DNA from: a virus
Taxonomy: Duplodnaviria; Heunggongvirae; Uroviricota; Caudoviricetes
DNA length: 64,000 bases
Reading direction: 5' to 3' (one strand)
Virus record (IMG/VR): IMGVR_UViG_3300006734_000990
Shown here: positions 1 to 64,000 of the stretch, piece after piece
Position numbering within the stretch: position 1 is the stretch's first letter
How the letters are laid out: each line of letters opens with the position of its first letter
The notes under the pieces: model-generated
Told to the model about the DNA's origin: nothing
Database searches by the model: none
The model's input: the letters and a program-made list of their open reading frames with translations, nothing else
Program-made: the position numbers and the translations under genes

Positions 1-495
1 CTAAATCAGCATCGGCTCTTCATCCTGCACCTTCTCATCATAGAGGGCAGCCAACATGAAAATGTCGTCATCCGCGATCTCGGTGATGAATGTCATCCCC
101 TCGTGACCGGCGTCCTTAAGCACACGAGACATCTCGAACGCGCATTCAATGAGTGTCACCAAGGGGCGACCCAGCCCGCGTTTGATCTCAGGGATCTTGA
201 GATCGTCCTGGGTGATCCATGAAATTTTATGGATTTCGTCGCCAATCTTGATGTTGAGGGCCGGCGTAACGGTAAAGGTGCCGTCATTCTGGTGATCATC
301 GAAAATCATATGTAGGGCAGGGGCCGCTTTAACGAAATCGGCTGCCAATCCATCAGCTGTGGCCAATACGCTGCGCCTGAACTCCCAGACATAGCACAGA
401 TCAAGCCCTTGTTCGCGAACCGACCGGTTCATGGCGTCAATGGCGCCACGAACATTTCCAATGTAGCGGTCTGCCTGCAGGCTCAGATCATTCAT
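1..495 (-). CDS. hypothetical protein (164 aa)
   Basis: Complete ORF with stop at 1-3; GC-rich third codon positions; no recognisable motifs. Confidence 0.5.
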   Translation of the reverse strand: MNDLSLQADRYIGNVRGAIDAMNRSVREQGLDLCYVWEFRRSVLATADGLAADFVKAAPALHMIFDDHQNDGTFTVTPALNIKIGDEIHKISWITQDDLKIPEIKRGLGRPLVTLIECAFEMSRVLKDAGHEGMTFITEIADDDIFMLAALYDEKVQDEEPMLI

Positions 496-559
496 GTCGC
501 ATCTCCATTCATCACGGAATGAGGATATGCGATGAACATGAAAAAATGACGCATCGACT

Positions 560-830
560 GATCTGTAACGGAATCTGGTGTTTGTAACGCCCCTGTTACG
601 GCTTTGTTACGCTTCTCGTTACGCTCTATCTCTATGATATATATATATTTTATCAGATGTAGTTAGTTATGTAACGGTTTCTGTGAAAAAGTGTATACGT
701 GCGCACATACATGTACGCGCAGGCAATACACTCATCCGCGTTACGCGTTACGCCTGTTAAGTAATTGAAAACATTGACGTGATCCGTAACAATGCGGCGT
801 TACGGTCGTTTTTCTGTTACGCATATCCCC
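560..830. repeat. iteron-like array: at least 11 copies of CGTTAC(G/A)/TGTAACG hexamers flanking an AT-rich (TATATATATATTTTAT) and palindrome-rich (GTATAC, GTGCGCAC, ACATGT) core
   Basis: Direct reading: motif at 564, 583, 594, 605, 617, 670, 740, 747, 785, 800, 816; local AT-richness in a 60% GC background. Confidence 0.55.
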
Positions 831-938
831 GATATCAACAGCAATCGAGCCGCGAAATCCGTAAATATGTCCGGAATCTTTGACATGCGAAAAACCAAGA
901 CGTAGATATTAATCTATGGACCATTAGGAGTGTCTTCC

Positions 939-1481
939 ATGACAGTGATCAAAGACGGTGACCGTAAGGTGCCCTTCAGTAGGGAACAGCGCCGGCCGCA
1001 CTTCGCGCTGAGGGTACTCAATGTGCTTTTCTCCACCGTGGTGGCGGCGGGGTTTGCTGGCGGTGCTGTCTATGCTGTGCTCGGCGGCGTAGATGGATAC
1101 CTGCCGGAGCGTATCTCCGCAGGATTTGTGGCGATCACCGGTCTTTTAGGTGCCATTCTCATCATTCGCCATGCTTTCAAGGATGCGAGATCGATCAGTC
1201 TTATCCTCCTGTTGGCCATCGCCCTGGGGTTTGCTGCAGCGGTTCAATTTGGCGCCGAGCAGATCTTTATCGAGAACGCACAGCTTTCGCGCCTGAGACG
1301 TCCCGTCATCATTGATGCGGCAATCTTCTATGGGGCTGCCTACCTTATGATTTGGGAGAGGGGGGTGCGGACTGACATCGGGAGTGATGATATTGTCGAC
1401 GTCATCCGTTCAGCATTCTGCATCTGGCCGATGTTCCTCTACATCATCCTGTTGGTCGGTATCGAATTCCTGGTCTGGTGA
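939..1481 (+). CDS. integral membrane protein
   Basis: AGGAG at 924-928 then ATG 939; about five hydrophobic helices. Confidence 0.55.
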   Translation: MTVIKDGDRKVPFSREQRRPHFALRVLNVLFSTVVAAGFAGGAVYAVLGGVDGYLPERISAGFVAITGLLGAILIIRHAFKDARSISLILLLAIALGFAAAVQFGAEQIFIENAQLSRLRRPVIIDAAIFYGAAYLMIWERGVRTDIGSDDIVDVIRSAFCIWPMFLYIILLVGIEFLVW

Positions 1482-1528
1482 CCTGAAAGAGCACCTGCGA
1501 AATACATGACAAGAAAGACAAATTCTAA

Positions 1529-2251
1529 ATGGCATATATCGAGAACATCTATATCAAAGAGGTCACGCATATCGGTTTCCTGGATGATGCCACCAGCCGC
1601 AAGCCAAGCCTGGATGGCGCGGGGATCTCCGTCACGACAAAGCCCGAGAGCTGGCGCGCAATCCGCGGCCTCAACGGGCCCGAGTTCACGCTGATCTTTC
1701 CGACAGCGCAGTGGGTCGACGCCATGACCTTCGGCGATGACGACATCGAGGATATTAAAAAATGGGCCGTAAAGGAAGGCTACCTGCGTGAAACCACGGG
1801 TTGGTTTGCTGTTGTGGCCAGTGACCAGGAGGCCGAGGTGAAGATCTTTCCGACCCAAGAGGAAGCGGCGCGCGCGATCGGCCGGACCCTCGATGAGGAG
1901 ATCTTGGCAATCTCGAACGGCCATGGCGGCACCTGGGCTGACCTGACATTCAAGATCTCCCCACGCGGCATGAAGCAGCTCGAGCGCTGGCCCGGAAATA
2001 TGGTCCAATGGGAACAGGCTGCCATCTCCCTCTACATCCGCAAGGTTGTGGTGCCCAAGCGGCCCTATGTGGTCGGGATCTGGTGGTCTGAGCCCGACAA
2101 TGTCGAGGCCGGCTGCGCACCTTCAGGTATCCTCTTCCCGGAGCGCCTGCACCTTTTTGAAGTGGAGGACGAAGAAGGGGAGGTGATGAGCTTCAACGAG
2201 AAGTTTCCGAACTTCAACGCACCAGTTGATCCCCTTGTGGCCTATGCATGA
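1529..2251 (+). CDS. hypothetical protein (240 aa)
   Basis: Long ORF, coding-like codon bias; overlaps next gene start (ATGA). Confidence 0.55.
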   Translation: MAYIENIYIKEVTHIGFLDDATSRKPSLDGAGISVTTKPESWRAIRGLNGPEFTLIFPTAQWVDAMTFGDDDIEDIKKWAVKEGYLRETTGWFAVVASDQEAEVKIFPTQEEAARAIGRTLDEEILAISNGHGGTWADLTFKISPRGMKQLERWPGNMVQWEQAAISLYIRKVVVPKRPYVVGIWWSEPDNVEAGCAPSGILFPERLHLFEVEDEEGEVMSFNEKFPNFNAPVDPLVAYA

Positions 2252-2673
2252 GTGGGAAGTCGTCAGAGAGAGATCGAGTAGAGCGCAGAGATGCGGCGGC
2301 CGACCGGCGGCTCGCTGAGTTCAACCTTTACGCCGAACTGGAGGAAGGATCGGGGGAGCGCATGCGCCTCGGCCCTTTTGCCGCTCTGGTGTGCCTCCCA
2401 ATCATGCTGTTGAACCCATTCTACGTAACAGCGGTCGCGGGATATGTGGCATACCAAAGGCTGCGCAAAGGCAGATCAAAGGGTGCCGCGGGATATGCCT
2501 CTGATGCATCCATGGTTTTGGTCTCCGTGGTCATCGCTTTTCTCCCCGTATACCTCTTATGGTCTGAATATCGCGACCATATGGAGTATCAAAAAACGCT
2601 TCAGAGTATCGAAAACTTCATGCAAAACTACGAGCAGCTGCGTGATCCGGACAATAGAACATACGATATATAG
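2248..2673 (+). CDS. hypothetical membrane-associated protein (141 aa)
   Basis: ATGA overlap with upstream gene; two hydrophobic segments. Confidence 0.5.
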   Translation: MSGKSSERDRVERRDAAADRRLAEFNLYAELEEGSGERMRLGPFAALVCLPIMLLNPFYVTAVAGYVAYQRLRKGRSKGAAGYASDASMVLVSVVIAFLPVYLLWSEYRDHMEYQKTLQSIENFMQNYEQLRDPDNRTYDI

Positions 2674-2686
2674 ATCGGATATTTGA

Positions 2687-3460
2687 TCAGGGCCCCTGCA
2701 TCTCCATCTCATCTTCCACAGCGCGGTGCTGCCCGTATTCCGGATCCAAGATCTCCGCAGTCGACCGCTCCGGAATGCGTGAGATGATCTCACCACGGAC
2801 CTCGGCCGACAGGGCTCCGTAATTGCCGTCCTGCATGTTCTCCAGAATGTACCGGGGGCCGCGGGAGATGGCGAGAGCCTTCAAGGCCGCTTCCTGCTCA
2901 CCGCAGGCTTTCAGCCGTGTCACTTCAAAGCGACCCGCCTGGTGGCCCAGCTTCTCTCCGCGGCCACCTCTCACGACGAGCCAGTCCGCCTCGGGTTCAG
3001 ACCCGACGCGTTTTTCATCGAACATGCGATGCAGGGCGATCCATGTCTCGAAATGATGAGCGCCATAATCCTGATAATCAGAAAAACCATAACCGGATCG
3101 ATCGATCTGCATGCCGGCAAGATTGAGGCTCATATCCATCTTCGTCTTTGCCCCATGATCACCATTATAGTGATCGAGATCGAGTTCGATTTTTACAGGC
3201 CGTGCCGACTGGGGCAGCTCTTCGATGAAGCTCTGAAAAGCGGCGACTACACCCCCGCCAAACTCGGCATAGCCTTTGCGCAGATCAGAGGACTCGGGGA
3301 ATTCCATGAAGGCAGACCAGCACGCCACCCCGTCCACTTCATGGAGTCGTGCCTTGCGCGATAGGGGCGCATTGGGGTGGGTATTGCGATAGTCGTTGTT
3401 GGCTTTGGCGGCTGCCTTTACGATCGCATTGAGGTGTTCTTTTAGGCGTTCTTTGTTCAT
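2687..3460 (-). CDS. hypothetical protein (257 aa)
   Basis: Long ORF with GC3 bias; no motif recognised. Confidence 0.5.
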   Translation of the reverse strand: MNKERLKEHLNAIVKAAAKANNDYRNTHPNAPLSRKARLHEVDGVACWSAFMEFPESSDLRKGYAEFGGGVVAAFQSFIEELPQSARPVKIELDLDHYNGDHGAKTKMDMSLNLAGMQIDRSGYGFSDYQDYGAHHFETWIALHRMFDEKRVGSEPEADWLVVRGGRGEKLGHQAGRFEVTRLKACGEQEAALKALAISRGPRYILENMQDGNYGALSAEVRGEIISRIPERSTAEILDPEYGQHRAVEDEMEMQGP

Positions 3461-3518
3461 GGAGGGCTCCTTCTTTGCCTTCAGGATAAGTCAGGGTGTC
3501 GTAAATGCCGACAGGCGT

Positions 3519-4253
3519 CTACTCGGCTGCCTCAAGAAAGCCTTCGGACAGAGGGGCCTTCTTCAGGCGCGCTGCCCACCCCATCATATGGTGCATGGGG
3601 GTGTGCCAAACCTCGCGAACCTCGAGGGTCAGACAGTTACCAACAATAACCTGCGCCGGCACTGCCCAGAGCGACAATTGGATGTAGCACATGAGGGCGG
3701 CTGTGCGATCGACATCCACGGCCTGAACCCAGATGCTACGCTCAGGCCGGCGTCCGGCGCGCAGCAGGATATCAACGATTGGCAAGATCATCCCACCGGC
3801 ACCGCAGGCCGGCTCGGAAATCGTCACGAAGGGCTTCTCTTTAAGGAGTTCATCCAAATTCGCAAAATTGAGTTCCGCCATCATTCTCGAGACATTCGTA
3901 GGGGTATAGAACTGCCCGCGGCGCGCATCGCCGAACTCAAGCGACATGAATAAATCGCCCAGAAAGTCTTCCGGAGCTACTTCTAGGCCCTTAACAACGA
4001 TCGCGAGGAGTCTTTGAAGGCGCTCCCGATCTTCCGGCTCATAGTTTTGGATGATTTGAAGATATTCATCCTCCAGTTGCTGCGAAAACGCGCATGTATT
4101 TCGCAATGCGATGGCACTCATAGTAACGAAGTCCGTGAACACCTTGAAGCGATGGTGGTAGCGTGCAGTCTCCCCGAAGAGGTCGAGGAAGGCCTTCTTC
4201 TGGCCGGATACGGTGATTAAATGCCCGTCTTCGCGCTTCATCGCAATCTCCAT
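3519..4253 (-). pseudogene. N6-adenine DNA methyltransferase (HsdM / N6_Mtase family) N-terminal portion, truncated before the NPPY/NPPF catalytic motif
   Basis: GQFYTP (motif X) and EPACGAGGM (motif I, SAM binding) present; HsdM-like (Q/D)..T..LA.MNL...G..GN(C/T)L segment present; no NPPF/NPPY before the stop; neighbouring ORF does not supply the missing part. Confidence 0.45.
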
Positions 4254-4279
4254 TGTAAAAGTATATGGCTATACATGTG

Positions 4280-4306
4280 ATGCGAATTTCAATGATGCAA
4301 CAATAA
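4280..4306 (+). other. mini-ORF MRISMMQQ* beginning with ATGCGAATTT box in a divergent intergenic region
   Basis: Read directly; same ATGCGAATTT start as mini-ORF at 27473. Confidence 0.25.
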
Positions 4307-4443
4307 AGACGGAAACGCGGAACATATCCGTTTAATAACAGTTCATTATTCGCAACCAACGTGATGTGATAATGTCCGCAGCGCGTAACCATCCTCGTGG
4401 CACCCGCGAGGTCTACAGAGAACTTTCAAAGGAGACTTCACAG

Positions 4444-4920
4444 ATGAAGTTCAACACCACCGCATTCAGGACCACCTCGCTTATGGCAGCAGCTCTTACT
4501 GTCATGGGTACATCCGCATTTGCATGGCAGATTGATGCGCCTATCACAAAAGCCGAGGCCATGGAAAAGGCGGCTGAGCGCTTTGATAAGGCCGATATTG
4601 ACGGAGATGGTGTCTTGAGCGTCGAGGAGATGAAGGCCGGCAAGAAAGCGGGTGGTGACAAGAGTAACCGCATGAAGCCGCGCGATGTTTTCTCGAAGAT
4701 CGATGCCGACGGCTCGGGCGATTTGAGCCCGGAAGAGTTCGTCAAGGCAGCAGAGCGCATGGAGAAACACCGCAACGAGAAAGGTCATGCTGATGAGGAG
4801 GGTAAAATGAAACTGACCCCGGCAGAGCGCTTTGTTGAGCTGGATGTGGATCAGGATGGCGCGCTGAGCATCGAAGAGTTCAAGCCCGGCAAGCGCCACG
4901 GCAAGGCTGAAGACAAATAA
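4444..4920 (+). CDS. secreted EF-hand calcium-binding protein (three DxDGDG-type loops)
   Basis: AAGGAG upstream of ATG 4444; signal-peptide-like N-terminus; DIDGDGVLSVEE, DADGSGDLSPEE, DVDQDGALSIEE. Confidence 0.7.
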   Translation: MKFNTTAFRTTSLMAAALTVMGTSAFAWQIDAPITKAEAMEKAAERFDKADIDGDGVLSVEEMKAGKKAGGDKSNRMKPRDVFSKIDADGSGDLSPEEFVKAAERMEKHRNEKGHADEEGKMKLTPAERFVELDVDQDGALSIEEFKPGKRHGKAEDK

Positions 4921-4947
4921 CAGCCACAGCGGGACTACCGCACCTTG

Positions 4948-4976
4948 GGGCAGCCTTCGGGCTGCCTCTTTTTTTC
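4948..4976 (+). terminator. intrinsic terminator GGCAGCC-TTCG-GGCTGCC followed by TCTTTTTTT
   Basis: Perfect 7-bp stem, tetraloop, U-tract immediately after EF-hand gene. Confidence 0.75.
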
Positions 4977-5100
4977 GACTTTGTGAAAAATCGCACCGGC
5001 GGTATCTGGCCATTCGCAATAGAGCAAGATACATCGCTGTGAAAATATGGTATTTTCTAGATTACCAAAAAGGCGAAAAGAAGACTGAAGGAAATCATCC

Positions 5101-5646
5101 ATGGCGCAAACCGCATTCGCTAAGAAGATCTCTGGCAACGACGAGCATTTCTACTTTCAGGCTGGGGGGTATGTTCTGCTAAGGATCTCCAAGACACCCG
5201 GTGAATTCGGATATTCTGTCATGACGGTAACGACAGCGAGCTCAACAGCTGCTGCGTGCAAGGCACCGCATCTGTATGCACCTGAAATCGTTGTTGGCGG
5301 CGAGGCGGCGTCGCTCATGAATATCGACAGTGTTGAGCACTGCAACCCAACCCATGAAAGAGCATATCCGGATGCCGACAAGCTGATCTCAGCCGTATCC
5401 TCCCTGATCACGGTAGAGGAGAATGACCTGCGCAGAGATCCCGCAGGACGCCGCTATATCATCCTGAGCGGCATCACGAGCCCGGCGACAGTTCGCGCCT
5501 TCGGGAATGACATTGCAGATGTTCTTTGCCTTGAAAAGTATGTGGAGCCTTGGGTCTATTCAGAGCGACAGACCACAAGCGAAGATCTACCCGATCCTGC
5601 AAATACCCCCAAGCCGTATCGTTGCCTTGATATCTCCTGCCTCTGA
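5101..5646 (+). CDS. hypothetical protein (181 aa)
   Basis: ORF with coding bias; convergent with next gene. Confidence 0.45.
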   Translation: MAQTAFAKKISGNDEHFYFQAGGYVLLRISKTPGEFGYSVMTVTTASSTAAACKAPHLYAPEIVVGGEAASLMNIDSVEHCNPTHERAYPDADKLISAVSSLITVEENDLRRDPAGRRYIILSGITSPATVRAFGNDIADVLCLEKYVEPWVYSERQTTSEDLPDPANTPKPYRCLDISCL

Positions 5647-5661
5647 CCCCGCGGCCTGTAA

Positions 5662-6546
5662 CTATGCTGTAAGAAACATCCCGCAGGATGCAGCCACATC
5701 CCGGCCGACGCGGGGAACAATCTTTGAGCCCATCAGGGGCATAGCTCCCCCAAGCACCCTCAGAGCTTGCGCGTAGCTTGCGTCGCTGGCCTCGCGGCCG
5801 GTTCTTTCGCTGAAGCTGTTATACCTGACAAGATTCAAGCGTGTTTTCAGGGTGGAATTTTCAAGGAAGTTCCGCAGCGCGACATGATCGCAAAGCCGAT
5901 CGTTCTCTCCTTCAATGAGCGCATGGTGAATAACCACATCCCGTCCCGTCGCGGCCTGCCAATCCTCCAGGCGTGCGAGGGTGGCGTCGGGTGCATCGGC
6001 CTTTGGCAGCCAACGTTTACGGAAGGAGGGCAGGAGGGAGTAGATTGACCAGTAGAAAGTGACCGGGTGGCCCGCGAAAGACTTCACGAGGTTCACATCG
6101 CGCGCGCCAATCGGGAAGATCGAGGAGACATTGATGCGGTAATCGATGCCCCGTTCCTCCGCTGCCGTGCGGATCGGCGCGATAAACCTGTCGAACTCGT
6201 TGCAAAAGTTAGGGTTAAGCAGAGGTTCACCGCGGGCCATCATATTGACGTTCATCCGCGTGACCGGTGCCTTCAGACTGTCGTAATGCTCGATCACCTG
6301 GGAAAACTGCGCGTGATAATCCTCAATCCGCGCCTGCCCCATTTGAACTTCCTTCAACTGGGTTAGATGGCAAAACCTGCAGGCTTGATTGCAACCTGTC
6401 TGGGAGGAGAGATAGGCGATAAAATACTCGGAACTGCGCTGAACGAAACGCGCTTCAAGAGCGCCACCATCTTCGTTTTTCGCAATGAAGTTTACCGAGG
6501 CATCGATCTCAGATGCACGTCTCTGCCACTCGTATGTCATATCCAT
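5662..6546 (-). CDS. RlmN/Cfr-family radical SAM RNA methyltransferase, compact form (about 295 aa; alternative start 6630)
   Basis: SSQTGCNQACRFC (CxxxCxxC), MMARGEPLLN (RlmN GMGEPL), C-terminal NLVRYNSF...RVGRDVAASCGMF matching RlmN NLIPWNPF...RGDDIDAACGQL with the second catalytic Cys; GGAG before ATG 6546; TGCGAAAAG box at 6554-6562. Confidence 0.65.
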   Translation of the reverse strand: MDMTYEWQRRASEIDASVNFIAKNEDGGALEARFVQRSSEYFIAYLSSQTGCNQACRFCHLTQLKEVQMGQARIEDYHAQFSQVIEHYDSLKAPVTRMNVNMMARGEPLLNPNFCNEFDRFIAPIRTAAEERGIDYRINVSSIFPIGARDVNLVKSFAGHPVTFYWSIYSLLPSFRKRWLPKADAPDATLARLEDWQAATGRDVVIHHALIEGENDRLCDHVALRNFLENSTLKTRLNLVRYNSFSERTGREASDASYAQALRVLGGAMPLMGSKIVPRVGRDVAASCGMFLTA

Positions 6547-6671
6547 CTCCTGCCACAGCTTACTTTTCGCAGCTATGCCAGAGAATTTCAGATTACAAAT
6601 GCCAGCCGGTGTCTGCGGCAGTGATCGCAAACATCCCGGACCATGGAAAATTAGTAGCGCGCAGACTTTCC

Positions 6672-6875
6672 CTATGCGTCGGCCCGGGCCTTCTTGGTCT
6701 TGGCTTTCGTGACAGTCTTGGGTTCAACCTCTTGTGCCAGACGCGCCTGGCGCAAACGCTCTGATTTTTCCTGACGTTGAATGGTTTGTGCTTCGATGAT
6801 CTCCAGAGCGGCAGCGGTAGTGCGCTCGGCTTTGGTTTCGCTCTTAGTGGGCGTGAGTGTTTTGGCGGTAGTCAT
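6672..6875 (-). CDS. small basic Lys/Ala/Thr-rich protein (67 aa)
   Basis: ORF only; composition suggests nucleic-acid-binding; weak support. Confidence 0.3.
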   Translation of the reverse strand: MTTAKTLTPTKSETKAERTTAAALEIIEAQTIQRQEKSERLRQARLAQEVEPKTVTKAKTKKARADA

Positions 6876-7119
6876 AGGTTCACTTTCATGATGAGGGCGG
6901 ATCCGCGAAGCTTTCCGAAATGAAAGCGCGTCCCCATAACCATCTAGGTCGATCGGGCGGAAAGAAAACGGTGAGCGTCGTTATCATTACGTGGGAAGGG
7001 GATTTATGCGGCAAATCTAAACAGATTTCGCATCTGCCAGACTTTTGGCTGGCCCCTGCCTTATGAGGGCCATAGCTTGCCCACATATTTTAACGGTTTC
7101 AGTAAGACTTGGGTGATTC

Positions 7120-8190
7120 ATGGTTTTCAAATTTATCAAATCGGTTCTCATTATTCTCGGGCTGATGTTTGGCTCTGTGATTGTCTCGGTGATCTCGCCG
7201 CATCTGGGGTTCTACCTGGGCCTTGCCCTGCTGATCGTGCCCCTCATCGCGTTGATCAAGCCTCTCCCGCAGATCGGATTAGGTCATAGAGGGTTCAGCT
7301 TTTCGGTCGCATTCTTCGTTGGGATCATGGCGACGATGGTGGGCTACAGCACCTTGCAGTCGGTAGATCTGGAAGCAATGTCCGCACTTAAGGCCGCAGA
7401 CCCCGAAGCTTATCTCGCAGAGCTGAAGGAGAAAGACCGTGACATCTGGCTGACGGAGCTGAAGGAGATCGATCCGGAGCGCCACGCCGTCGCGCTGGAA
7501 GAAGAGCGGGTACGCATTGCCGCCGAAGAGGCCCGCCGCGCTGAAGAGGAGGCCGAGCTTGCCGCTAAAAAGGCGATCGATGACGCCAAACAGGCCGAGA
7601 TCGTCCGGAATGCGGAGTTAAAGGAAGCCGAGCGCCAGGCCGCGGCGCGTGACGAGGATATCCAAAACTACCTCGAGATGATGGCGCGCGAGATGGCTGA
7701 CCTCAAGTCATTCGACGTTTCGGAATTCACATCCGATGTCGAGGAGATCAATAAGGCGGCCCTGCTGCTCAATGTCTGGACGATGCTCTACGAGGAAGGA
7801 AAGCAGTATCGGGATGAACCGGCAGTGAAATCAAAGCACGATGACTACCGGCGTCAGATCGTTTCAACCCAGCAGCGCATGCTGCCCGCGCTGCGTGATG
7901 CCTACGGTCCGGCGATGCGCCGGCTGCTTTGGGAGGCGGATGGATCGGCGCGCACGATTGGTAAGGGTTACCGGACGATTGAGTTTGTATCCGCGAGCTT
8001 TGCGCGGAACATGAACATCAAGACGACCCACCAAGAGATCTCGGATATGCTGAAAATGCTGCGTTTCACCCGGGCCCAGTACAAGTGGTTCAAGCAGGCT
8101 ACGGAATACAGCTACTACGATATGGAGGCTCCATCAGATCAGGCGCTTGTCATCTGGGAAAGCAACGGCCGGTACCGGACTATAAAATAA
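7120..8190 (+). CDS. membrane-anchored coiled-coil protein (356 aa)
   Basis: Two N-terminal TM helices then long Ala/Glu/Arg-rich helical segment. Confidence 0.55.
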   Translation: MVFKFIKSVLIILGLMFGSVIVSVISPHLGFYLGLALLIVPLIALIKPLPQIGLGHRGFSFSVAFFVGIMATMVGYSTLQSVDLEAMSALKAADPEAYLAELKEKDRDIWLTELKEIDPERHAVALEEERVRIAAEEARRAEEEAELAAKKAIDDAKQAEIVRNAELKEAERQAAARDEDIQNYLEMMAREMADLKSFDVSEFTSDVEEINKAALLLNVWTMLYEEGKQYRDEPAVKSKHDDYRRQIVSTQQRMLPALRDAYGPAMRRLLWEADGSARTIGKGYRTIEFVSASFARNMNIKTTHQEISDMLKMLRFTRAQYKWFKQATEYSYYDMEAPSDQALVIWESNGRYRTIK

Positions 8191-8477
8191 TGCAGAAACG
8201 ACTAGAGGCCGAATTCTTCCTCGTTCTGCTGCGTTTGCTCCACAGGCTCATCAAATATAGGGCCAACTCGTTTCGCGCGTTGTTTCCGAAATCACGACCC
8301 GGGCGCTGCAGGGCAACACCAAACTTCCGGTCCTCGCCGTCCTGAGTTCGGGTATAGGGCCCACGTAAAACGTAGGGTATTTACCATTTGCTTTAACTCG
8401 GGAAATCCTCAAAATATCTTGCACTTGAATACCCGCTTTAAAGATGCTGGTTCAACGGAAAACAGAAAAGAAGATTT

Positions 8478-9227
8478 ATGGCTGATCGAGAATATATAAA
8501 CGTTATGGGTGTCTTGGTCGCGCAGGACAGTATGAGCTCAATTGAAGTGATAACTGCAAAATTCACGTATGTATTGCTTCTGATCTTCAAGATAATTTGG
8601 GGCCTTTCCGCGATATTTTTTGTTGTGGAGTATTTCGACTTAGGTATCCCTCGGATACTCTCGGCAGGTGAGCCAAGCCCCTTCATTCTGTTTCTCTCTT
8701 TGTTTTTCTCGATAATGTACCTTTGGGCCGACGCATCTATTCGTGACAATAAATATGCCGTTCGAGTAACGCTGGATTCGGGCAGGGCATTGACCTCCCG
8801 CCAGATCAGCTTGGATCTTGCCCTTGCATACAAGAATAAACTTCAGAAGACCTTCGAACTCGGCGAGACCGGCAGTACATTCGAGCATGAAGGAACCGTT
8901 TACCATTCAAATGACATCATCACGGTTCGGACTTACAGAAGTATCCCAGAGAGATGTTTTTTGGCGACGCTGGTCTATGGTGTCGCATTCTCAATTGTGC
9001 TCTTCATGGTGGTCCAAGATGGAATGAGCGCGTCGGCGCTATTGTTTATTCCCATATTTTTTGTTCCAGCTGCATGGGCGGCAATCAATACCCTGAACGG
9101 CGATAACAAGCTGGAGGTTATATCTTCTTCTGGTAAGGGCATGGTGACCTCAAAAGTCAGCCGTATATCTGAAGATAGTGCAAATATCAGAGATTTTATC
9201 TATTCCAGCGTAGCAGTACGTTCTTAG
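8478..9227 (+). CDS. integral membrane protein in a low-GC patch
   Basis: Several hydrophobic helices; region 8200-9240 markedly AT-richer than surroundings. Confidence 0.5.
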   Translation: MADREYINVMGVLVAQDSMSSIEVITAKFTYVLLLIFKIIWGLSAIFFVVEYFDLGIPRILSAGEPSPFILFLSLFFSIMYLWADASIRDNKYAVRVTLDSGRALTSRQISLDLALAYKNKLQKTFELGETGSTFEHEGTVYHSNDIITVRTYRSIPERCFLATLVYGVAFSIVLFMVVQDGMSASALLFIPIFFVPAAWAAINTLNGDNKLEVISSSGKGMVTSKVSRISEDSANIRDFIYSSVAVRS

Positions 9228-9691
9228 GGCTCATCAGGCTCCGGCGGTTTGACTTTGCTTTCCGCCTTGTTGGCAAGACCGCGGACCTCGCCTTCAAAGT
9301 GCAAGCGGCGGACCCCTGAGAGATCCGGACAGTCCTGCACAACCCCCTCCGGGTCTAGCCCCAGCGAGATATGAGCATTGAACTCCGGGAAGGCAAAATG
9401 CGCGCCGGCCGTGACCAGCGCGCGGTGCCGCTCCTCGATCTCAGGGCAACGCATGGTCAGCACCAGGTGAGGGCCGAACCGGTCAAAGGCAAGATCCTGC
9501 GGCACGATCTCCAGGGGGTCTTCCATCGCTTGGAAGACAGGCAAGTTCCAATCGACCTCGCGCTTGGAATAGATCAGCGTCATATGCAGTTCGACTTCCC
9601 GCTCGAAGTCAAAACCCGACATCATATCGACAATCATGTCATTGTCGGTCGAGGCGAGGGGGCGTTTGATGTAGAGGGACTTCAGTTTCAT
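9224..9691 (-). CDS. 2H phosphoesterase superfamily protein (LigT / cyclic phosphodiesterase-like)
   Basis: Two H-x-(T/S)-x motifs: HMTLIY and HISLG about 80 aa apart; overlaps upstream gene by 4 nt. Confidence 0.6.
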   Translation of the reverse strand: MKLKSLYIKRPLASTDNDMIVDMMSGFDFEREVELHMTLIYSKREVDWNLPVFQAMEDPLEIVPQDLAFDRFGPHLVLTMRCPEIEERHRALVTAGAHFAFPEFNAHISLGLDPEGVVQDCPDLSGVRRLHFEGEVRGLANKAESKVKPPEPDEP

Positions 9692-10881
9692 TGGGGTTCT
9701 CCGAGTTCGTTCGAGACATCTGCCGCTAATTTACGAGCTTCACGGTCCCGGTGGGTGATCATTTCGGGCATCTCGAAGATACCGGCGGCCATGATCGGAA
9801 GAGCATCTGCTTTATCCAGATCATAGAGCACCTCATCGCCTTCTTGCTCGAATGCCAAAAGAGTTTCAGGATCCAGCATGTAACGAAAGTTCGACCCGGC
9901 TGGCGCGAGGGCGCTGAAGGCGGAGCTGCTTTGAGCGAGAGTGTCGAGAAAAGCACCCGCTCCGGATTTTGAGAAGCCTCCTGCTTCCAGGACTTCCGCA
10001 AACCTGTCTCGCGGTCCGCAAAGGAACTGGCCTTCATCCACAAGACGCTTCAACCCGCGGACTTCGCCGCGGTAGGCGATAACGCCATCCGGGCCCGCCT
10101 CGACAGACACAGATTCATCTTGCCGCAGCATCATTTGTGAGATGCCAATTTCATTCAATGGAAGGAGGTTCATCAGCATACGACCGGCGATGCTGTCATA
10201 TTGGTCTCGCCGGTTTAGCTCAATATCCTTCATGGCCTTTGACCATGCCTGCCAAGCCTTGATGGAGGTGTCATAGTCGATTTCGTCGCAATGAAAGCTC
10301 ATCAAGCCGTAGATCTCAACCGGTTCCGGGCTGGGATCGCTATCCTTATAGGCGATATACCTTGGCGGCGGCTGAAGTGTGCTTCCGTCACGCGCGCAGA
10401 ATACTGCCTGAAGGCCGTCCATTTTGATATCGACGTGCTCACCGGTCACCCATGATTTGAGGCCTTGCCCGGTGTAGGGTCGCATGCCGCCACCCGAAAG
10501 AATATCCGGGAGGTTCTTAACGAGGGCTGCATCAATCGCGTCATAGTCGTCCTTGAAGACAACTCGAAAGAAATCCGGTACGTCACCGACAGCATTCGTG
10601 ACGAAGATATTCGCAAGGGTTCGACAATCCCAATCTTCACACTGGCCCCGCAGTGCGCGGTTCCACACAGTTTTGAAATGGGTGTCATGCCCCAGGTCAT
10701 CGATCTCCTGGATCTGGCCTTGCGCGCCCAGCTCCTTAAAGAGGGGCTCGATAACCTCTTTTTGAATGGCTCGGTCATAGACCTCAAGATGGTTCATACA
10801 GCCGCGGACGTCCTTGCCTGGGCGGTTCTCTTTGAGGATCTGCAGAAGCTTCTCTTCGATATCGGCTGCATTGGGGGTCAT
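9688..10881 (-). CDS. hypothetical protein with KxDG nucleotidyltransferase-like motif (candidate RNA/DNA ligase-like), 397 aa
   Basis: DIKMDGLQ resembles ligase motif I KxDG; co-operonic with 2H phosphoesterase; function tentative. Confidence 0.5.
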   Translation of the reverse strand: MTPNAADIEEKLLQILKENRPGKDVRGCMNHLEVYDRAIQKEVIEPLFKELGAQGQIQEIDDLGHDTHFKTVWNRALRGQCEDWDCRTLANIFVTNAVGDVPDFFRVVFKDDYDAIDAALVKNLPDILSGGGMRPYTGQGLKSWVTGEHVDIKMDGLQAVFCARDGSTLQPPPRYIAYKDSDPSPEPVEIYGLMSFHCDEIDYDTSIKAWQAWSKAMKDIELNRRDQYDSIAGRMLMNLLPLNEIGISQMMLRQDESVSVEAGPDGVIAYRGEVRGLKRLVDEGQFLCGPRDRFAEVLEAGGFSKSGAGAFLDTLAQSSSAFSALAPAGSNFRYMLDPETLLAFEQEGDEVLYDLDKADALPIMAAGIFEMPEMITHRDREARKLAADVSNELGEPQ

Positions 10882-10917
10882 GTCATCTCCGGCAAAAGTT
10901 CAGGCGTATCGAGAAAG

Positions 10918-11136
10918 TTAAGGCGTACCAGCGAAAGTGCCGCCTGTGTTCTTGGGATCGTCTTTGCCTTCCGGTGCTGGCTCACAGCGCCGATGGTCAT
11001 ATTTTCCGCGCCAACCATTGCACATCCAGCATTTAGAAAAGCTCAGCGGGGAGCCAGACTTCAAAAAGAAGCCCGATCCGCGACAAGCGCCGCATCGCTC
11101 TGTCACCATGCGTCCATCCGGGTAAACTAAGGGCAT
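10918..11136 (-). CDS. small Cys-rich (CxxC ... CxxC) zinc-ribbon-like protein
   Basis: CGACRGSG ... CWMCNGW; short ORF, weak. Confidence 0.3.
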   Translation of the reverse strand: MPLVYPDGRMVTERCGACRGSGFFLKSGSPLSFSKCWMCNGWRGKYDHRRCEPAPEGKDDPKNTGGTFAGTP

Positions 11137-11174
11137 TCTACTTCCAGTAATTCAGAGGTTCTGGTGAGATCGAG

Positions 11175-11804
11175 TTAATCTGCAGCGCCATATACAGCCC
11201 GGCAAACTGCTTCGCATTTGTCCAGATCGAGATAGTCGTTCTCGTCCCGCACACCTGTCTCCATATCGATCCAGTAGTTGCGAGCTTTGATGCGGCTGCA
11301 GGCATCGGCGACATTCAACGGGTTCAACCCGCCCGCATATCCGACGAGGTTATCATCAGGAGCTTCAGGGTAGGCGTCCGGGCATGTGCCGCGCCCACCG
11401 CTTTGATCGAAAAGGAACTGCAGCCAGGAACCCGCCTCTCGCTTAGGAAAGGCATCACGGACCTGAACAATTACCGGCGTGAGTGTTTGCGCTGCGATAT
11501 TCCCAAGCACCTTCAGGTCGTACTCATGGGAAAGGAGATTTACCTGCAGGCGATTATGGCCGTAGGCTTCGCTGGGGAAAACGCCACTGTTGGCATAATT
11601 CGCAAAATCCTTGCAGCTATGTAGAGCCGTGCGGAGTTGCTTTCCCGCATCCTGGATTACGGCGGTATCGGGGTACCGGTTTTTACCAAGCTTGCCGCCG
11701 ATAAGGCACCCCCATTCGACGGGCCAACGCATTGAGATCTCGCGGCATCGCTTGAGATCGGTGCGGGCGTCAATTCCAGTGAATGTGATGAACTGTGGGG
11801 GCAT
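11175..11804 (-). CDS. phosphoribosylanthranilate isomerase (TrpF)-like TIM-barrel protein
   Basis: C-terminal DQSGGRG ... YAGGLNPLNVADA ... IDMETGVRDE parallels TrpF D.GQGGSG ... LAGGL..NV.EA ... LD.NSAVE. Confidence 0.45.
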   Translation of the reverse strand: MPPQFITFTGIDARTDLKRCREISMRWPVEWGCLIGGKLGKNRYPDTAVIQDAGKQLRTALHSCKDFANYANSGVFPSEAYGHNRLQVNLLSHEYDLKVLGNIAAQTLTPVIVQVRDAFPKREAGSWLQFLFDQSGGRGTCPDAYPEAPDDNLVGYAGGLNPLNVADACSRIKARNYWIDMETGVRDENDYLDLDKCEAVCRAVYGAAD

Positions 11805-11888
11805 GACGATGTGATCCGTTCTTAAAAGTGTTTTGCCGCAAAGCGGGCGCCTGGATTGGTCTCACCCATTAATTATGCGCATCTCTAC

Positions 11889-11926
11889 TTTTCGCAATGG
11901 TAAAAAGCCCCTATCTAAGGGGGTGA
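11889..11926 (+). promoter_or_regulatory. TTTTCGCAATG box followed by 9-codon uORF (MVKSPYLRG*) about 50 nt upstream of gene 11974
   Basis: Direct reading. Confidence 0.4.
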
Positions 11927-11973
11927 GGCAAAGCCGCATCAACCACGCTGCTGGCAATTAACAAGGAGTAGAC

Positions 11974-12885
11974 ATGGCAAATGATCGATATCTGGTAGCA
12001 CGTGGTGGACGCGCGAAAGAGGTTATGGAGAAGTGGCGTCAGGACTACCTATCGTCTCATAGACGTCTTGTCGGCTACATGGATGAGATCGGCGCCATCG
12101 GCTGCTTCCTGGAGACGTTCGAAAAGCCCTATGCCTTCAAGTTCCCCGGCGATGTGGCCCCGGAGGGTTGGACCAAGCCCGGCGTGCAGGGCGCGAGCCG
12201 TCCAAAGAAGACCAATAAGGCAGATAGTCAGCGGCTGGAAAATCTCTCTTGGTGTGAACCGCTTGAGATCATCGTGCCGCGCGAGTTGGGCTTGCCGGAT
12301 ATGATCAATGTAAACCGCGCGGGCGGGCAGGGGGCTGGCGAGAATTACTATGTCTTGCGGAGCGGCAATCATAAGGCCTTCACGGCACTCTGGACAGAGA
12401 ATGCCGATGGAACCCTTGGCGACATGATCCTCGTCACCCCGGATTATGCCCGTCGCAAGGTGGAGTTTGAACGCCAGAGCGATGTCATCGTCACCTGGCG
12501 GCCGGAAGGGACTGACCCGGGTATCGAGCTTGGTTTTGAAGAAGTCTCGAAAGCCGAGGTCGATCTGATATTTTCTCGGGTAAAGGCTGCTCGAAATGAC
12601 GTCGAGAATGACCCATATCGTCGGAGCGACCTGGTAGAGGTCTATGGTTTCCGCGCAGATGATCGTGGCACATTCGAGACCGAGGCACCGGTAAAGCTCA
12701 AAGAGCGCGCCGCACCGCTCCTTGCGGCTGGTCATGGTTTCGTTTTGTGGGACCCTGAAGATGATGAGGAGGGCCTGCTACTCAGCGGAGACAGCGAGGA
12801 GGAGCTCCGCGCCCAGTTCGAGGCCCATGCCCAGGTACACTTCGATCCACCGAAGCCCGCAGAGGCATCGGCGCCGGGCTTCTGA
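11974..12885 (+). CDS. hypothetical protein, family A (paralog of 14861-15508)
   Basis: N-terminal 120 aa alignable with 14861 product (RYLVARGGRAKEVMEKWRQDY / IYLIAEAGRPKQVLEQWREDL; FKFPGDVAPEGWTKPG / FKFPRNQQPEGWTKPG). Confidence 0.6.
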   Translation: MANDRYLVARGGRAKEVMEKWRQDYLSSHRRLVGYMDEIGAIGCFLETFEKPYAFKFPGDVAPEGWTKPGVQGASRPKKTNKADSQRLENLSWCEPLEIIVPRELGLPDMINVNRAGGQGAGENYYVLRSGNHKAFTALWTENADGTLGDMILVTPDYARRKVEFERQSDVIVTWRPEGTDPGIELGFEEVSKAEVDLIFSRVKAARNDVENDPYRRSDLVEVYGFRADDRGTFETEAPVKLKERAAPLLAAGHGFVLWDPEDDEEGLLLSGDSEEELRAQFEAHAQVHFDPPKPAEASAPGF

Positions 12886-13370
12886 TGTCCGTGAGCTCCA
12901 AACCCAGCCCTTATCTGGAACGCATTGCGCGTGGCTCGGAGGTCGAGGACACCGCAGCTGTGCCGAACCTGGCGGAGTTCATCGATCCTCAACTCTTTTA
13001 TCCTCCTGAGGAGCCCTACGTCGTGGAGGCGATGCTGCCGATCGCGGCGCTCTATGGTCCCGAGGACATGGATGAAGCTTATCTTGTCTCCGCTGGATGC
13101 TCTCTCGAAGAGGAAAGGGCGCGTTTTGAGGGTATCCGGCAGTGGATGCTGGAGATCGGCCCAGAGGCGGCGCTCCGCATCGCTCCGATCATTGCTGTGG
13201 TCGATGATGGTCCAACCTTGGTGTCGGCGGATGGCTGGCACAGGTGCCTTGTAGCTCAGCGTGATTTCGGTCTCGAGGAGGTTCCGGCCGTTATCGTCTG
13301 CCCGGGCAATACGATCAACCAGGTCTGGCATCTGTTTCCTGAGCGATCGATGGAACCCGAACCAGTATAA
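12885..13370 (+). CDS. ParB N-terminal (ParB/sulfiredoxin) nuclease-domain protein
   Basis: TGATG stop/start overlap with upstream gene; DGWHRCLVAQRDFGLEEVPAVIV resembles ParB GxxR box and following helix. Confidence 0.5.
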   Translation: MSVSSKPSPYLERIARGSEVEDTAAVPNLAEFIDPQLFYPPEEPYVVEAMLPIAALYGPEDMDEAYLVSAGCSLEEERARFEGIRQWMLEIGPEAALRIAPIIAVVDDGPTLVSADGWHRCLVAQRDFGLEEVPAVIVCPGNTINQVWHLFPERSMEPEPV

Positions 13371-13513
13371 AGCGCCGCTGACCTGTGACCGTTGGTCCTT
13401 ATCAGCTCTCTCAGAGTATCTTTTATCTTATCCGGGTTTCAAAGCTTTTCATTTTCAGACATGCGACACAATTATAGGAGTACAGAATTCGCAACAGGCA
13501 CCAGGAGATCCGT

Positions 13514-13964
13514 GATGACAGGCGCCATCCCCAATCAGGACAACGTGACAAAGATTGTCGACGAACATGCCCTGGACGGCGATACGCCCCAGGCGCTCTT
13601 CAAGCAGGTCCATAGCTGCCTTGTCGAACTTGACCGGGATGTGCTGATCAACTTCGACTCCGGTTATCACGGCGTTGCAGTCAACGCGACGTTCCAAGGT
13701 GAGGCCGCGGATCTTCCACGGCCCTTGTTTGATGCACTCCACAAGCTCACCCCGCCGCTGCTTGCCTGCGAAATCGAAGACTGGCATGATCAAAAACAGA
13801 CCTCGGGCCGGTTGATGATCGGTCGCAATGATGGGGTATTTCTCGACTGCGAAGACATTGATGGTGAATGGGATTACCAGCGCTTTGTTGATCTCGATGC
13901 ATTGGTCGACATTCAGTTCCCAGAGCCTAAAGCCGACGCCGAGCCATTGCTGGTTCCAGAATAA
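13514..13964 (+). CDS. hypothetical acidic protein (150 aa)
   Basis: GGAG before ATG 13514; coding bias. Confidence 0.45.
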
Positions 13965-14020
13965 TTCAATCACACACCCAGGGATCGAATGCCTGGCATC
14001 TATACCGATAAGGACACAGA

Positions 14021-14824
14021 ATGGATTTTCGCAAGGTCATCTCACCCAAATCTCAGGCAGCTTCCGCGCGCCGGCGTGCGGCTGTCATGGCATTTCAAAA
14101 CGACACGCCTGAAGGGCAGGCGGCGACGCTACTGACTGCTGTACGCACCCTGCGCGAGAGCGGCGCCTTCTCCGACGATCCACGCTACAGCTACGACGAA
14201 TGGGCCCTCTATCGGGTCGTGCCCGAGCTGGCCATGAAACTTGATCCCAACATTGAACTGCAGGATGTCGAGAACCCGGATGAGGAAGAGCGCGTAGATC
14301 AGGTTACCTGGCTGCGCGGTGCGCCGGCAGAACGTCTTGAAAGCTCTGTGAAATCCATCATGGCAAACGCGTCTTTTTCACGGATCCGAGAAAGTGGTGA
14401 CGATTTGAACGATCTCGCGGACGCCACGTTCGGGTATAACACCTGCTACTTTTCGGTCGCTGCGGACACGGTCTTTCCGGGCAGCGCACCGTCGCGCGAA
14501 GATCTCGATACCCGTGATCCTCTGCCGGGCCAATTTGTGCTCTGCTGCCATAAGAGCGGCTATGAGCGGGTCATGAGCTACAGCGAAGACGCTGCTGAGA
14601 TCGACAAGGTCTACGACGCCCTTGTGCGCGTCACCTCTGGTGAAGAGCTTCGCGACGAGGATGCCTGGGTGCGGGAAAAGCTTTCCTGGTACCCGATGCT
14701 GAAGCAGGACGGGAAGAACGGCCGTGAGGGTCTGTTGTCAATCGAGATCCAGGATGCCTCTGGAGAAGTGCTGCGCCAGCACTCCCTTGAGCGTGAAGTT
14801 GATGAGACACCTGAGATGGCCTAA
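14021..14824 (+). CDS. hypothetical protein (267 aa)
   Basis: Long ORF, coding bias. Confidence 0.5.
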   Translation: MDFRKVISPKSQAASARRRAAVMAFQNDTPEGQAATLLTAVRTLRESGAFSDDPRYSYDEWALYRVVPELAMKLDPNIELQDVENPDEEERVDQVTWLRGAPAERLESSVKSIMANASFSRIRESGDDLNDLADATFGYNTCYFSVAADTVFPGSAPSREDLDTRDPLPGQFVLCCHKSGYERVMSYSEDAAEIDKVYDALVRVTSGEELRDEDAWVREKLSWYPMLKQDGKNGREGLLSIEIQDASGEVLRQHSLEREVDETPEMA

Positions 14825-14860
14825 TGCCGCTCCCCCCAAATTCAGACAAGGACCACTACA

Positions 14861-15508
14861 ATGGCTAAACAAATTTACCTCATCGCCGAAGCCGGCCGCC
14901 CCAAGCAGGTTCTTGAGCAATGGCGCGAGGACCTGTTCGATGCCGAGGCACGACTGAAGGACTATATGGAGGAAATTGGCGCGGAGGGTGCTTTCCGACT
15001 GCAGTTCGAGAAGCCGGGAGCCTTCAAGTTTCCGCGCAACCAGCAACCGGAGGGTTGGACCAAGCCCGGGCGCAATGGGGCATCACAGCCCAAGAAGCGC
15101 AACCGCGAGGTCTTGGAAAAGCTCGAAGCGCTTGAATGGTGCAATTCATTGACGAACGTCGTGTGTAATGAAATCGGTCTACCCCATTCCATGAGTGGTG
15201 AGACTGAGGCTTGGGGGCGGTTCAGTCGGGGTCTCAGCCGCGGCGCGATCAACCCGTTCTCCGTATGCTGGACGGCATATCCAGGAGGCCGCCTTAGCGA
15301 TGTTATTTTGATTGCGCCTGATGCTCATGAGGCAGCAGAGAACAGCGGTATGGATCCCGAAAGCCTGGCCTGGCTACCTGAAGGCACCTCGCCGTCACTC
15401 CCTGATGGCATGCGGGAGATGACCGAGGGTGAAGTCGACCTGTTGTTTGCTGAAGCCAAGGTGGCGCGTGAGGCAGCTAAAGTAGAAGAAGACTGTCCGG
15501 CGCCCTGA
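14861..15508 (+). CDS. hypothetical protein, family A paralog (215 aa)
   Basis: See 11974-12885. Confidence 0.6.
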   Translation: MAKQIYLIAEAGRPKQVLEQWREDLFDAEARLKDYMEEIGAEGAFRLQFEKPGAFKFPRNQQPEGWTKPGRNGASQPKKRNREVLEKLEALEWCNSLTNVVCNEIGLPHSMSGETEAWGRFSRGLSRGAINPFSVCWTAYPGGRLSDVILIAPDAHEAAENSGMDPESLAWLPEGTSPSLPDGMREMTEGEVDLLFAEAKVAREAAKVEEDCPAP

Positions 15509-15594
15509 TCTGCGTCGCTCAGCAGTCATAGGCGGCGTCTGACGCCCAAAAGCCCCGGACTCAGACGGGACCAACAATCTAGGAAGTGATCGAC

Positions 15595-16077
15595 ATGACT
15601 GAAACCACAGACGCTGCCAGCCGTCTCGCAGAGATCTTCACGCGTTTTAGCGATCACCCATCTGCTCGCGGCGCAACAGAGGCTGAAATCGAAGATATCA
15701 AAGAAACCTTCGCTGAATTGGAGTTTCCGCTCCCGGCAGATCTTCTCGATGTTTACAGGACAACCCTCGCAATAGCCGGTGTGCTCAATCATCATCCGGT
15801 GCTTGCAGCGCCATGTATATTCGGCGGTCCACCAATCGGACAGGTAACGTTCTTGATGAATCAGGACGAGGATGCCGACGAAGAAGGTGTCTTATGGCTC
15901 GGAACGGGAAACAGGAGTGACCTGATCATTGACCGCAATGGCCGATGCGGTACCGTCCCTGAGTTCCAGGAGGACGGTACTGTGCGGTTAAAAGATCCGA
16001 CCGATTTCGAGACTGCATTCATCGCATACGTCCTAAGTCAGGAAGCTGAGCTTCTTGCTGAATTCGGAGACGTTTGA
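15595..16077 (+). CDS. hypothetical acidic protein
   Basis: AGGAAG 8 nt before ATG 15595. Confidence 0.45.
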   Translation: MTETTDAASRLAEIFTRFSDHPSARGATEAEIEDIKETFAELEFPLPADLLDVYRTTLAIAGVLNHHPVLAAPCIFGGPPIGQVTFLMNQDEDADEEGVLWLGTGNRSDLIIDRNGRCGTVPEFQEDGTVRLKDPTDFETAFIAYVLSQEAELLAEFGDV

Positions 16078-16155
16078 TTTTTTTAATGCCATGCTGTCAT
16101 AGTTACCTCAGTCGCGCGACATCCATATCAAGCAAGATTGGCAAAAGGATACGAG

Positions 16156-16845
16156 ATGAACGAGACAGCTGCATTCTCCCGCGACACAGGCCCTGGCGCA
16201 CCAGGCAAAGATAACACCCACATTCCAGGCCGCAGCTACACGACCCATCAGGTCGAAGACACCGGCTGCGCGCTCTGCCGGACAGAGGTCGGGTATTGGG
16301 AGCATGACGGTACAAGCCTCTATGGAACAGAGGGTCAGCGCCGGCACTATGTGTGGACCTTGCCACCGCAAGAGATCCCGGCGAAATGTACCATCTGCGA
16401 CGAATGCCTCGAGCCCTTCATTGCCCGAGGTGATCTGGAGCTCTATCTTGATCGCGAAATGCTCGTCGAGGGTCTCAGCGATACTGCGATCAAGGTCCTG
16501 TTTGCAGAAGGCGCACGCTGGGTGATCAACAGCTTTGCTGAATTCCAACAAGCCCCCCTTCAGACCAGCGAATTCATTCTTCCGATCAGCGCGGCCGAGA
16601 TCGATCAGATCATGGGCTTTGCGCATATGAGCTTCGGGTTGGATGACATCATGTCGGCAGGGAAACACTACGCTCACGCGGCCCTGGCCTTTGGCAAGGT
16701 TCTTGGGGATCCCGCTTTTGAGGCCGCAGCGGAGCACTATGTGGATGTGTGGCTTCATCAGGTCGACCCTGACATCGATCCCGAGACCATGGCAGAAGAA
16801 GAGCTGCTGCGTCAAATGCTCGAAGCCTCTGGGCTGGAGCCCTAA
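16156..16845 (+). CDS. hypothetical acidic Cys-containing protein
   Basis: AAGGA before ATG 16156; GC3-rich in this frame whereas antisense ORF 16108-16815 is not. Confidence 0.5.
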   Translation: MNETAAFSRDTGPGAPGKDNTHIPGRSYTTHQVEDTGCALCRTEVGYWEHDGTSLYGTEGQRRHYVWTLPPQEIPAKCTICDECLEPFIARGDLELYLDREMLVEGLSDTAIKVLFAEGARWVINSFAEFQQAPLQTSEFILPISAAEIDQIMGFAHMSFGLDDIMSAGKHYAHAALAFGKVLGDPAFEAAAEHYVDVWLHQVDPDIDPETMAEEELLRQMLEASGLEP

Positions 16846-16895
16846 TCCGTAAGGGTAGCGGGTGGCCGCAGCACTGAGTGCCGCGGCTTAGATCC

Positions 16896-17387
16896 TCAGA
16901 TGGCCATCGCGAGGCCAACTTCATCAGCTTCATGAAAGACAGCTGGTTGAATGAAATCCGCATCAACCAGCTCGAGGGGCCCGCTCGCAATCTCGACATG
17001 AATGTCGTTCATCGGATCAAAGGAGCCGTCGAGCTCAAGCGGGCGACCGACTTCACGCAGATCGTAGATGAGCGGCATGCCATCATCATAGGAGCTGGAG
17101 CCTGTGGTTGTGCCCACTGCAAAGATATCATCATTGATCTGGCTGATCAGTGCTTCCCCGGCGTTATCGCCGCGGCGCAAAAGGGCAATCGTGCGGGCTT
17201 TCTCCAGGCTATCGGTGATCAGAATTTCACGGCTGCGATTACTCGCGCCAAGGACGCCCCGAACCAAACCATGGTAATCATCCTCACTGCGGACCACTTG
17301 CCCGCCATCATCCCCGGCACCTGCAGCACGCAGATAGGCGATTGCATCACCTTGGTTCGTGTTTCTAAAACGTAATTCTACCTTCAT
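16896..17387 (-). CDS. hypothetical protein (164 aa)
   Basis: AAGGGA SD before ATG at 17387; upstream in-frame extension is AT3-rich and probably non-coding. Confidence 0.45.
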   Translation of the reverse strand: MKVELRFRNTNQGDAIAYLRAAGAGDDGGQVVRSEDDYHGLVRGVLGASNRSREILITDSLEKARTIALLRRGDNAGEALISQINDDIFAVGTTTGSSSYDDGMPLIYDLREVGRPLELDGSFDPMNDIHVEIASGPLELVDADFIQPAVFHEADEVGLAMAI

Positions 17388-17585
17388 GGGTTTTCCCTTC
17401 TCTTGTTTTGGGGACATTAGGCCGGTGGTGTGAAAAAAACTAAGCCAAACCATGCAGATACATTGTGCGGTTGATTGACATTGCGGCGCAAGCAAAACAG
17501 GATCTATACCAGAAGTTGCATAGCGGAATCTTGATGTTCTGTACTTTTCGCGGCCATCTTGGATAAACAATAACAGGTTCTCTAC

Positions 17586-18890
17586 GTGCATTCAGAAGCT
17601 CTTACAAAATCGCGAAAGCGTTCTTTCAATGACCTACAGTCCTTTTGGCGGCTCCCCGTCATCCTGATCATCTTTTTGGTATTGGCTCTTGGCACAACCT
17701 GGCTCAGCCACGTTTTTGGCGAAAACTTCTTGCAGGGGGATAAGTTCACCGGAGATGGCGCCAGCTGGGGAAGTGCCTCCGACTGGTTCTCAGGTGTCGT
17801 CGGGGTTTCGATTGGTCTCGCCGGCTCTTCAATTGCGATCTGGTTGGCATACCGCGTTGAAAAGCTCACCATTGCTCAGAACCAGATGGCCAATGTCCAA
17901 GCCTGGCGGGAAACCTACATTGATTCAGGTGACATCGCGGCGCGCGCCGAGCTGGCCTCCCGCGCCTATGCTCTGATTCAGTCGATCTACACCAGCATGC
18001 TGGAAATCGAATTGATCGATAAGGCGCTTGATAAGTCATTGGAGGGGCTTGAAGAGAAAAAGACCGTAGAGGATGTTGATGTCAGCCAAGAGCTCAAGGA
18101 GGTCAAATCGGCATCCCATCTGGAAGCAAAGGCACATGGAGACAGCATTTTTGAAGCTGTTACCGAGATGGCCGAGATGCTCCCAAAGCTACGCCGCAAA
18201 GATGCTGGCATTGAGGATATTCTGGGATTGTCCTCTCAGAAGGTTCTTGATTTCGCCAAAGCGTGCATGCCAGCGGGAGCCTGGGGAACAGTCCATAAGC
18301 ATCGCTTGGCGGAGCGGGTCCTCAGCAAAAATTCGACCAAGATCCATATCTCTGACGCCGTAAAACTCTTGCTGTTCTACACCAAGGATACCCCGGTCAA
18401 ACTGGGGCAAGCTGCGTTCCGCTCCACTGATAATCGTCCTGAAGATTTCGGCGAGTTTTTCTGGGAGAACGGGGCAACAAGTGCAGGCAACGCATTGAAG
18501 GCTATTGATCGATATCTGCCCAGAGCCTTGCACGTGAACGAGGACACGGTGAACGAGGTTTACTGGGTAGAGGCTCTTTGCGACTTTGTCATGAATGAAG
18601 CCAATCCCTATCGATACGCCCATGATGCGATCGAAAGAGACCTGCACATCGGGGATGTAAATGCTCAGCAGGAGCAACGCCTCGCATTGCTGTCCCACCT
18701 TACGATCAACAGAATTCTTCCTTCGACGCCCTATATTCGAGAGGTGTTCCCAGAGGAGGGGTATTCAGATCGGGCGATCCTCGAAGTTATTTCGGCGCCG
18801 GTGAAACGACCGAAGGTTCATAACAAATTTGAGGCCGGAAAGCGGGCTTTGGCGAAAGCACGCAAGGCCAAGGCCGCACAAACCGAATAG
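17586..18890 (+). CDS. membrane-anchored hypothetical protein (434 aa, GTG start)
   Basis: N-terminal TM helices; long ORF. Confidence 0.5.
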   Translation: MHSEALTKSRKRSFNDLQSFWRLPVILIIFLVLALGTTWLSHVFGENFLQGDKFTGDGASWGSASDWFSGVVGVSIGLAGSSIAIWLAYRVEKLTIAQNQMANVQAWRETYIDSGDIAARAELASRAYALIQSIYTSMLEIELIDKALDKSLEGLEEKKTVEDVDVSQELKEVKSASHLEAKAHGDSIFEAVTEMAEMLPKLRRKDAGIEDILGLSSQKVLDFAKACMPAGAWGTVHKHRLAERVLSKNSTKIHISDAVKLLLFYTKDTPVKLGQAAFRSTDNRPEDFGEFFWENGATSAGNALKAIDRYLPRALHVNEDTVNEVYWVEALCDFVMNEANPYRYAHDAIERDLHIGDVNAQQEQRLALLSHLTINRILPSTPYIREVFPEEGYSDRAILEVISAPVKRPKVHNKFEAGKRALAKARKAKAAQTE

Positions 18891-18925
18891 AGCGGACTGT
18901 TCCATAAAGTATGACGAGGGTCCCG

Positions 18926-18957
18926 GCATCACTGCCGGGACCTTATTCGTTATGCCG
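18926..18957. terminator. bidirectional hairpin GGTCCCGGC-ATCACT-GCCGGGACC with T-rich flank, between convergent genes
   Basis: 9-bp perfect stem; TTATTCGTT after it. Confidence 0.55.
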
Positions 18958-19369
18958 GGCTGTCGTCGAGGCCATCATCCTCGAGATCGGCCTGCGCATT
19001 ATGCCATTCGACCATATCAAGGCTGGGATACTGTGCGATGGCCGCAAGATATGATCCTTCCTGCGGCACCATATCAGGTCCGCTGCGCTCCAAGACCATG
19101 GACCGCTCCCAGCCATCTCCATCATAGACCCCGCGTAGATAACAATTGGCCTCTTCGGGGGTATTGAAATCCATCACCTTGATCTCGCCGAAGGCGTCAT
19201 CAGAGATGCGCTCGTTACTTTCGATCGCAGAAGTGAACTCTAGCCCGAAGACCATAGCGATCTGACAGTTCTGCGCGCCTGCCGGAGCAGCCGTGGCGGC
19301 GACAGGCACCTTGCCTTCGCTGGCTTTGATCGTCGCCATCAGGGCCGCCTGGTTCTCAAAGCCCAGCAC
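18950..19369 (-). CDS. hypothetical acidic protein (139 aa)
   Basis: ORF with coding bias. Confidence 0.4.
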   Translation of the reverse strand: MLGFENQAALMATIKASEGKVPVAATAAPAGAQNCQIAMVFGLEFTSAIESNERISDDAFGEIKVMDFNTPEEANCYLRGVYDGDGWERSMVLERSGPDMVPQEGSYLAAIAQYPSLDMVEWHNAQADLEDDGLDDSPA

Positions 19370-19654
19370 TTCTGCGATCAGATCAATGCGCTGAAGATGG
19401 GAAAGCTTGGCGTTGTCGGCATTGCCGATAAGCTTGGACAGGGCAGTGATGTGCGAACGTTTTACGTCGATATCTATAATGATGCTCCTAAGCGATCAAC
19501 ATCTCGAGTTGGCCCCGTTACCCGCAGTGATCGCTGGATGATCATTGTGGCAGTTTATGCATGGAGCGGTTTGGCGTATTGGGGCCGCCGGGTTCGCTCC
19601 GACCATGTATTGGAGGTATTGCGCATACGGTTAGTTGTCAATATTTTCGCAGCG

Positions 19655-20146
19655 CTAAAATTCAGGTGATCCACCCGGCTGGTCATGCGCTTCCAATGCG
19701 GTCAAGCGATCATAGGCAGCCTCGATCTCCTCGATCGGTGTCTCCATGGTCATGCCATGGTCCCGCGGCCGGACCCCGTAGGCCTCTTTATAATTGTCGG
19801 AATAAGACTGCAGCAGGAGAAGTTTCTCAAGCTCCTCTGGCGTGGTTACCCCATAGCGGTCCCAATGCTCCGGATCGTCTGTCAACTGCCCCATGAAGCA
19901 CCCTTCGATGGGGTTCTCTGCAAGCCAGATCGCCGTTGTATTGCCGAGGCGAACATAGTCCGCGATCGTCTCACACAGGCGCCAGTCTGGTCGGACGTCC
20001 GCAGCCATCATGAAGTTTTGCCGTGTGAGTTCCTCCCGCGCCAGCCGCACGGCCTCATCTGCATCGTCGGTCTCAATCACGCGGGACGGGCGCAGCACGC
20101 CATCCTCATCGTAGCCGTTTTCGTAGATGTGTACCTTGTGGGCCAT
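19655..20146 (-). CDS. hypothetical acidic protein (163 aa)
   Basis: ORF with coding bias. Confidence 0.45.
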   Translation of the reverse strand: MAHKVHIYENGYDEDGVLRPSRVIETDDADEAVRLAREELTRQNFMMAADVRPDWRLCETIADYVRLGNTTAIWLAENPIEGCFMGQLTDDPEHWDRYGVTTPEELEKLLLLQSYSDNYKEAYGVRPRDHGMTMETPIEEIEAAYDRLTALEAHDQPGGSPEF

Positions 20147-20230
20147 GTTGCTTCTCCTTTCATCTGCCAGGGAAACAATACGGTCGAGGAGCGAAAAGCC
20201 GCAGCGCTCTCGCGCCTCGACATGCTCTCT

Positions 20231-20878
20231 TCAGTTCCGTGCCAAGCCGACACTCTTCTCCAGTACCGGATTTTTGGTGAAATACTCCTCCCGGCCATGC
20301 ACGCCGCGGCCGACAATCCGGAAGAACTGGCGCGGCCCAGCCTTCGCTTGCGCGATCGGCTCATGCGGCGTGAAGATCCCGATCTCCAACACCTCACCGG
20401 CCGACATCATCCGACCCGTGGTGCGAGGAAACTCGGAGGCGCGCGCGGATAGATCGCCGTCGGGGGTCGTATCCTCTACATCCTCATCCCAGATCATGCA
20501 GGTCTCTGGGATCGAGTTGGCGATCAGAACGCGCGTGTCGCGCTCCAGCTCGACAAAGCCGGGCCCGTCGCCCCAGGTCGGTGTACCGGGGCCCCAGGTC
20601 AAAAGCCCCTCCCGCAGACAGGCTTCGGTATGAATGGTACGCTCTCCGGCGCCGTAGCCACGCTGTGAGGCGCCGGCCGCCACCATGCTCTCATCGATGG
20701 TGATCAGTCCAAGCTCACCTTCCTGGCCAGGCAGGGCGAAACGGGCCACGACGTCACCATACCCAGCATAGGCTTCCGGCAGGCTTTCCGGGCGGCCCTG
20801 GATGAAGGGCATCATGTAGCAACGCGCACCGGTGTAGGCGGGAAAGGCCATGTGGCCGGAGGACTTTACAGACATTGA
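20231..20878 (-). CDS. hypothetical protein (215 aa)
   Basis: Start chosen at MSVKSSGH; TCGCGAAAAAC box about 50 nt upstream (20925-20936). Confidence 0.45.
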   Translation of the reverse strand, partial: SMSVKSSGHMAFPAYTGARCYMMPFIQGRPESLPEAYAGYGDVVARFALPGQEGELGLITIDESMVAAGASQRGYGAGERTIHTEACLREGLLTWGPGTPTWGDGPGFVELERDTRVLIANSIPETCMIWDEDVEDTTPDGDLSARASEFPRTTGRMMSAGEVLEIGIFTPHEPIAQAKAGPRQFFRIVGRGVHGREEYFTKNPVLEKSVGLARN

Positions 20879-20994
20879 GGTACCCTTGTGATTGAATTTA
20901 GAACAGCATAACACATCGCGAAAAACGAGAGTATCAGAAATAAAGAGAGCGCCAGTTTCCCGGCGCCCCAATGTTTTTGAAGAACAGTTCAGCC

Positions 20995-21945
20995 TTACTT
21001 GGTTTTGGCTGTCGGGGTAGTCTTGCGGGGCGTTGCTTTTGCCGGGGCTTTCACCTGCTGACCTGCAGCGATCATGCCCATGGTTGCGGCATCTTTGGTT
21101 TCCTTGGCCGCAGCCGTCACGAAGACCACACTGCCACCCGCGGATGCAGCATCGCGCAGCGCTTCCATCTCATTGATCGAGGTGAAGAAGTCGAGGCCGG
21201 CGCTGGCCGACAGACCTGTGCTGCCCACGAAGGCCTGCAGAGCTTCAGCGTTGCCTTCGGCAACCTTCTTGCGGAAGGACGCATAGGCTTCGGCCTTGAT
21301 GTTCATGGCTTCGCCTTCCGCGTGCGATTTCGCAATTGAAAGTGTTTTCGCAGCTTCACCTTCGTTGATCGCCGCTTCTTTGAGGCGCTCAGATGCAATG
21401 ACGCGGTCGAAGGCCTGACGGAGTTCTTCTGAGGGCTGCGGATCATCGACGAGCACGTTCTCAATCCGAAAGCCGAAGCCGGACATCTTTTCGGTCAGAG
21501 TGCCTTCGACACCATCTTCAAAGGTATCGCGCGCCTGAAAGAGCTGATTGAACGACAGGCTCGAGGCTGTGGAACGTACCTGGTTGACGACGTAGGAGCG
21601 GATCTGGCCTTCAGGGTTGTTCAGCTTATAAAAGGCGTCCTGCGCTGTGTCTTCGTCGACGCAGAACTGGACGCGGATCGGCACCAACACGAAGGCATTG
21701 TCGGAGGACTTCACATTAACGTCCTCGGAGATCTCACGGATCTTCAACGAAAAGTTTGGCGATGCAGCCTGGAACGGCCAAGGCGCTTTGAACGACAAGC
21801 CAGACTTTCTAACCGAGGAGAACCTGCCGAAGGTGGAGATGATCTTGACGTGTTGTTGCTGCGTGATGACCACGGTTGATGCGGCCATCAATAGAAGTAC
21901 GACAGTGGCGATGGCGATATGGACCGCGGTGAGTGTGATAAACAT
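20995..21945 (-). CDS. SPFH / Band 7 (stomatin-prohibitin) family membrane protein
   Basis: N-terminal TM helix then ISTFGRF...KAPWPF... typical SPFH core, Ala/Glu-rich C-terminal helices. Confidence 0.7.
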   Translation of the reverse strand: MFITLTAVHIAIATVVLLLMAASTVVITQQQHVKIISTFGRFSSVRKSGLSFKAPWPFQAASPNFSLKIREISEDVNVKSSDNAFVLVPIRVQFCVDEDTAQDAFYKLNNPEGQIRSYVVNQVRSTASSLSFNQLFQARDTFEDGVEGTLTEKMSGFGFRIENVLVDDPQPSEELRQAFDRVIASERLKEAAINEGEAAKTLSIAKSHAEGEAMNIKAEAYASFRKKVAEGNAEALQAFVGSTGLSASAGLDFFTSINEMEALRDAASAGGSVVFVTAAAKETKDAATMGMIAAGQQVKAPAKATPRKTTPTAKTK

Positions 21946-22017
21946 GAGTTAAACCTTTTGCATTGGATTTGTGTCTTGCGGCTCAAGTAGGAGCCGGGTT
22001 TTTTCATTACAAATCCA

Positions 22018-22030
22018 TTTTTCGCAAAAG
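22018..22030 (+). promoter_or_regulatory. TTTTTCGCAAAAG box between SPFH gene and thrS-like gene
   Basis: Direct reading. Confidence 0.35.
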
Positions 22031-22049
22031 TGTTTTCTCACCATCGCAA

Positions 22050-23297
22050 TCACGGGGGCGCATCATGCGCCTCCGAGATTACCGCTACGAGGTCCTCAAT
22101 CGAGACCGAACGCTCTTTGCCGTTCATCTTCAGCATCACCTCGCCGCGCTCGACCTCACGCTTGCCGATTACCATCTGCACCGGGATCAGCTTATCCCGC
22201 ACCATGACAATCCGGCGGCCAAGCCCCTCAGACTGGTCAAAGAGGGCAGGGCGCAGCCCTGCGGCGCGCAGCTGGTCCATGACCGCCACCGCAGCATCGC
22301 GCTGGTCATGCCCGATCGGCAGCACAGCGACCTGTACCGGTGCCAGCCAGAGGGGCAGGCGGCCTTCGCAATGCTCCAGCAGGATGCCGATGAAGCGTCC
22401 GAGCGAGCCAAGCACCGCGTGGTGCAGCATCACGGGCTGATGTTTGGCGCCGTCTTTCCCCACATAGGAAGCGTCCAGGCGGCCTGGCAGGACCATGTCG
22501 AGCTGAATGGTGCCGCACTGCCACGAACGGCCCTTCTTGTCGCGCAAGGCGAACTCCAGCTTCGGACCGTAGAATGCGCCTTCGCCGAGCTGCAGCTTTG
22601 GGTCGAGCCCACAGGAGAGCGCCGCTTCCAGCAATTCCTGCTCTGCATGATCCCAATCCGCATCATTGCCGGCGCGCTTTTCTGGACGCAGCGACAGCGC
22701 CACTTCGAAGTCCGTAAACCCCAGAGCAGCATAGACCTCCTTCAGCAGTTCAACGAAGCGCGCGACTTCGCCACGGACCTGATCGGGATCGCAGATCACA
22801 TGGGCATCGTCCTGCTCAAATGCCTTGGTGCGCATCAGCCCATGCATGGAGCCCGATGCCTCATCGCGGTGGCACTGGCCAAACTCGGCAATGCGCATCG
22901 GCAGATCACGCCAGGAGCGCAGGTCCGAATTGAAGATCTGCAAATGACAGGGGCAACTCATCGGCTTCAGCGCCATATCGCGGCCGCCTTCCTCACGCGC
23001 CGGCACGGCGAACATGTTGTCGCCGAACTTCTCCCAATGGCCCGACGCTTCCCAGAGGGACTGGGGCAGCAGCTGCGGCGAGCGCACCTCGCCGTAGCCC
23101 AGGCTGCGCATGCGGTTACGGATGTAGTCCTCGAGCTCGCGGTAGATCTGCCAGCCAGCGGCGTGCCAGTAGATCATGCCCGGCGCATCTTCCTCGATGT
23201 GGTAGAGATCGAGACGGCGTGCCAGCACACGATGATCCAGAGGATCCATGCCTTGTTCGCGGGAGATGTCGAGGTTCTGTGCGTTGTTCTTATTCAT
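22050..23297 (-). CDS. threonyl-tRNA synthetase-like protein, catalytic plus anticodon-binding domains only (N-terminal TGS/editing domains absent), 416 aa
   Basis: DHRVLARRLDLYHIEEDAPGMIYWHAAGWQIYRELE ... matches E. coli ThrRS from about residue 240 ([26 protein letters not shown]...); class II motifs and C-terminal ABD present; AAGGA before ATG 23297. Confidence 0.8.
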   Translation of the reverse strand: MNKNNAQNLDISREQGMDPLDHRVLARRLDLYHIEEDAPGMIYWHAAGWQIYRELEDYIRNRMRSLGYGEVRSPQLLPQSLWEASGHWEKFGDNMFAVPAREEGGRDMALKPMSCPCHLQIFNSDLRSWRDLPMRIAEFGQCHRDEASGSMHGLMRTKAFEQDDAHVICDPDQVRGEVARFVELLKEVYAALGFTDFEVALSLRPEKRAGNDADWDHAEQELLEAALSCGLDPKLQLGEGAFYGPKLEFALRDKKGRSWQCGTIQLDMVLPGRLDASYVGKDGAKHQPVMLHHAVLGSLGRFIGILLEHCEGRLPLWLAPVQVAVLPIGHDQRDAAVAVMDQLRAAGLRPALFDQSEGLGRRIVMVRDKLIPVQMVIGKREVERGEVMLKMNGKERSVSIEDLVAVISEAHDAPP

Positions 23298-23345
23298 CGT
23301 CTTGGTCCTTTGTGGGGTATCAAATTGGACGCGAGACAATAAAAA

Positions 23346-23373
23346 ACCCCGCGTCAGTGGCGGGGTTCAAAGT
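23346..23373 (-). terminator. CCCCGC-CACTGAC-GCGGGG followed by UUUUUU hairpin-terminator 45 nt upstream of thrS-like start (leader attenuator-like)
   Basis: Read on minus strand; perfect 6-bp GC stem with U6. Confidence 0.6.
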
Positions 23374-23479
23374 CTGTTATGTTGATCCGATCAACTCACA
23401 CGACAACGCTCCGCCCGGGATGGGTGGTTGTTGTCGTCGTGGTGGAGGCGATCATGTTCATCATGCCGTCATACATAGG

Positions 23480-23569
23480 ATGCGAAAAACCCGTGGTCAA
23501 TATAATATCACTCCGTATTTTCGTGTTTTCCGAGGATCATGGCGTCAACCGATCAGGAGTATGACATGA
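23480..23569 (+). other. uORF (29 codons, MRKTRGQYN...) starting with ATGCGAAAAAC box; its TGA overlaps main-gene ATG (ATGA)
   Basis: Direct reading. Confidence 0.4.
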
Positions 23570-24075
23570 AAAACCCATTCCGCAGCAAAACCACCCGCAT
23601 CCGAGAGATAATGGCCGAGCTCGATACTTTCCAAGGTCAGATCGAGGGCCTCCTTGACGTCAGTCAGCATATTGGCGTCGAAAAAGTCACTGGTCCGATC
23701 GATGTTAAAACCCTTTCGGAAATCAAATCCGCGATCGAGTCCCAGCATTCCTACCTTAGCATGAAAGACGTCCGCGGGATCTCGGAGACATCCGATGAAT
23801 CCCATGCCGGTGTTGAACGTCGCTTCGCAGCCCGGGATGAAATTGTTTCCGGCGTTAAAGAAGAGATCGGAAAAACCAAAGGAATTCGCGGTGTTTTCGG
23901 CATGCACAGGAAGAACGTCGGGCAGTCCATCGCTGAACGCGCGATCTTGGCCATTGAGAAGGCCTGCGGCTATACTGACCTTAAATGCGCGCCTCTGAGT
24001 GTCAGCGATCCCTTCGGTCGGCCCAAGATCTCCGCTGAACATACCAAACCCGACTACTGCACGCCGGGCTGGTGA
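23566..24075 (+). CDS. hypothetical protein (169 aa)
   Basis: AGGAG 5 nt before ATG 23566; first of three co-directional genes. Confidence 0.45.
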   Translation: MKNPFRSKTTRIREIMAELDTFQGQIEGLLDVSQHIGVEKVTGPIDVKTLSEIKSAIESQHSYLSMKDVRGISETSDESHAGVERRFAARDEIVSGVKEEIGKTKGIRGVFGMHRKNVGQSIAERAILAIEKACGYTDLKCAPLSVSDPFGRPKISAEHTKPDYCTPGW

Positions 24076-24081
24076 TCTGAT

Positions 24082-24690
24082 ATGACCGACAGACTGATCA
24101 CCAAAGCCTTCTTCGACCCGATCTTTGAACATGAGCACGCCTATGATCGCACCTTCGGCGTCTACCTGCACCGCTGCGCCCGCGAAGAGCTCATCGTGAA
24201 AGCGATGCAGCGTGCGCGCAACGCCGGGAAGCTGGCCAAGTTCGAAGGGCTCGAAGGACGCCGCTTCGAAGAGGCCGAAGCCTGGAATGCTTTGGCAGAG
24301 GGGCGCGATCCTGAAGGTAAGATCGAAATGTATCTAACGTCGGCCATCTTGCTGGAGAAAATCGACACGATCGTCGGTGAGGCTTTCAGCAAGTTCTCCA
24401 ATACGAACGGCGAAGACATCCACGACAAGGTAGGCTTTCACAAATCTCTCTCGGCAATAGCCCTCAAGATCGAGAAATGGCTCGAACACCCAAAACAGTA
24501 TCAGAAAGACCATATGTTGCCACGCGGCACGAGTTTCGGGGACTTCGACAAACGTGAGATCAGCTACCTGGTTCGGCTCAACGGCTGGGACAGCATTGCA
24601 CTGATGGAGAAGGGTCTGCGCGAAGACTGGCGGCCTGTCGAAACTCCGCCCGAAGAAACATGCGATGCTGACGACGATATGGAGCCCTGA
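24082..24690 (+). CDS. hypothetical protein (202 aa)
   Basis: ORF, coding bias. Confidence 0.5.
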   Translation: MTDRLITKAFFDPIFEHEHAYDRTFGVYLHRCAREELIVKAMQRARNAGKLAKFEGLEGRRFEEAEAWNALAEGRDPEGKIEMYLTSAILLEKIDTIVGEAFSKFSNTNGEDIHDKVGFHKSLSAIALKIEKWLEHPKQYQKDHMLPRGTSFGDFDKREISYLVRLNGWDSIALMEKGLREDWRPVETPPEETCDADDDMEP

Positions 24691-24694
24691 AATA

Positions 24695-25363
24695 ATGCAA
24701 CTTTCCAAGAAACACTATTCGCCTGGCAAACGTACGCTGGATGACTTCGCGGACACGGTCATCTGCAAGTCCACATCCAGCGGCAGGGCGGTTCTCGATA
24801 CCGGATTCTACGATACGGTTTCTGATCCGGACTTTTCACCGAGTGGCCATGGCGCTGATTTCGAGACTGCCGCGAAAAACTGCGGCACGCGGATCCGTGA
24901 AGCTGCCCAGGATGGAAAACGGTATGGCTGCCTGCATGGATATGACCTGCAGTATCGCCTGATGTATCACTGGGACCGCAAAGAGAAGTTCGTCGAGCTT
25001 GGCTTGGACCCTAACGAGGTCATGAAGGACTGCAACGACAGCTATGGTCAATGGCCCCTCGGGGCCAGCTGGCTTCAGAACGTCAAAGGCGCGCGCCACG
25101 CGGAGTTCTTCTTCAAGCTGCTGGTCGCCACCGGCCAGAAAGGCATTGAGGAAGGGGCCTACGACCGTTCGAGCGTCATCGATGCGATTATGGTCGAGCT
25201 TGCCGATGAATTCCCGCAGATCGGCCCGTCGATCCATTATCCGGGCATCCCTCGGCCGCGGAGCGAGACCGAGCTTCGGGACATTGTGCTGGAGCGCTTA
25301 CATGAGATCTTTGATGCGCCCGACATGTCTCTCGATGAGGACACTGAGATGACGGGGCCTTAA
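24695..25363 (+). CDS. hypothetical protein (222 aa)
   Basis: GGAG 10 nt before ATG 24695. Confidence 0.5.
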   Translation: MQLSKKHYSPGKRTLDDFADTVICKSTSSGRAVLDTGFYDTVSDPDFSPSGHGADFETAAKNCGTRIREAAQDGKRYGCLHGYDLQYRLMYHWDRKEKFVELGLDPNEVMKDCNDSYGQWPLGASWLQNVKGARHAEFFFKLLVATGQKGIEEGAYDRSSVIDAIMVELADEFPQIGPSIHYPGIPRPRSETELRDIVLERLHEIFDAPDMSLDEDTEMTGP

Positions 25364-25402
25364 ATCAGGTGAACATGTGACCCCGCCCGGATTGCGTCGA
25401 AT

Positions 25403-26395
25403 TCAGCTAGAAAACGGCGGCAGATAAGGTGCTAACTCCGAAATAGGGAAGTTGTAGGCCCGATCTTCACCTTCCTCACCTTTGGCACCAGCTTTTACAT
25501 AGGCCGAAAATGCCTTGCGCAGGGCGGCTTTGTCGCCCGCATCGACTGTCATCCCTTCAATGCTTTCAACCTCATAGGCAGGATGGAAGATGCTGCCATC
25601 CTTTTCAAAATCCGAGAACTCATCTGCATTGCGCCGAAGGACCGTGCCCCGCGCAATACCGCCGCGCGCAGGCCAGTCGAATGAGACAAGATAGGCGGAT
25701 CGGGCGGCTTTCGCCATGCTCTCCCAGTCCCAATACACGGAAAAGGTCGGGCCGTACATTTCCTGGGCTTGTTGGTCTGCCGTATCGAGAACCTCCAGTT
25801 CATCCGGGTCGGTCATCGTGTCGAAGACCACCATTCTTACATTGAGCGCATCCAGCTCTTCAGGCGCGCTGCGCAGGACGTCGATCAAGCCTCGATCGCC
25901 TTTGCGCGCAGCTACCACTGCATTGCCACGCTGTCGATTGGCCCAAGCGGCTGCGGCTGCTGTCAGGTTATCCTCTGTAATGGGATCTGAAGCTTTCCAG
26001 TAACCTTTGAACATCTTTGCAATTTCGGGCCGAGCCTTGCCGTAGACGGCATTTGCCTCTTTCCAATGCGCGGCACCGCCTTCCGCGCCGAGACCATTGG
26101 CCGACATGTTCGACGAGCCCACAAAGGACATGTCTCCGATCACGCCAATCTTTGCATGAAGATCGTTAAGCTGGCGTACCTCAGCACCGCCCGCCTGGAG
26201 CTTGCTGATCTCATTGGGGTTGGTACCCCCACTCATAAGGTTGCAGACAATCCTCATCTTGGTTTTGTCTTGCTTGCCGAGCGCTTCAGCAGCGCCGGCG
26301 CCCCAAAATGCTACGGCAAGATCGGCGTTTGCCGTGTTTTTAAGTTCAGCGCGCATACGTTGCAGCAACGCAGCTCCATCAAGGAATTTGGGCAT
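25403..26395 (-). CDS. phospholipase D-like (single HKD motif) domain protein, putative Nuc-like nuclease
   Basis: LHAKIGVIGDMSFVGSSNMSANG is a complete HxKxxxxD(x6)GSxN motif; one copy only. Confidence 0.7.
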   Translation of the reverse strand: MPKFLDGAALLQRMRAELKNTANADLAVAFWGAGAAEALGKQDKTKMRIVCNLMSGGTNPNEISKLQAGGAEVRQLNDLHAKIGVIGDMSFVGSSNMSANGLGAEGGAAHWKEANAVYGKARPEIAKMFKGYWKASDPITEDNLTAAAAAWANRQRGNAVVAARKGDRGLIDVLRSAPEELDALNVRMVVFDTMTDPDELEVLDTADQQAQEMYGPTFSVYWDWESMAKAARSAYLVSFDWPARGGIARGTVLRRNADEFSDFEKDGSIFHPAYEVESIEGMTVDAGDKAALRKAFSAYVKAGAKGEEGEDRAYNFPISELAPYLPPFSS

Positions 26396-26527
26396 AAATG
26401 ACCTTTTTGAAAATCGAGGGTGTCTAAAAATAAGTTCAAGGCCCCTTATGGGGGCTCAATATGGATGCAGCGTAGGCCACAACTAAAAATGGGTCAAACA
26501 GCCAATGTATTACACGAGCATCGCGAA

Positions 26528-27202
26528 CTATTCAGGAGAGACTGTCCAGCGCTCGAATTCCTCTGCTGGCAAAGCATCCGGCTTTCGCCGTACTTGCTGC
26601 AAGATCTGCTTCTCTACGGCCTCCTGCGCCTCGATCAAGCTCTCGATCCAGGATTCCGCGACCCGCTGACCGGTCCGATTGGACATGCCCGCGATCTGAG
26701 CTTCCAGCTTTTCGAGGCTGTCGATCTCATCGAGCACCTCTTGGTAAAGTGTATTGAGCGTCTCCGAAGAGCACTCCGGCAGCTCCGGGTGCTCTGGGAT
26801 CTCACCGGGATCCGACCATTTGATCGATCCCCAGCCTGGTGATCGCACGGCCGGGCTGTCTGACGCCGTCCAGATCTTCTGCGCAGCCTTTTCGGCCATA
26901 CCTTTGCGCTCGCGCCGAAAACCATAGAAATCATGTTTCTTCAGCGCGCAGATGCGCATCGTATCATCATCAGGATAGGTGGTGAATACGATCAGCTTGG
27001 CGGCCACATGCATGTGACGGATGCCCGCGAAGCGTTTGCCTGAGAAGGGATTGTCTCCGCCGGGCTCGCCCGCGGCCGCCTTGGCAACCATTTCACCGAT
27101 CTGTTTGCGGATCGTCCAATAGTCCGGATGGTTCCTGGCCTTGGCCAGGTCTTTCCAGAAGAGCTTCGAAATTTCGACCTTACTGATCTTCCTCGCGCTC
27201 AT
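26528..27202 (-). CDS. RelE/ParE/YafQ-superfamily toxin-like protein with about 130-aa C-terminal extension
   Basis: N-terminal 95 aa: FWKDLAKA ... GKRFAGIRHMHVAAKLIVFTTYPDDDTMRICALKKHDFYG resembles RelE/YafQ core (R-x-H, Y, HD, F/Y); start ATG overlaps upstream small ORF by 23 nt. Confidence 0.5.
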   Translation of the reverse strand: MSARKISKVEISKLFWKDLAKARNHPDYWTIRKQIGEMVAKAAAGEPGGDNPFSGKRFAGIRHMHVAAKLIVFTTYPDDDTMRICALKKHDFYGFRRERKGMAEKAAQKIWTASDSPAVRSPGWGSIKWSDPGEIPEHPELPECSSETLNTLYQEVLDEIDSLEKLEAQIAGMSNRTGQRVAESWIESLIEAQEAVEKQILQQVRRKPDALPAEEFERWTVSPE

Positions 27203-27407
27203 CGGTATAGGCTCCATGGGGATCCACACCGGTGGCCATCGCGAAATTGAACTCCGCCGGGGAGAGCAGGGTGCTGCCCGAGAGATCCGCTTCGCGTTCG
27301 ATCTCGGCTTCGACCATGGCTTTGACATGCTCCTCGCGGCTGGCTTCGCTGCGCGCCTGCAGGTCCTGCTTCATGTCCTGGAAGGCTTTTGATTTGGAAA
27401 AGCTCAT
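27180..27407 (-). CDS. putative antitoxin (75 aa) overlapping toxin start
   Basis: Position and size only; no clear RHH signature. Confidence 0.4.
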   Translation of the reverse strand: MSFSKSKAFQDMKQDLQARSEASREEHVKAMVEAEIEREADLSGSTLLSPAEFNFAMATGVDPHGAYTDEREEDQ

Positions 27408-27472
27408 CGCTCATATCCCCTGTGATCTTTCTATCCATATTATGTGTGCCTTAACCTTCTTCAAGACAAGAT

Positions 27473-27484
27473 ATGCGAATTTAG
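27473..27484 (+). other. mini-ORF MRI* (ATGCGAATTTAG)
   Basis: Direct reading. Confidence 0.2.
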
Positions 27485-27628
27485 TAAAAGCTGTTCTGAA
27501 TGGGAGTCTGCTTGCCGGGTCTGAAAGTACCAAGATGTTCCGGATTATTCTCTGCTCCCACAAGGCGGTTCACGGGCTTTTCGCGGAAGCCTCCTATGAT
27601 CGGCGGAAGAAATAAAACGAGGTCCGCC

Positions 27629-28078
27629 ATGCAAGACAGAGATATGAACACCGCGCCCGAAGGGGACGTGGATCTCACACCCGCAGCCGCCTTTCTCAAA
27701 GAGGCTGACACGCTCTGGCCAGAGGTCAGCCAGTTCTACCGCTTTGCCGTAGAGAGGCAGGAAGTCGGTGCCTTCTGTCTCGATGATATTCATGAAGACG
27801 AAGAGGTCGGGGTAAGCCTCATCAAGGTGCGCACATCTCTGACAGGCCGGGGCTATGGCACAATGATGCTGGATGCGCTCTGTGCGCTGGCCGACAAACA
27901 TGATGTGGCCTTGCGCCTGGAGATACTACCGACCGGCCGCCTCAACGAGATCAATCTGACAGATTGGTATGCACGCCGCGGCTTCGTGCCCGGTTTTCAG
28001 TCTGCTTATGACGAAGGACCGGTCATGAGCCGGTCGCCTCATGCGGAGCCCGAAGAAGCGCCTACAGCAACTCTGTGA
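27629..28078 (+). CDS. GNAT family N-acetyltransferase
   Basis: RGYGTMMLDAL matches GNAT motif A (R/Q-x-x-G-x-G/A); start at MQDRDMN with SD-like upstream. Confidence 0.6.
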   Translation: MQDRDMNTAPEGDVDLTPAAAFLKEADTLWPEVSQFYRFAVERQEVGAFCLDDIHEDEEVGVSLIKVRTSLTGRGYGTMMLDALCALADKHDVALRLEILPTGRLNEINLTDWYARRGFVPGFQSAYDEGPVMSRSPHAEPEEAPTATL

Positions 28079-28955
28079 GAGCCGCCTCGAGACGCTCCCA
28101 TTCGCCGCGTGCCATAACCTTGCTCAGCACTTTCGCCTTGGTCTTGTTGTCCGGCGGAATCCGAACGACCTGCCAGAGCCCATTGCTGCTTGGTGCAAGG
28201 CCGATATCAACAGCGGTCCGGCCCTGACGGCCCTGACGGTACCGCGATCTGATCTCTTGGGCATTGGGATGCGGCCTGCGCACATCGAAGCCGGCGGATT
28301 TCAAGGCAGAGAGCATGGCGCGCGTTTCGCGTTCAGCTTCACCGAAGATGCGCACAGCTTCCTCCAGACGCCGTGCGCGATCGCGGCGCTGTTCTGGCTC
28401 CATCTCGAAGTCAGCGGGGAGGGGGCGCACGGTGCCGATACGATAGACCAATGGGTTCCGTGTCTCCCAGGGGTGGAAGTCGCCACCGGTGAGGGCCCGG
28501 GTCAGAACATAATGTCGTTTCGCCGCGGCCAGTGAGACGAGGTCGGCGACATCATCGAACTGCGCGCGCAGCTGGCGCTGGCGGCCGCGGATGATCCGCT
28601 TGTCAGGTTCCCGTGCGATCAGGGCGGCCAGATGGTCGAGGGCGTCCTCGATCTCCACCGCATCTGTGGGCAGCTCAGGAAAGATAAGATCGCCCCGCTC
28701 TTCGCGGGTGCGGCGCTCGGCAATCTCACCAGAAGTCTCAAGCACCACAATGCTTTCCACGTCGGCGCCCTTGAGGTCGAGAATTGTCGGCATGGCCCAG
28801 GCACGGCGGTGTGTTTCGTCTTGAATGTAGCGCATGCCGGCGACCGCGAGCACTGGCCCTTCGGCGGAACTGATTTCGATGCTGTCCTCGAAGCGGGGCG
28901 GGTTAAAAATAACCCGGGCCCGATCGCCATCTGCAAGATGATTCAAGTTTGGCAT
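28062..28955 (-). CDS. hypothetical protein (about 297 aa; ORF extends to 29096 but the extension is AT3-rich)
   Basis: Start chosen at MPNLNHLADG; TGCGAAAAC box about 55 nt upstream. Confidence 0.45.
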   Translation of the reverse strand: MPNLNHLADGDRARVIFNPPRFEDSIEISSAEGPVLAVAGMRYIQDETHRRAWAMPTILDLKGADVESIVVLETSGEIAERRTREERGDLIFPELPTDAVEIEDALDHLAALIAREPDKRIIRGRQRQLRAQFDDVADLVSLAAAKRHYVLTRALTGGDFHPWETRNPLVYRIGTVRPLPADFEMEPEQRRDRARRLEEAVRIFGEAERETRAMLSALKSAGFDVRRPHPNAQEIRSRYRQGRQGRTAVDIGLAPSSNGLWQVVRIPPDNKTKAKVLSKVMARGEWERLEAALTELL

Positions 28956-29180
28956 GATACCCCAAATCGATAGCGTGAACCCGTAAGTGATTCGCTTAAA
29001 TGTATTGGTTTTCGCAACTGCTGTCACGCCGCAGCTCAGCTTACCGAGCAGTTCAGTTCGCTCGTTTGGAGATTCTCTTGTCTCAATCAGTTGCATCTAG
29101 TGTGACGGCAAAATTGCTGCTTGTACCGACTGAAAACCCTGCGTGACATGACCTCCATTGGATCAAAAAAGGAGTGAAGC

Positions 29181-29538
29181 GATGTCCGAAGATAGATTTG
29201 ATATCCCCGAATGGATGCTCGAGCGGATAGCGAAATCCTACAAGGAAGAGGTGCTGAAAATTCGCTCGGAGGGATATATGCTCGATTTCTTAACCGGTTG
29301 GCACGGCAAGGATCCCAGCATTACAGTGTTCATTGATGAGGAGGAGTTTGGCAGCGATACCTTTAGCCTCGAGCTGCTCTGCACAGAGCCGGCGCAATAT
29401 TGGCATAATGGCAAGACCATCGATCAGCATCACTATGATCTCATCGGTGAAATCGCGCAGGAGCTCAGAAAACAATCCGACCGTCTTATTGCCGTTCAAG
29501 TTTCACTTGAGATCGTTCGGACTGAAGAACGGCAATAA
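29181..29538 (+). CDS. hypothetical protein (118 aa)
   Basis: AAAGGAG 7 nt before ATG 29181. Confidence 0.5.
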
Positions 29539-29699
29539 GCCTCAGCAACCCAAATGCGACGGGGGGAATAGGCAGGAAATGCTCTGCGAAATACCTTATA
29601 CTGAGGCTTTATCGGCACGGTTCCTGAAATTAAATGCACAGGCCCTGTCATGCACGGTCTGCGGTTGCGATATCTACTTCACACAACCAAGGAGTATTT

Positions 29700-30035
29700 A
29701 TGCGCAACCTCATTCTCACGGCCGCCTTTGGACTTTTCGCCGTGCCGGCCATCGCAGGGTCAATTCAGGGTACCTGGGCAACAGACCCGCAACATTGCAG
29801 CGGCGTCTATCCAGAAACTCAGGTCAAAATCACCGGCAATACCATTCGGTTCATCGAAACCACCTGTGAGCTCACCAATCCCACTGCTCTGCGCGACATG
29901 CCAGAAGCCATGCTCTACGACATGGTTTGTAGCGGTGAAGGTAGCACTTGGTCTGAGCGTGCCTTTATCGGCACGGATTACAACGGGCTGGTCGTTTACA
30001 GCCGCGGCACCGCACGCACCTATCGCAGCTGCTGA
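29700..30035 (+). CDS. small secreted Cys-containing protein with signal peptide
   Basis: AAGGAG before ATG 29700; MRNLILTAAFGLFAVPAIAG signal peptide. Confidence 0.55.
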   Translation: MRNLILTAAFGLFAVPAIAGSIQGTWATDPQHCSGVYPETQVKITGNTIRFIETTCELTNPTALRDMPEAMLYDMVCSGEGSTWSERAFIGTDYNGLVVYSRGTARTYRSC

Positions 30036-30110
30036 ACCACTTTGCCGAGGCGGTTATTCGCTTCGCCTCGGCAATCAAGATTTCCATAAAGTACAAGGGA
30101 TACGACAAAA

Positions 30111-30587
30111 ATGGATAAGAATACCAAGATCATCGTCGCGGGCACTGCCGCAACAGCAGTCAGCTTTTTCCTGCCATGGATTAACACTGGTTTCGGCGGC
30201 ATCGCGCCCTCGAATATTTTCGATATGGGTCCTGATCTCATGACTTTGGGCACATATGTTTTCCTTGGCAGCTTCCTCCTCGCTGCAATCACATGTGTTG
30301 TGTATGCGACAGGTAATGGGAATGCGAAGCTGGCAGTCGCGACTGGGGTGCTGCCCTTCGCGATTTTGGTCATCGCGATCCTGAAAACGGAGTCGCTGAT
30401 CACTGAGGCCTTGGGATCCAACTTCAATTGGAGTGACTTCGGGCAGCTGTTCCAAGTGCTTGGCATCGGAGTGGTGGCCTATTTCGTCGGCTCACTGGTG
30501 ACTGTGATTACCGGCTTTATCGCATTCCATGCAGAAGAGGACGCGGTGAAGTCGGCAGGTGTAGAGCCCAGCGGCGATGTCAGCTGA
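30111..30587 (+). CDS. integral membrane protein (158 aa)
   Basis: Four hydrophobic helices. Confidence 0.55.
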   Translation: MDKNTKIIVAGTAATAVSFFLPWINTGFGGIAPSNIFDMGPDLMTLGTYVFLGSFLLAAITCVVYATGNGNAKLAVATGVLPFAILVIAILKTESLITEALGSNFNWSDFGQLFQVLGIGVVAYFVGSLVTVITGFIAFHAEEDAVKSAGVEPSGDVS

Positions 30588-30639
30588 CCATTGTGCCTAT
30601 ATGGTGAGTAAGTCATCGTAATTAAACTCGCGATACACG

Positions 30640-30676
30640 CCCGGTGGGATTGATCCGCCGGGCATTTTTGCACCCA
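30640..30676 (+). terminator. GCCCGGTG-loop-CGCCGGGC hairpin followed by ATTTTTG
   Basis: 8-bp stem with one GU pair then U-run. Confidence 0.5.
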
Positions 30677-30891
30677 ATCACTGTTTTTTCGCATTGCCTT
30701 TCTGAAACGGATTTCCTAACATCCCCGCATGACACAGGATAAACCCATCTGCGCGATCAATTGGTGGCTGCCTCTCTGAGGCGGCCCAATTCCTGTGACC
30801 AACCCCAGGACCGGCCGCGTGATGCGGCTTGTGATGTCCTGAAAGACCCCTCCCATCATGCGGCTGTCCTCTCTCCATAAAGGACAAGACC

Positions 30892-32028
30892 ATGCAAGAT
30901 CTCTCTACCCTCGAAGGCAAGACCATCCTCACCGGCGACCGGCCCACAGGTCCGCTCCATCTCGGCCATCTGGCCGGGACCCTTCAGGCGCGCGTCGCCC
31001 TGCAGGACAAGAACGACGTGACCATTCTGGTGGCTGATATGCAGGCCCTGACGGATAACGCCGGGCGCGCTGCGGATGTGGCCGCCAATGTGCGCGAGGT
31101 GGTACTCGATTATATCGCGGCCGGCATCGATCCAGACCGGGTCACCATCGTGCGCCAGTCCGAACTGCCAGCCCTCAATGAGCTCACCATGCTCTATATG
31201 AACCTGATCACCGTCCCGCGGCTCATGCGCATCCCGACAATCCGTGAGGAGATCGCCCAGCGCGGCTTTGGCGATGGTACCCCGGCGGGCTTTCTCTGCT
31301 ACCCGGTTAGCCAGGCGGCCGACATCACAGCCTTTGGCGCTGATATCGTGCCCGCGGGCGCCGATCAGGCACCGCTTGTCGAGATCACCGGTGAGATCGC
31401 GGGCAAGGTGAACCGCATGGCAGGGCGCAACTTGCTGGTCACCCCGACCTTGATGCAGTCCAATGCACCGCGGCTGCCGGGCATCGACGGGGCCGGCAAG
31501 ATGTCCAAATCCGCCGGCAATGCGATCGCGCTGCGCGATGGACCAGATGAGATCCGCGCGGCCGTCATGCGGATGTTCACTGATCCTGGCCATCTGAAGG
31601 TCTCTGACCCCGGCAAGGTGGAGGGTAATGTGGTCTTTGCTATGCTCGACGCCTTTGATCCGGATGCCGCAGCTGTAGAGGATCTCGAATCCCAGTACCG
31701 CGCCGGCGGGCTCGGAGACATGGTCCTGAAGCGTCGTTTGGACGGAATCTTGCAGGAGCTGCTGGCGCCGATGCGTGCGCGGCGCGCGGAGCTCGCCTCC
31801 GATGCAGGCTTGGTAGACCATATCCTCGAGGAGGGCCGTAAGCGCGCCCATGTGACCACCATGGAGACCTTGGGGGATGTGCGGCGCGCCTTTGGGTTGG
31901 AAGGGCGCCCAGGGCGCTCTGCGGCACTCACAGAGCTTGTGAGCTTGGGAGAGGACTGCGAGGCGGGAAAGGTCCACGAGGGGCTCGTGGACGCCATTTC
32001 TGCGTCACATACGCGCTTCTCTGCCTGA
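30892..32028 (+). CDS. trpS: tryptophanyl-tRNA synthetase (about 40-aa C-terminal extension relative to compact bacterial TrpRS)
   Basis: HIGH-type PTGPLHLGHLAG, TrpRS hallmark ILVADMQALT (VDxHAIT region), GKMSKSAGNAI KMSKS loop; co-linear with Bacillus TrpRS throughout. Confidence 0.8.
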   Translation: MQDLSTLEGKTILTGDRPTGPLHLGHLAGTLQARVALQDKNDVTILVADMQALTDNAGRAADVAANVREVVLDYIAAGIDPDRVTIVRQSELPALNELTMLYMNLITVPRLMRIPTIREEIAQRGFGDGTPAGFLCYPVSQAADITAFGADIVPAGADQAPLVEITGEIAGKVNRMAGRNLLVTPTLMQSNAPRLPGIDGAGKMSKSAGNAIALRDGPDEIRAAVMRMFTDPGHLKVSDPGKVEGNVVFAMLDAFDPDAAAVEDLESQYRAGGLGDMVLKRRLDGILQELLAPMRARRAELASDAGLVDHILEEGRKRAHVTTMETLGDVRRAFGLEGRPGRSAALTELVSLGEDCEAGKVHEGLVDAISASHTRFSA

Positions 32029-32060
32029 ACAGCTGCCGATTGCGAAGTGAGGGAGGCGTT

Positions 32061-32426
32061 TTAATGCGCTAAGAGCTCTGAAATGGTGCCTTCTTCACCT
32101 GCTCCATCGATGGATTTAACCTCGGCGTAAGCAGAACCGTCGGAAATCTGTGCCAGCGCAATAGACAAAGCTTCCTTGGCATTTGATGCATGTGTTTGAG
32201 CACTGATCACGACTGTGAACTGCTGATCATCCTGTTCAGCGCCGGCTTGCTTGGCCTCACCCTTTACAGCGGTGCCAACAGAGATGATGTCATAGCTGTC
32301 GACATTGAAGCGATCGCGGCCAATATCCAAGATGCTGACAAGGTCTACTTCTGGATCGTATACATTTTCAGGATCGAGCCGATCGCTTGGATCGAAGGTG
32401 ATGCGGGCGGTAATTGTCTGCTGCAT
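32061..32426 (-). CDS. hypothetical acidic protein (121 aa)
   Basis: ORF, coding bias. Confidence 0.45.
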   Translation of the reverse strand: MQQTITARITFDPSDRLDPENVYDPEVDLVSILDIGRDRFNVDSYDIISVGTAVKGEAKQAGAEQDDQQFTVVISAQTHASNAKEALSIALAQISDGSAYAEVKSIDGAGEEGTISELLAH

Positions 32427-32489
32427 TGATCTGCTCCTCTAGGCCAGCTTTAGGCAAATACGAAAGTCCGGGGGTCTCGGTGCTCAGTT

Positions 32490-33302
32490 TCACCGCAGGC
32501 TTTTTGAGCCTGTTGTTTCGGCGTGGTCAGAAATAACTTCCTCAGCGGCCCATCCGGACATTGGGAACTCGACGCAGCCAGTTGCTGCTATCATGCAGCA
32601 AAGCCGGAAAATCTCTTCTTGATCCGAGTCCGACATATCTGCCATGTCCTTGGCGGTGGTGGACGTGTCGATGCCGATGCGCGCGCAGGCTTCCTCCATC
32701 CTGGCCAGCGCATAGGATCGCGCTTCCAGAACCGTTTGTCCTGTAATGGCCATCACCGGAATACAGAGATCTACAGCCTCACCCGGCAGGTTCCTCGTAA
32801 AATTGAAAAGTGCGAAAGGACGCACATCCCCTTTCGATACATCACCCACCACGCCCTCGTTCATAATCGATTGCAAGCACATGGAGTTCAAAATCAGGAC
32901 GGCTGCCTCATCCGCCTCCTCGCGGGTTGTATGGGGCATGCTCAGAGGGGTGCCCATTACGTCGGAGACGCCGGGGGGCACGTTTTTCAGCAAAAGATCC
33001 GCGTACCAGCCTCTCGAGGTGCGGTAGACAACCAATGCGCGGAAGTTATCAACGACAATAAACCGCTGCGTGGCCATCGCCCGCGTCGTGTTGACCTTCA
33101 TCTGAATATTCGGGTCTCGGATAGCTTTTCGGGCATAGGCGCGGGCCTCGGGCAACAGGCGCTTAAGGCGGGCTCGCCCGTCTTTCATTTGCTTGTCGGT
33201 GTAGCGCATCTTCCCTCCAGTTTCACTCGTATCGATATAGGCAGATGAAACCCGTAATGTTAAATGGTAATCCTGTACCGTTTTTCGCATGGCATAATTC
33301 AT
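32490..33302 (-). CDS. hypothetical protein (270 aa); N-terminus MNYAMRKTV coded by ATGCGAAAAAC box
   Basis: ORF; start ambiguous. Confidence 0.45.
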   Translation of the reverse strand: MNYAMRKTVQDYHLTLRVSSAYIDTSETGGKMRYTDKQMKDGRARLKRLLPEARAYARKAIRDPNIQMKVNTTRAMATQRFIVVDNFRALVVYRTSRGWYADLLLKNVPPGVSDVMGTPLSMPHTTREEADEAAVLILNSMCLQSIMNEGVVGDVSKGDVRPFALFNFTRNLPGEAVDLCIPVMAITGQTVLEARSYALARMEEACARIGIDTSTTAKDMADMSDSDQEEIFRLCCMIAATGCVEFPMSGWAAEEVISDHAETTGSKSLR

Positions 33303-33375
33303 TTTTGGAATGAGTTGCCTGTAAGGCTCTGACCTGTGATGCTCCTATGGAACGCCGCAAGGGTAATATCCGGCT

Positions 33376-34464
33376 ATGAAATCGCGGTACTGCACCAACG
33401 CCCAAGGTGAATTGATCGACGTCGATGATCTGACGGTGGAGCGCCGCAATGCCCGCGGCCCCTACATCTGCCTGGGCTGCGGCAATGCCATGCTGCCGGT
33501 CCTCGGCGAGATCCGGGTTCACCACTTCCGTCATGCGTCAGACGCAATTATCGATTGCGCCCATGAGACATATCTCCACCGCGCCGCAAAGATGGCTGTG
33601 GTTGCAGGCTTCACCGCGGCCTGCCGGGATGGGAGGCCCTACAGGCTCACCCGCAACCGCCAGATCAGGTGTATGTCGGCCGCCCAGTTTTTCCCTGAAG
33701 GTTGTAGCAAGTCAGAGGCACCGGAAGTCTTTGATCTGACACAATGGCTCGACTGTGCCCGCGAGGAGATCGGCGTCGACGGGTTCATCGCAGATGTGCT
33801 GCTAAGCAAGAAAGGGCAGGCGGCCCGGCTGCTTGTCGAAATTGAAGTCACCCACCCCTGTGATCCCGCAAAGCTGGCCAGCGGGCTGCCAATTCTGGAG
33901 ACGAAGGTCTCTACCGAGAAAGACATCGACAGGCTACGACGAGGCATCACGATCGACAGTGATCGTGCGCGCGGCTTCAATCTCACGCCCCTCACGGAAC
34001 GAAAGGTGGATCGCTGCAAGATTTGCCCCGTTGAGCAATCCGTTTTTGTCGTGTTTCGAAGCGGGAAAGTGCTGCTCACGACGCAGAGTTGCCGCGCATT
34101 GAAGAAGGTCCTGGCCAAACCGAGCATTGTTCATTGGGAAGTCGTGACCAATGAGTTCTCACGCTACAGGTTCATAGAGCGTTACGATGCCATTGTCCGC
34201 CGTGCGCATTACGATAGAGGCATTCCCATGAGAACATGCCTGCAGTGCAGATATGGTGGCATCAGCAGCTCAGGTGAAACGCCAATGGTGTGTTTCAAGC
34301 AGCGCGGCCGCACTCTGCCGACAGGGGTTAACAAGGCAACGGACTGTTTGGAGTATTCTCCGATACCGAGCTACGAAGAACTTTTGTCAGTCCGTCAGCG
34401 GCAACTGCAAGGGCGGCCGCCAAATCTGGATGACCCTGAGAGCGATAGTCTTATCGAGGACTGA
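33376..34464 (+). CDS. competence protein CoiA-like family protein
   Basis: N-terminal zinc finger plus HxxHxxH: YICLGCGNAMLP...IRVHHFRHAS; mid-region GFIADVLL...LLVEIEV nuclease-like core. Confidence 0.5.
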   Translation: MKSRYCTNAQGELIDVDDLTVERRNARGPYICLGCGNAMLPVLGEIRVHHFRHASDAIIDCAHETYLHRAAKMAVVAGFTAACRDGRPYRLTRNRQIRCMSAAQFFPEGCSKSEAPEVFDLTQWLDCAREEIGVDGFIADVLLSKKGQAARLLVEIEVTHPCDPAKLASGLPILETKVSTEKDIDRLRRGITIDSDRARGFNLTPLTERKVDRCKICPVEQSVFVVFRSGKVLLTTQSCRALKKVLAKPSIVHWEVVTNEFSRYRFIERYDAIVRRAHYDRGIPMRTCLQCRYGGISSSGETPMVCFKQRGRTLPTGVNKATDCLEYSPIPSYEELLSVRQRQLQGRPPNLDDPESDSLIED

Positions 34465-34617
34465 GTTCCTTTCCTTCTATTTGGTTTTTCTTCGTCTTGA
34501 GTAATGATGGACTGAATGAGAATAGAACTGCTGTTTTATACCAGATACACATAAGATGGTTCACAGGTGGCACTTAAACGCTATAATGCGCCTTGTGTGA
34601 CACATAAAGGGTAACGG

Positions 34618-34992
34618 ATGGACAAGCGTAAGATCAACGACACACTCCCTGACCAGGTGATGTCTCGGTTGTCGGTGTTCGGGTCTGATATTTCCGCCGC
34701 GCGGCGTGCGCGCAACATCAGCCAAGCTGATCTGGCGGATCGGATCAACGTCGCGCGCCGCACGGTTGTCAGGATGGAGCAGGGTGACGCGCGTGTCAGT
34801 TTCAGCGCCTATGTCTCCGTCGCCTGGGTGTTTGGCTTGGAGGGTAGGCTCTTTGATGCCTTCAGCTCGGAGACAGACCCGGTACAAATTCGCGAAGCGC
34901 GTTTGAACATCCCACGGCGCATCGATGCACCTCGCGGTGCCAGGCACACTGCTGAGACAGTCTCGGCCGACGACAAAGGATTGGATTTCTAA
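34618..34992 (+). CDS. hipB: HipB-like XRE-family HTH antitoxin
   Basis: ISQADLADRINVARRTVVRMEQG helix-turn-helix; TAATG overlap with hipA. Confidence 0.7.
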   Translation: MDKRKINDTLPDQVMSRLSVFGSDISAARRARNISQADLADRINVARRTVVRMEQGDARVSFSAYVSVAWVFGLEGRLFDAFSSETDPVQIREARLNIPRRIDAPRGARHTAETVSADDKGLDF

Positions 34993-36326
34993 TGGAACAC
35001 AAGGCTATCGTATTTCTCGAACTGCATGGCGAAACTGTTCCTGTGGGACGACTGGTAATTACAGAAGACGGGCGTTATTCGCGCTCGGATTTCGACTACG
35101 GCCGCAAGTACCTCGAGCGCCCGGACGCCGTGGCGATCGACCCCGTTCAGATGCCGCTGGGAAAAGAACACCTGCGCACCCATGAGGACTTCACCCTCTT
35201 CAACGGGATCCGGGATGCAGCGCCTGACGCCTGGGGCCGCAAGCTCATCGATCTTTACATGAAGCGCACCGAGGGGCGGGCCGCTTCCGAGGCCGAGTAT
35301 CTGCTGGTCTCCCAGCGCGGGACCCGGATCGGTGGCGTTCAGTTCGGCCCCACCACGGAAGGGCCTGGCCAGATCCTCGATGTGGGCCTACCCGATGTCT
35401 CCTCTGACCTCGGCACGCTCGAAGCCTTCCAAGAGATGGTCGACACCTTCAAAGCCGGCCGTCATGTGCCGGACCACCTGCTTGATCACGTCTCCCCCGG
35501 TGCAGATCTCGGTGGTGCGCGCCCCAAGGGCACGGTGACGATCAATGATCACCCCTGGCTGGCCAAATTCGGCATCGAGAGCGACAGCATCACTATGGCC
35601 GCGGCCGAGGCTGGCTGCCTGGATCTCTGTGAGATGGCAGGACTGTCGGTTTGCGAGCGCGACATCATCGATGTGGCAGGCCGCCCGACCTTACTGTTGA
35701 AACGCTTTGACCGTGAACCCGATGAGAGCGGCAAGCTCCACCGCAGGCATATGATCTCCGGCCTGACCTTGCTGGGCGCCCATGAGATGGACCGGGCCGC
35801 TTCGGGATATGCAGATCTTTATGATGGCATGCGCCGCTTCGGCGCGGCAGACGATGCCGGAGAGACGATCTACCGGCGCATGGTGATGAATGTCCTGTGC
35901 GGCAATACAGATGATCATTACCGCAACCATGCCTTCCTGCTCAATGATGAGGGGCTCTATGTGCCAAGCCCGGTTTATGACGTCACGCCCTCCACTGGCT
36001 TCTCGACCAGCCGCAGCCTCTTCATGCATCTGGGTAAGGCCGGCTGCGGCCGGGATGCGACGCTGGAGAATGCGGTGGCGGGTGCTGCGAGCCTCGGTGT
36101 GTCCCAGGCGCGCGCGACAGAAATCGCTAATGATCTGAGCCATATGGTGGGTAAGAGTTGGCGCCGCGTTCTGTCGGACCGCGGGGCGACGGAAGCGGAC
36201 CTTGAGACGTTGGAGACGAGCTTCTCGGAAGCTGGCCGGTCTGTAGGTCTGGACCACAGCGCAGTGTTCAATCCTTTCGACACTCCGACGCATGACCGCA
36301 AGGGTCCCGCTTTGCCAAATCCGTAA
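34992..36326 (+). CDS. hipA: HipA-family serine/threonine kinase toxin
   Basis: 444 aa; catalytic-loop motif NTDDHYRNHAFLL (HipA N.DDH.KN.S), N-terminal HipA_N-like region; operon with HTH gene. Confidence 0.8.
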   Translation: MEHKAIVFLELHGETVPVGRLVITEDGRYSRSDFDYGRKYLERPDAVAIDPVQMPLGKEHLRTHEDFTLFNGIRDAAPDAWGRKLIDLYMKRTEGRAASEAEYLLVSQRGTRIGGVQFGPTTEGPGQILDVGLPDVSSDLGTLEAFQEMVDTFKAGRHVPDHLLDHVSPGADLGGARPKGTVTINDHPWLAKFGIESDSITMAAAEAGCLDLCEMAGLSVCERDIIDVAGRPTLLLKRFDREPDESGKLHRRHMISGLTLLGAHEMDRAASGYADLYDGMRRFGAADDAGETIYRRMVMNVLCGNTDDHYRNHAFLLNDEGLYVPSPVYDVTPSTGFSTSRSLFMHLGKAGCGRDATLENAVAGAASLGVSQARATEIANDLSHMVGKSWRRVLSDRGATEADLETLETSFSEAGRSVGLDHSAVFNPFDTPTHDRKGPALPNP

Positions 36327-36342
36327 GGCGTAACACCTCAAG

Positions 36343-36945
36343 CTAAGGCGAAGGCGCATCTTCCTGCGCCTGTTCGCGCCTCTTCTGGGCTTCCTGCTTC
36401 AGCGTGGCCACGCCATCCTTCACCTGCTGTAGGATCTCCTCTTTCGAGAACTGCTGGTCGACGCCATCCGCATAGCGTTGCTTGAACCCCGCAGGAAAAT
36501 GCAGCTTCACCGGGATGCCCAAGGCATGGGCCGCGATGCCACCAGCCATGTCGGCCCCGGTCTGGCCGCCGGAAATCACCTTGGCGATCGGCCAATGCTT
36601 ATGGACTGGGCTCAGGATTTCCAGGAGGCGGATATTCACGAACTCCTGGGTAAACCCATTCCGGTTCATCGTTTGCATGCCGTTGCCAGCGACATTGATG
36701 ACCGGGTTCTTCAGATCGCGGTCCCGCAGCGTGCGGTACAAAAGACGCGCGGCATCGAGGCCGTCCATGGACAGGGGCAGGGCGAGGAACTTGTCTCCGG
36801 CCGCCTTATGGGTGAGGCGCTCACCGCCGGTCTTGTAGTTCGCAGCCACCGCAATCGTCAGATCCCCTTCATGGGCATTGGCATAGGTCCGCGGGCCGTA
36901 GCCTGAAGACTTATGCGCGATGATGTCGATCGGGGCTGCACTCAT
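36343..36945 (-). CDS. SLOG-superfamily / putative molybdenum-carrier (YpsA-like) Rossmann protein
   Basis: VISGGQTGADMAGGIAAHALGIPV glycine-rich nucleotide-binding loop typical of MoCo_carrier/SLOG. Confidence 0.5.
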   Translation of the reverse strand: MSAAPIDIIAHKSSGYGPRTYANAHEGDLTIAVAANYKTGGERLTHKAAGDKFLALPLSMDGLDAARLLYRTLRDRDLKNPVINVAGNGMQTMNRNGFTQEFVNIRLLEILSPVHKHWPIAKVISGGQTGADMAGGIAAHALGIPVKLHFPAGFKQRYADGVDQQFSKEEILQQVKDGVATLKQEAQKRREQAQEDAPSP

Positions 36946-37904
36946 GGCTCGTAGCCCTCTTCCTTCCGGTACTCGTTCCAGTTTTCGAGATCTTTAAGAG
37001 CGACGAGCTCCACCTCATAGGGGGTAAGACGCATCGTGATCGTATTCGTAGACCCCCAATCAATCCAACGCGGATCACCTGTCGCGTTCTTCCCTACCCA
37101 CTGGACAGTCAAAGAACCCGCACCATCCATTTCCCACGGATCGGCCGAGATGGCTTCATCGATAACGCCCTGCGTGTAGATCTCGGCGGCATGGGTTGCG
37201 TCTCGCGCCACCACATACCAATCGCTGCTCTCCATGGAGTTAGGAACACTTACGGAATAGAGGTTCAGCGCGCCAGGCGTCGGAATCTCAATCTCGATGG
37301 GGTCGGTGCTGTGATAGAGCTCGTGCAGATAGGGGTCCAAGACCTCAGGTTGGAATGCACCCATCTCAAGCCGATTGGTGATATCTTCATAATCGAGCGT
37401 GATCGACATCATTTGTCCGCTCAAGCTGACTCCGTCGAGTGCCGCAAAACAGCTGAAGGCCACACCTTCGCAGCGCTTCGACTCATCCGTCTTGTCGTTC
37501 TTTGCCCAATATTCGGCAGTGCCCATGAAAGAGCGAACGATCTGATCGCGAATTTCTTCGGCCGAGTAGGGCGCCGCATCGGTGCGATCCGGGAGCCAGG
37601 ACGGATCCTTCAGCCGAGTCAAGAAGTGATCCGAGAGACCGGGGCTGCTGAAGATGTCCTCATTGTACCAAGGCATGCCCTCGGCTTTCGCTTCGGCAAT
37701 GTCTTCTTCATGCTGTTGCGGTGCGAGCAGGCAGCGCGGAAAATGCGGTGTCTTGCCGTCGAGCAGTGCCAGAAGGCCATAGGCTGTCTTCTCGCATTTC
37801 TGCTCGCGGGTCAGACCAGGCTCGGTCTCAACTTGATGCGCAAATCCACGGGCGAGGCCGAGGAGACGGGCGGATGCTTCGGAAGCGGTCAATTTTTTGG
37901 ACAT
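36942..37904 (-). CDS. hypothetical protein (320 aa), operon with SLOG gene
   Basis: 4-nt overlap with downstream gene. Confidence 0.5.
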   Translation of the reverse strand: MSKKLTASEASARLLGLARGFAHQVETEPGLTREQKCEKTAYGLLALLDGKTPHFPRCLLAPQQHEEDIAEAKAEGMPWYNEDIFSSPGLSDHFLTRLKDPSWLPDRTDAAPYSAEEIRDQIVRSFMGTAEYWAKNDKTDESKRCEGVAFSCFAALDGVSLSGQMMSITLDYEDITNRLEMGAFQPEVLDPYLHELYHSTDPIEIEIPTPGALNLYSVSVPNSMESSDWYVVARDATHAAEIYTQGVIDEAISADPWEMDGAGSLTVQWVGKNATGDPRWIDWGSTNTITMRLTPYEVELVALKDLENWNEYRKEEGYEP

Positions 37905-37971
37905 GTCTTACCTTACTGTGCTTTTCCAGAAGGGTATGGGCGATGAGTGAAAGACCCTAGAAGCTTCTAGG

Positions 37972-38694
37972 TTATCCCCCCAGTGCCTTGCTCCCTGATC
38001 CATCCGGATCCTTGGAGAACAGCAGCAGCTCGAGACAGCGCAGATCAGTGAAGCGATAGCCATGCGCGTCCTCGATGTGGTCGCGAATGCACCGGGTAAG
38101 ATCTGGGCGGCTCGGGATCTCTTCGTGCATGAAGGTCACATAGTTGATGTAGGTCTTCTTCAAATTGAGACTGTAATCAGATATCGAGCCAAACCTCGCG
38201 GCAACGCGGCTGTCCCAGATCGGAAAGATGTCCGGATTGAGCATATGAAGGAGCTTGCTGGTGCCAATCCAAGACCCATTAAGCGGCGCTCGCTTTTCCA
38301 TGGCAGCAATCAGACTGACGGCTTCGGCTTCAGTTCTGATATCTCTGATATCATCGACTGGCGTATTCCTATTGAACGCCTCAGGCTCAAAGGTCTTCAG
38401 GATCGTAGGCATCCAAGCGTAAACGGCGCAGGAGAGGGTTAATAGACCGCTGTGACGCGCATCGTCTTCTATCGCCTGTCCAAGTGCCAGTAAGGCTCCA
38501 TAGGTGCTGTGGTAGCGCAGATTGGTTATGGCTTGGACTGATGTCTCTGCGGTATGACGGGTCAGGAAGTCTTTAGCTGCATCGATGTCCACAAAAAGAT
38601 CTCCTACCCAAAACCCCTTAGGAGTGCCCCGGTTGCCACCAAGGTGCAACCCACGATAACGATGATTTTGGGATTTTTCGCCACTTCCACCCAT
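37972..38694 (-). CDS. hypothetical protein (240 aa)
   Basis: ORF, coding bias. Confidence 0.45.
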   Translation of the reverse strand: MGGSGEKSQNHRYRGLHLGGNRGTPKGFWVGDLFVDIDAAKDFLTRHTAETSVQAITNLRYHSTYGALLALGQAIEDDARHSGLLTLSCAVYAWMPTILKTFEPEAFNRNTPVDDIRDIRTEAEAVSLIAAMEKRAPLNGSWIGTSKLLHMLNPDIFPIWDSRVAARFGSISDYSLNLKKTYINYVTFMHEEIPSRPDLTRCIRDHIEDAHGYRFTDLRCLELLLFSKDPDGSGSKALGG

Positions 38695-38731
38695 AATGAG
38701 TTAACATCAATATTTCATAGGAAATCGATCC

Positions 38732-39532
38732 ATGTCCGGCAAACTCGTTTTTACAGCAGATGATCAGGAAATGATCCTTGAGGCCACGCGCCGTGAAGCC
38801 CGCGGCTTCGCCCGGCCCCAGGATCTCAAAGAGATGCTCGCGCACATTCGGGACGGCGGCACGGCCGTTGCATCCATGCACAAGTTCAACATGGGGTATA
38901 GTCTGCCAGAAGGCGCCACGATCGAATTTACCAAAGCCTGCGAGCAGGGCACAAAAGCAAGGCTTCAGGCCGAGGCCCGCGATCGCAGCAAGCTTGGCAT
39001 GGTGAAGCTTCGCCCACATCAAGAAGCGATGATCAAAGCCGTCCGTGAAATGGACCCGGCAGAGCTGAGCAAGCGCCTGGTGGGGCATTTTGCCCGCCGT
39101 ACGCACCCGATTCCTGATATTGATATCGAGCAATCGAAAGGCCGTATCCACCGCACAGGGCAGAAACCCGTGGAAGTGATCGTGCTTAGTGAGGCCCATG
39201 ATTTCGACAAGTATCACGCGCTGAAAGCGCAGGGTCAGATTGGAAAGACTGTAAAAGGGGGTGAGCCCCTTCCTATGGATGCGGCCCCCATGTTCAGGTC
39301 GCGCCGTCAGCTGTCTCACACCGGGGAGCGCGCGCCGTTGCAGGACTTGGGCCGCATCCATCCCCAGCGGGGTGAGCCTGTGACCGTTGATCTCTCTGAG
39401 CCAGGCCCGGACATCGATGACGCCGTCATGATGCGCGCCAGTGGTAAAGCCGAGGCGCTCCCCAGCCCCGTGGATCCTTTCGCTGAACCGGTGAAGGTAG
39501 AGCTCAATCTTGACGATCAGGAGCCAGAATAA
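38732..39532 (+). CDS. hypothetical protein (266 aa)
   Basis: ORF, coding bias. Confidence 0.5.
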   Translation: MSGKLVFTADDQEMILEATRREARGFARPQDLKEMLAHIRDGGTAVASMHKFNMGYSLPEGATIEFTKACEQGTKARLQAEARDRSKLGMVKLRPHQEAMIKAVREMDPAELSKRLVGHFARRTHPIPDIDIEQSKGRIHRTGQKPVEVIVLSEAHDFDKYHALKAQGQIGKTVKGGEPLPMDAAPMFRSRRQLSHTGERAPLQDLGRIHPQRGEPVTVDLSEPGPDIDDAVMMRASGKAEALPSPVDPFAEPVKVELNLDDQEPE

Positions 39533-39535
39533 GGC

Positions 39536-48826: not shown

Positions 48827-49846
48827 ATGGATCTTACAGCAGAACATATTCTCAAAATGGGGAACCAAGAGGCTTCCAAGGTTTTCACTGGCGATGAGAA
48901 GGCTGACAAAAAGTCTTTTCGCACGCTTGCCGCGCGTTGGCACCCCGACCACTGCCAAGACCCCAAAGCGGCTGAAGTCTTCGCAAAGCTGATTTCACTT
49001 CGTGACGCCGCGCGCGGCGCCCCGCGGCTACCCGGGCAGCAATATATCTTCAGACAAGCCGGCGGCGGCGGACGCCAGGCCATGCGTTACCTGTCGCGCC
49101 ACCATATTGATACCGGCATCCTTCTGGTGGGTCCGGTCAGTATTGCTCAAGTCTATGAGTCCGACCTTGCTGATATCGCCGCGGCGGAGCTGCGCACCTT
49201 GGCGGGTTTCAAATTCGCGGATGCAAAGATGGAAGCGCAGATGCGGATGTTTCTGCCGCGCCATAAATCCCGTGTCGATCTGGCAGATGGGAAAGTGCTG
49301 ATCACCCATGCGCGGGCGCCCGGTGATGTTCTTCTGGCCGATCTGATTGCCGAGGATGGCCCTATGCCGCCCGAGCATGCGGCTTGGCTCTGCTCTGGGC
49401 TGATGAACGTCGCGGCCTGGCTGACCTGGGCGGGCAAGGTACACGGCGCCATTGGCCCCGAGGCAGTCATGGTTGACCCCGAAACCCATTCGGTACGGCT
49501 GGTCGCCGGCTGGGGGTTTGCGACCGATGTCGGAACCCGGCCCGCGATGCTGCCCAACCGCAGCTTGCAAATTGCCCCACAGATGGCCGTAAAGGGGCAG
49601 GTGGCTGATCCTTCGCTGGATCTCGAGTTGATCCGGCGTACCGTCTGTGAGGCATTGGGTGCGGCGTCCTTGAGCGGGTTGAGTGGGCTCGGCCTACCAG
49701 ATCCTGTCCGGAACTGGTTGATGCTGCCGCCTGGCAAGGACGGCATTGTTGATTACGCGAACTGGCAGAAGGCGCTGAGCGATGGATGGGGGGCGCGGCG
49801 CTTCGCCAAATACACCGGCGACGGGGTAGGGGTCTACGCTTCCTGA
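48827..49846 (+). CDS. J-domain protein fused to a protein-kinase-like (probably pseudokinase) domain
   Basis: FRTLAARWHPDHCQDPKAAEVFAKLISLRDAA = J-domain helix II/III with HPD; later VHGAIGPEAVMVDPETHSVRLVAGWGFAT parallels kinase catalytic loop HRDLKPENILLD...DFG with Asp replaced by Ala. Confidence 0.55.
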   Translation: MDLTAEHILKMGNQEASKVFTGDEKADKKSFRTLAARWHPDHCQDPKAAEVFAKLISLRDAARGAPRLPGQQYIFRQAGGGGRQAMRYLSRHHIDTGILLVGPVSIAQVYESDLADIAAAELRTLAGFKFADAKMEAQMRMFLPRHKSRVDLADGKVLITHARAPGDVLLADLIAEDGPMPPEHAAWLCSGLMNVAAWLTWAGKVHGAIGPEAVMVDPETHSVRLVAGWGFATDVGTRPAMLPNRSLQIAPQMAVKGQVADPSLDLELIRRTVCEALGAASLSGLSGLGLPDPVRNWLMLPPGKDGIVDYANWQKALSDGWGARRFAKYTGDGVGVYAS

Positions 49847-49924
49847 TTAAGTTGCGTTTTACAACTTGCAATGTGCAACTTAATAATCTATACCATGGGC
49901 AACACCATATGAAGGAGACCTACC

Positions 49925-50848
49925 ATGGGAAACGGACGTTGGGATAGCTCGGCATGGGCCGGCTACACTGCTCAGAACACCGCGGGCAAAACACAGAGCC
50001 AGATCTTCACATCTCGGCAGATGAAGGATGAATATAACCCGGCAAAGATCGAATTTCGCGAAAGCCGCGACAGCGCTGACAACCCTATGTCGACGCCGAT
50101 TGTTTTGGCTTCGGACGTGACAGGTTCGATGGGTATGATCGCCGAAAAGCTGATGCGCGATGGTTTGAATACTTTGGCCACCCAGATCTATGACCGCAAA
50201 CCGGTGACCGACCCGCATATCATGATCATGGGTGTGGGTGACGCCAAATCCGACCGGGCGCCTTTGCAGGTCACTCAGTTCGAGGCGGACATTCGTGTTG
50301 CTGAACAGGCCCGTGAGCTTTGGCTTGAAGGCGGCGGCGGCGGCAATGGCGGTGAATCCTACTCGGCTGCCCATCTTTTCGCAGCGACAAAGGTGCGTGC
50401 AGACGCAATCGAGAAACGTGGCCGTAAGGGCTATCTCTTCACCATTGGTGATGAACCCATCCACGATGGGATGACCAAGTCGGAGATTGAGCGGGTTCTG
50501 GGCATTACTGTCGAAGCAGACCTGTCGGCAATGGACATCATCCGTATGGTTCAACGCGACTGGGAAGTCTTCCACATCGCTCTGGTCAATGAAGGCTACT
50601 GCAACTGGGGCCAGTCGCGCGATCAGGTTCTCGCTTCCTGGCGCAAAATCCTGCCCGAGCGCACCATTCAGCTTGAGGATGTCAATGCTCTGGCCGAGAC
50701 CGTCGTGTCGCTGATCCAGGTGACCGAGGGCGCCAATGCGGGCGACGTGGCTGCCAGCTGGTCGGGCTCGACTGCGTTGACCGTGGCCAATGCCCTGAAA
50801 GGCGTGCCAGCCAAGACCGGCCAGTCGCGCGGCGTCCAGCGCTTGTAG
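49925..50848 (+). CDS. von Willebrand factor A domain protein (TerY-like), MIDAS DxTGS
   Basis: PIVLASDVTGSMG MIDAS; AAGGAG before ATG. Confidence 0.65.
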   Translation: MGNGRWDSSAWAGYTAQNTAGKTQSQIFTSRQMKDEYNPAKIEFRESRDSADNPMSTPIVLASDVTGSMGMIAEKLMRDGLNTLATQIYDRKPVTDPHIMIMGVGDAKSDRAPLQVTQFEADIRVAEQARELWLEGGGGGNGGESYSAAHLFAATKVRADAIEKRGRKGYLFTIGDEPIHDGMTKSEIERVLGITVEADLSAMDIIRMVQRDWEVFHIALVNEGYCNWGQSRDQVLASWRKILPERTIQLEDVNALAETVVSLIQVTEGANAGDVAASWSGSTALTVANALKGVPAKTGQSRGVQRL

Positions 50849-50855
50849 TAGATCG

Positions 50856-50886
50856 GCCCGGGCGAAAAGCCCGGGCCGATCCTCCT
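50856..50886 (+). terminator. 13-bp GC hairpin GATCGGCCCGGGC-GAAAA-GCCCGGGCCGATC (no U-tract)
   Basis: Perfect inverted repeat directly after vWA gene. Confidence 0.4.
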
Positions 50887-50964
50887 CCAGGTAAATAGCT
50901 GATTGATCGTAACGATTTTCGTAGGCCGCCCTTAGGGTGATATTGACAGTATATGGAGAAATAG

Positions 50965-51366
50965 ATGGCCGCGCCCAAGCACCCTGAAACGTTCGATGAA
51001 AATGACTTCGAAACCATCCCGGCGGCCGCACTAAGGGAGCTTACCCGGCGGGGAACCGGGATTTTGGACGGGGCTCTCGATCTTGCGCCTGAATGGGTGG
51101 CAAACGCCATGACGGAAGCCCTTTGGTCGGTTGCGATGAGTAACTTCGATCCGCAGGATCTACCTGCAGGGCGTGATCTTTCGCGCCTTTCCGACCGAGA
51201 GCTTCAGGACTATGCGGCTTTGGTCTTCCAAAAGACTGCACAGCGTGAAAACGGGTGCCATGGTGTTTTTGGTCCTTTGGGAGCAAGCCCATGTGTGGCA
51301 CATGCCCTGGCCATCGAAGACTGGTCGGAGCGCAATCATCCTGATGAAGCGCCAGAACCTGAATAA
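50965..51366 (+). CDS. hypothetical acidic protein (133 aa)
   Basis: ORF. Confidence 0.45.
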   Translation: MAAPKHPETFDENDFETIPAAALRELTRRGTGILDGALDLAPEWVANAMTEALWSVAMSNFDPQDLPAGRDLSRLSDRELQDYAALVFQKTAQRENGCHGVFGPLGASPCVAHALAIEDWSERNHPDEAPEPE

Positions 51367-51400
51367 ATCCCCTCGGATATAATCCATTTGGAATGATCTA

Positions 51401-51943
51401 ATGAGCAAATGCCCTACCTGCGGTGCAGTATCTTCTGAAGAGAACCAGGCCCCACAAAACAGCGAAGCCGAAATCGTTCTGCGCATCCCCGAGCGGCACT
51501 TCCCGCTCATGCGCAAGACCTTTCGCGAGATGGAAGTGAAGTTGGGTATGCACGGGCTTGGCGAGCTGGCAAATACGCTCAAACCCTATGGGGCCTTATT
51601 TGACAAAGACTTCGACAAGCTGCGCTATTTCAATGATGGCGCATTGGGAATGGTGATGCATGGGATCACGGCCGGCTATCCGGCCGCGGTTCGGATTGCT
51701 GAAGGAAACGACAAGCTCTTCGCTTCCCACGAGCGCGGTAAACGCGTTGCGGTTCATGTCGACTTCACCTTCCCTGACGGTCAGGTCAAACACATGGCGG
51801 TTGCGGAAAGCGCGACGCCTGAGGCGGCCGCCTGGTTCACCGATTACATCAATGATCTCTGCGACAGGCTTTCGCCGCAAAACCCCCAGGGAAACTCAGA
51901 TCAAAGATCGGATATCCAGGAGAACAATGATGCGGGGTTCTGA
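51401..51943 (+). CDS. hypothetical protein with N-terminal CPxCG zinc ribbon (180 aa)
   Basis: KCPTCGA; overlaps next gene start. Confidence 0.5.
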   Translation: MSKCPTCGAVSSEENQAPQNSEAEIVLRIPERHFPLMRKTFREMEVKLGMHGLGELANTLKPYGALFDKDFDKLRYFNDGALGMVMHGITAGYPAAVRIAEGNDKLFASHERGKRVAVHVDFTFPDGQVKHMAVAESATPEAAAWFTDYINDLCDRLSPQNPQGNSDQRSDIQENNDAGF

Positions 51944-53207
51944 AAAGAAAGCCTTTGGCGTTGTCGGCGCCGGCTGGGGCGATGAGGGCAAGGGGCTCGC
52001 CACAGACGCGCTGACAGCACATTTGATGGGGCAGGGGCGCCAAGTTACTGTTGTGCGCTCCAATGGCGGCGCACAGGCGGGCCATGGGGTCACGATGGAT
52101 GACGGTCGCCACCATGTTTTCCACCACATCGGCTCCGGATCATTCCGGGGTGCAGCCACCCATCTGTCGCGCTTTTTCGTCTCCCACCCGATGGTCTTCT
52201 TCTCAGAGCTGGAGGAGCTCGCGCGCAAAGGCGTCCATGACCTGCAGATCACGGCCGATCCGCGCTCTGTGATCACCACACCTTGGGACATGGCAATCAA
52301 TCAGGCGGCAGAGATCGCCAGAGGCGCAGGTAAGCATGGCTCCTGCGGATTGGGTTTCGGGGAGGCACTGGAGCGTCATGAGAAAGGGTCTCAACTCACA
52401 ATGCAGGACCTCTTCTCACCAGGACTGATGTCTCGGCTGGAACAGATTGCCTCGGTTTGGGTGCCTGCGCGACTGGCAGCCTTGGGGCTCACAGATATCC
52501 CGGTTCACTTGAGACCTGTACTGAACAATGCATCAGGGTTCGTCGGCCGGTTTGCAAAAGACCTGCAGAAATATAGCGCGGTCGTCTCTCTCATGTCCGA
52601 TGAAGCCCTGGGAGATTGCGATGCGGTGGTTTTTGAGGGCGCTCAGGGTTTGCAGCTTGATATGGACCTTGGGGTATTTCCCCATGTGACGCGGTCTTAC
52701 ACCGGCGCAAAGAACATGGTCGAGATCGCCCGCGACGCCGGGATCACGGATCTCGAGGTCATCTACATGACCCGCGCCTATGCCACGCGGCACGGGGCAG
52801 GGCCCTTCCCGCTCGATCGAGGCACGACGCCCCTGCCAGGCACCCATGTCATTGATCGGACCAACAGACCAAATGAGTGGCAGGACGCCATCCGCTACGC
52901 GCCTTTGGACCTTAGAGAGTTGGACCGCATCATCTCGGCTGATCTCGCGCGCAGCTGCGGTCAGGGCGTAAACATCGATCATGGTTTGGGTGTTACCTGC
53001 CTGGACCAGCTGGGCGACAAGGTTTTGATGTCTGTGATGGATATGGGGGATGGGCCCTATGTATCGGAGGTCGACACCGAGAACCTCGCGGATGTCATCT
53101 CCGGGCTTTCAGGTCACCCTCTCAAACTCAAATCAGAAGGCCCCTGTGCCGAGAAGGTCGATCTGTCGCTTCTCGCACCTGTTCCTCATGAAGAGCCCTG
53201 TCCCTGA
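51927..53207 (+). CDS. adenylosuccinate synthetase family protein, divergent (PurA/PurZ-like), 426 aa
   Basis: GAGWGDEGKG (PurA P-loop GxQWGDEGKGK), GGAQAGHG, VVFEGAQGLQLDMDLGVFPHVTRSYT (PurA [22 protein letters not shown]), YATRHGAGPFPLD (YSTRVGAGPFP); PurA GATTGRRRR loop replaced. Confidence 0.7.
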   Translation: MMRGSEKKAFGVVGAGWGDEGKGLATDALTAHLMGQGRQVTVVRSNGGAQAGHGVTMDDGRHHVFHHIGSGSFRGAATHLSRFFVSHPMVFFSELEELARKGVHDLQITADPRSVITTPWDMAINQAAEIARGAGKHGSCGLGFGEALERHEKGSQLTMQDLFSPGLMSRLEQIASVWVPARLAALGLTDIPVHLRPVLNNASGFVGRFAKDLQKYSAVVSLMSDEALGDCDAVVFEGAQGLQLDMDLGVFPHVTRSYTGAKNMVEIARDAGITDLEVIYMTRAYATRHGAGPFPLDRGTTPLPGTHVIDRTNRPNEWQDAIRYAPLDLRELDRIISADLARSCGQGVNIDHGLGVTCLDQLGDKVLMSVMDMGDGPYVSEVDTENLADVISGLSGHPLKLKSEGPCAEKVDLSLLAPVPHEEPCP

Positions 53208-53220
53208 GCAAAATCGAAGC

Positions 53221-53745
53221 TTAGGCAGGGACCAGCTCGACCTGACGCTCATAGCGAAGCCGGGTGATCTCTCTGACCGAGAGCGCCGCGAGCGAGAACA
53301 GTGCCATGAAAGCGCTGGGCCAAGCGCCGATCAGCACCGCGAAGAGGCCCCAGGTACATTCACCCGCGGCACATGCGAGGGTCAACCTGCCGCGGCTCAT
53401 GAAGGCCACGCCTGTATTGATGGCCGCGCCCCCGATGAAGGGCAGGGTATCGATCATCGTCAGATGGCCGGCAGCAACCGCAAGGAAGGAAGCCGGGATT
53501 GCCGCGATACAGAGATACCAAGCCAGATTTGCGATGCGCTGGTGCCCGTAGATCGCACCCCAAATCATGACGCAGGCCAACGACAGGCTCGCAACTGAGG
53601 TCCATTCGGCGAGTAGCACAAAATAACTCGTCCAGAATACACAGGAGATGACGTTCAAGACCCGGAGGCGACGGTCGTCACGCAGAAGATAGCTCGCAAT
53701 GCTGATGGCGATCGCGAGGTATCCGATAAAGGTGGCAGTGATCAT
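53221..53745 (-). CDS. integral membrane protein (174 aa)
   Basis: Five hydrophobic helices. Confidence 0.55.
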   Translation of the reverse strand: MITATFIGYLAIAISIASYLLRDDRRLRVLNVISCVFWTSYFVLLAEWTSVASLSLACVMIWGAIYGHQRIANLAWYLCIAAIPASFLAVAAGHLTMIDTLPFIGGAAINTGVAFMSRGRLTLACAAGECTWGLFAVLIGAWPSAFMALFSLAALSVREITRLRYERQVELVPA

Positions 53746-53922
53746 ATGGCGATGGCGTCCGTTGCTCTCATCTCAAGTGATGCCGCCAGTATATGGCTGC
53801 TTTGCGATAATCCAGACCTTGGATGAACTTCATCCACGTATAAGCGAAAGTTTACCGCGACGGCAGGTTGCTACGCGAATAAAGGCGCATACATAAAGAT
53901 TAACGCAATAGGGTTTTTCGCA

Positions 53923-54342
53923 ATGCCAAGACAGCACGAGTACGCGATCGGGACAGAACAGATGCTTGAGAAGGAGGCTGAACGCGCGCGGCGTTGGAAG
54001 AAAAGAGGGGATGCAATCGAGTACCACCTCATCCGTGGACCGGTTGGGCTTGTGTTACAGGCGGCCTCTCTTATCGTGTTCGTCGCCTGTTTCTATTTCA
54101 TCCAGCTCGACGCACAGAAAGAGCGCTTTGCGGAGCGTGAAACGGCTTTGCTGGAAATTGAAGCGGCTTGCATGGAGCGGGGCGGCAGCTTTGCCTTTAG
54201 CCGGGTCAGCGATGATGTCGGGTATTGCTATGAAAAAGGCGAAAAGGTGATCTTTGAGGTTGAAGGATTGGCAGGCTCGCCGAGTGAATTCGCCATCGCA
54301 GATCCACGCTCTCAGAAAGACAGCAGACAATCGGAGATTTGA
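53923..54342 (+). CDS. hypothetical protein with one TM segment (139 aa); ATG directly preceded by GGGTTTTTCGCA box
   Basis: Direct reading. Confidence 0.5.
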   Translation: MPRQHEYAIGTEQMLEKEAERARRWKKRGDAIEYHLIRGPVGLVLQAASLIVFVACFYFIQLDAQKERFAERETALLEIEAACMERGGSFAFSRVSDDVGYCYEKGEKVIFEVEGLAGSPSEFAIADPRSQKDSRQSEI

Positions 54343-54576
54343 AAATAGCTTGCGGGACGGCATCGCGCTCATGGAGGCATCTTTGAGCGAAATCACCCTC
54401 AGCGTCGAGGAGGAGGTCACTACCTCTGCACAGGCGCTTTCGATGCAGCTGGGCCGCATGGTGAAGATCCCCGCTTGATCGGGGGTCTTTAGGCCAAAAC
54501 CACACATTGCGAAAATAATACTTGCGTTGTGCAAATTCATATGCAAGAACTTCAGTGTAATCAAAGGAAGAAAACC

Positions 54577-54624
54577 ATGTTCCGTTCGCAGGAAGAACAA
54601 TCCGGGTATCGAGAGACGCGCTGA
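54577..54624 (+). other. 15-codon leader-like ORF MFRSQEEQSGYRETR* with strong AAGGAAG SD
   Basis: SD 7 nt upstream; followed by 8-bp stem (54606-13 / 54645-52) and terminator. Confidence 0.4.
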
Positions 54625-54658
54625 CGCCAGAGTTCAGTTTCGCGCCCGATACCCATGC

Positions 54659-54683
54659 ACCCGCCCCTGAGGCGGGTTTTTTT
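54659..54683 (+). terminator. CCCGCC-CCTGA-GGCGGG hairpin followed by TTTTTTT immediately upstream of tRNA genes
   Basis: Perfect 6-bp GC stem with U7. Confidence 0.75.
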
Positions 54684-54693
54684 ATGCCCATAC

Positions 54694-54769
54694 GTCTCCT
54701 TAGTTCACCCGGTTAGAACAGCAGCCTTTCAAGCAGCAGAAACGAGTTCGAGACTCGTAGGAGATGCCA
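54694..54769 (+). tRNA. tRNA-Glu (anticodon UUC)-like, 76 nt, encoded CCA, G1-U72 wobble and an A-A mismatch in anticodon stem
   Basis: Manual fold: acceptor GTCTCCT/AGGAGAT, D-arm GTTC-ACCCGGTTA-GAAC (G18G19), anticodon loop CTTTCAA, 4-nt variable loop, T-arm ACGAG-TTCGAGA-CTCGT. Confidence 0.65.
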
Positions 54770-54782
54770 AAATCACCACCAC

Positions 54783-54858
54783 GTCCGCATAGTTCAATTG
54801 GTTAGAATAGTGCCCTCTCAAGGCACAGACGCGAGTTCAATCCTCGCTGCGGATGCCA
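54783..54858 (+). tRNA. tRNA-Glu (anticodon CUC), 76 nt, encoded CCA, G1-U72 wobble
   Basis: Manual fold: acceptor GTCCGCA/TGCGGAT, D-arm GTTC-AATTGGTTA-GAAT, anticodon stem GTGCC/GGCAC loop CTCTCAA, 4-nt variable, T-arm GCGAG-TTCAATC-CTCGC. Confidence 0.7.
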
Positions 54859-54874
54859 AATTCAGGAGACCAAG

Positions 54875-55225
54875 ATGTTGTCACTGTCGCGCTTTTTTAA
54901 ACGTCGCCCCAAGGCACCTGAGCTGCCTCGCTTTCCAGACCGGGCCGAGGCGGCTGCATGGATGCGCAGCAAGATTGTTCAGACGCGACAGAGGTCACCT
55001 CACGAGGCCCAGCGCCTCTTTGATCCGACATCCGGAGATTACCTGCCCGCATCCGTCCATACAGGATCGTATTTCGATGAAGACGCTCTAGTGGCATATC
55101 GAGCCCTCAAAGCCGAGTTCCCAGATCTTGTTGCGGCCTCATTCAATGAGCCAATGGCATTCTGCGTCTCGCGCATCGCGGACCCGGAAGATCTTCATGC
55201 TCATGCACATCGAATTGGCGTCTGA
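54875..55225 (+). CDS. hypothetical protein (116 aa)
   Basis: ORF between tRNAs and GluRS-like gene. Confidence 0.4.
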   Translation: MLSLSRFFKRRPKAPELPRFPDRAEAAAWMRSKIVQTRQRSPHEAQRLFDPTSGDYLPASVHTGSYFDEDALVAYRALKAEFPDLVAASFNEPMAFCVSRIADPEDLHAHAHRIGV

Positions 55226-55238
55226 AAGGATTTTCACA

Positions 55239-56093
55239 ATGACCTACACAACCCGAGTAGCCCCGTCTCCAACTGGCGACTTTCACATCGGCACAGCCCG
55301 CACCGCCTATTTCAACTGGCTCGCCGCGCGCGCCTCTGGCGGTCGCTTCCTCCTGCGCATCGATGACACCGATCTCGCGCGCAACAACGATGCCTCGATC
55401 AGCGTGATCCATGATTGCCTCGATTGGTTGGGGCTTACGCCTGACGCCGTCTACCGTCAGTCGCACCGGCGCGACATCTATGATGCCGCGGCTACAAAGC
55501 TTCTTGATGCAGGGCTGGCAGTCCGTGCCGACAATGGTGCTGTGCTGATGAAGGGTGGGGCAGCCGCGCCGTGGCACGATCTGATTTCCGGCGACCAGCT
55601 GCCCAGCTCCAAGGCGCATGACCTGGCGCGCGATCAGGTGCTCATCAAAGCTGACGGTATGCCGGTCTATCATTTCGCCTCAGTGGTCGACGATATCGAT
55701 CTGCGCGTGAACCTGGTGATCCGGGGCATGGACCATGTGACCAACACTTTCCGTCATGCGGGGATCTACGCTGCCCTCGGTGCGCCAATGCCGGATTTTG
55801 CCCATGTCGGCCTGATCACCATGGGTGGCAAGAAGATGTCCAAACGCGACGCCGCGGCAAGCCTTCTGGGGTACCGCGATGACGGTGTCGATCCCGATGC
55901 CATGCTGAACTATCTGCTGCGCGTCGGCTGGGGCCCGCGCCAGGATGACAAGTCGATGAAGATCATCGATCGGGCTCGGGCGGTTGATCTGTTTCTGGAT
56001 CACGGCAAGATGCGGTCCTCGCCGGCCGCGATGGATCTGGCAAAACTTGCCAGCTTCGATCGGAAGTACAAGCACATGAAACGGCCTGCATAG
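55239..56093 (+). CDS. glutamyl-tRNA synthetase catalytic domain protein lacking the anticodon-binding domain (GluQRS-like architecture, GluRS-like sequence), 284 aa
   Basis: APSPTGDFHIGTARTA (HIGH), VYHFASVVDDIDLRVNLVIRGMDH, GKKMSKRD (KMSKS), LNYLLRVGW - co-linear with E. coli GltX residues 1 to about 300; stops shortly after. Confidence 0.75.
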   Translation: MTYTTRVAPSPTGDFHIGTARTAYFNWLAARASGGRFLLRIDDTDLARNNDASISVIHDCLDWLGLTPDAVYRQSHRRDIYDAAATKLLDAGLAVRADNGAVLMKGGAAAPWHDLISGDQLPSSKAHDLARDQVLIKADGMPVYHFASVVDDIDLRVNLVIRGMDHVTNTFRHAGIYAALGAPMPDFAHVGLITMGGKKMSKRDAAASLLGYRDDGVDPDAMLNYLLRVGWGPRQDDKSMKIIDRARAVDLFLDHGKMRSSPAAMDLAKLASFDRKYKHMKRPA

Positions 56094-56121
56094 GCCAAGA
56101 GACGATAGGAATACCTTCTTA

Positions 56122-56129
56122 TTTTCGCA
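56122..56129 (+). promoter_or_regulatory. TTATTTTCGCA box directly abutting ATG of 56130 gene
   Basis: Direct reading. Confidence 0.4.
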
Positions 56130-58727
56130 ATGCGCGCTGAAACTACAGTCAGCCAATATTGTGAGATCAAGATGTTCAGATTCCTATCGTCGCTCCTGCC
56201 AGAACGGAAGCCCCAGAAAGAGGCAGAAGAAGCCCATCCGGGCGGCCAGACATTGGTCGAGGCCTTCGAGATGTATCGCTATGGGGGCCTGAACGAGGCA
56301 GAGCCTTCCGAAGAGAAGCCTTCCGAAGAAGAGGGCGCCCCTTGGACGCCGGATACAGAGGTGGCTACGCTCGAGGAAAAGGTACTCCCTGCCACGCCCT
56401 CACCATCAATGGCCGCTTCGCTTTTCCGCAGGGCGCCGCGCGCTGAACCTGAACGCGAGCCCGAGATCGTCGAGAGCGAGAAGGGCGTGCGCTTCAAGCG
56501 CATCCCGGTTTCGGATTTCATCGCCAACGACCCCATGATGAAAGACCTCAACCCCTTCCTTAAAATGGAACCTGTGGCGAAAAGCCCTGAGGAGTATACG
56601 CTCTTCAGAACCCTGGCGGGGAAACATGATTTCGACCTGGCAGATCCAGAGATCGACGAGGTCCTGAAGGGCTGGGAGAAGGGGTACGCCGACTACATCG
56701 AGGACGCGCGTATCTTTGTCTCCTACAAGGATCAGTTTCCCGGCTTCCGCCGTCTGATCATCGCAGGCGATAACCTGTCGCGCCGCAGCAAGGCTCTGTC
56801 GGTCATCGCGGTAGATAACGACGGCGCGCTCATCAACAAGATGTTGAAGCCCGTTAATCAGGACGTCGCTCCGCTCAAGTCGGTCGCCGAGGCATTGGAG
56901 GTCATTTACAACGGTCATCCTGATTGGCAGATCAGCTTCGGCCGGAATGACATCGAATTGAACCGTCACACAAATGCTGCGCGTGCCATGGCGCAGGAGG
57001 GATTGGAGTTCCTTAAACCCGGTCGTTCCGCCCTGACGATTGGTAGAACACTAGCGCATCGCAGATTGATTGATGGCAAGATGCACTATCAGGCCAGGCA
57101 TATGCTGAAAAATAAAGCCGACAGCCGTCTCAATCTGATGCGCTGGGCCATCAGCGATGCCATGGATCCAGAAGTCCTACGCATCATGCGCGGAACCGGT
57201 CTCACCAAACTGGGGCATGCACAGTGGCTCTGTGGGACCCATGGCAGCACTCTGCTCGATCCGGACACGGTCAACACCGAAGTTGCCATAGCCCGCCAGC
57301 AGGCTGTGAAGGCCTATCCGATCCTCGCCAGGGCGATGCATGAAGAGCCCGTGCTTCGGGATGCTATCGACGCCCGCGCGCCCCTTGCACCAGTGATCGC
57401 AGATTTTCTGCGCTGTGATGTGAAGTATGTGAAGCGTCTGCAAGGGCTGACCTGGCAGCGTGCCGGCGCGAGCCCGCGCGATCCAATGGAGGAGATCAAG
57501 ACCCTCCTAAAGCTTCCCTACGACAGATTACCCACCAGCCGTAAGGAGCATCGCTTCCTGAAAGAGCTGAAGAAGTTTGGCAAAGGGATCTTTGGGACCT
57601 CCCTGTCGGAAACGATGCACCGCGTGGCGCGGGACGGTGATCCTTACAAGATGATGGACAAGATCCTCGCCACCCCGGCCGAGCAGGTAAAGGATGCGGT
57701 GAGCTACCTGGCCAATACGCTCTATGTGCCCGCGACGATGAACAAGATACGTGAAGTTGCCGAGGAGCGCGGCCTTGAGTGGAACGAGAGTATTTCGCAA
57801 CGCGGATATTCTCCGAACAACAATGATTATGTTTCGCCGAGTGATAAGGCCCTCAAAGCTGTACTGGAAGACTTCAAGATCTCCGAACTGCTGGAACTCT
57901 CGACCCGGTATCACCGTAACATCCATCGCTATGCTGATAAGGTACAGAAGATCAGTACGGATGAAGTATGGGAGCCGCTTGTCGGCGAGATCGATCTTGG
58001 GAATGGACTGCACGCACGTGAGTTAAACAGCGCCAAGGCGCTGACCAAACAGGGTCGGTCTGAAAACCACTGCGTGGGTGGTTACCTCAATACGGTTCTT
58101 AAAGGACGCTCCAAAGATGCGCGGCTCATCTTTTCACTCGAAACCAAAGATGAGATTTCGAGCACAGTTGAGCTGGATGTCTTGGTCAAATCCCGCACCG
58201 TAAAGCATGAGGATGGCAGTGAGCGTGAGGTGCCTTATCTTCACTGCGAGGTGCGTCAGAACTATGCCTATGGAAATGAGGAGCCCAGTGACGCGGCTGA
58301 GGAAGCCGCAAACCGGCTCGCCAAGCACATCCAAACCTTAGAGGTCCCAGATTTCGCGCGCTATACCGATGGGCTTGCGGAGGCCCGGCATGAGCAGGAT
58401 ATGATGAGGCTGATGCCGCTGTCGGTGCGCTCGGCCGGCTACAATCCATGGGACCGAGAACACCTTCAGGATGCCTGGGACGAGCTAAGTGCATTGCTGC
58501 CGCGTAAAATTCGCAAATCCGGACTTGATAAGTTTATCGCCGGGTCAGATATCAAAGGAGAGGAGTTCAAGTTCGTTGAGGGCAGTGATCCCCGAAATAT
58601 CTGGGATCGCCTTGCAGAGGAAGATGCTGCCGAACTTGATATTGAAGACGTGCAGGAGGGTGAGGTCGATGACCCTTTCGCAGAAGATGAAGAACCGGAA
58701 CATGATATCATGTGGGCAGCGCAGTGA
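56130..58727 (+). CDS. large hypothetical protein (865 aa), possible PcfJ-like domain
   Basis: ENHCVGGYLNTVL...ARLIF resembles PcfJ-family conserved core; otherwise unassigned. Confidence 0.55.
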   Translation: MRAETTVSQYCEIKMFRFLSSLLPERKPQKEAEEAHPGGQTLVEAFEMYRYGGLNEAEPSEEKPSEEEGAPWTPDTEVATLEEKVLPATPSPSMAASLFRRAPRAEPEREPEIVESEKGVRFKRIPVSDFIANDPMMKDLNPFLKMEPVAKSPEEYTLFRTLAGKHDFDLADPEIDEVLKGWEKGYADYIEDARIFVSYKDQFPGFRRLIIAGDNLSRRSKALSVIAVDNDGALINKMLKPVNQDVAPLKSVAEALEVIYNGHPDWQISFGRNDIELNRHTNAARAMAQEGLEFLKPGRSALTIGRTLAHRRLIDGKMHYQARHMLKNKADSRLNLMRWAISDAMDPEVLRIMRGTGLTKLGHAQWLCGTHGSTLLDPDTVNTEVAIARQQAVKAYPILARAMHEEPVLRDAIDARAPLAPVIADFLRCDVKYVKRLQGLTWQRAGASPRDPMEEIKTLLKLPYDRLPTSRKEHRFLKELKKFGKGIFGTSLSETMHRVARDGDPYKMMDKILATPAEQVKDAVSYLANTLYVPATMNKIREVAEERGLEWNESISQRGYSPNNNDYVSPSDKALKAVLEDFKISELLELSTRYHRNIHRYADKVQKISTDEVWEPLVGEIDLGNGLHARELNSAKALTKQGRSENHCVGGYLNTVLKGRSKDARLIFSLETKDEISSTVELDVLVKSRTVKHEDGSEREVPYLHCEVRQNYAYGNEEPSDAAEEAANRLAKHIQTLEVPDFARYTDGLAEARHEQDMMRLMPLSVRSAGYNPWDREHLQDAWDELSALLPRKIRKSGLDKFIAGSDIKGEEFKFVEGSDPRNIWDRLAEEDAAELDIEDVQEGEVDDPFAEDEEPEHDIMWAAQ

Positions 58728-58732
58728 CGCTC

Positions 58733-58747
58733 ATGCGAAAACAATAG
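58733..58747 (+). other. mini-ORF MRKQ* (ATGCGAAAACAATAG) immediately upstream of SD of gene 58758
   Basis: Direct reading. Confidence 0.25.
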
Positions 58748-58757
58748 GAGCGCCGCG

Positions 58758-59093
58758 ATGCACACGATCTACATGGGCGATATCTGCTTGCTGAAGGCAG
58801 AGCCTATGCCCGGGGAGGGGGAGCGATACCGAGATCTCCAACATGGCGGTTTCGTATCAGCTCGAAACAGCTTGGCCTCTCTCTTCGGCGCAGCTGAAGT
58901 CGAGGCGCTGAAAGCTGCAGCTACGCTGCCGCTCATGACCTTTGATGGTCGCAGCCGCGCGATCGAGATCATCTTCAATGAAAGAGGCGCAGACCCCGAC
59001 GTTGTTGTGAAGGATGAGGTCGGGTCAACTTTCGATTTCCATGAGATCACCCTGGCAGACCTCTTCAAACAGCCGGACTTTGCAGAGATCTGA
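58758..59093 (+). CDS. hypothetical protein (111 aa)
   Basis: AGGAG before ATG. Confidence 0.45.
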   Translation: MHTIYMGDICLLKAEPMPGEGERYRDLQHGGFVSARNSLASLFGAAEVEALKAAATLPLMTFDGRSRAIEIIFNERGADPDVVVKDEVGSTFDFHEITLADLFKQPDFAEI

Positions 59094-59118
59094 TTCTCGG
59101 CACAAGATTTAATTGGTA

Positions 59119-59178
59119 TTTTTCGCAATGTCGATGGACACTAGTAGCAAAGTAATACCAAGCAGGATAAATCAATGA
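59119..59178 (+). other. TTTTTCGCA box plus 16-codon uORF (MSMDTSSKVIPSRINQ*) whose TGA overlaps ATG 59175 (ATGA)
   Basis: Direct reading. Confidence 0.4.
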
Positions 59179-60068
59179 CCAAACGAAACTTCCCTACAGC
59201 CACCATCGCTTGGGGCGCGCTCGCCACACTTTATGCTGCCACCGCAGTTCTCTCTATGTCCGACAGGTCCGCGGCGGAGGACAGCCTGAACGGCATGCTG
59301 GATCTTCCAGCTAAACACTATGCGGCCGAAGTCTTGCTCGGTGCCTCGGATGGCATGAAAGCGAATGGATGGTCGAACTTTGGTATCGAAGAACGCCTCG
59401 CCGCCGTAAAGGCAGCCACTCATGAACCTCTGCGCCGTCACATGACCGCTATATATGAGAACGCCTACTCTCAGGGGATCAACGGCGAATGGGACGAGGC
59501 GGCATTGGATGGATATCTCGAAGTAGTCGAGTTACCAAAGAGCGATATTTTCTGGCTCAACCAATCCACCCTCAAGGGGGATGAGAACATTAATCCTGAA
59601 GCCCTGAATGCCAAAATTGAAGCTGATTATGGGGCTCGGTGGGATGATGTTGGCAAGCATTTCCGCGAAGGTCTCGAAGGTATCATCCATACAACCGTTA
59701 ATTCAGTTGAAATTGCGTTTTCAAATGTGCCTGACAGTTCGAAACGGACCAATGGTGAAATGCAGCCACCGGTGTATAGCGCGGCAAAGGAATTTGGCTT
59801 TATGACCACTGGGCCAAATGAGCCCAATGCCACTGTCACTTACAGCCAGGCGGATGCTATCGAAGCGCGAAAATCTGTTGAGCATTTGGCTGTTAAGCCT
59901 ACCGAACGTGTCGAGGTGGAGTTGGTGCGTGAGAAGAGAGCTATACATTTCAGCCCTCACCAGATCGCTGTGTTTGCACCCCTCAATCAGCATGTGGAAG
60001 ATCCCTTTACAGCGGAACGAGTTGCCGAGCAGGAGCTGTCCAACGACAACCCTGATCAGCCTAACTGA
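59175..60068 (+). CDS. hypothetical protein with hydrophobic N-terminus (297 aa)
   Basis: ORF, coding bias. Confidence 0.5.
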   Translation: MTKRNFPTATIAWGALATLYAATAVLSMSDRSAAEDSLNGMLDLPAKHYAAEVLLGASDGMKANGWSNFGIEERLAAVKAATHEPLRRHMTAIYENAYSQGINGEWDEAALDGYLEVVELPKSDIFWLNQSTLKGDENINPEALNAKIEADYGARWDDVGKHFREGLEGIIHTTVNSVEIAFSNVPDSSKRTNGEMQPPVYSAAKEFGFMTTGPNEPNATVTYSQADAIEARKSVEHLAVKPTERVEVELVREKRAIHFSPHQIAVFAPLNQHVEDPFTAERVAEQELSNDNPDQPN

Positions 60069-60074
60069 TCTTTA

Positions 60075-60536
60075 TCAACACCGCTCCGCGAGGGTCATGA
60101 CCCAAACGTCATCGACCTTCGCGATGCCCATCCATAGCAAGTTCGGTCGGAGTATATTCTCGCGGTGACCTGGCGATTCCATCCAGGTCTGAATAATGTT
60201 GCCGGTGTTTAACGCTTTGCCCTTGGCGATATTTTCCGCCAACGCGCGTGAGCACCCAGCATCCCGCAGCCGCTCTGCCGCTGAAGAGCCATCCGTTCCG
60301 GTATGGCTGAAAGTACCATGAAGCGCCATGTCGGTCGCGGCGCGCAGGGCAGCCCGTTCCGCCTGTTGTCCGGCAGCAAGTGGTTGCAGACCAAAGGCGC
60401 GCCTTTGTGCATTCGCATCTTCAATGACCCTTACCAGTCCTGAGGTGGAAATCTCAGGCGCAACATAGCGGACAGGTGCAGAGGTACATGCTGAAAGAAT
60501 AGACCCGCATAGAATGGTCGTTACTGTTTTTCGCAT
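60075..60536 (-). CDS. CAP/SCP/PR-1-like domain lipoprotein
   Basis: Lipobox LSAC; HTGTDG ... GENI ... WMESPGHRENIL ... SCP-type motifs; N-terminus MRKTV coded by ATGCGAAAAAC box. Confidence 0.6.
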   Translation of the reverse strand: MRKTVTTILCGSILSACTSAPVRYVAPEISTSGLVRVIEDANAQRRAFGLQPLAAGQQAERAALRAATDMALHGTFSHTGTDGSSAAERLRDAGCSRALAENIAKGKALNTGNIIQTWMESPGHRENILRPNLLWMGIAKVDDVWVMTLAERC

Positions 60537-60746
60537 TGAGCAATCACTCCTTGGCTTTCATCTTCGCAATAGGCATCGAAGGTCTGCGCCGATGCGACAT
60601 ATGCTCTGTTTTTGCGACGCCCCGACCGGCACAGCAGGGGATTATTAAAAATAATCGCGTTTTTCGCAAATCGCTTGCATTCCCCTAAATTCTTCAGCTA
60701 TCCATAGCAAGAGCATTTTTCGCAACTCGCACCGAAAGGTTGGACC
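60524..60746. promoter_or_regulatory. divergent intergenic region with five GTTTTTCGCA(A/T)-type boxes (60526, 60572 partial, 60608 variant, 60659, 60716)
   Basis: Direct reading. Confidence 0.45.
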
Positions 60747-61019
60747 ATGACCCCTTCGCCAGGCGCTACACTTAAAGTTCCCGCCGCACTTCTTGTGGCG
60801 AATATTGCGCTGACCATGCCCGCGATCAAGGCGCTGGGCGGCAATGGTCGCGGCTGGATCGTGGCAATGCAGGATTACGGCCGGGCCATGCTGCCGTCTC
60901 AAGATATGCTGTTCCAGTCGACGGCCTATAGCCTGGTACTGACGGCCTCTGTGACAGTTTCAGCAATTCTCATCGGTAAAATGGTCATGCGCGGCCTTTT
61001 GATCGCAACCAATAGCTGA
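60747..61019 (+). CDS. small membrane protein (90 aa)
   Basis: Two hydrophobic helices. Confidence 0.4.
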   Translation: MTPSPGATLKVPAALLVANIALTMPAIKALGGNGRGWIVAMQDYGRAMLPSQDMLFQSTAYSLVLTASVTVSAILIGKMVMRGLLIATNS

Positions 61020-61075
61020 GGTCAGCAGCGCGCACCGCATTTCATTCCAGATACACCCCCTTAAAGGACTACGAC

Positions 61076-61693
61076 ATGAGTAAGATCGAGAATTTCAACA
61101 AACTGAGCCCTGCAGAAACCGAACGTCTGGCAATGCTTTCCGAAGAAGCAGGCGAGGTTGTTATGGCCGCCACGCAGATGCTTAGGGACGGTCCTTATTC
61201 TGAGAACATGGAAGGGGCGCTGGACGACAATGTCGGCGAGCTCGGACGTGAGGTCGCCGACCTCCTGGCCGTCGCGGACTTCATGGAGGGCGACATCAGC
61301 ATCGAAGCCTTTGACAACTACTTTGCGAAAAACGAATCCAACTATAATAGCCCGTATTCAGATGCGCTGAAGGAAATGTCTGCCCTTGGGAATACGATCG
61401 TGGTCAATGGTGTAGATCTCGCTGAAATGGAACAGCTTCACATTCTGTCGACCAGGGCTGCAAAGATCGTTCAGACCGTGGGTAAGATCCTGCGCCATGG
61501 CTATGAGAGCTTTCACCCCGATCAGCCCGAGCAGAGCAATAGGCAGCTTCTGACGTTGGACCTTTTCAATTTCTGGATCGCAGTTCACTACCTCCCTGAC
61601 GGCTTCTTTGAAGATGTGCCTGATGCCCATGAAGAGATAATGGCACGTAAAATGCGCTACATGCATCATCAGACGTTGGAGGTGGTGGCGTGA
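61076..61693 (+). CDS. MazG-like nucleoside triphosphate pyrophosphohydrolase family protein
   Basis: ERLAMLSEEAGEVV and LGREVADLLAVADFM resemble the two MazG EExxE / hxxL(G/A)D helices. Confidence 0.55.
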   Translation: MSKIENFNKLSPAETERLAMLSEEAGEVVMAATQMLRDGPYSENMEGALDDNVGELGREVADLLAVADFMEGDISIEAFDNYFAKNESNYNSPYSDALKEMSALGNTIVVNGVDLAEMEQLHILSTRAAKIVQTVGKILRHGYESFHPDQPEQSNRQLLTLDLFNFWIAVHYLPDGFFEDVPDAHEEIMARKMRYMHHQTLEVVA

Positions 61694-62080
61694 GCAATAT
61701 CCTAGCGGGCGCTGCCATCTCAATGATTTCTGTAGGCGGCGGGCTTTATAACGCAGATACCGGCCAAGGCACGGGCCTTATGATCTGCGGCATGCTGATC
61801 GCAATCATTGCCTGGATCATTCACGCCAATCCCCCGCGTAGTCACTAGGGCACAATGCGCGACCATCGGTCTCTCCCACAGCCCCAACGGCTTCAGGCCG
61901 TGATGCTGGGCGCCCGTGAGGCGCGTCTTGCCTATCAGCGCGGCGAGATCACCCATGAGGAGCGTATGGCACGCCTGCAGGCCCTGTGTCGCCCCAGAGG
62001 GGCCCTGCAGTGCCTGACCGACCGCGTGAGGCGCTGGCTCCTCCAGTAACGATCACCTGTGTTTAAAACGGAATGATAGA

Positions 62081-63580
62081 ATGGAATTTCTTCTGATCCT
62101 CTTGGGTCTCGGCGCTGCCTTCGGCATGAGCGGCGGATCCGGTAGTAAATCGACCCAACCCTCGGACCCCTCCGATCCAGATCCTGTGGATCCGCAGCCA
62201 GATGACGCTTTTGATGTGCGCTCCTATGACGATGGCATCTCGGTAATCGATACGCTCGATCTTGAAAGCGACATTCCAGGGGAACGTATCGACGGGACCT
62301 CCGCGGATGAGCGGCTGTCGGGAACAGGCGCAAAAGATATCATGATGGGCAACGGAGGGGAGGATCGCTTCAGCGGTCTCGGTGGTGATGACATCATTAT
62401 TCTCGATCGCTCGGAGGGCTATAGCGAGCTCTGGGGCGGCCATGGGGATGACACATTGATTTCCTCTATCCCTGGTTTCGGGCAGGTCCATGTCGGCGGG
62501 GGTGAGGGCAATGACCGGATCGTCCTCGATCTGACCAATGACTCCAATTACGATGGGCACCATGTCTATACGGGCACCGGCAATGACACCGTCGAGTTCG
62601 ACAATATCGGCCAGCTCAACAGCCCGATCCTCGGCCGTATCGAGGACTTCGATATCACCCGCGATGTGATCGTCCTTGAGGGGCAGGCGCTAGATCTTCA
62701 CGATCTGCCTGAAGGTATCGATGTCGTCGAATATCTCGACCAGCAATGGCTACGCCTCGGGGACCAAGGGCTTTATGCGCTCGAAGGCGCACGCCATGCC
62801 GGCGCCGAAACGCATTTTTCTGAAATGCCTGAGAACCTGGCCGCGCTGCCAGTGGTCGATTACATCGACCAGCAAAATTACGTGCCTCATGGCAGTTTCG
62901 ACGAAGACCTCAATAAGATGAAGAACACGGAAGATTCGATTGCCGGCACCGATGGTGATGACTGGATCTGGGATGTTCAGAAGACACCTCATGCTGATGG
63001 CATGTTCCGCGCTGGCGATGGCAATGATGTTGTCGATGCAGGTAAGGGCAACGATACGGTCTACGGTGGCAACGGTAATGATCAACTGGCTGGCGGCATG
63101 GACATGGACGAGCTCCGTGGCGGGTCCGGGGATGACACGCTCTATGGTGGCTCCGAGGCTGACCTGTTGGTTGGTGGCTCGGGTAACGACATGCTGCGCG
63201 GTGGCACAGGTAACGACACGCTGAACGGCGGCACAGGCGTTGATACGCTTCACGGCGGCGCCGGAGATGACACGTTCCGCTTTGAGGCTGGCGATCTGCA
63301 GGTCTGGGATGACCTGGAAGGAACCGATGAGGAAAAGTATGCCCAGATCGATCGGATTGAGGATTTCAGGCCCGGGCAGGATTTCATCTCTTTCGGTGAT
63401 GAGATCAGCGCAAACAGCTTCGGGGACCTTGAGGTTGGCACAGTGACTATCGACGATGAGGAATTGTATTCTGTCAGCATTGTCGAAACCGGGGAAAGGT
63501 TTCTGGTAGCGCTCGATGACACTTACGAAGAAGACGATGAAGACGAGGGTCTGGCAGAGGCTGAGAATTTCGTTTTCTGA
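62081..63580 (+). CDS. RTX calcium-binding repeat protein (haemolysin-type GGxGxDxUx nonapeptides)
   Basis: GGNGNDQLAGGMDMDELRGGSGDDTLYGGSEADLLVGGSGNDMLRGGTGNDTLNGGTGVDTLHGGAGDDTF. Confidence 0.7.
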   Translation: MEFLLILLGLGAAFGMSGGSGSKSTQPSDPSDPDPVDPQPDDAFDVRSYDDGISVIDTLDLESDIPGERIDGTSADERLSGTGAKDIMMGNGGEDRFSGLGGDDIIILDRSEGYSELWGGHGDDTLISSIPGFGQVHVGGGEGNDRIVLDLTNDSNYDGHHVYTGTGNDTVEFDNIGQLNSPILGRIEDFDITRDVIVLEGQALDLHDLPEGIDVVEYLDQQWLRLGDQGLYALEGARHAGAETHFSEMPENLAALPVVDYIDQQNYVPHGSFDEDLNKMKNTEDSIAGTDGDDWIWDVQKTPHADGMFRAGDGNDVVDAGKGNDTVYGGNGNDQLAGGMDMDELRGGSGDDTLYGGSEADLLVGGSGNDMLRGGTGNDTLNGGTGVDTLHGGAGDDTFRFEAGDLQVWDDLEGTDEEKYAQIDRIEDFRPGQDFISFGDEISANSFGDLEVGTVTIDDEELYSVSIVETGERFLVALDDTYEEDDEDEGLAEAENFVF

Positions 63581-63709
63581 GTAGGGCGGTCCCCCACAAT
63601 AAGAGAGGCAGGTCAACGCGCGGTTTCGCCGGCCTGCCTTGCTTGACTCCAAGGGGTGCTCTACATGCCGCAATCAAAGGAAGCCAATTAGATAGGGGCC
63701 GAAAAACTC

Positions 63710-64000
63710 ATGAAAAATGCCTTGGTAACCGGCGCTGGCGTGCGCCTCGGGCGCGCAATGGCTATCTACCTCGCAGACCGAGGTTTTGATGTGGCTGTGC
63801 ATTATCGCAGCTCTGAAAAGCAAGCCTCTGAAGTCGCCTCCGAGATCACCCGCCGCGGTGGGCGTGCTGTTATTATAAAAGCTGATCTTCTTGTAGAGGA
63901 TGACGTTCAGAACCTTCTGCCCCGCGCAGCCGACGCGCTGGGCGGTCCAATCACCTGCCTTGTCAACAACGCGTCGATTTTTGAACCTGATGATGTCGCA
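63710..64000 (+). CDS. short-chain dehydrogenase/reductase (SDR), N-terminal part (continues beyond window)
   Basis: ALVTGAGVRLGRAMA (TGxxxGxG), NNAS motif region. Confidence 0.65.
   Translation, partial: MKNALVTGAGVRLGRAMAIYLADRGFDVAVHYRSSEKQASEVASEITRRGGRAVIIKADLLVEDDVQNLLPRAADALGGPITCLVNNASIFEPDDVA

Follow-up and report, generated by a model that had tools for sequence, protein, structure and literature searches.

Leader-peptide transcription attenuators control the trp and his operons, and pheM-pheST is a case of such control in an operon for an aminoacyl-tRNA synthetase (aaRS). The glutamyl-tRNA synthetase (GluRS) family GltX (TIGR00464) is defined by a class I Rossmann catalytic domain with the HIGH and KMSKS motifs of the Glu/Gln subclass and by an anticodon-binding domain (residues 323-468 of the T. 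thermophilus enzyme). A natural paralogue of about 290 aa, GluQRS (YadB), is devoid of the latter domain. A C-truncated E. coli GluRS made in the laboratory by Dubois et al. in 2009 (Biochemistry) is reportedly specific for tRNA-Glu, and huge phages are said to carry tRNA and aaRS genes (the work of Al-Shayeb et al. from 2020).

In this work we analyzed a window of 64,000 nucleotides (IMG/VR record IMGVR_UViG_3300006734_000990; the window is this whole stretch of DNA), which contains a cassette whose closest known counterparts are these systems. The cassette shares with the trp, his and pheM-pheST attenuators an ORF preceded by a Shine-Dalgarno sequence and containing cognate codons, a hairpin, a terminator and downstream charging genes. 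It differs from them in having only two or three such codons, in lacking a detectable antiterminator and in including tRNAs among the presumably controlled genes. No Rfam family matches it either. No description of such a cassette was found in the searchable literature. The following features were revealed:

54505-54560, plus strand: promoter-like region with the motif TGCGAAAA (54508-54515) followed by a -35-like TTGCGT (54522-54527)
54577-54624, plus strand: leader ORF of 15 codons, MFRSQEEQSGYRETR and a stop codon, with AAGGAAG upstream and Glu at codons 6, 7 and 13
54604-54654, plus strand: hairpin A (RNAalifold), with a stem of three parts, namely GGGUAUCG, CGCG and an apical stem
54659-54684, plus strand: intrinsic terminator ACCCGCC-CCUGA-GGCGGGU with a U run (terminator scan), ending 9 nt before the first tRNA
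54694-54769, plus strand: tRNA-Glu(UUC), 76 nt with encoded CCA (ARAGORN; Rfam, 52.8 bits)
54783-54858, plus strand: tRNA-Glu(CUC), 76 nt with encoded CCA (ARAGORN; Rfam, 64.9 bits)
54875-55225, plus strand: orf116, an accessory gene for 116 aa with AGGAG 7 nt upstream
55239-56093, plus strand: mini-GluRS, 284 aa (PF00749, E = 2e-57; gltX_bact, 253 bits)

We consider that the cassette is best explained, on a balance tilted slightly in favor of this reading, as an auxiliary and seemingly self-regulating glutamyl-tRNA supply operon of a giant mobile element.

The mini-GluRS consists of the GluRS catalytic core and domain 3, without the zinc-binding insertion (pZBD) and without the anticodon-binding domain. 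The sequence-only reading had recognized a truncated GluRS core here, and this proved correct: HIGT and KMSKR are present, and conserved family-wide, PF00749 is the sole match, and the similarity ends at position 318 of the 470 positions of the gltX profile. Thus, the catalytic domain and the subclass motifs of GltX were found, the region equivalent to residues 323-468 of the T. thermophilus enzyme was absent, and the score of 253.2 bits is below the TIGR00464 equivalog cut-off of 289.95 bits. Compared with GltX proteins, including the naturally pZBD-deleted Methylacidiphilum GluRS (PDB 8jpv), the mini-GluRS has the same catalytic fold and motifs, with about 35-38% identity over the catalytic half, but it lacks the anticodon-binding domain, scores below the cut-off and is encoded on a mobile element beside dedicated tRNAs. 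Since it aligns to 8jpv without interruption, the internal deletion matches the pZBD-less type; natural full-length GluRSs without pZBD exist and are functional (PMC4381286).

Relatives of the mini-GluRS form more than 120 metagenomic clusters (277-330 aa, 52-93% identity) and share the invariant active-site motifs TR-APSPTG, H-G--R, R-DDTD, V-DD, RG-DH--N and SKRD. The gene is under purifying selection, with a dN/dS of 0.055 at a dS of 0.70. Its stop codon lies at 56091-56093 and is followed, 36 nt further on, by an unrelated PcfJ-like ORF. The possibility raised earlier that the ORF is the 5' half of a frameshifted full-length gltX was checked and is ruled out by the uniform length of the family, the low dN/dS and the unrelated gene downstream. 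The truncation differs from the construct of Dubois et al. in being natural, widespread and maintained by purifying selection, while that construct indicates that specificity for tRNA-Glu may be achieved without the distal domain.

The architecture of the mini-GluRS is that of GluQRS, a GluRS core without the anticodon-binding domain, and this raises the alternative that the protein glutamylates a modified tRNA nucleoside and not the 3' end, as YadB does with the queuosine of tRNA-Asp. The GluQRS profiles indeed match at 118-151 bits, and the predicted structure (AlphaFold, pLDDT 94.5) aligns by Foldseek to the GluQRS structures 4a91 and 1nzj with TM values of 0.73-0.78. However, the values for bacterial GluRS are higher (TM 0.87-0.90, with 0.89 versus 0.75 in the direct comparison of the two folds), and so is the gltX_bact score (253.2 bits versus about 150 bits for GluQRS, best 151.3). 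All GluQRS models (TIGR03838, NF004312-15) remain far under their cut-offs of 250-453 bits. Besides, pZBD is deleted here, whereas most GluQRS proteins keep it (PMC4381286). The partner tRNA-Glu species have U34 or C34 and so cannot carry queuosine, and tRNA-Asp is not adjacent. The mini-GluRS belongs to a lineage distinct from YadB (it reaches 151 bits, and the cut-off is 277), with pZBD deleted and no dksA context, and a GluQRS-type activity appears very improbable. The original description of a GluQRS-like architecture combined with a GluRS-derived sequence is upheld by the profile scores and the Foldseek comparison.

As the complete catalytic core is kept, the most likely activity of the mini-GluRS is to load glutamate onto the tRNA-Glu species encoded with it, presumably as a product for the ribosome. 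Having no anticodon-binding domain, the enzyme must recognize tRNA through the acceptor stem and the D-arm and not through the anticodon.

Both tRNA genes are real according to ARAGORN and Rfam, which agree (the Rfam tRNA gathering score is 29 bits), and each has a 4-nt variable loop. The UUC species has the acceptor stem GUCUCCU with G1-U72 and U2-A71, A9, the D-stem GUUC/GAAC and an A29-A41 mismatch, and the CUC species has the acceptor stem GUCCGCA, again with G1-U72 and U2-A71, and the D-stem GUUC/GAAU. The G1-U72 pairs and the mismatch are thus present as first noticed. The sequence-only reading had taken G1-U72 for a non-canonical mark, to be given up if ordinary host tRNA-Glu genes shared this pair and adjoined the normal gltX. 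The mark itself does not hold up, because the pair is normal in chromosomal tRNA-Glu of this host clade: the recJ-adjacent chromosomal tRNA-Glu of Paracoccus versutus, Paracoccus sp. SMMA_5 and Pseudorhodobacter turbinis (GGCCCGU...ACGGGCU-G-CCA) has G1-U72 and G73, and both tRNA-Glu genes of Sinorhizobium meliloti have G1-U72. The distinction in gene order stands, as the housekeeping gltX loci of Paracoccaceae lack an adjacent tRNA. A position-by-position comparison with tRNA-Glu of the host showed that the true oddities of the cassette tRNAs are the D-arm and the U2-A71 pair.

The two genes would serve both Glu codons, GAA and GAG, which are used 140 and 208 times, respectively, in the window genes. 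The acceptor lineage to which the CUC tRNA of the window belongs bears the anticodon UUC in L003, L020, L233 and L234; despite this switch, both Glu anticodons are retained in most cassettes, which together with the codon usage fits a role in decoding. In the related locus L001 the UUC tRNA is 98.7% identical, and the anticodon loop of the CUC copy is aberrant, with C33. In view of this loop and of the A-A mismatch in the window, perhaps not every copy is fully functional.

The deviation of these tRNAs from the D-arm consensus of tRNA-Glu would also suit a non-ribosomal use, in which Glu-tRNA supplies activated glutamate to a tRNA-dependent transferase whose substrate is DNA, a peptide or a metabolite. 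Such uses have precedents. Mom of phage Mu uses Gly-tRNA. Some phage enzymes hypermodify DNA at the expense of aminoacyl-tRNA (PMC13219725), and glutamyl-tRNA-Glu is used by class I lanthipeptide dehydratases (PMC9993889). Unknown proteins abound in the neighborhoods; however, no candidate transferase is conserved beside the cassette, whose flanks vary by locus. Moreover, both Glu anticodons with normal anticodon loops in most copies fit decoding and not a mere carrier, and the Glu-codon leader peptide described below points to translation. We regard a donor role as improbable.

The auxiliary supply of glutamyl-tRNA agrees with the distribution of the cassette. In 13 distinct loci the mini-GluRS gene is preceded by two to four tRNA-Glu genes. 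A tRNA-Glu gene is located directly upstream of it in eight of nine distinct loci with at least 64% identity and in five IMG/VR loci with 50-61% identity. The leader, terminator, tRNA-Glu genes and truncated GluRS recur as a block in the 13 distinct loci while the flanking genes differ, which substantiates the proposal of a self-contained module. It should be mentioned that many family members with identity of 50-55% or less have no adjacent tRNA-Glu, and we count this against the proposal.

The carrier is a giant mobile element of marine-type alphaproteobacteria. Cassettes are found on a 535-kb replicon of Paracoccus sp. ME4, CP151277, which is annotated as a plasmid, and on huge "viral" contigs of IMG/VR, where relatives of the element are binned as viral genomes of 50-600 kb; mini-GluRS relatives occur on tRNA-rich IMG/VR contigs of 250-600 kb. 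Nucleotide comparison with deposited phages and plasmids gave nothing useful, and the protein search of phage records returned only ordinary gltX with at most 36% identity. A metagenome scan with the alignment of the mini-GluRS family returned mostly housekeeping gltX, the patterns being too generic. Two of 10 large proteins matched PHROGs families, both of unknown function. As in huge phages, tRNAs and aaRSs are thus found on large mobile or viral genomes; unlike there, they form a fixed operon with putative leader control of its own and a minimized enzyme, present also on a plasmid-annotated replicon.

The enzyme gene does not follow the tRNAs immediately, as had been stated: orf116, with its own Shine-Dalgarno sequence, intervenes. 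It is located directly upstream of the mini-GluRS gene also in L001 (82%), L020 (40%) and L233 (40%) and is absent from other cassettes. Its dN/dS is 0.20, and no match was found in Pfam, NCBIfam or PDB. With this lack of similarity and its presence in only four distinct cassettes, we rejected the idea that orf116 is a split-off anticodon-binding domain.

The 15-codon leader ORF with three Glu codons and the terminator behind it, both predicted in the sequence-only reading, are in place. Homologues of this short ORF, each with a Shine-Dalgarno-like motif, were found at all 13 distinct cassettes with tRNA-Glu and mini-GluRS genes, so that a translatable ORF with cognate codons precedes the genes presumed to be regulated. 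Two or three of the 11-19 codons of these ORFs specify Glu, and when the leaders are aligned, one GAA keeps its position in all of them. The peptides share the motif ExEQ or EEQ followed by (F/Y)RE(R/T)R, with a variant lacking Q in L235. A scan of 1.69 Mb of loci with this motif returned 13 cassette entries, corresponding to 12 distinct loci, and seven matches outside cassettes, likely due to chance. The leader region is 96% identical to that of L001, even though the dS of the neighboring gene is 0.70.

Upstream of the leader, TGCGAAAA and the -35 box are equally placed in L001, L003, L020, L233, L234 and L235, where TTGCGT aligns with TTGAC of the relatives. The motif TGCGAAAA is spread over the whole element (32 occurrences in the window versus 3.07 expected). 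Since a scan with the sigma-70 consensus revealed no promoter, the promoter function is putative. No match to a separate tRNA promoter was found downstream of the terminator, where there is also no room for one.

The final six codons of the leader ORF, together with its stop codon, lie within hairpin A. In the alphaproteobacterial set, likewise, the 3' end of the ORF overlaps the covarying hairpin and the terminator comes next. RNAalifold predicted 17 pairs, five of them with compensatory changes; 97% of cells were paired, compared with 30-41% in slid controls, and the covariation score was reached by none of 500 shuffles. The 5' arm is conserved in two different reading frames. The covariance model R1 recovered the element in L004, which was outside the training set, with an E-value of 4e-6. 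An intrinsic terminator separates the leader from the regulated genes in the window and is kept in eight alphaproteobacterial-type loci and in L004, that is, in nine of 13 distinct cassettes.

Several observations on the leader count against our explanation: (i) the number of Glu codons is far below that of classical attenuators; (ii) in the distant cassettes L005, L007, L009 and L012 the second hairpin (hairpin B) has no U run; (iii) no antiterminator mutually exclusive with the terminator was revealed by constrained folding of eight leaders. In the constrained minimum-free-energy folds the terminator persisted with a ribosome at the first Glu codon, at the second Glu codon or at the stop codon in all eight alphaproteobacterial-type leaders, and 1:3 or 2:3 pairings drawn by eye gave at most 4-6 bp, so the classical antiterminator was rejected. 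A T-box or another Rfam element was likewise rejected: apart from the two tRNAs, an Rfam E-value search of 54300-55300 gave nothing but a weak match resembling a terminator, and no Rfam family matches the leader.

It could accordingly be argued that the leader ORF, hairpin and terminator belong to an unrelated small gene or sRNA and that the tRNAs and the enzyme are expressed constitutively through leaky read-through, and the missing antiterminator pairing, the few Glu codons and the hairpin B of the four distant cassettes would all agree with this. We think it quite improbable, because the leader is confined to cassettes having tRNA-Glu, with constant order and orientation, the spacing between its Glu codons and hairpin A is constant, and a Trp-codon counterpart precedes the trpS gene of the element. 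The proposed gating of read-through by the leader is therefore sustained in part: the conserved peptide, the covarying hairpin and the analogous leader at trpS speak for it, while a recognizable antiterminator/terminator switch is missing.

To the extent that the self-regulated supply of glutamyl-tRNA can be outlined, transcription would start at a single promoter and pass through the leader ORF, the structured hairpin and the intrinsic terminator to the two tRNA-Glu genes, the optional small ORF and the minimal GluRS, with expression probably adjusted to how much tRNA-Glu is charged. If a ribosome stalled at the invariant GAA codons, which precede hairpin A by 6-9 nt, the hairpin would stay folded, and a ribosome reaching the stop codon inside it would unfold it; the state of hairpin A would then alter how often RNA polymerase passes the terminator. 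From such an operon the element most likely obtains its own regulated supply of charged tRNA-Glu.

The trpS gene of the element follows a leader whose Trp codons occupy the same position in all four loci. It co-occurs with the mini-GluRS gene in at least five cases, on contigs of 535398, 1824351, 1120264, 449438 and 23247 bp; single-sequence patterns revealed no TrpRS relatives in IMG/VR. This combination is relevant to a counter-defence hypothesis, according to which the element's own GluRS, tRNA-Glu and TrpRS resist or titrate HipA-family kinases, of the host or of competitors, that halt translation by phosphorylating GltX and TrpS. In the alphaproteobacterium Caulobacter crescentus, HipA1 and HipA2 phosphorylate precisely GltX and TrpS, and overexpression of either enzyme lowers persistence (PMC7029023). 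The element family holds exactly the mini-GluRS and TrpRS together, and the window itself encodes a hipB-hipA pair (34618-36326). However, hipA (34992-36326), earlier called neighboring, is 19 kb from the cassette, and hipBA was not found within 6 kb of trpS in L238-L240, so that the proposed link with HipA is circumstantial; since HipBA is not conserved near related loci, we rejected it as a part of the module. The serine that the kinases target in the KMSKS loop is still present (S201, invariant), so kinase resistance is not evident from the sequence. RF-1, PTH2 and other translation genes in related loci rather fit a general translation toolkit. We consider counter-defence unlikely, though less so than the other alternatives; it concerns why the module exists and is compatible with auxiliary charging as what the module does.

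A broader hypothesis, which we offer as speculative and judge no likelier than counter-defence, is that the cassette comprises a naturally occurring GluRS/tRNA-Glu pair, anticodon-blind and for the most part orthogonal, that is switched on by a new kind of leader sensing Glu-tRNA (a peptide and a cis antitermination hairpin without alternative pairing). Together with the Trp-leader TrpRS, it might let translation survive HipA-type kinases or other attacks on the host GltX and TrpS.

If the mini-GluRS is active, it would be a natural class I synthetase cut down to the catalytic core, with dedicated tRNAs whose anticodon is not read. It would bear on the evolution of GluRS, whose catalytic domain is regarded as the primordial enzyme, and would offer genetic-code engineering an attractive scaffold from which to build orthogonal or anticodon-independent pairs. 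We know of no earlier attenuator-like control responsive to Glu-tRNA, and the leader of the cassette would be the first; such control, if it exists, departs from the textbook antiterminator design. Taken together, the Glu leader with the mini-GluRS and the Trp leader with TrpRS suggest that these elements keep track of how specific tRNAs are charged and buffer this charging, and the buffered synthetases may be the two targets of HipA kinases in alphaproteobacteria.

In the 64-kb window ARAGORN called two tRNA genes and no more, both on the + strand, and the claim of two tRNA-Glu genes is borne out, since their Rfam scores lie well past the gathering score (29). The genes are part of a cassette whose elements follow one another in the order given below. 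The enzyme had been placed immediately downstream of the tRNAs; in fact a 116-aa ORF intervenes.

Features of the window cassette
54577–54624, leader ORF of 15 codons (MFRSQEEQSGYRETR), AAGGAAG upstream
54604–54654, long hairpin (hairpin A)
54659–54684, intrinsic terminator
54694–54769, + strand, tRNA-Glu(UUC), ARAGORN; Rfam tRNA model 52.8 bits
54783–54858, + strand, tRNA-Glu(CUC), ARAGORN; Rfam tRNA model 64.9 bits
54875–55225, 116-aa ORF with its own AGGAG, starting sixteen nt past the second tRNA
55239–56093, GluRS-like ORF of 284 aa (mini-GluRS)

The only Pfam match of mini-GluRS is the catalytic-domain family PF00749 (E 2e-57). The NCBIfam bacterial gltX profile gave 253 bits (cut-off 290), in two pieces with positions ~100–154 absent and ending at 318 of 470, while GluQRS models gave only 118–151 bits (cut-offs 250–453); a GluRS-like sequence without the anticodon-binding domain, as first described, is therefore confirmed. 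Its closest solved structures are bacterial GluRSs, and it aligns in one stretch to 8jpv, the naturally pZBD-less (lacking the zinc-binding insertion) GluRS of Methylacidiphilum. An AlphaFold model computed from 50 family members (mean pLDDT 94.5) superposes better on GluRS catalytic halves (TM 0.87–0.90) than on GluQRS (0.73–0.78). A GluQRS-like role is disfavoured, as profile scores, predicted fold and tRNA context all point away from it.

The family has many members of much the same length (277–330 aa and 52–93% identity in the best 120 clusters), and the active-site motifs TR-APSPTG, H-G--R, R-DDTD, V-DD, RG-DH--N and SKRD are invariant in 50 members. Between the window enzyme and a 93%-identical relative we counted 94 synonymous and 24 non-synonymous changes (dN/dS 0.055, dS 0.70). 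With at least 120 relatives of the same length, invariant motifs and this dN/dS, it is ruled out that the ORF is the 5′ half of a frameshifted gltX. Dubois et al. (2009; cited in PMC3927822) reportedly described an E. coli GluRS that is C-truncated and specific for tRNA-Glu. GluRSs with a deleted pZBD occur in nature and are functional (PMC4381286). Because of these two precedents, it is plausible that mini-GluRS may act as a minimal active GluRS.

Each of the two tRNAs measures 76 nt, has its CCA encoded and combines a variable loop of 4 nt with a G1-U72 pair; in the UUC species there is also an A29-A41 mismatch. Chromosomal tRNA-Glu genes for comparison were recovered through their synteny with recJ, which they adjoin in Sinorhizobium, Sphingomonas, Paracoccus and Pseudorhodobacter (L227 1502–1833; L229 498–572; L230 5155–5229; L231 5097–5171; L232 2141–2215). 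Those of Paracoccus versutus, Paracoccus sp. SMMA_5 and Pseudorhodobacter turbinis read GGCCCGU...ACGGGCU-G-CCA, i.e., G1-U72 with G73, and both genes of Sinorhizobium meliloti carry G1-U72, in contrast to G1-C72 in Sphingomonas and Methylobacterium. G1-U72 is therefore the host norm, and we dropped it as a non-canonical mark, although the sequence-only reading had taken it as unusual. The window tRNAs do differ from host and most bacterial tRNA-Glu in the second acceptor pair (U2-A71 vs G2-C71), at position 9 (A9 vs C9) and in the D-stem (GUUC/GAAY, with U12-A23 and C13-G22, vs GUCU/GGAC).

Two lineages of cassette tRNAs were revealed: a "GU" type, to which both window genes belong, and a "GG" type, which is host-like and has a canonical D-arm. 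In the GUCCGCA lineage the anticodon is CUC for the window, L001 and L236 and UUC for L003, L020, L233 and L234, and most cassettes retain one gene with each anticodon. This switch with both anticodons kept fits an enzyme blind to position 34, and the retention is what selection for the decoding of GAA as well as GAG would leave (140 and 208 occurrences in 15 supported window genes). The CUC tRNA of L001 (9545–9620) shares its acceptor, D and T arms with that of the window (54783–54858), while its entire anticodon arm is swapped (CCGGG-ACCUCAC-CCCGA, C at position 33), so that the 17% divergence is concentrated there. The 29-41 pair of the UUC tRNA is A-A in the window, C-A in L001 and U-A in L236.

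Two or three tRNA-Glu genes immediately precede the enzyme, both in the window and in the related loci L001/L002 (enzyme identity to the window 93%), L003 (Epibacterium, 77%), L236 (75%), L233 (Leisingera, 74%), L020 (Paracoccus ME4 plasmid, 72%), L234 (Cereibacter, 71%) and L235 (64%); two to four occupy the same position in five IMG/VR loci of 50–61% identity (L004, L005, L007, L009, L012). In L237 (68%) no tRNA adjoins the enzyme, and among members of at most 55% identity an adjacent tRNA-Glu is often absent. The flanking genes differ from locus to locus, and therefore the block travels as a unit, in agreement with the proposed self-contained module. Paracoccaceae housekeeping gltX loci have no tRNA nearby, so an ordinary tRNA-Glu beside a normal gltX was not the case. 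Taken together, the initial observation is partly confirmed and its interpretation partly supported: the cassette is a real, conserved module under selection.

A 44%-identical mini-GluRS (L102, 443–1264) is directly preceded by tRNA-Gln(UUG) and tRNA-Gln(CUG) genes (252–413) instead of tRNA-Glu, and another relative (L006) has tRNA-Gln genes nearby (145–218 and 1759–1832). Some family members may serve tRNA-Gln, e.g., via non-discriminating charging.

All eight alphaproteobacterial-type loci have in common a TGCGAAAA motif, a −35 box resembling TTGAC, a Shine-Dalgarno-like motif, an ORF of 11–15 codons, hairpin A and a terminator with the pattern ACCCGCC-loop-GGCGGG-U6-7. The leader peptide is recognisably the same in the distant low-GC IMG/VR cassettes L004, L007 and L009.

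Leader peptides of the Glu cassettes
window, MFRSQEEQSGYRETR
L236, ..MFEEQFGFRETRG
L003, MKLEQEQMGIV
L020, MRREQEQLGIE
L235, MLRLEEPKGIV
L004, MMNKCEEQRRGTE
L007, MSSFLREYEQRNFRERL
L009, MNSSNLHESEQRNFRERR

A six-frame scan of 1.69 Mb with the peptide motif found 13 cassette entries (12 distinct loci) and seven matches outside cassettes, probably due to chance; a thirteenth cassette, L235, has a variant without Q. One GAA codon is positionally invariant, 6 nt 5′ of hairpin A, and the leader stop codon always lies inside this hairpin. Five of the 17 pairs of hairpin A show compensatory changes, 97% of cells are paired (only 30–41% in shifted registers), and none of 500 shuffles reached its covariation score. 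A covariance model built from eight leaders matched L004, outside the training set (E 4e-6), and nothing elsewhere in the window. From the window to L001, leader and terminator retain 96% identity despite heavy synonymous divergence in the adjacent gene, and the 5′ arm of hairpin A is conserved even though it is read in two different frames. The strong conservation of the hairpin sequence exceeds pairing needs and would fit recognition by a macromolecule.

With a gap of just 9 nt between the U run and the first tRNA, there is no space for a separate promoter, and tRNA transcription must run through the terminator. Judged by its sequence, the region is arranged like the leader-peptide attenuator of an aminoacylation operon. 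The suggestion that the leader gates read-through is supported by the conserved peptide and the hairpin covariation, but not by a switch: in leader folding no mutually exclusive antiterminator was found, and the terminator persisted wherever the ribosome was placed, be it at either of the two Glu codons or at the stop codon. The second hairpin has no U run in four distant cassettes. We infer that a ribosome stalled at the GAA codons would leave hairpin A folded and one reaching the stop codon would melt it; folded hairpin A might act in cis on RNA polymerase or a bound protein and so allow read-through.

Independent support for amino-acid-specific leaders in the element comes from its full-length trpS (30892–32028; 224.6 bits, cut-off 176.75), preceded by a 16-codon ORF (30729–30779) with two adjacent Trp codons. 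Trp-containing leader ORFs precede trpS in the window and three related loci; their stop codon falls within a hairpin, GGCUGCCUC-UCUG-AGGCGGCC, that is conserved. In at least five cases trpS and mini-GluRS share a contig.

Leader peptides of trpS (in L238–L240 just 5′ of position 6001)
window, MTQDKPICAINWWLPL
L238, MENASISLVHLWWPAL
L239, MEHTRILPAFWRRPL
L240, MDKIATLLTRASWLPL

The 8-mer TGCGAAAA (complement TTTTCGCA) occurs at 32 window sites (e.g., 886, 23481, 30686(−), 53915(−), 54508, 56122(−), 58734, 59120(−)) against 3.07 ± 1.71 expected, a number reached by none of 100 shuffles. Most sites lie just 5′ of gene starts beside −35-like TTGAC boxes, and the motif looks like an element-wide promoter or operator for some factor.

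In 185,579 species-representative genomes, close mini-GluRS relatives are confined to three loci, the best of them on the 535-kb plasmid unnamed1 of Paracoccus sp. ME4; the remaining matches are ordinary gltX (33–41% identity). Among the carriers with a name are Epibacterium, Leisingera, Paracoccus and Cereibacter. IMG/VR holds at least 14 relatives (47–61% identity) on tRNA-rich contigs of 54–608 kb, and deposited phages and PLSDB plasmids gave no close matches. More distant GluRS-like proteins (~250 aa, 32–36% identical; L190–L224) are common on IMG/VR viral contigs of 8–480 kb, mostly with no tRNA gene within 3 kb. The window genes are mostly hypothetical, and the host element can be placed no more closely than as a giant mobile replicon, either plasmid or phage. 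A divergent adenylosuccinate-synthetase homologue (window ~51927–53207, +; L001 5615–6892; PF00709 E 3e-45) falls below purA cut-offs and matches the phage PurZ model weakly (37.6 bits); a YgjV-like membrane protein gene adjoins it on the opposite strand.

In Caulobacter, HipA-type kinases phosphorylate GltX and TrpS, and their action is counteracted when either enzyme is overexpressed (PMC7029023). Just these two synthetase types are carried by the element family, and the window has a hipB-like antitoxin gene (34618–34992) directly before a HipA_C kinase gene (34992–36326; PF07804 E 7e-39). Protection against such kinases is nevertheless an unlikely purpose of the cassette: the pair, 3 kb downstream of trpS, lies 19 kb upstream of the Glu cassette and is hardly the neighbour it was called, no hipBA turned up in L238–L240 within 6 kb of trpS, and mini-GluRS retains the kinase target serine. 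Non-ribosomal use of the Glu-tRNA has precedents in Mom, which uses Gly-tRNA (PMC13219725), and in lanthipeptide dehydratases using Glu-tRNA (PMC9993889), but the cassettes have no conserved partner enzyme.

No description of the mini-GluRS family or its operon was found in the searchable full-text literature, and a 2022 review lists YadB as the sole GluRS-derived paralogue (PMC9437257). The ingredients are all of known kinds: huge mobile genomes bear synthetase and tRNA genes, GluRS has truncated paralogues, and leader peptides control synthetase operons. The cassette leader differs from such leaders in lacking an antiterminator; what is new is the combination of these ingredients together with a leader of that design. 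Related loci (L237 8207–8587; L240 1437–2138; L236 659–1795; L234 16668–18770) encode a PTH2-type peptidyl-tRNA hydrolase, RF-1/PCRF fragments, a DNA polymerase III beta clamp and an NAD-dependent DNA ligase, which fits a very large, semi-autonomous replicon. With RF-1/PCRF and PTH2 genes in its favour, the simplest reading is that the cassette is part of a translation toolkit.
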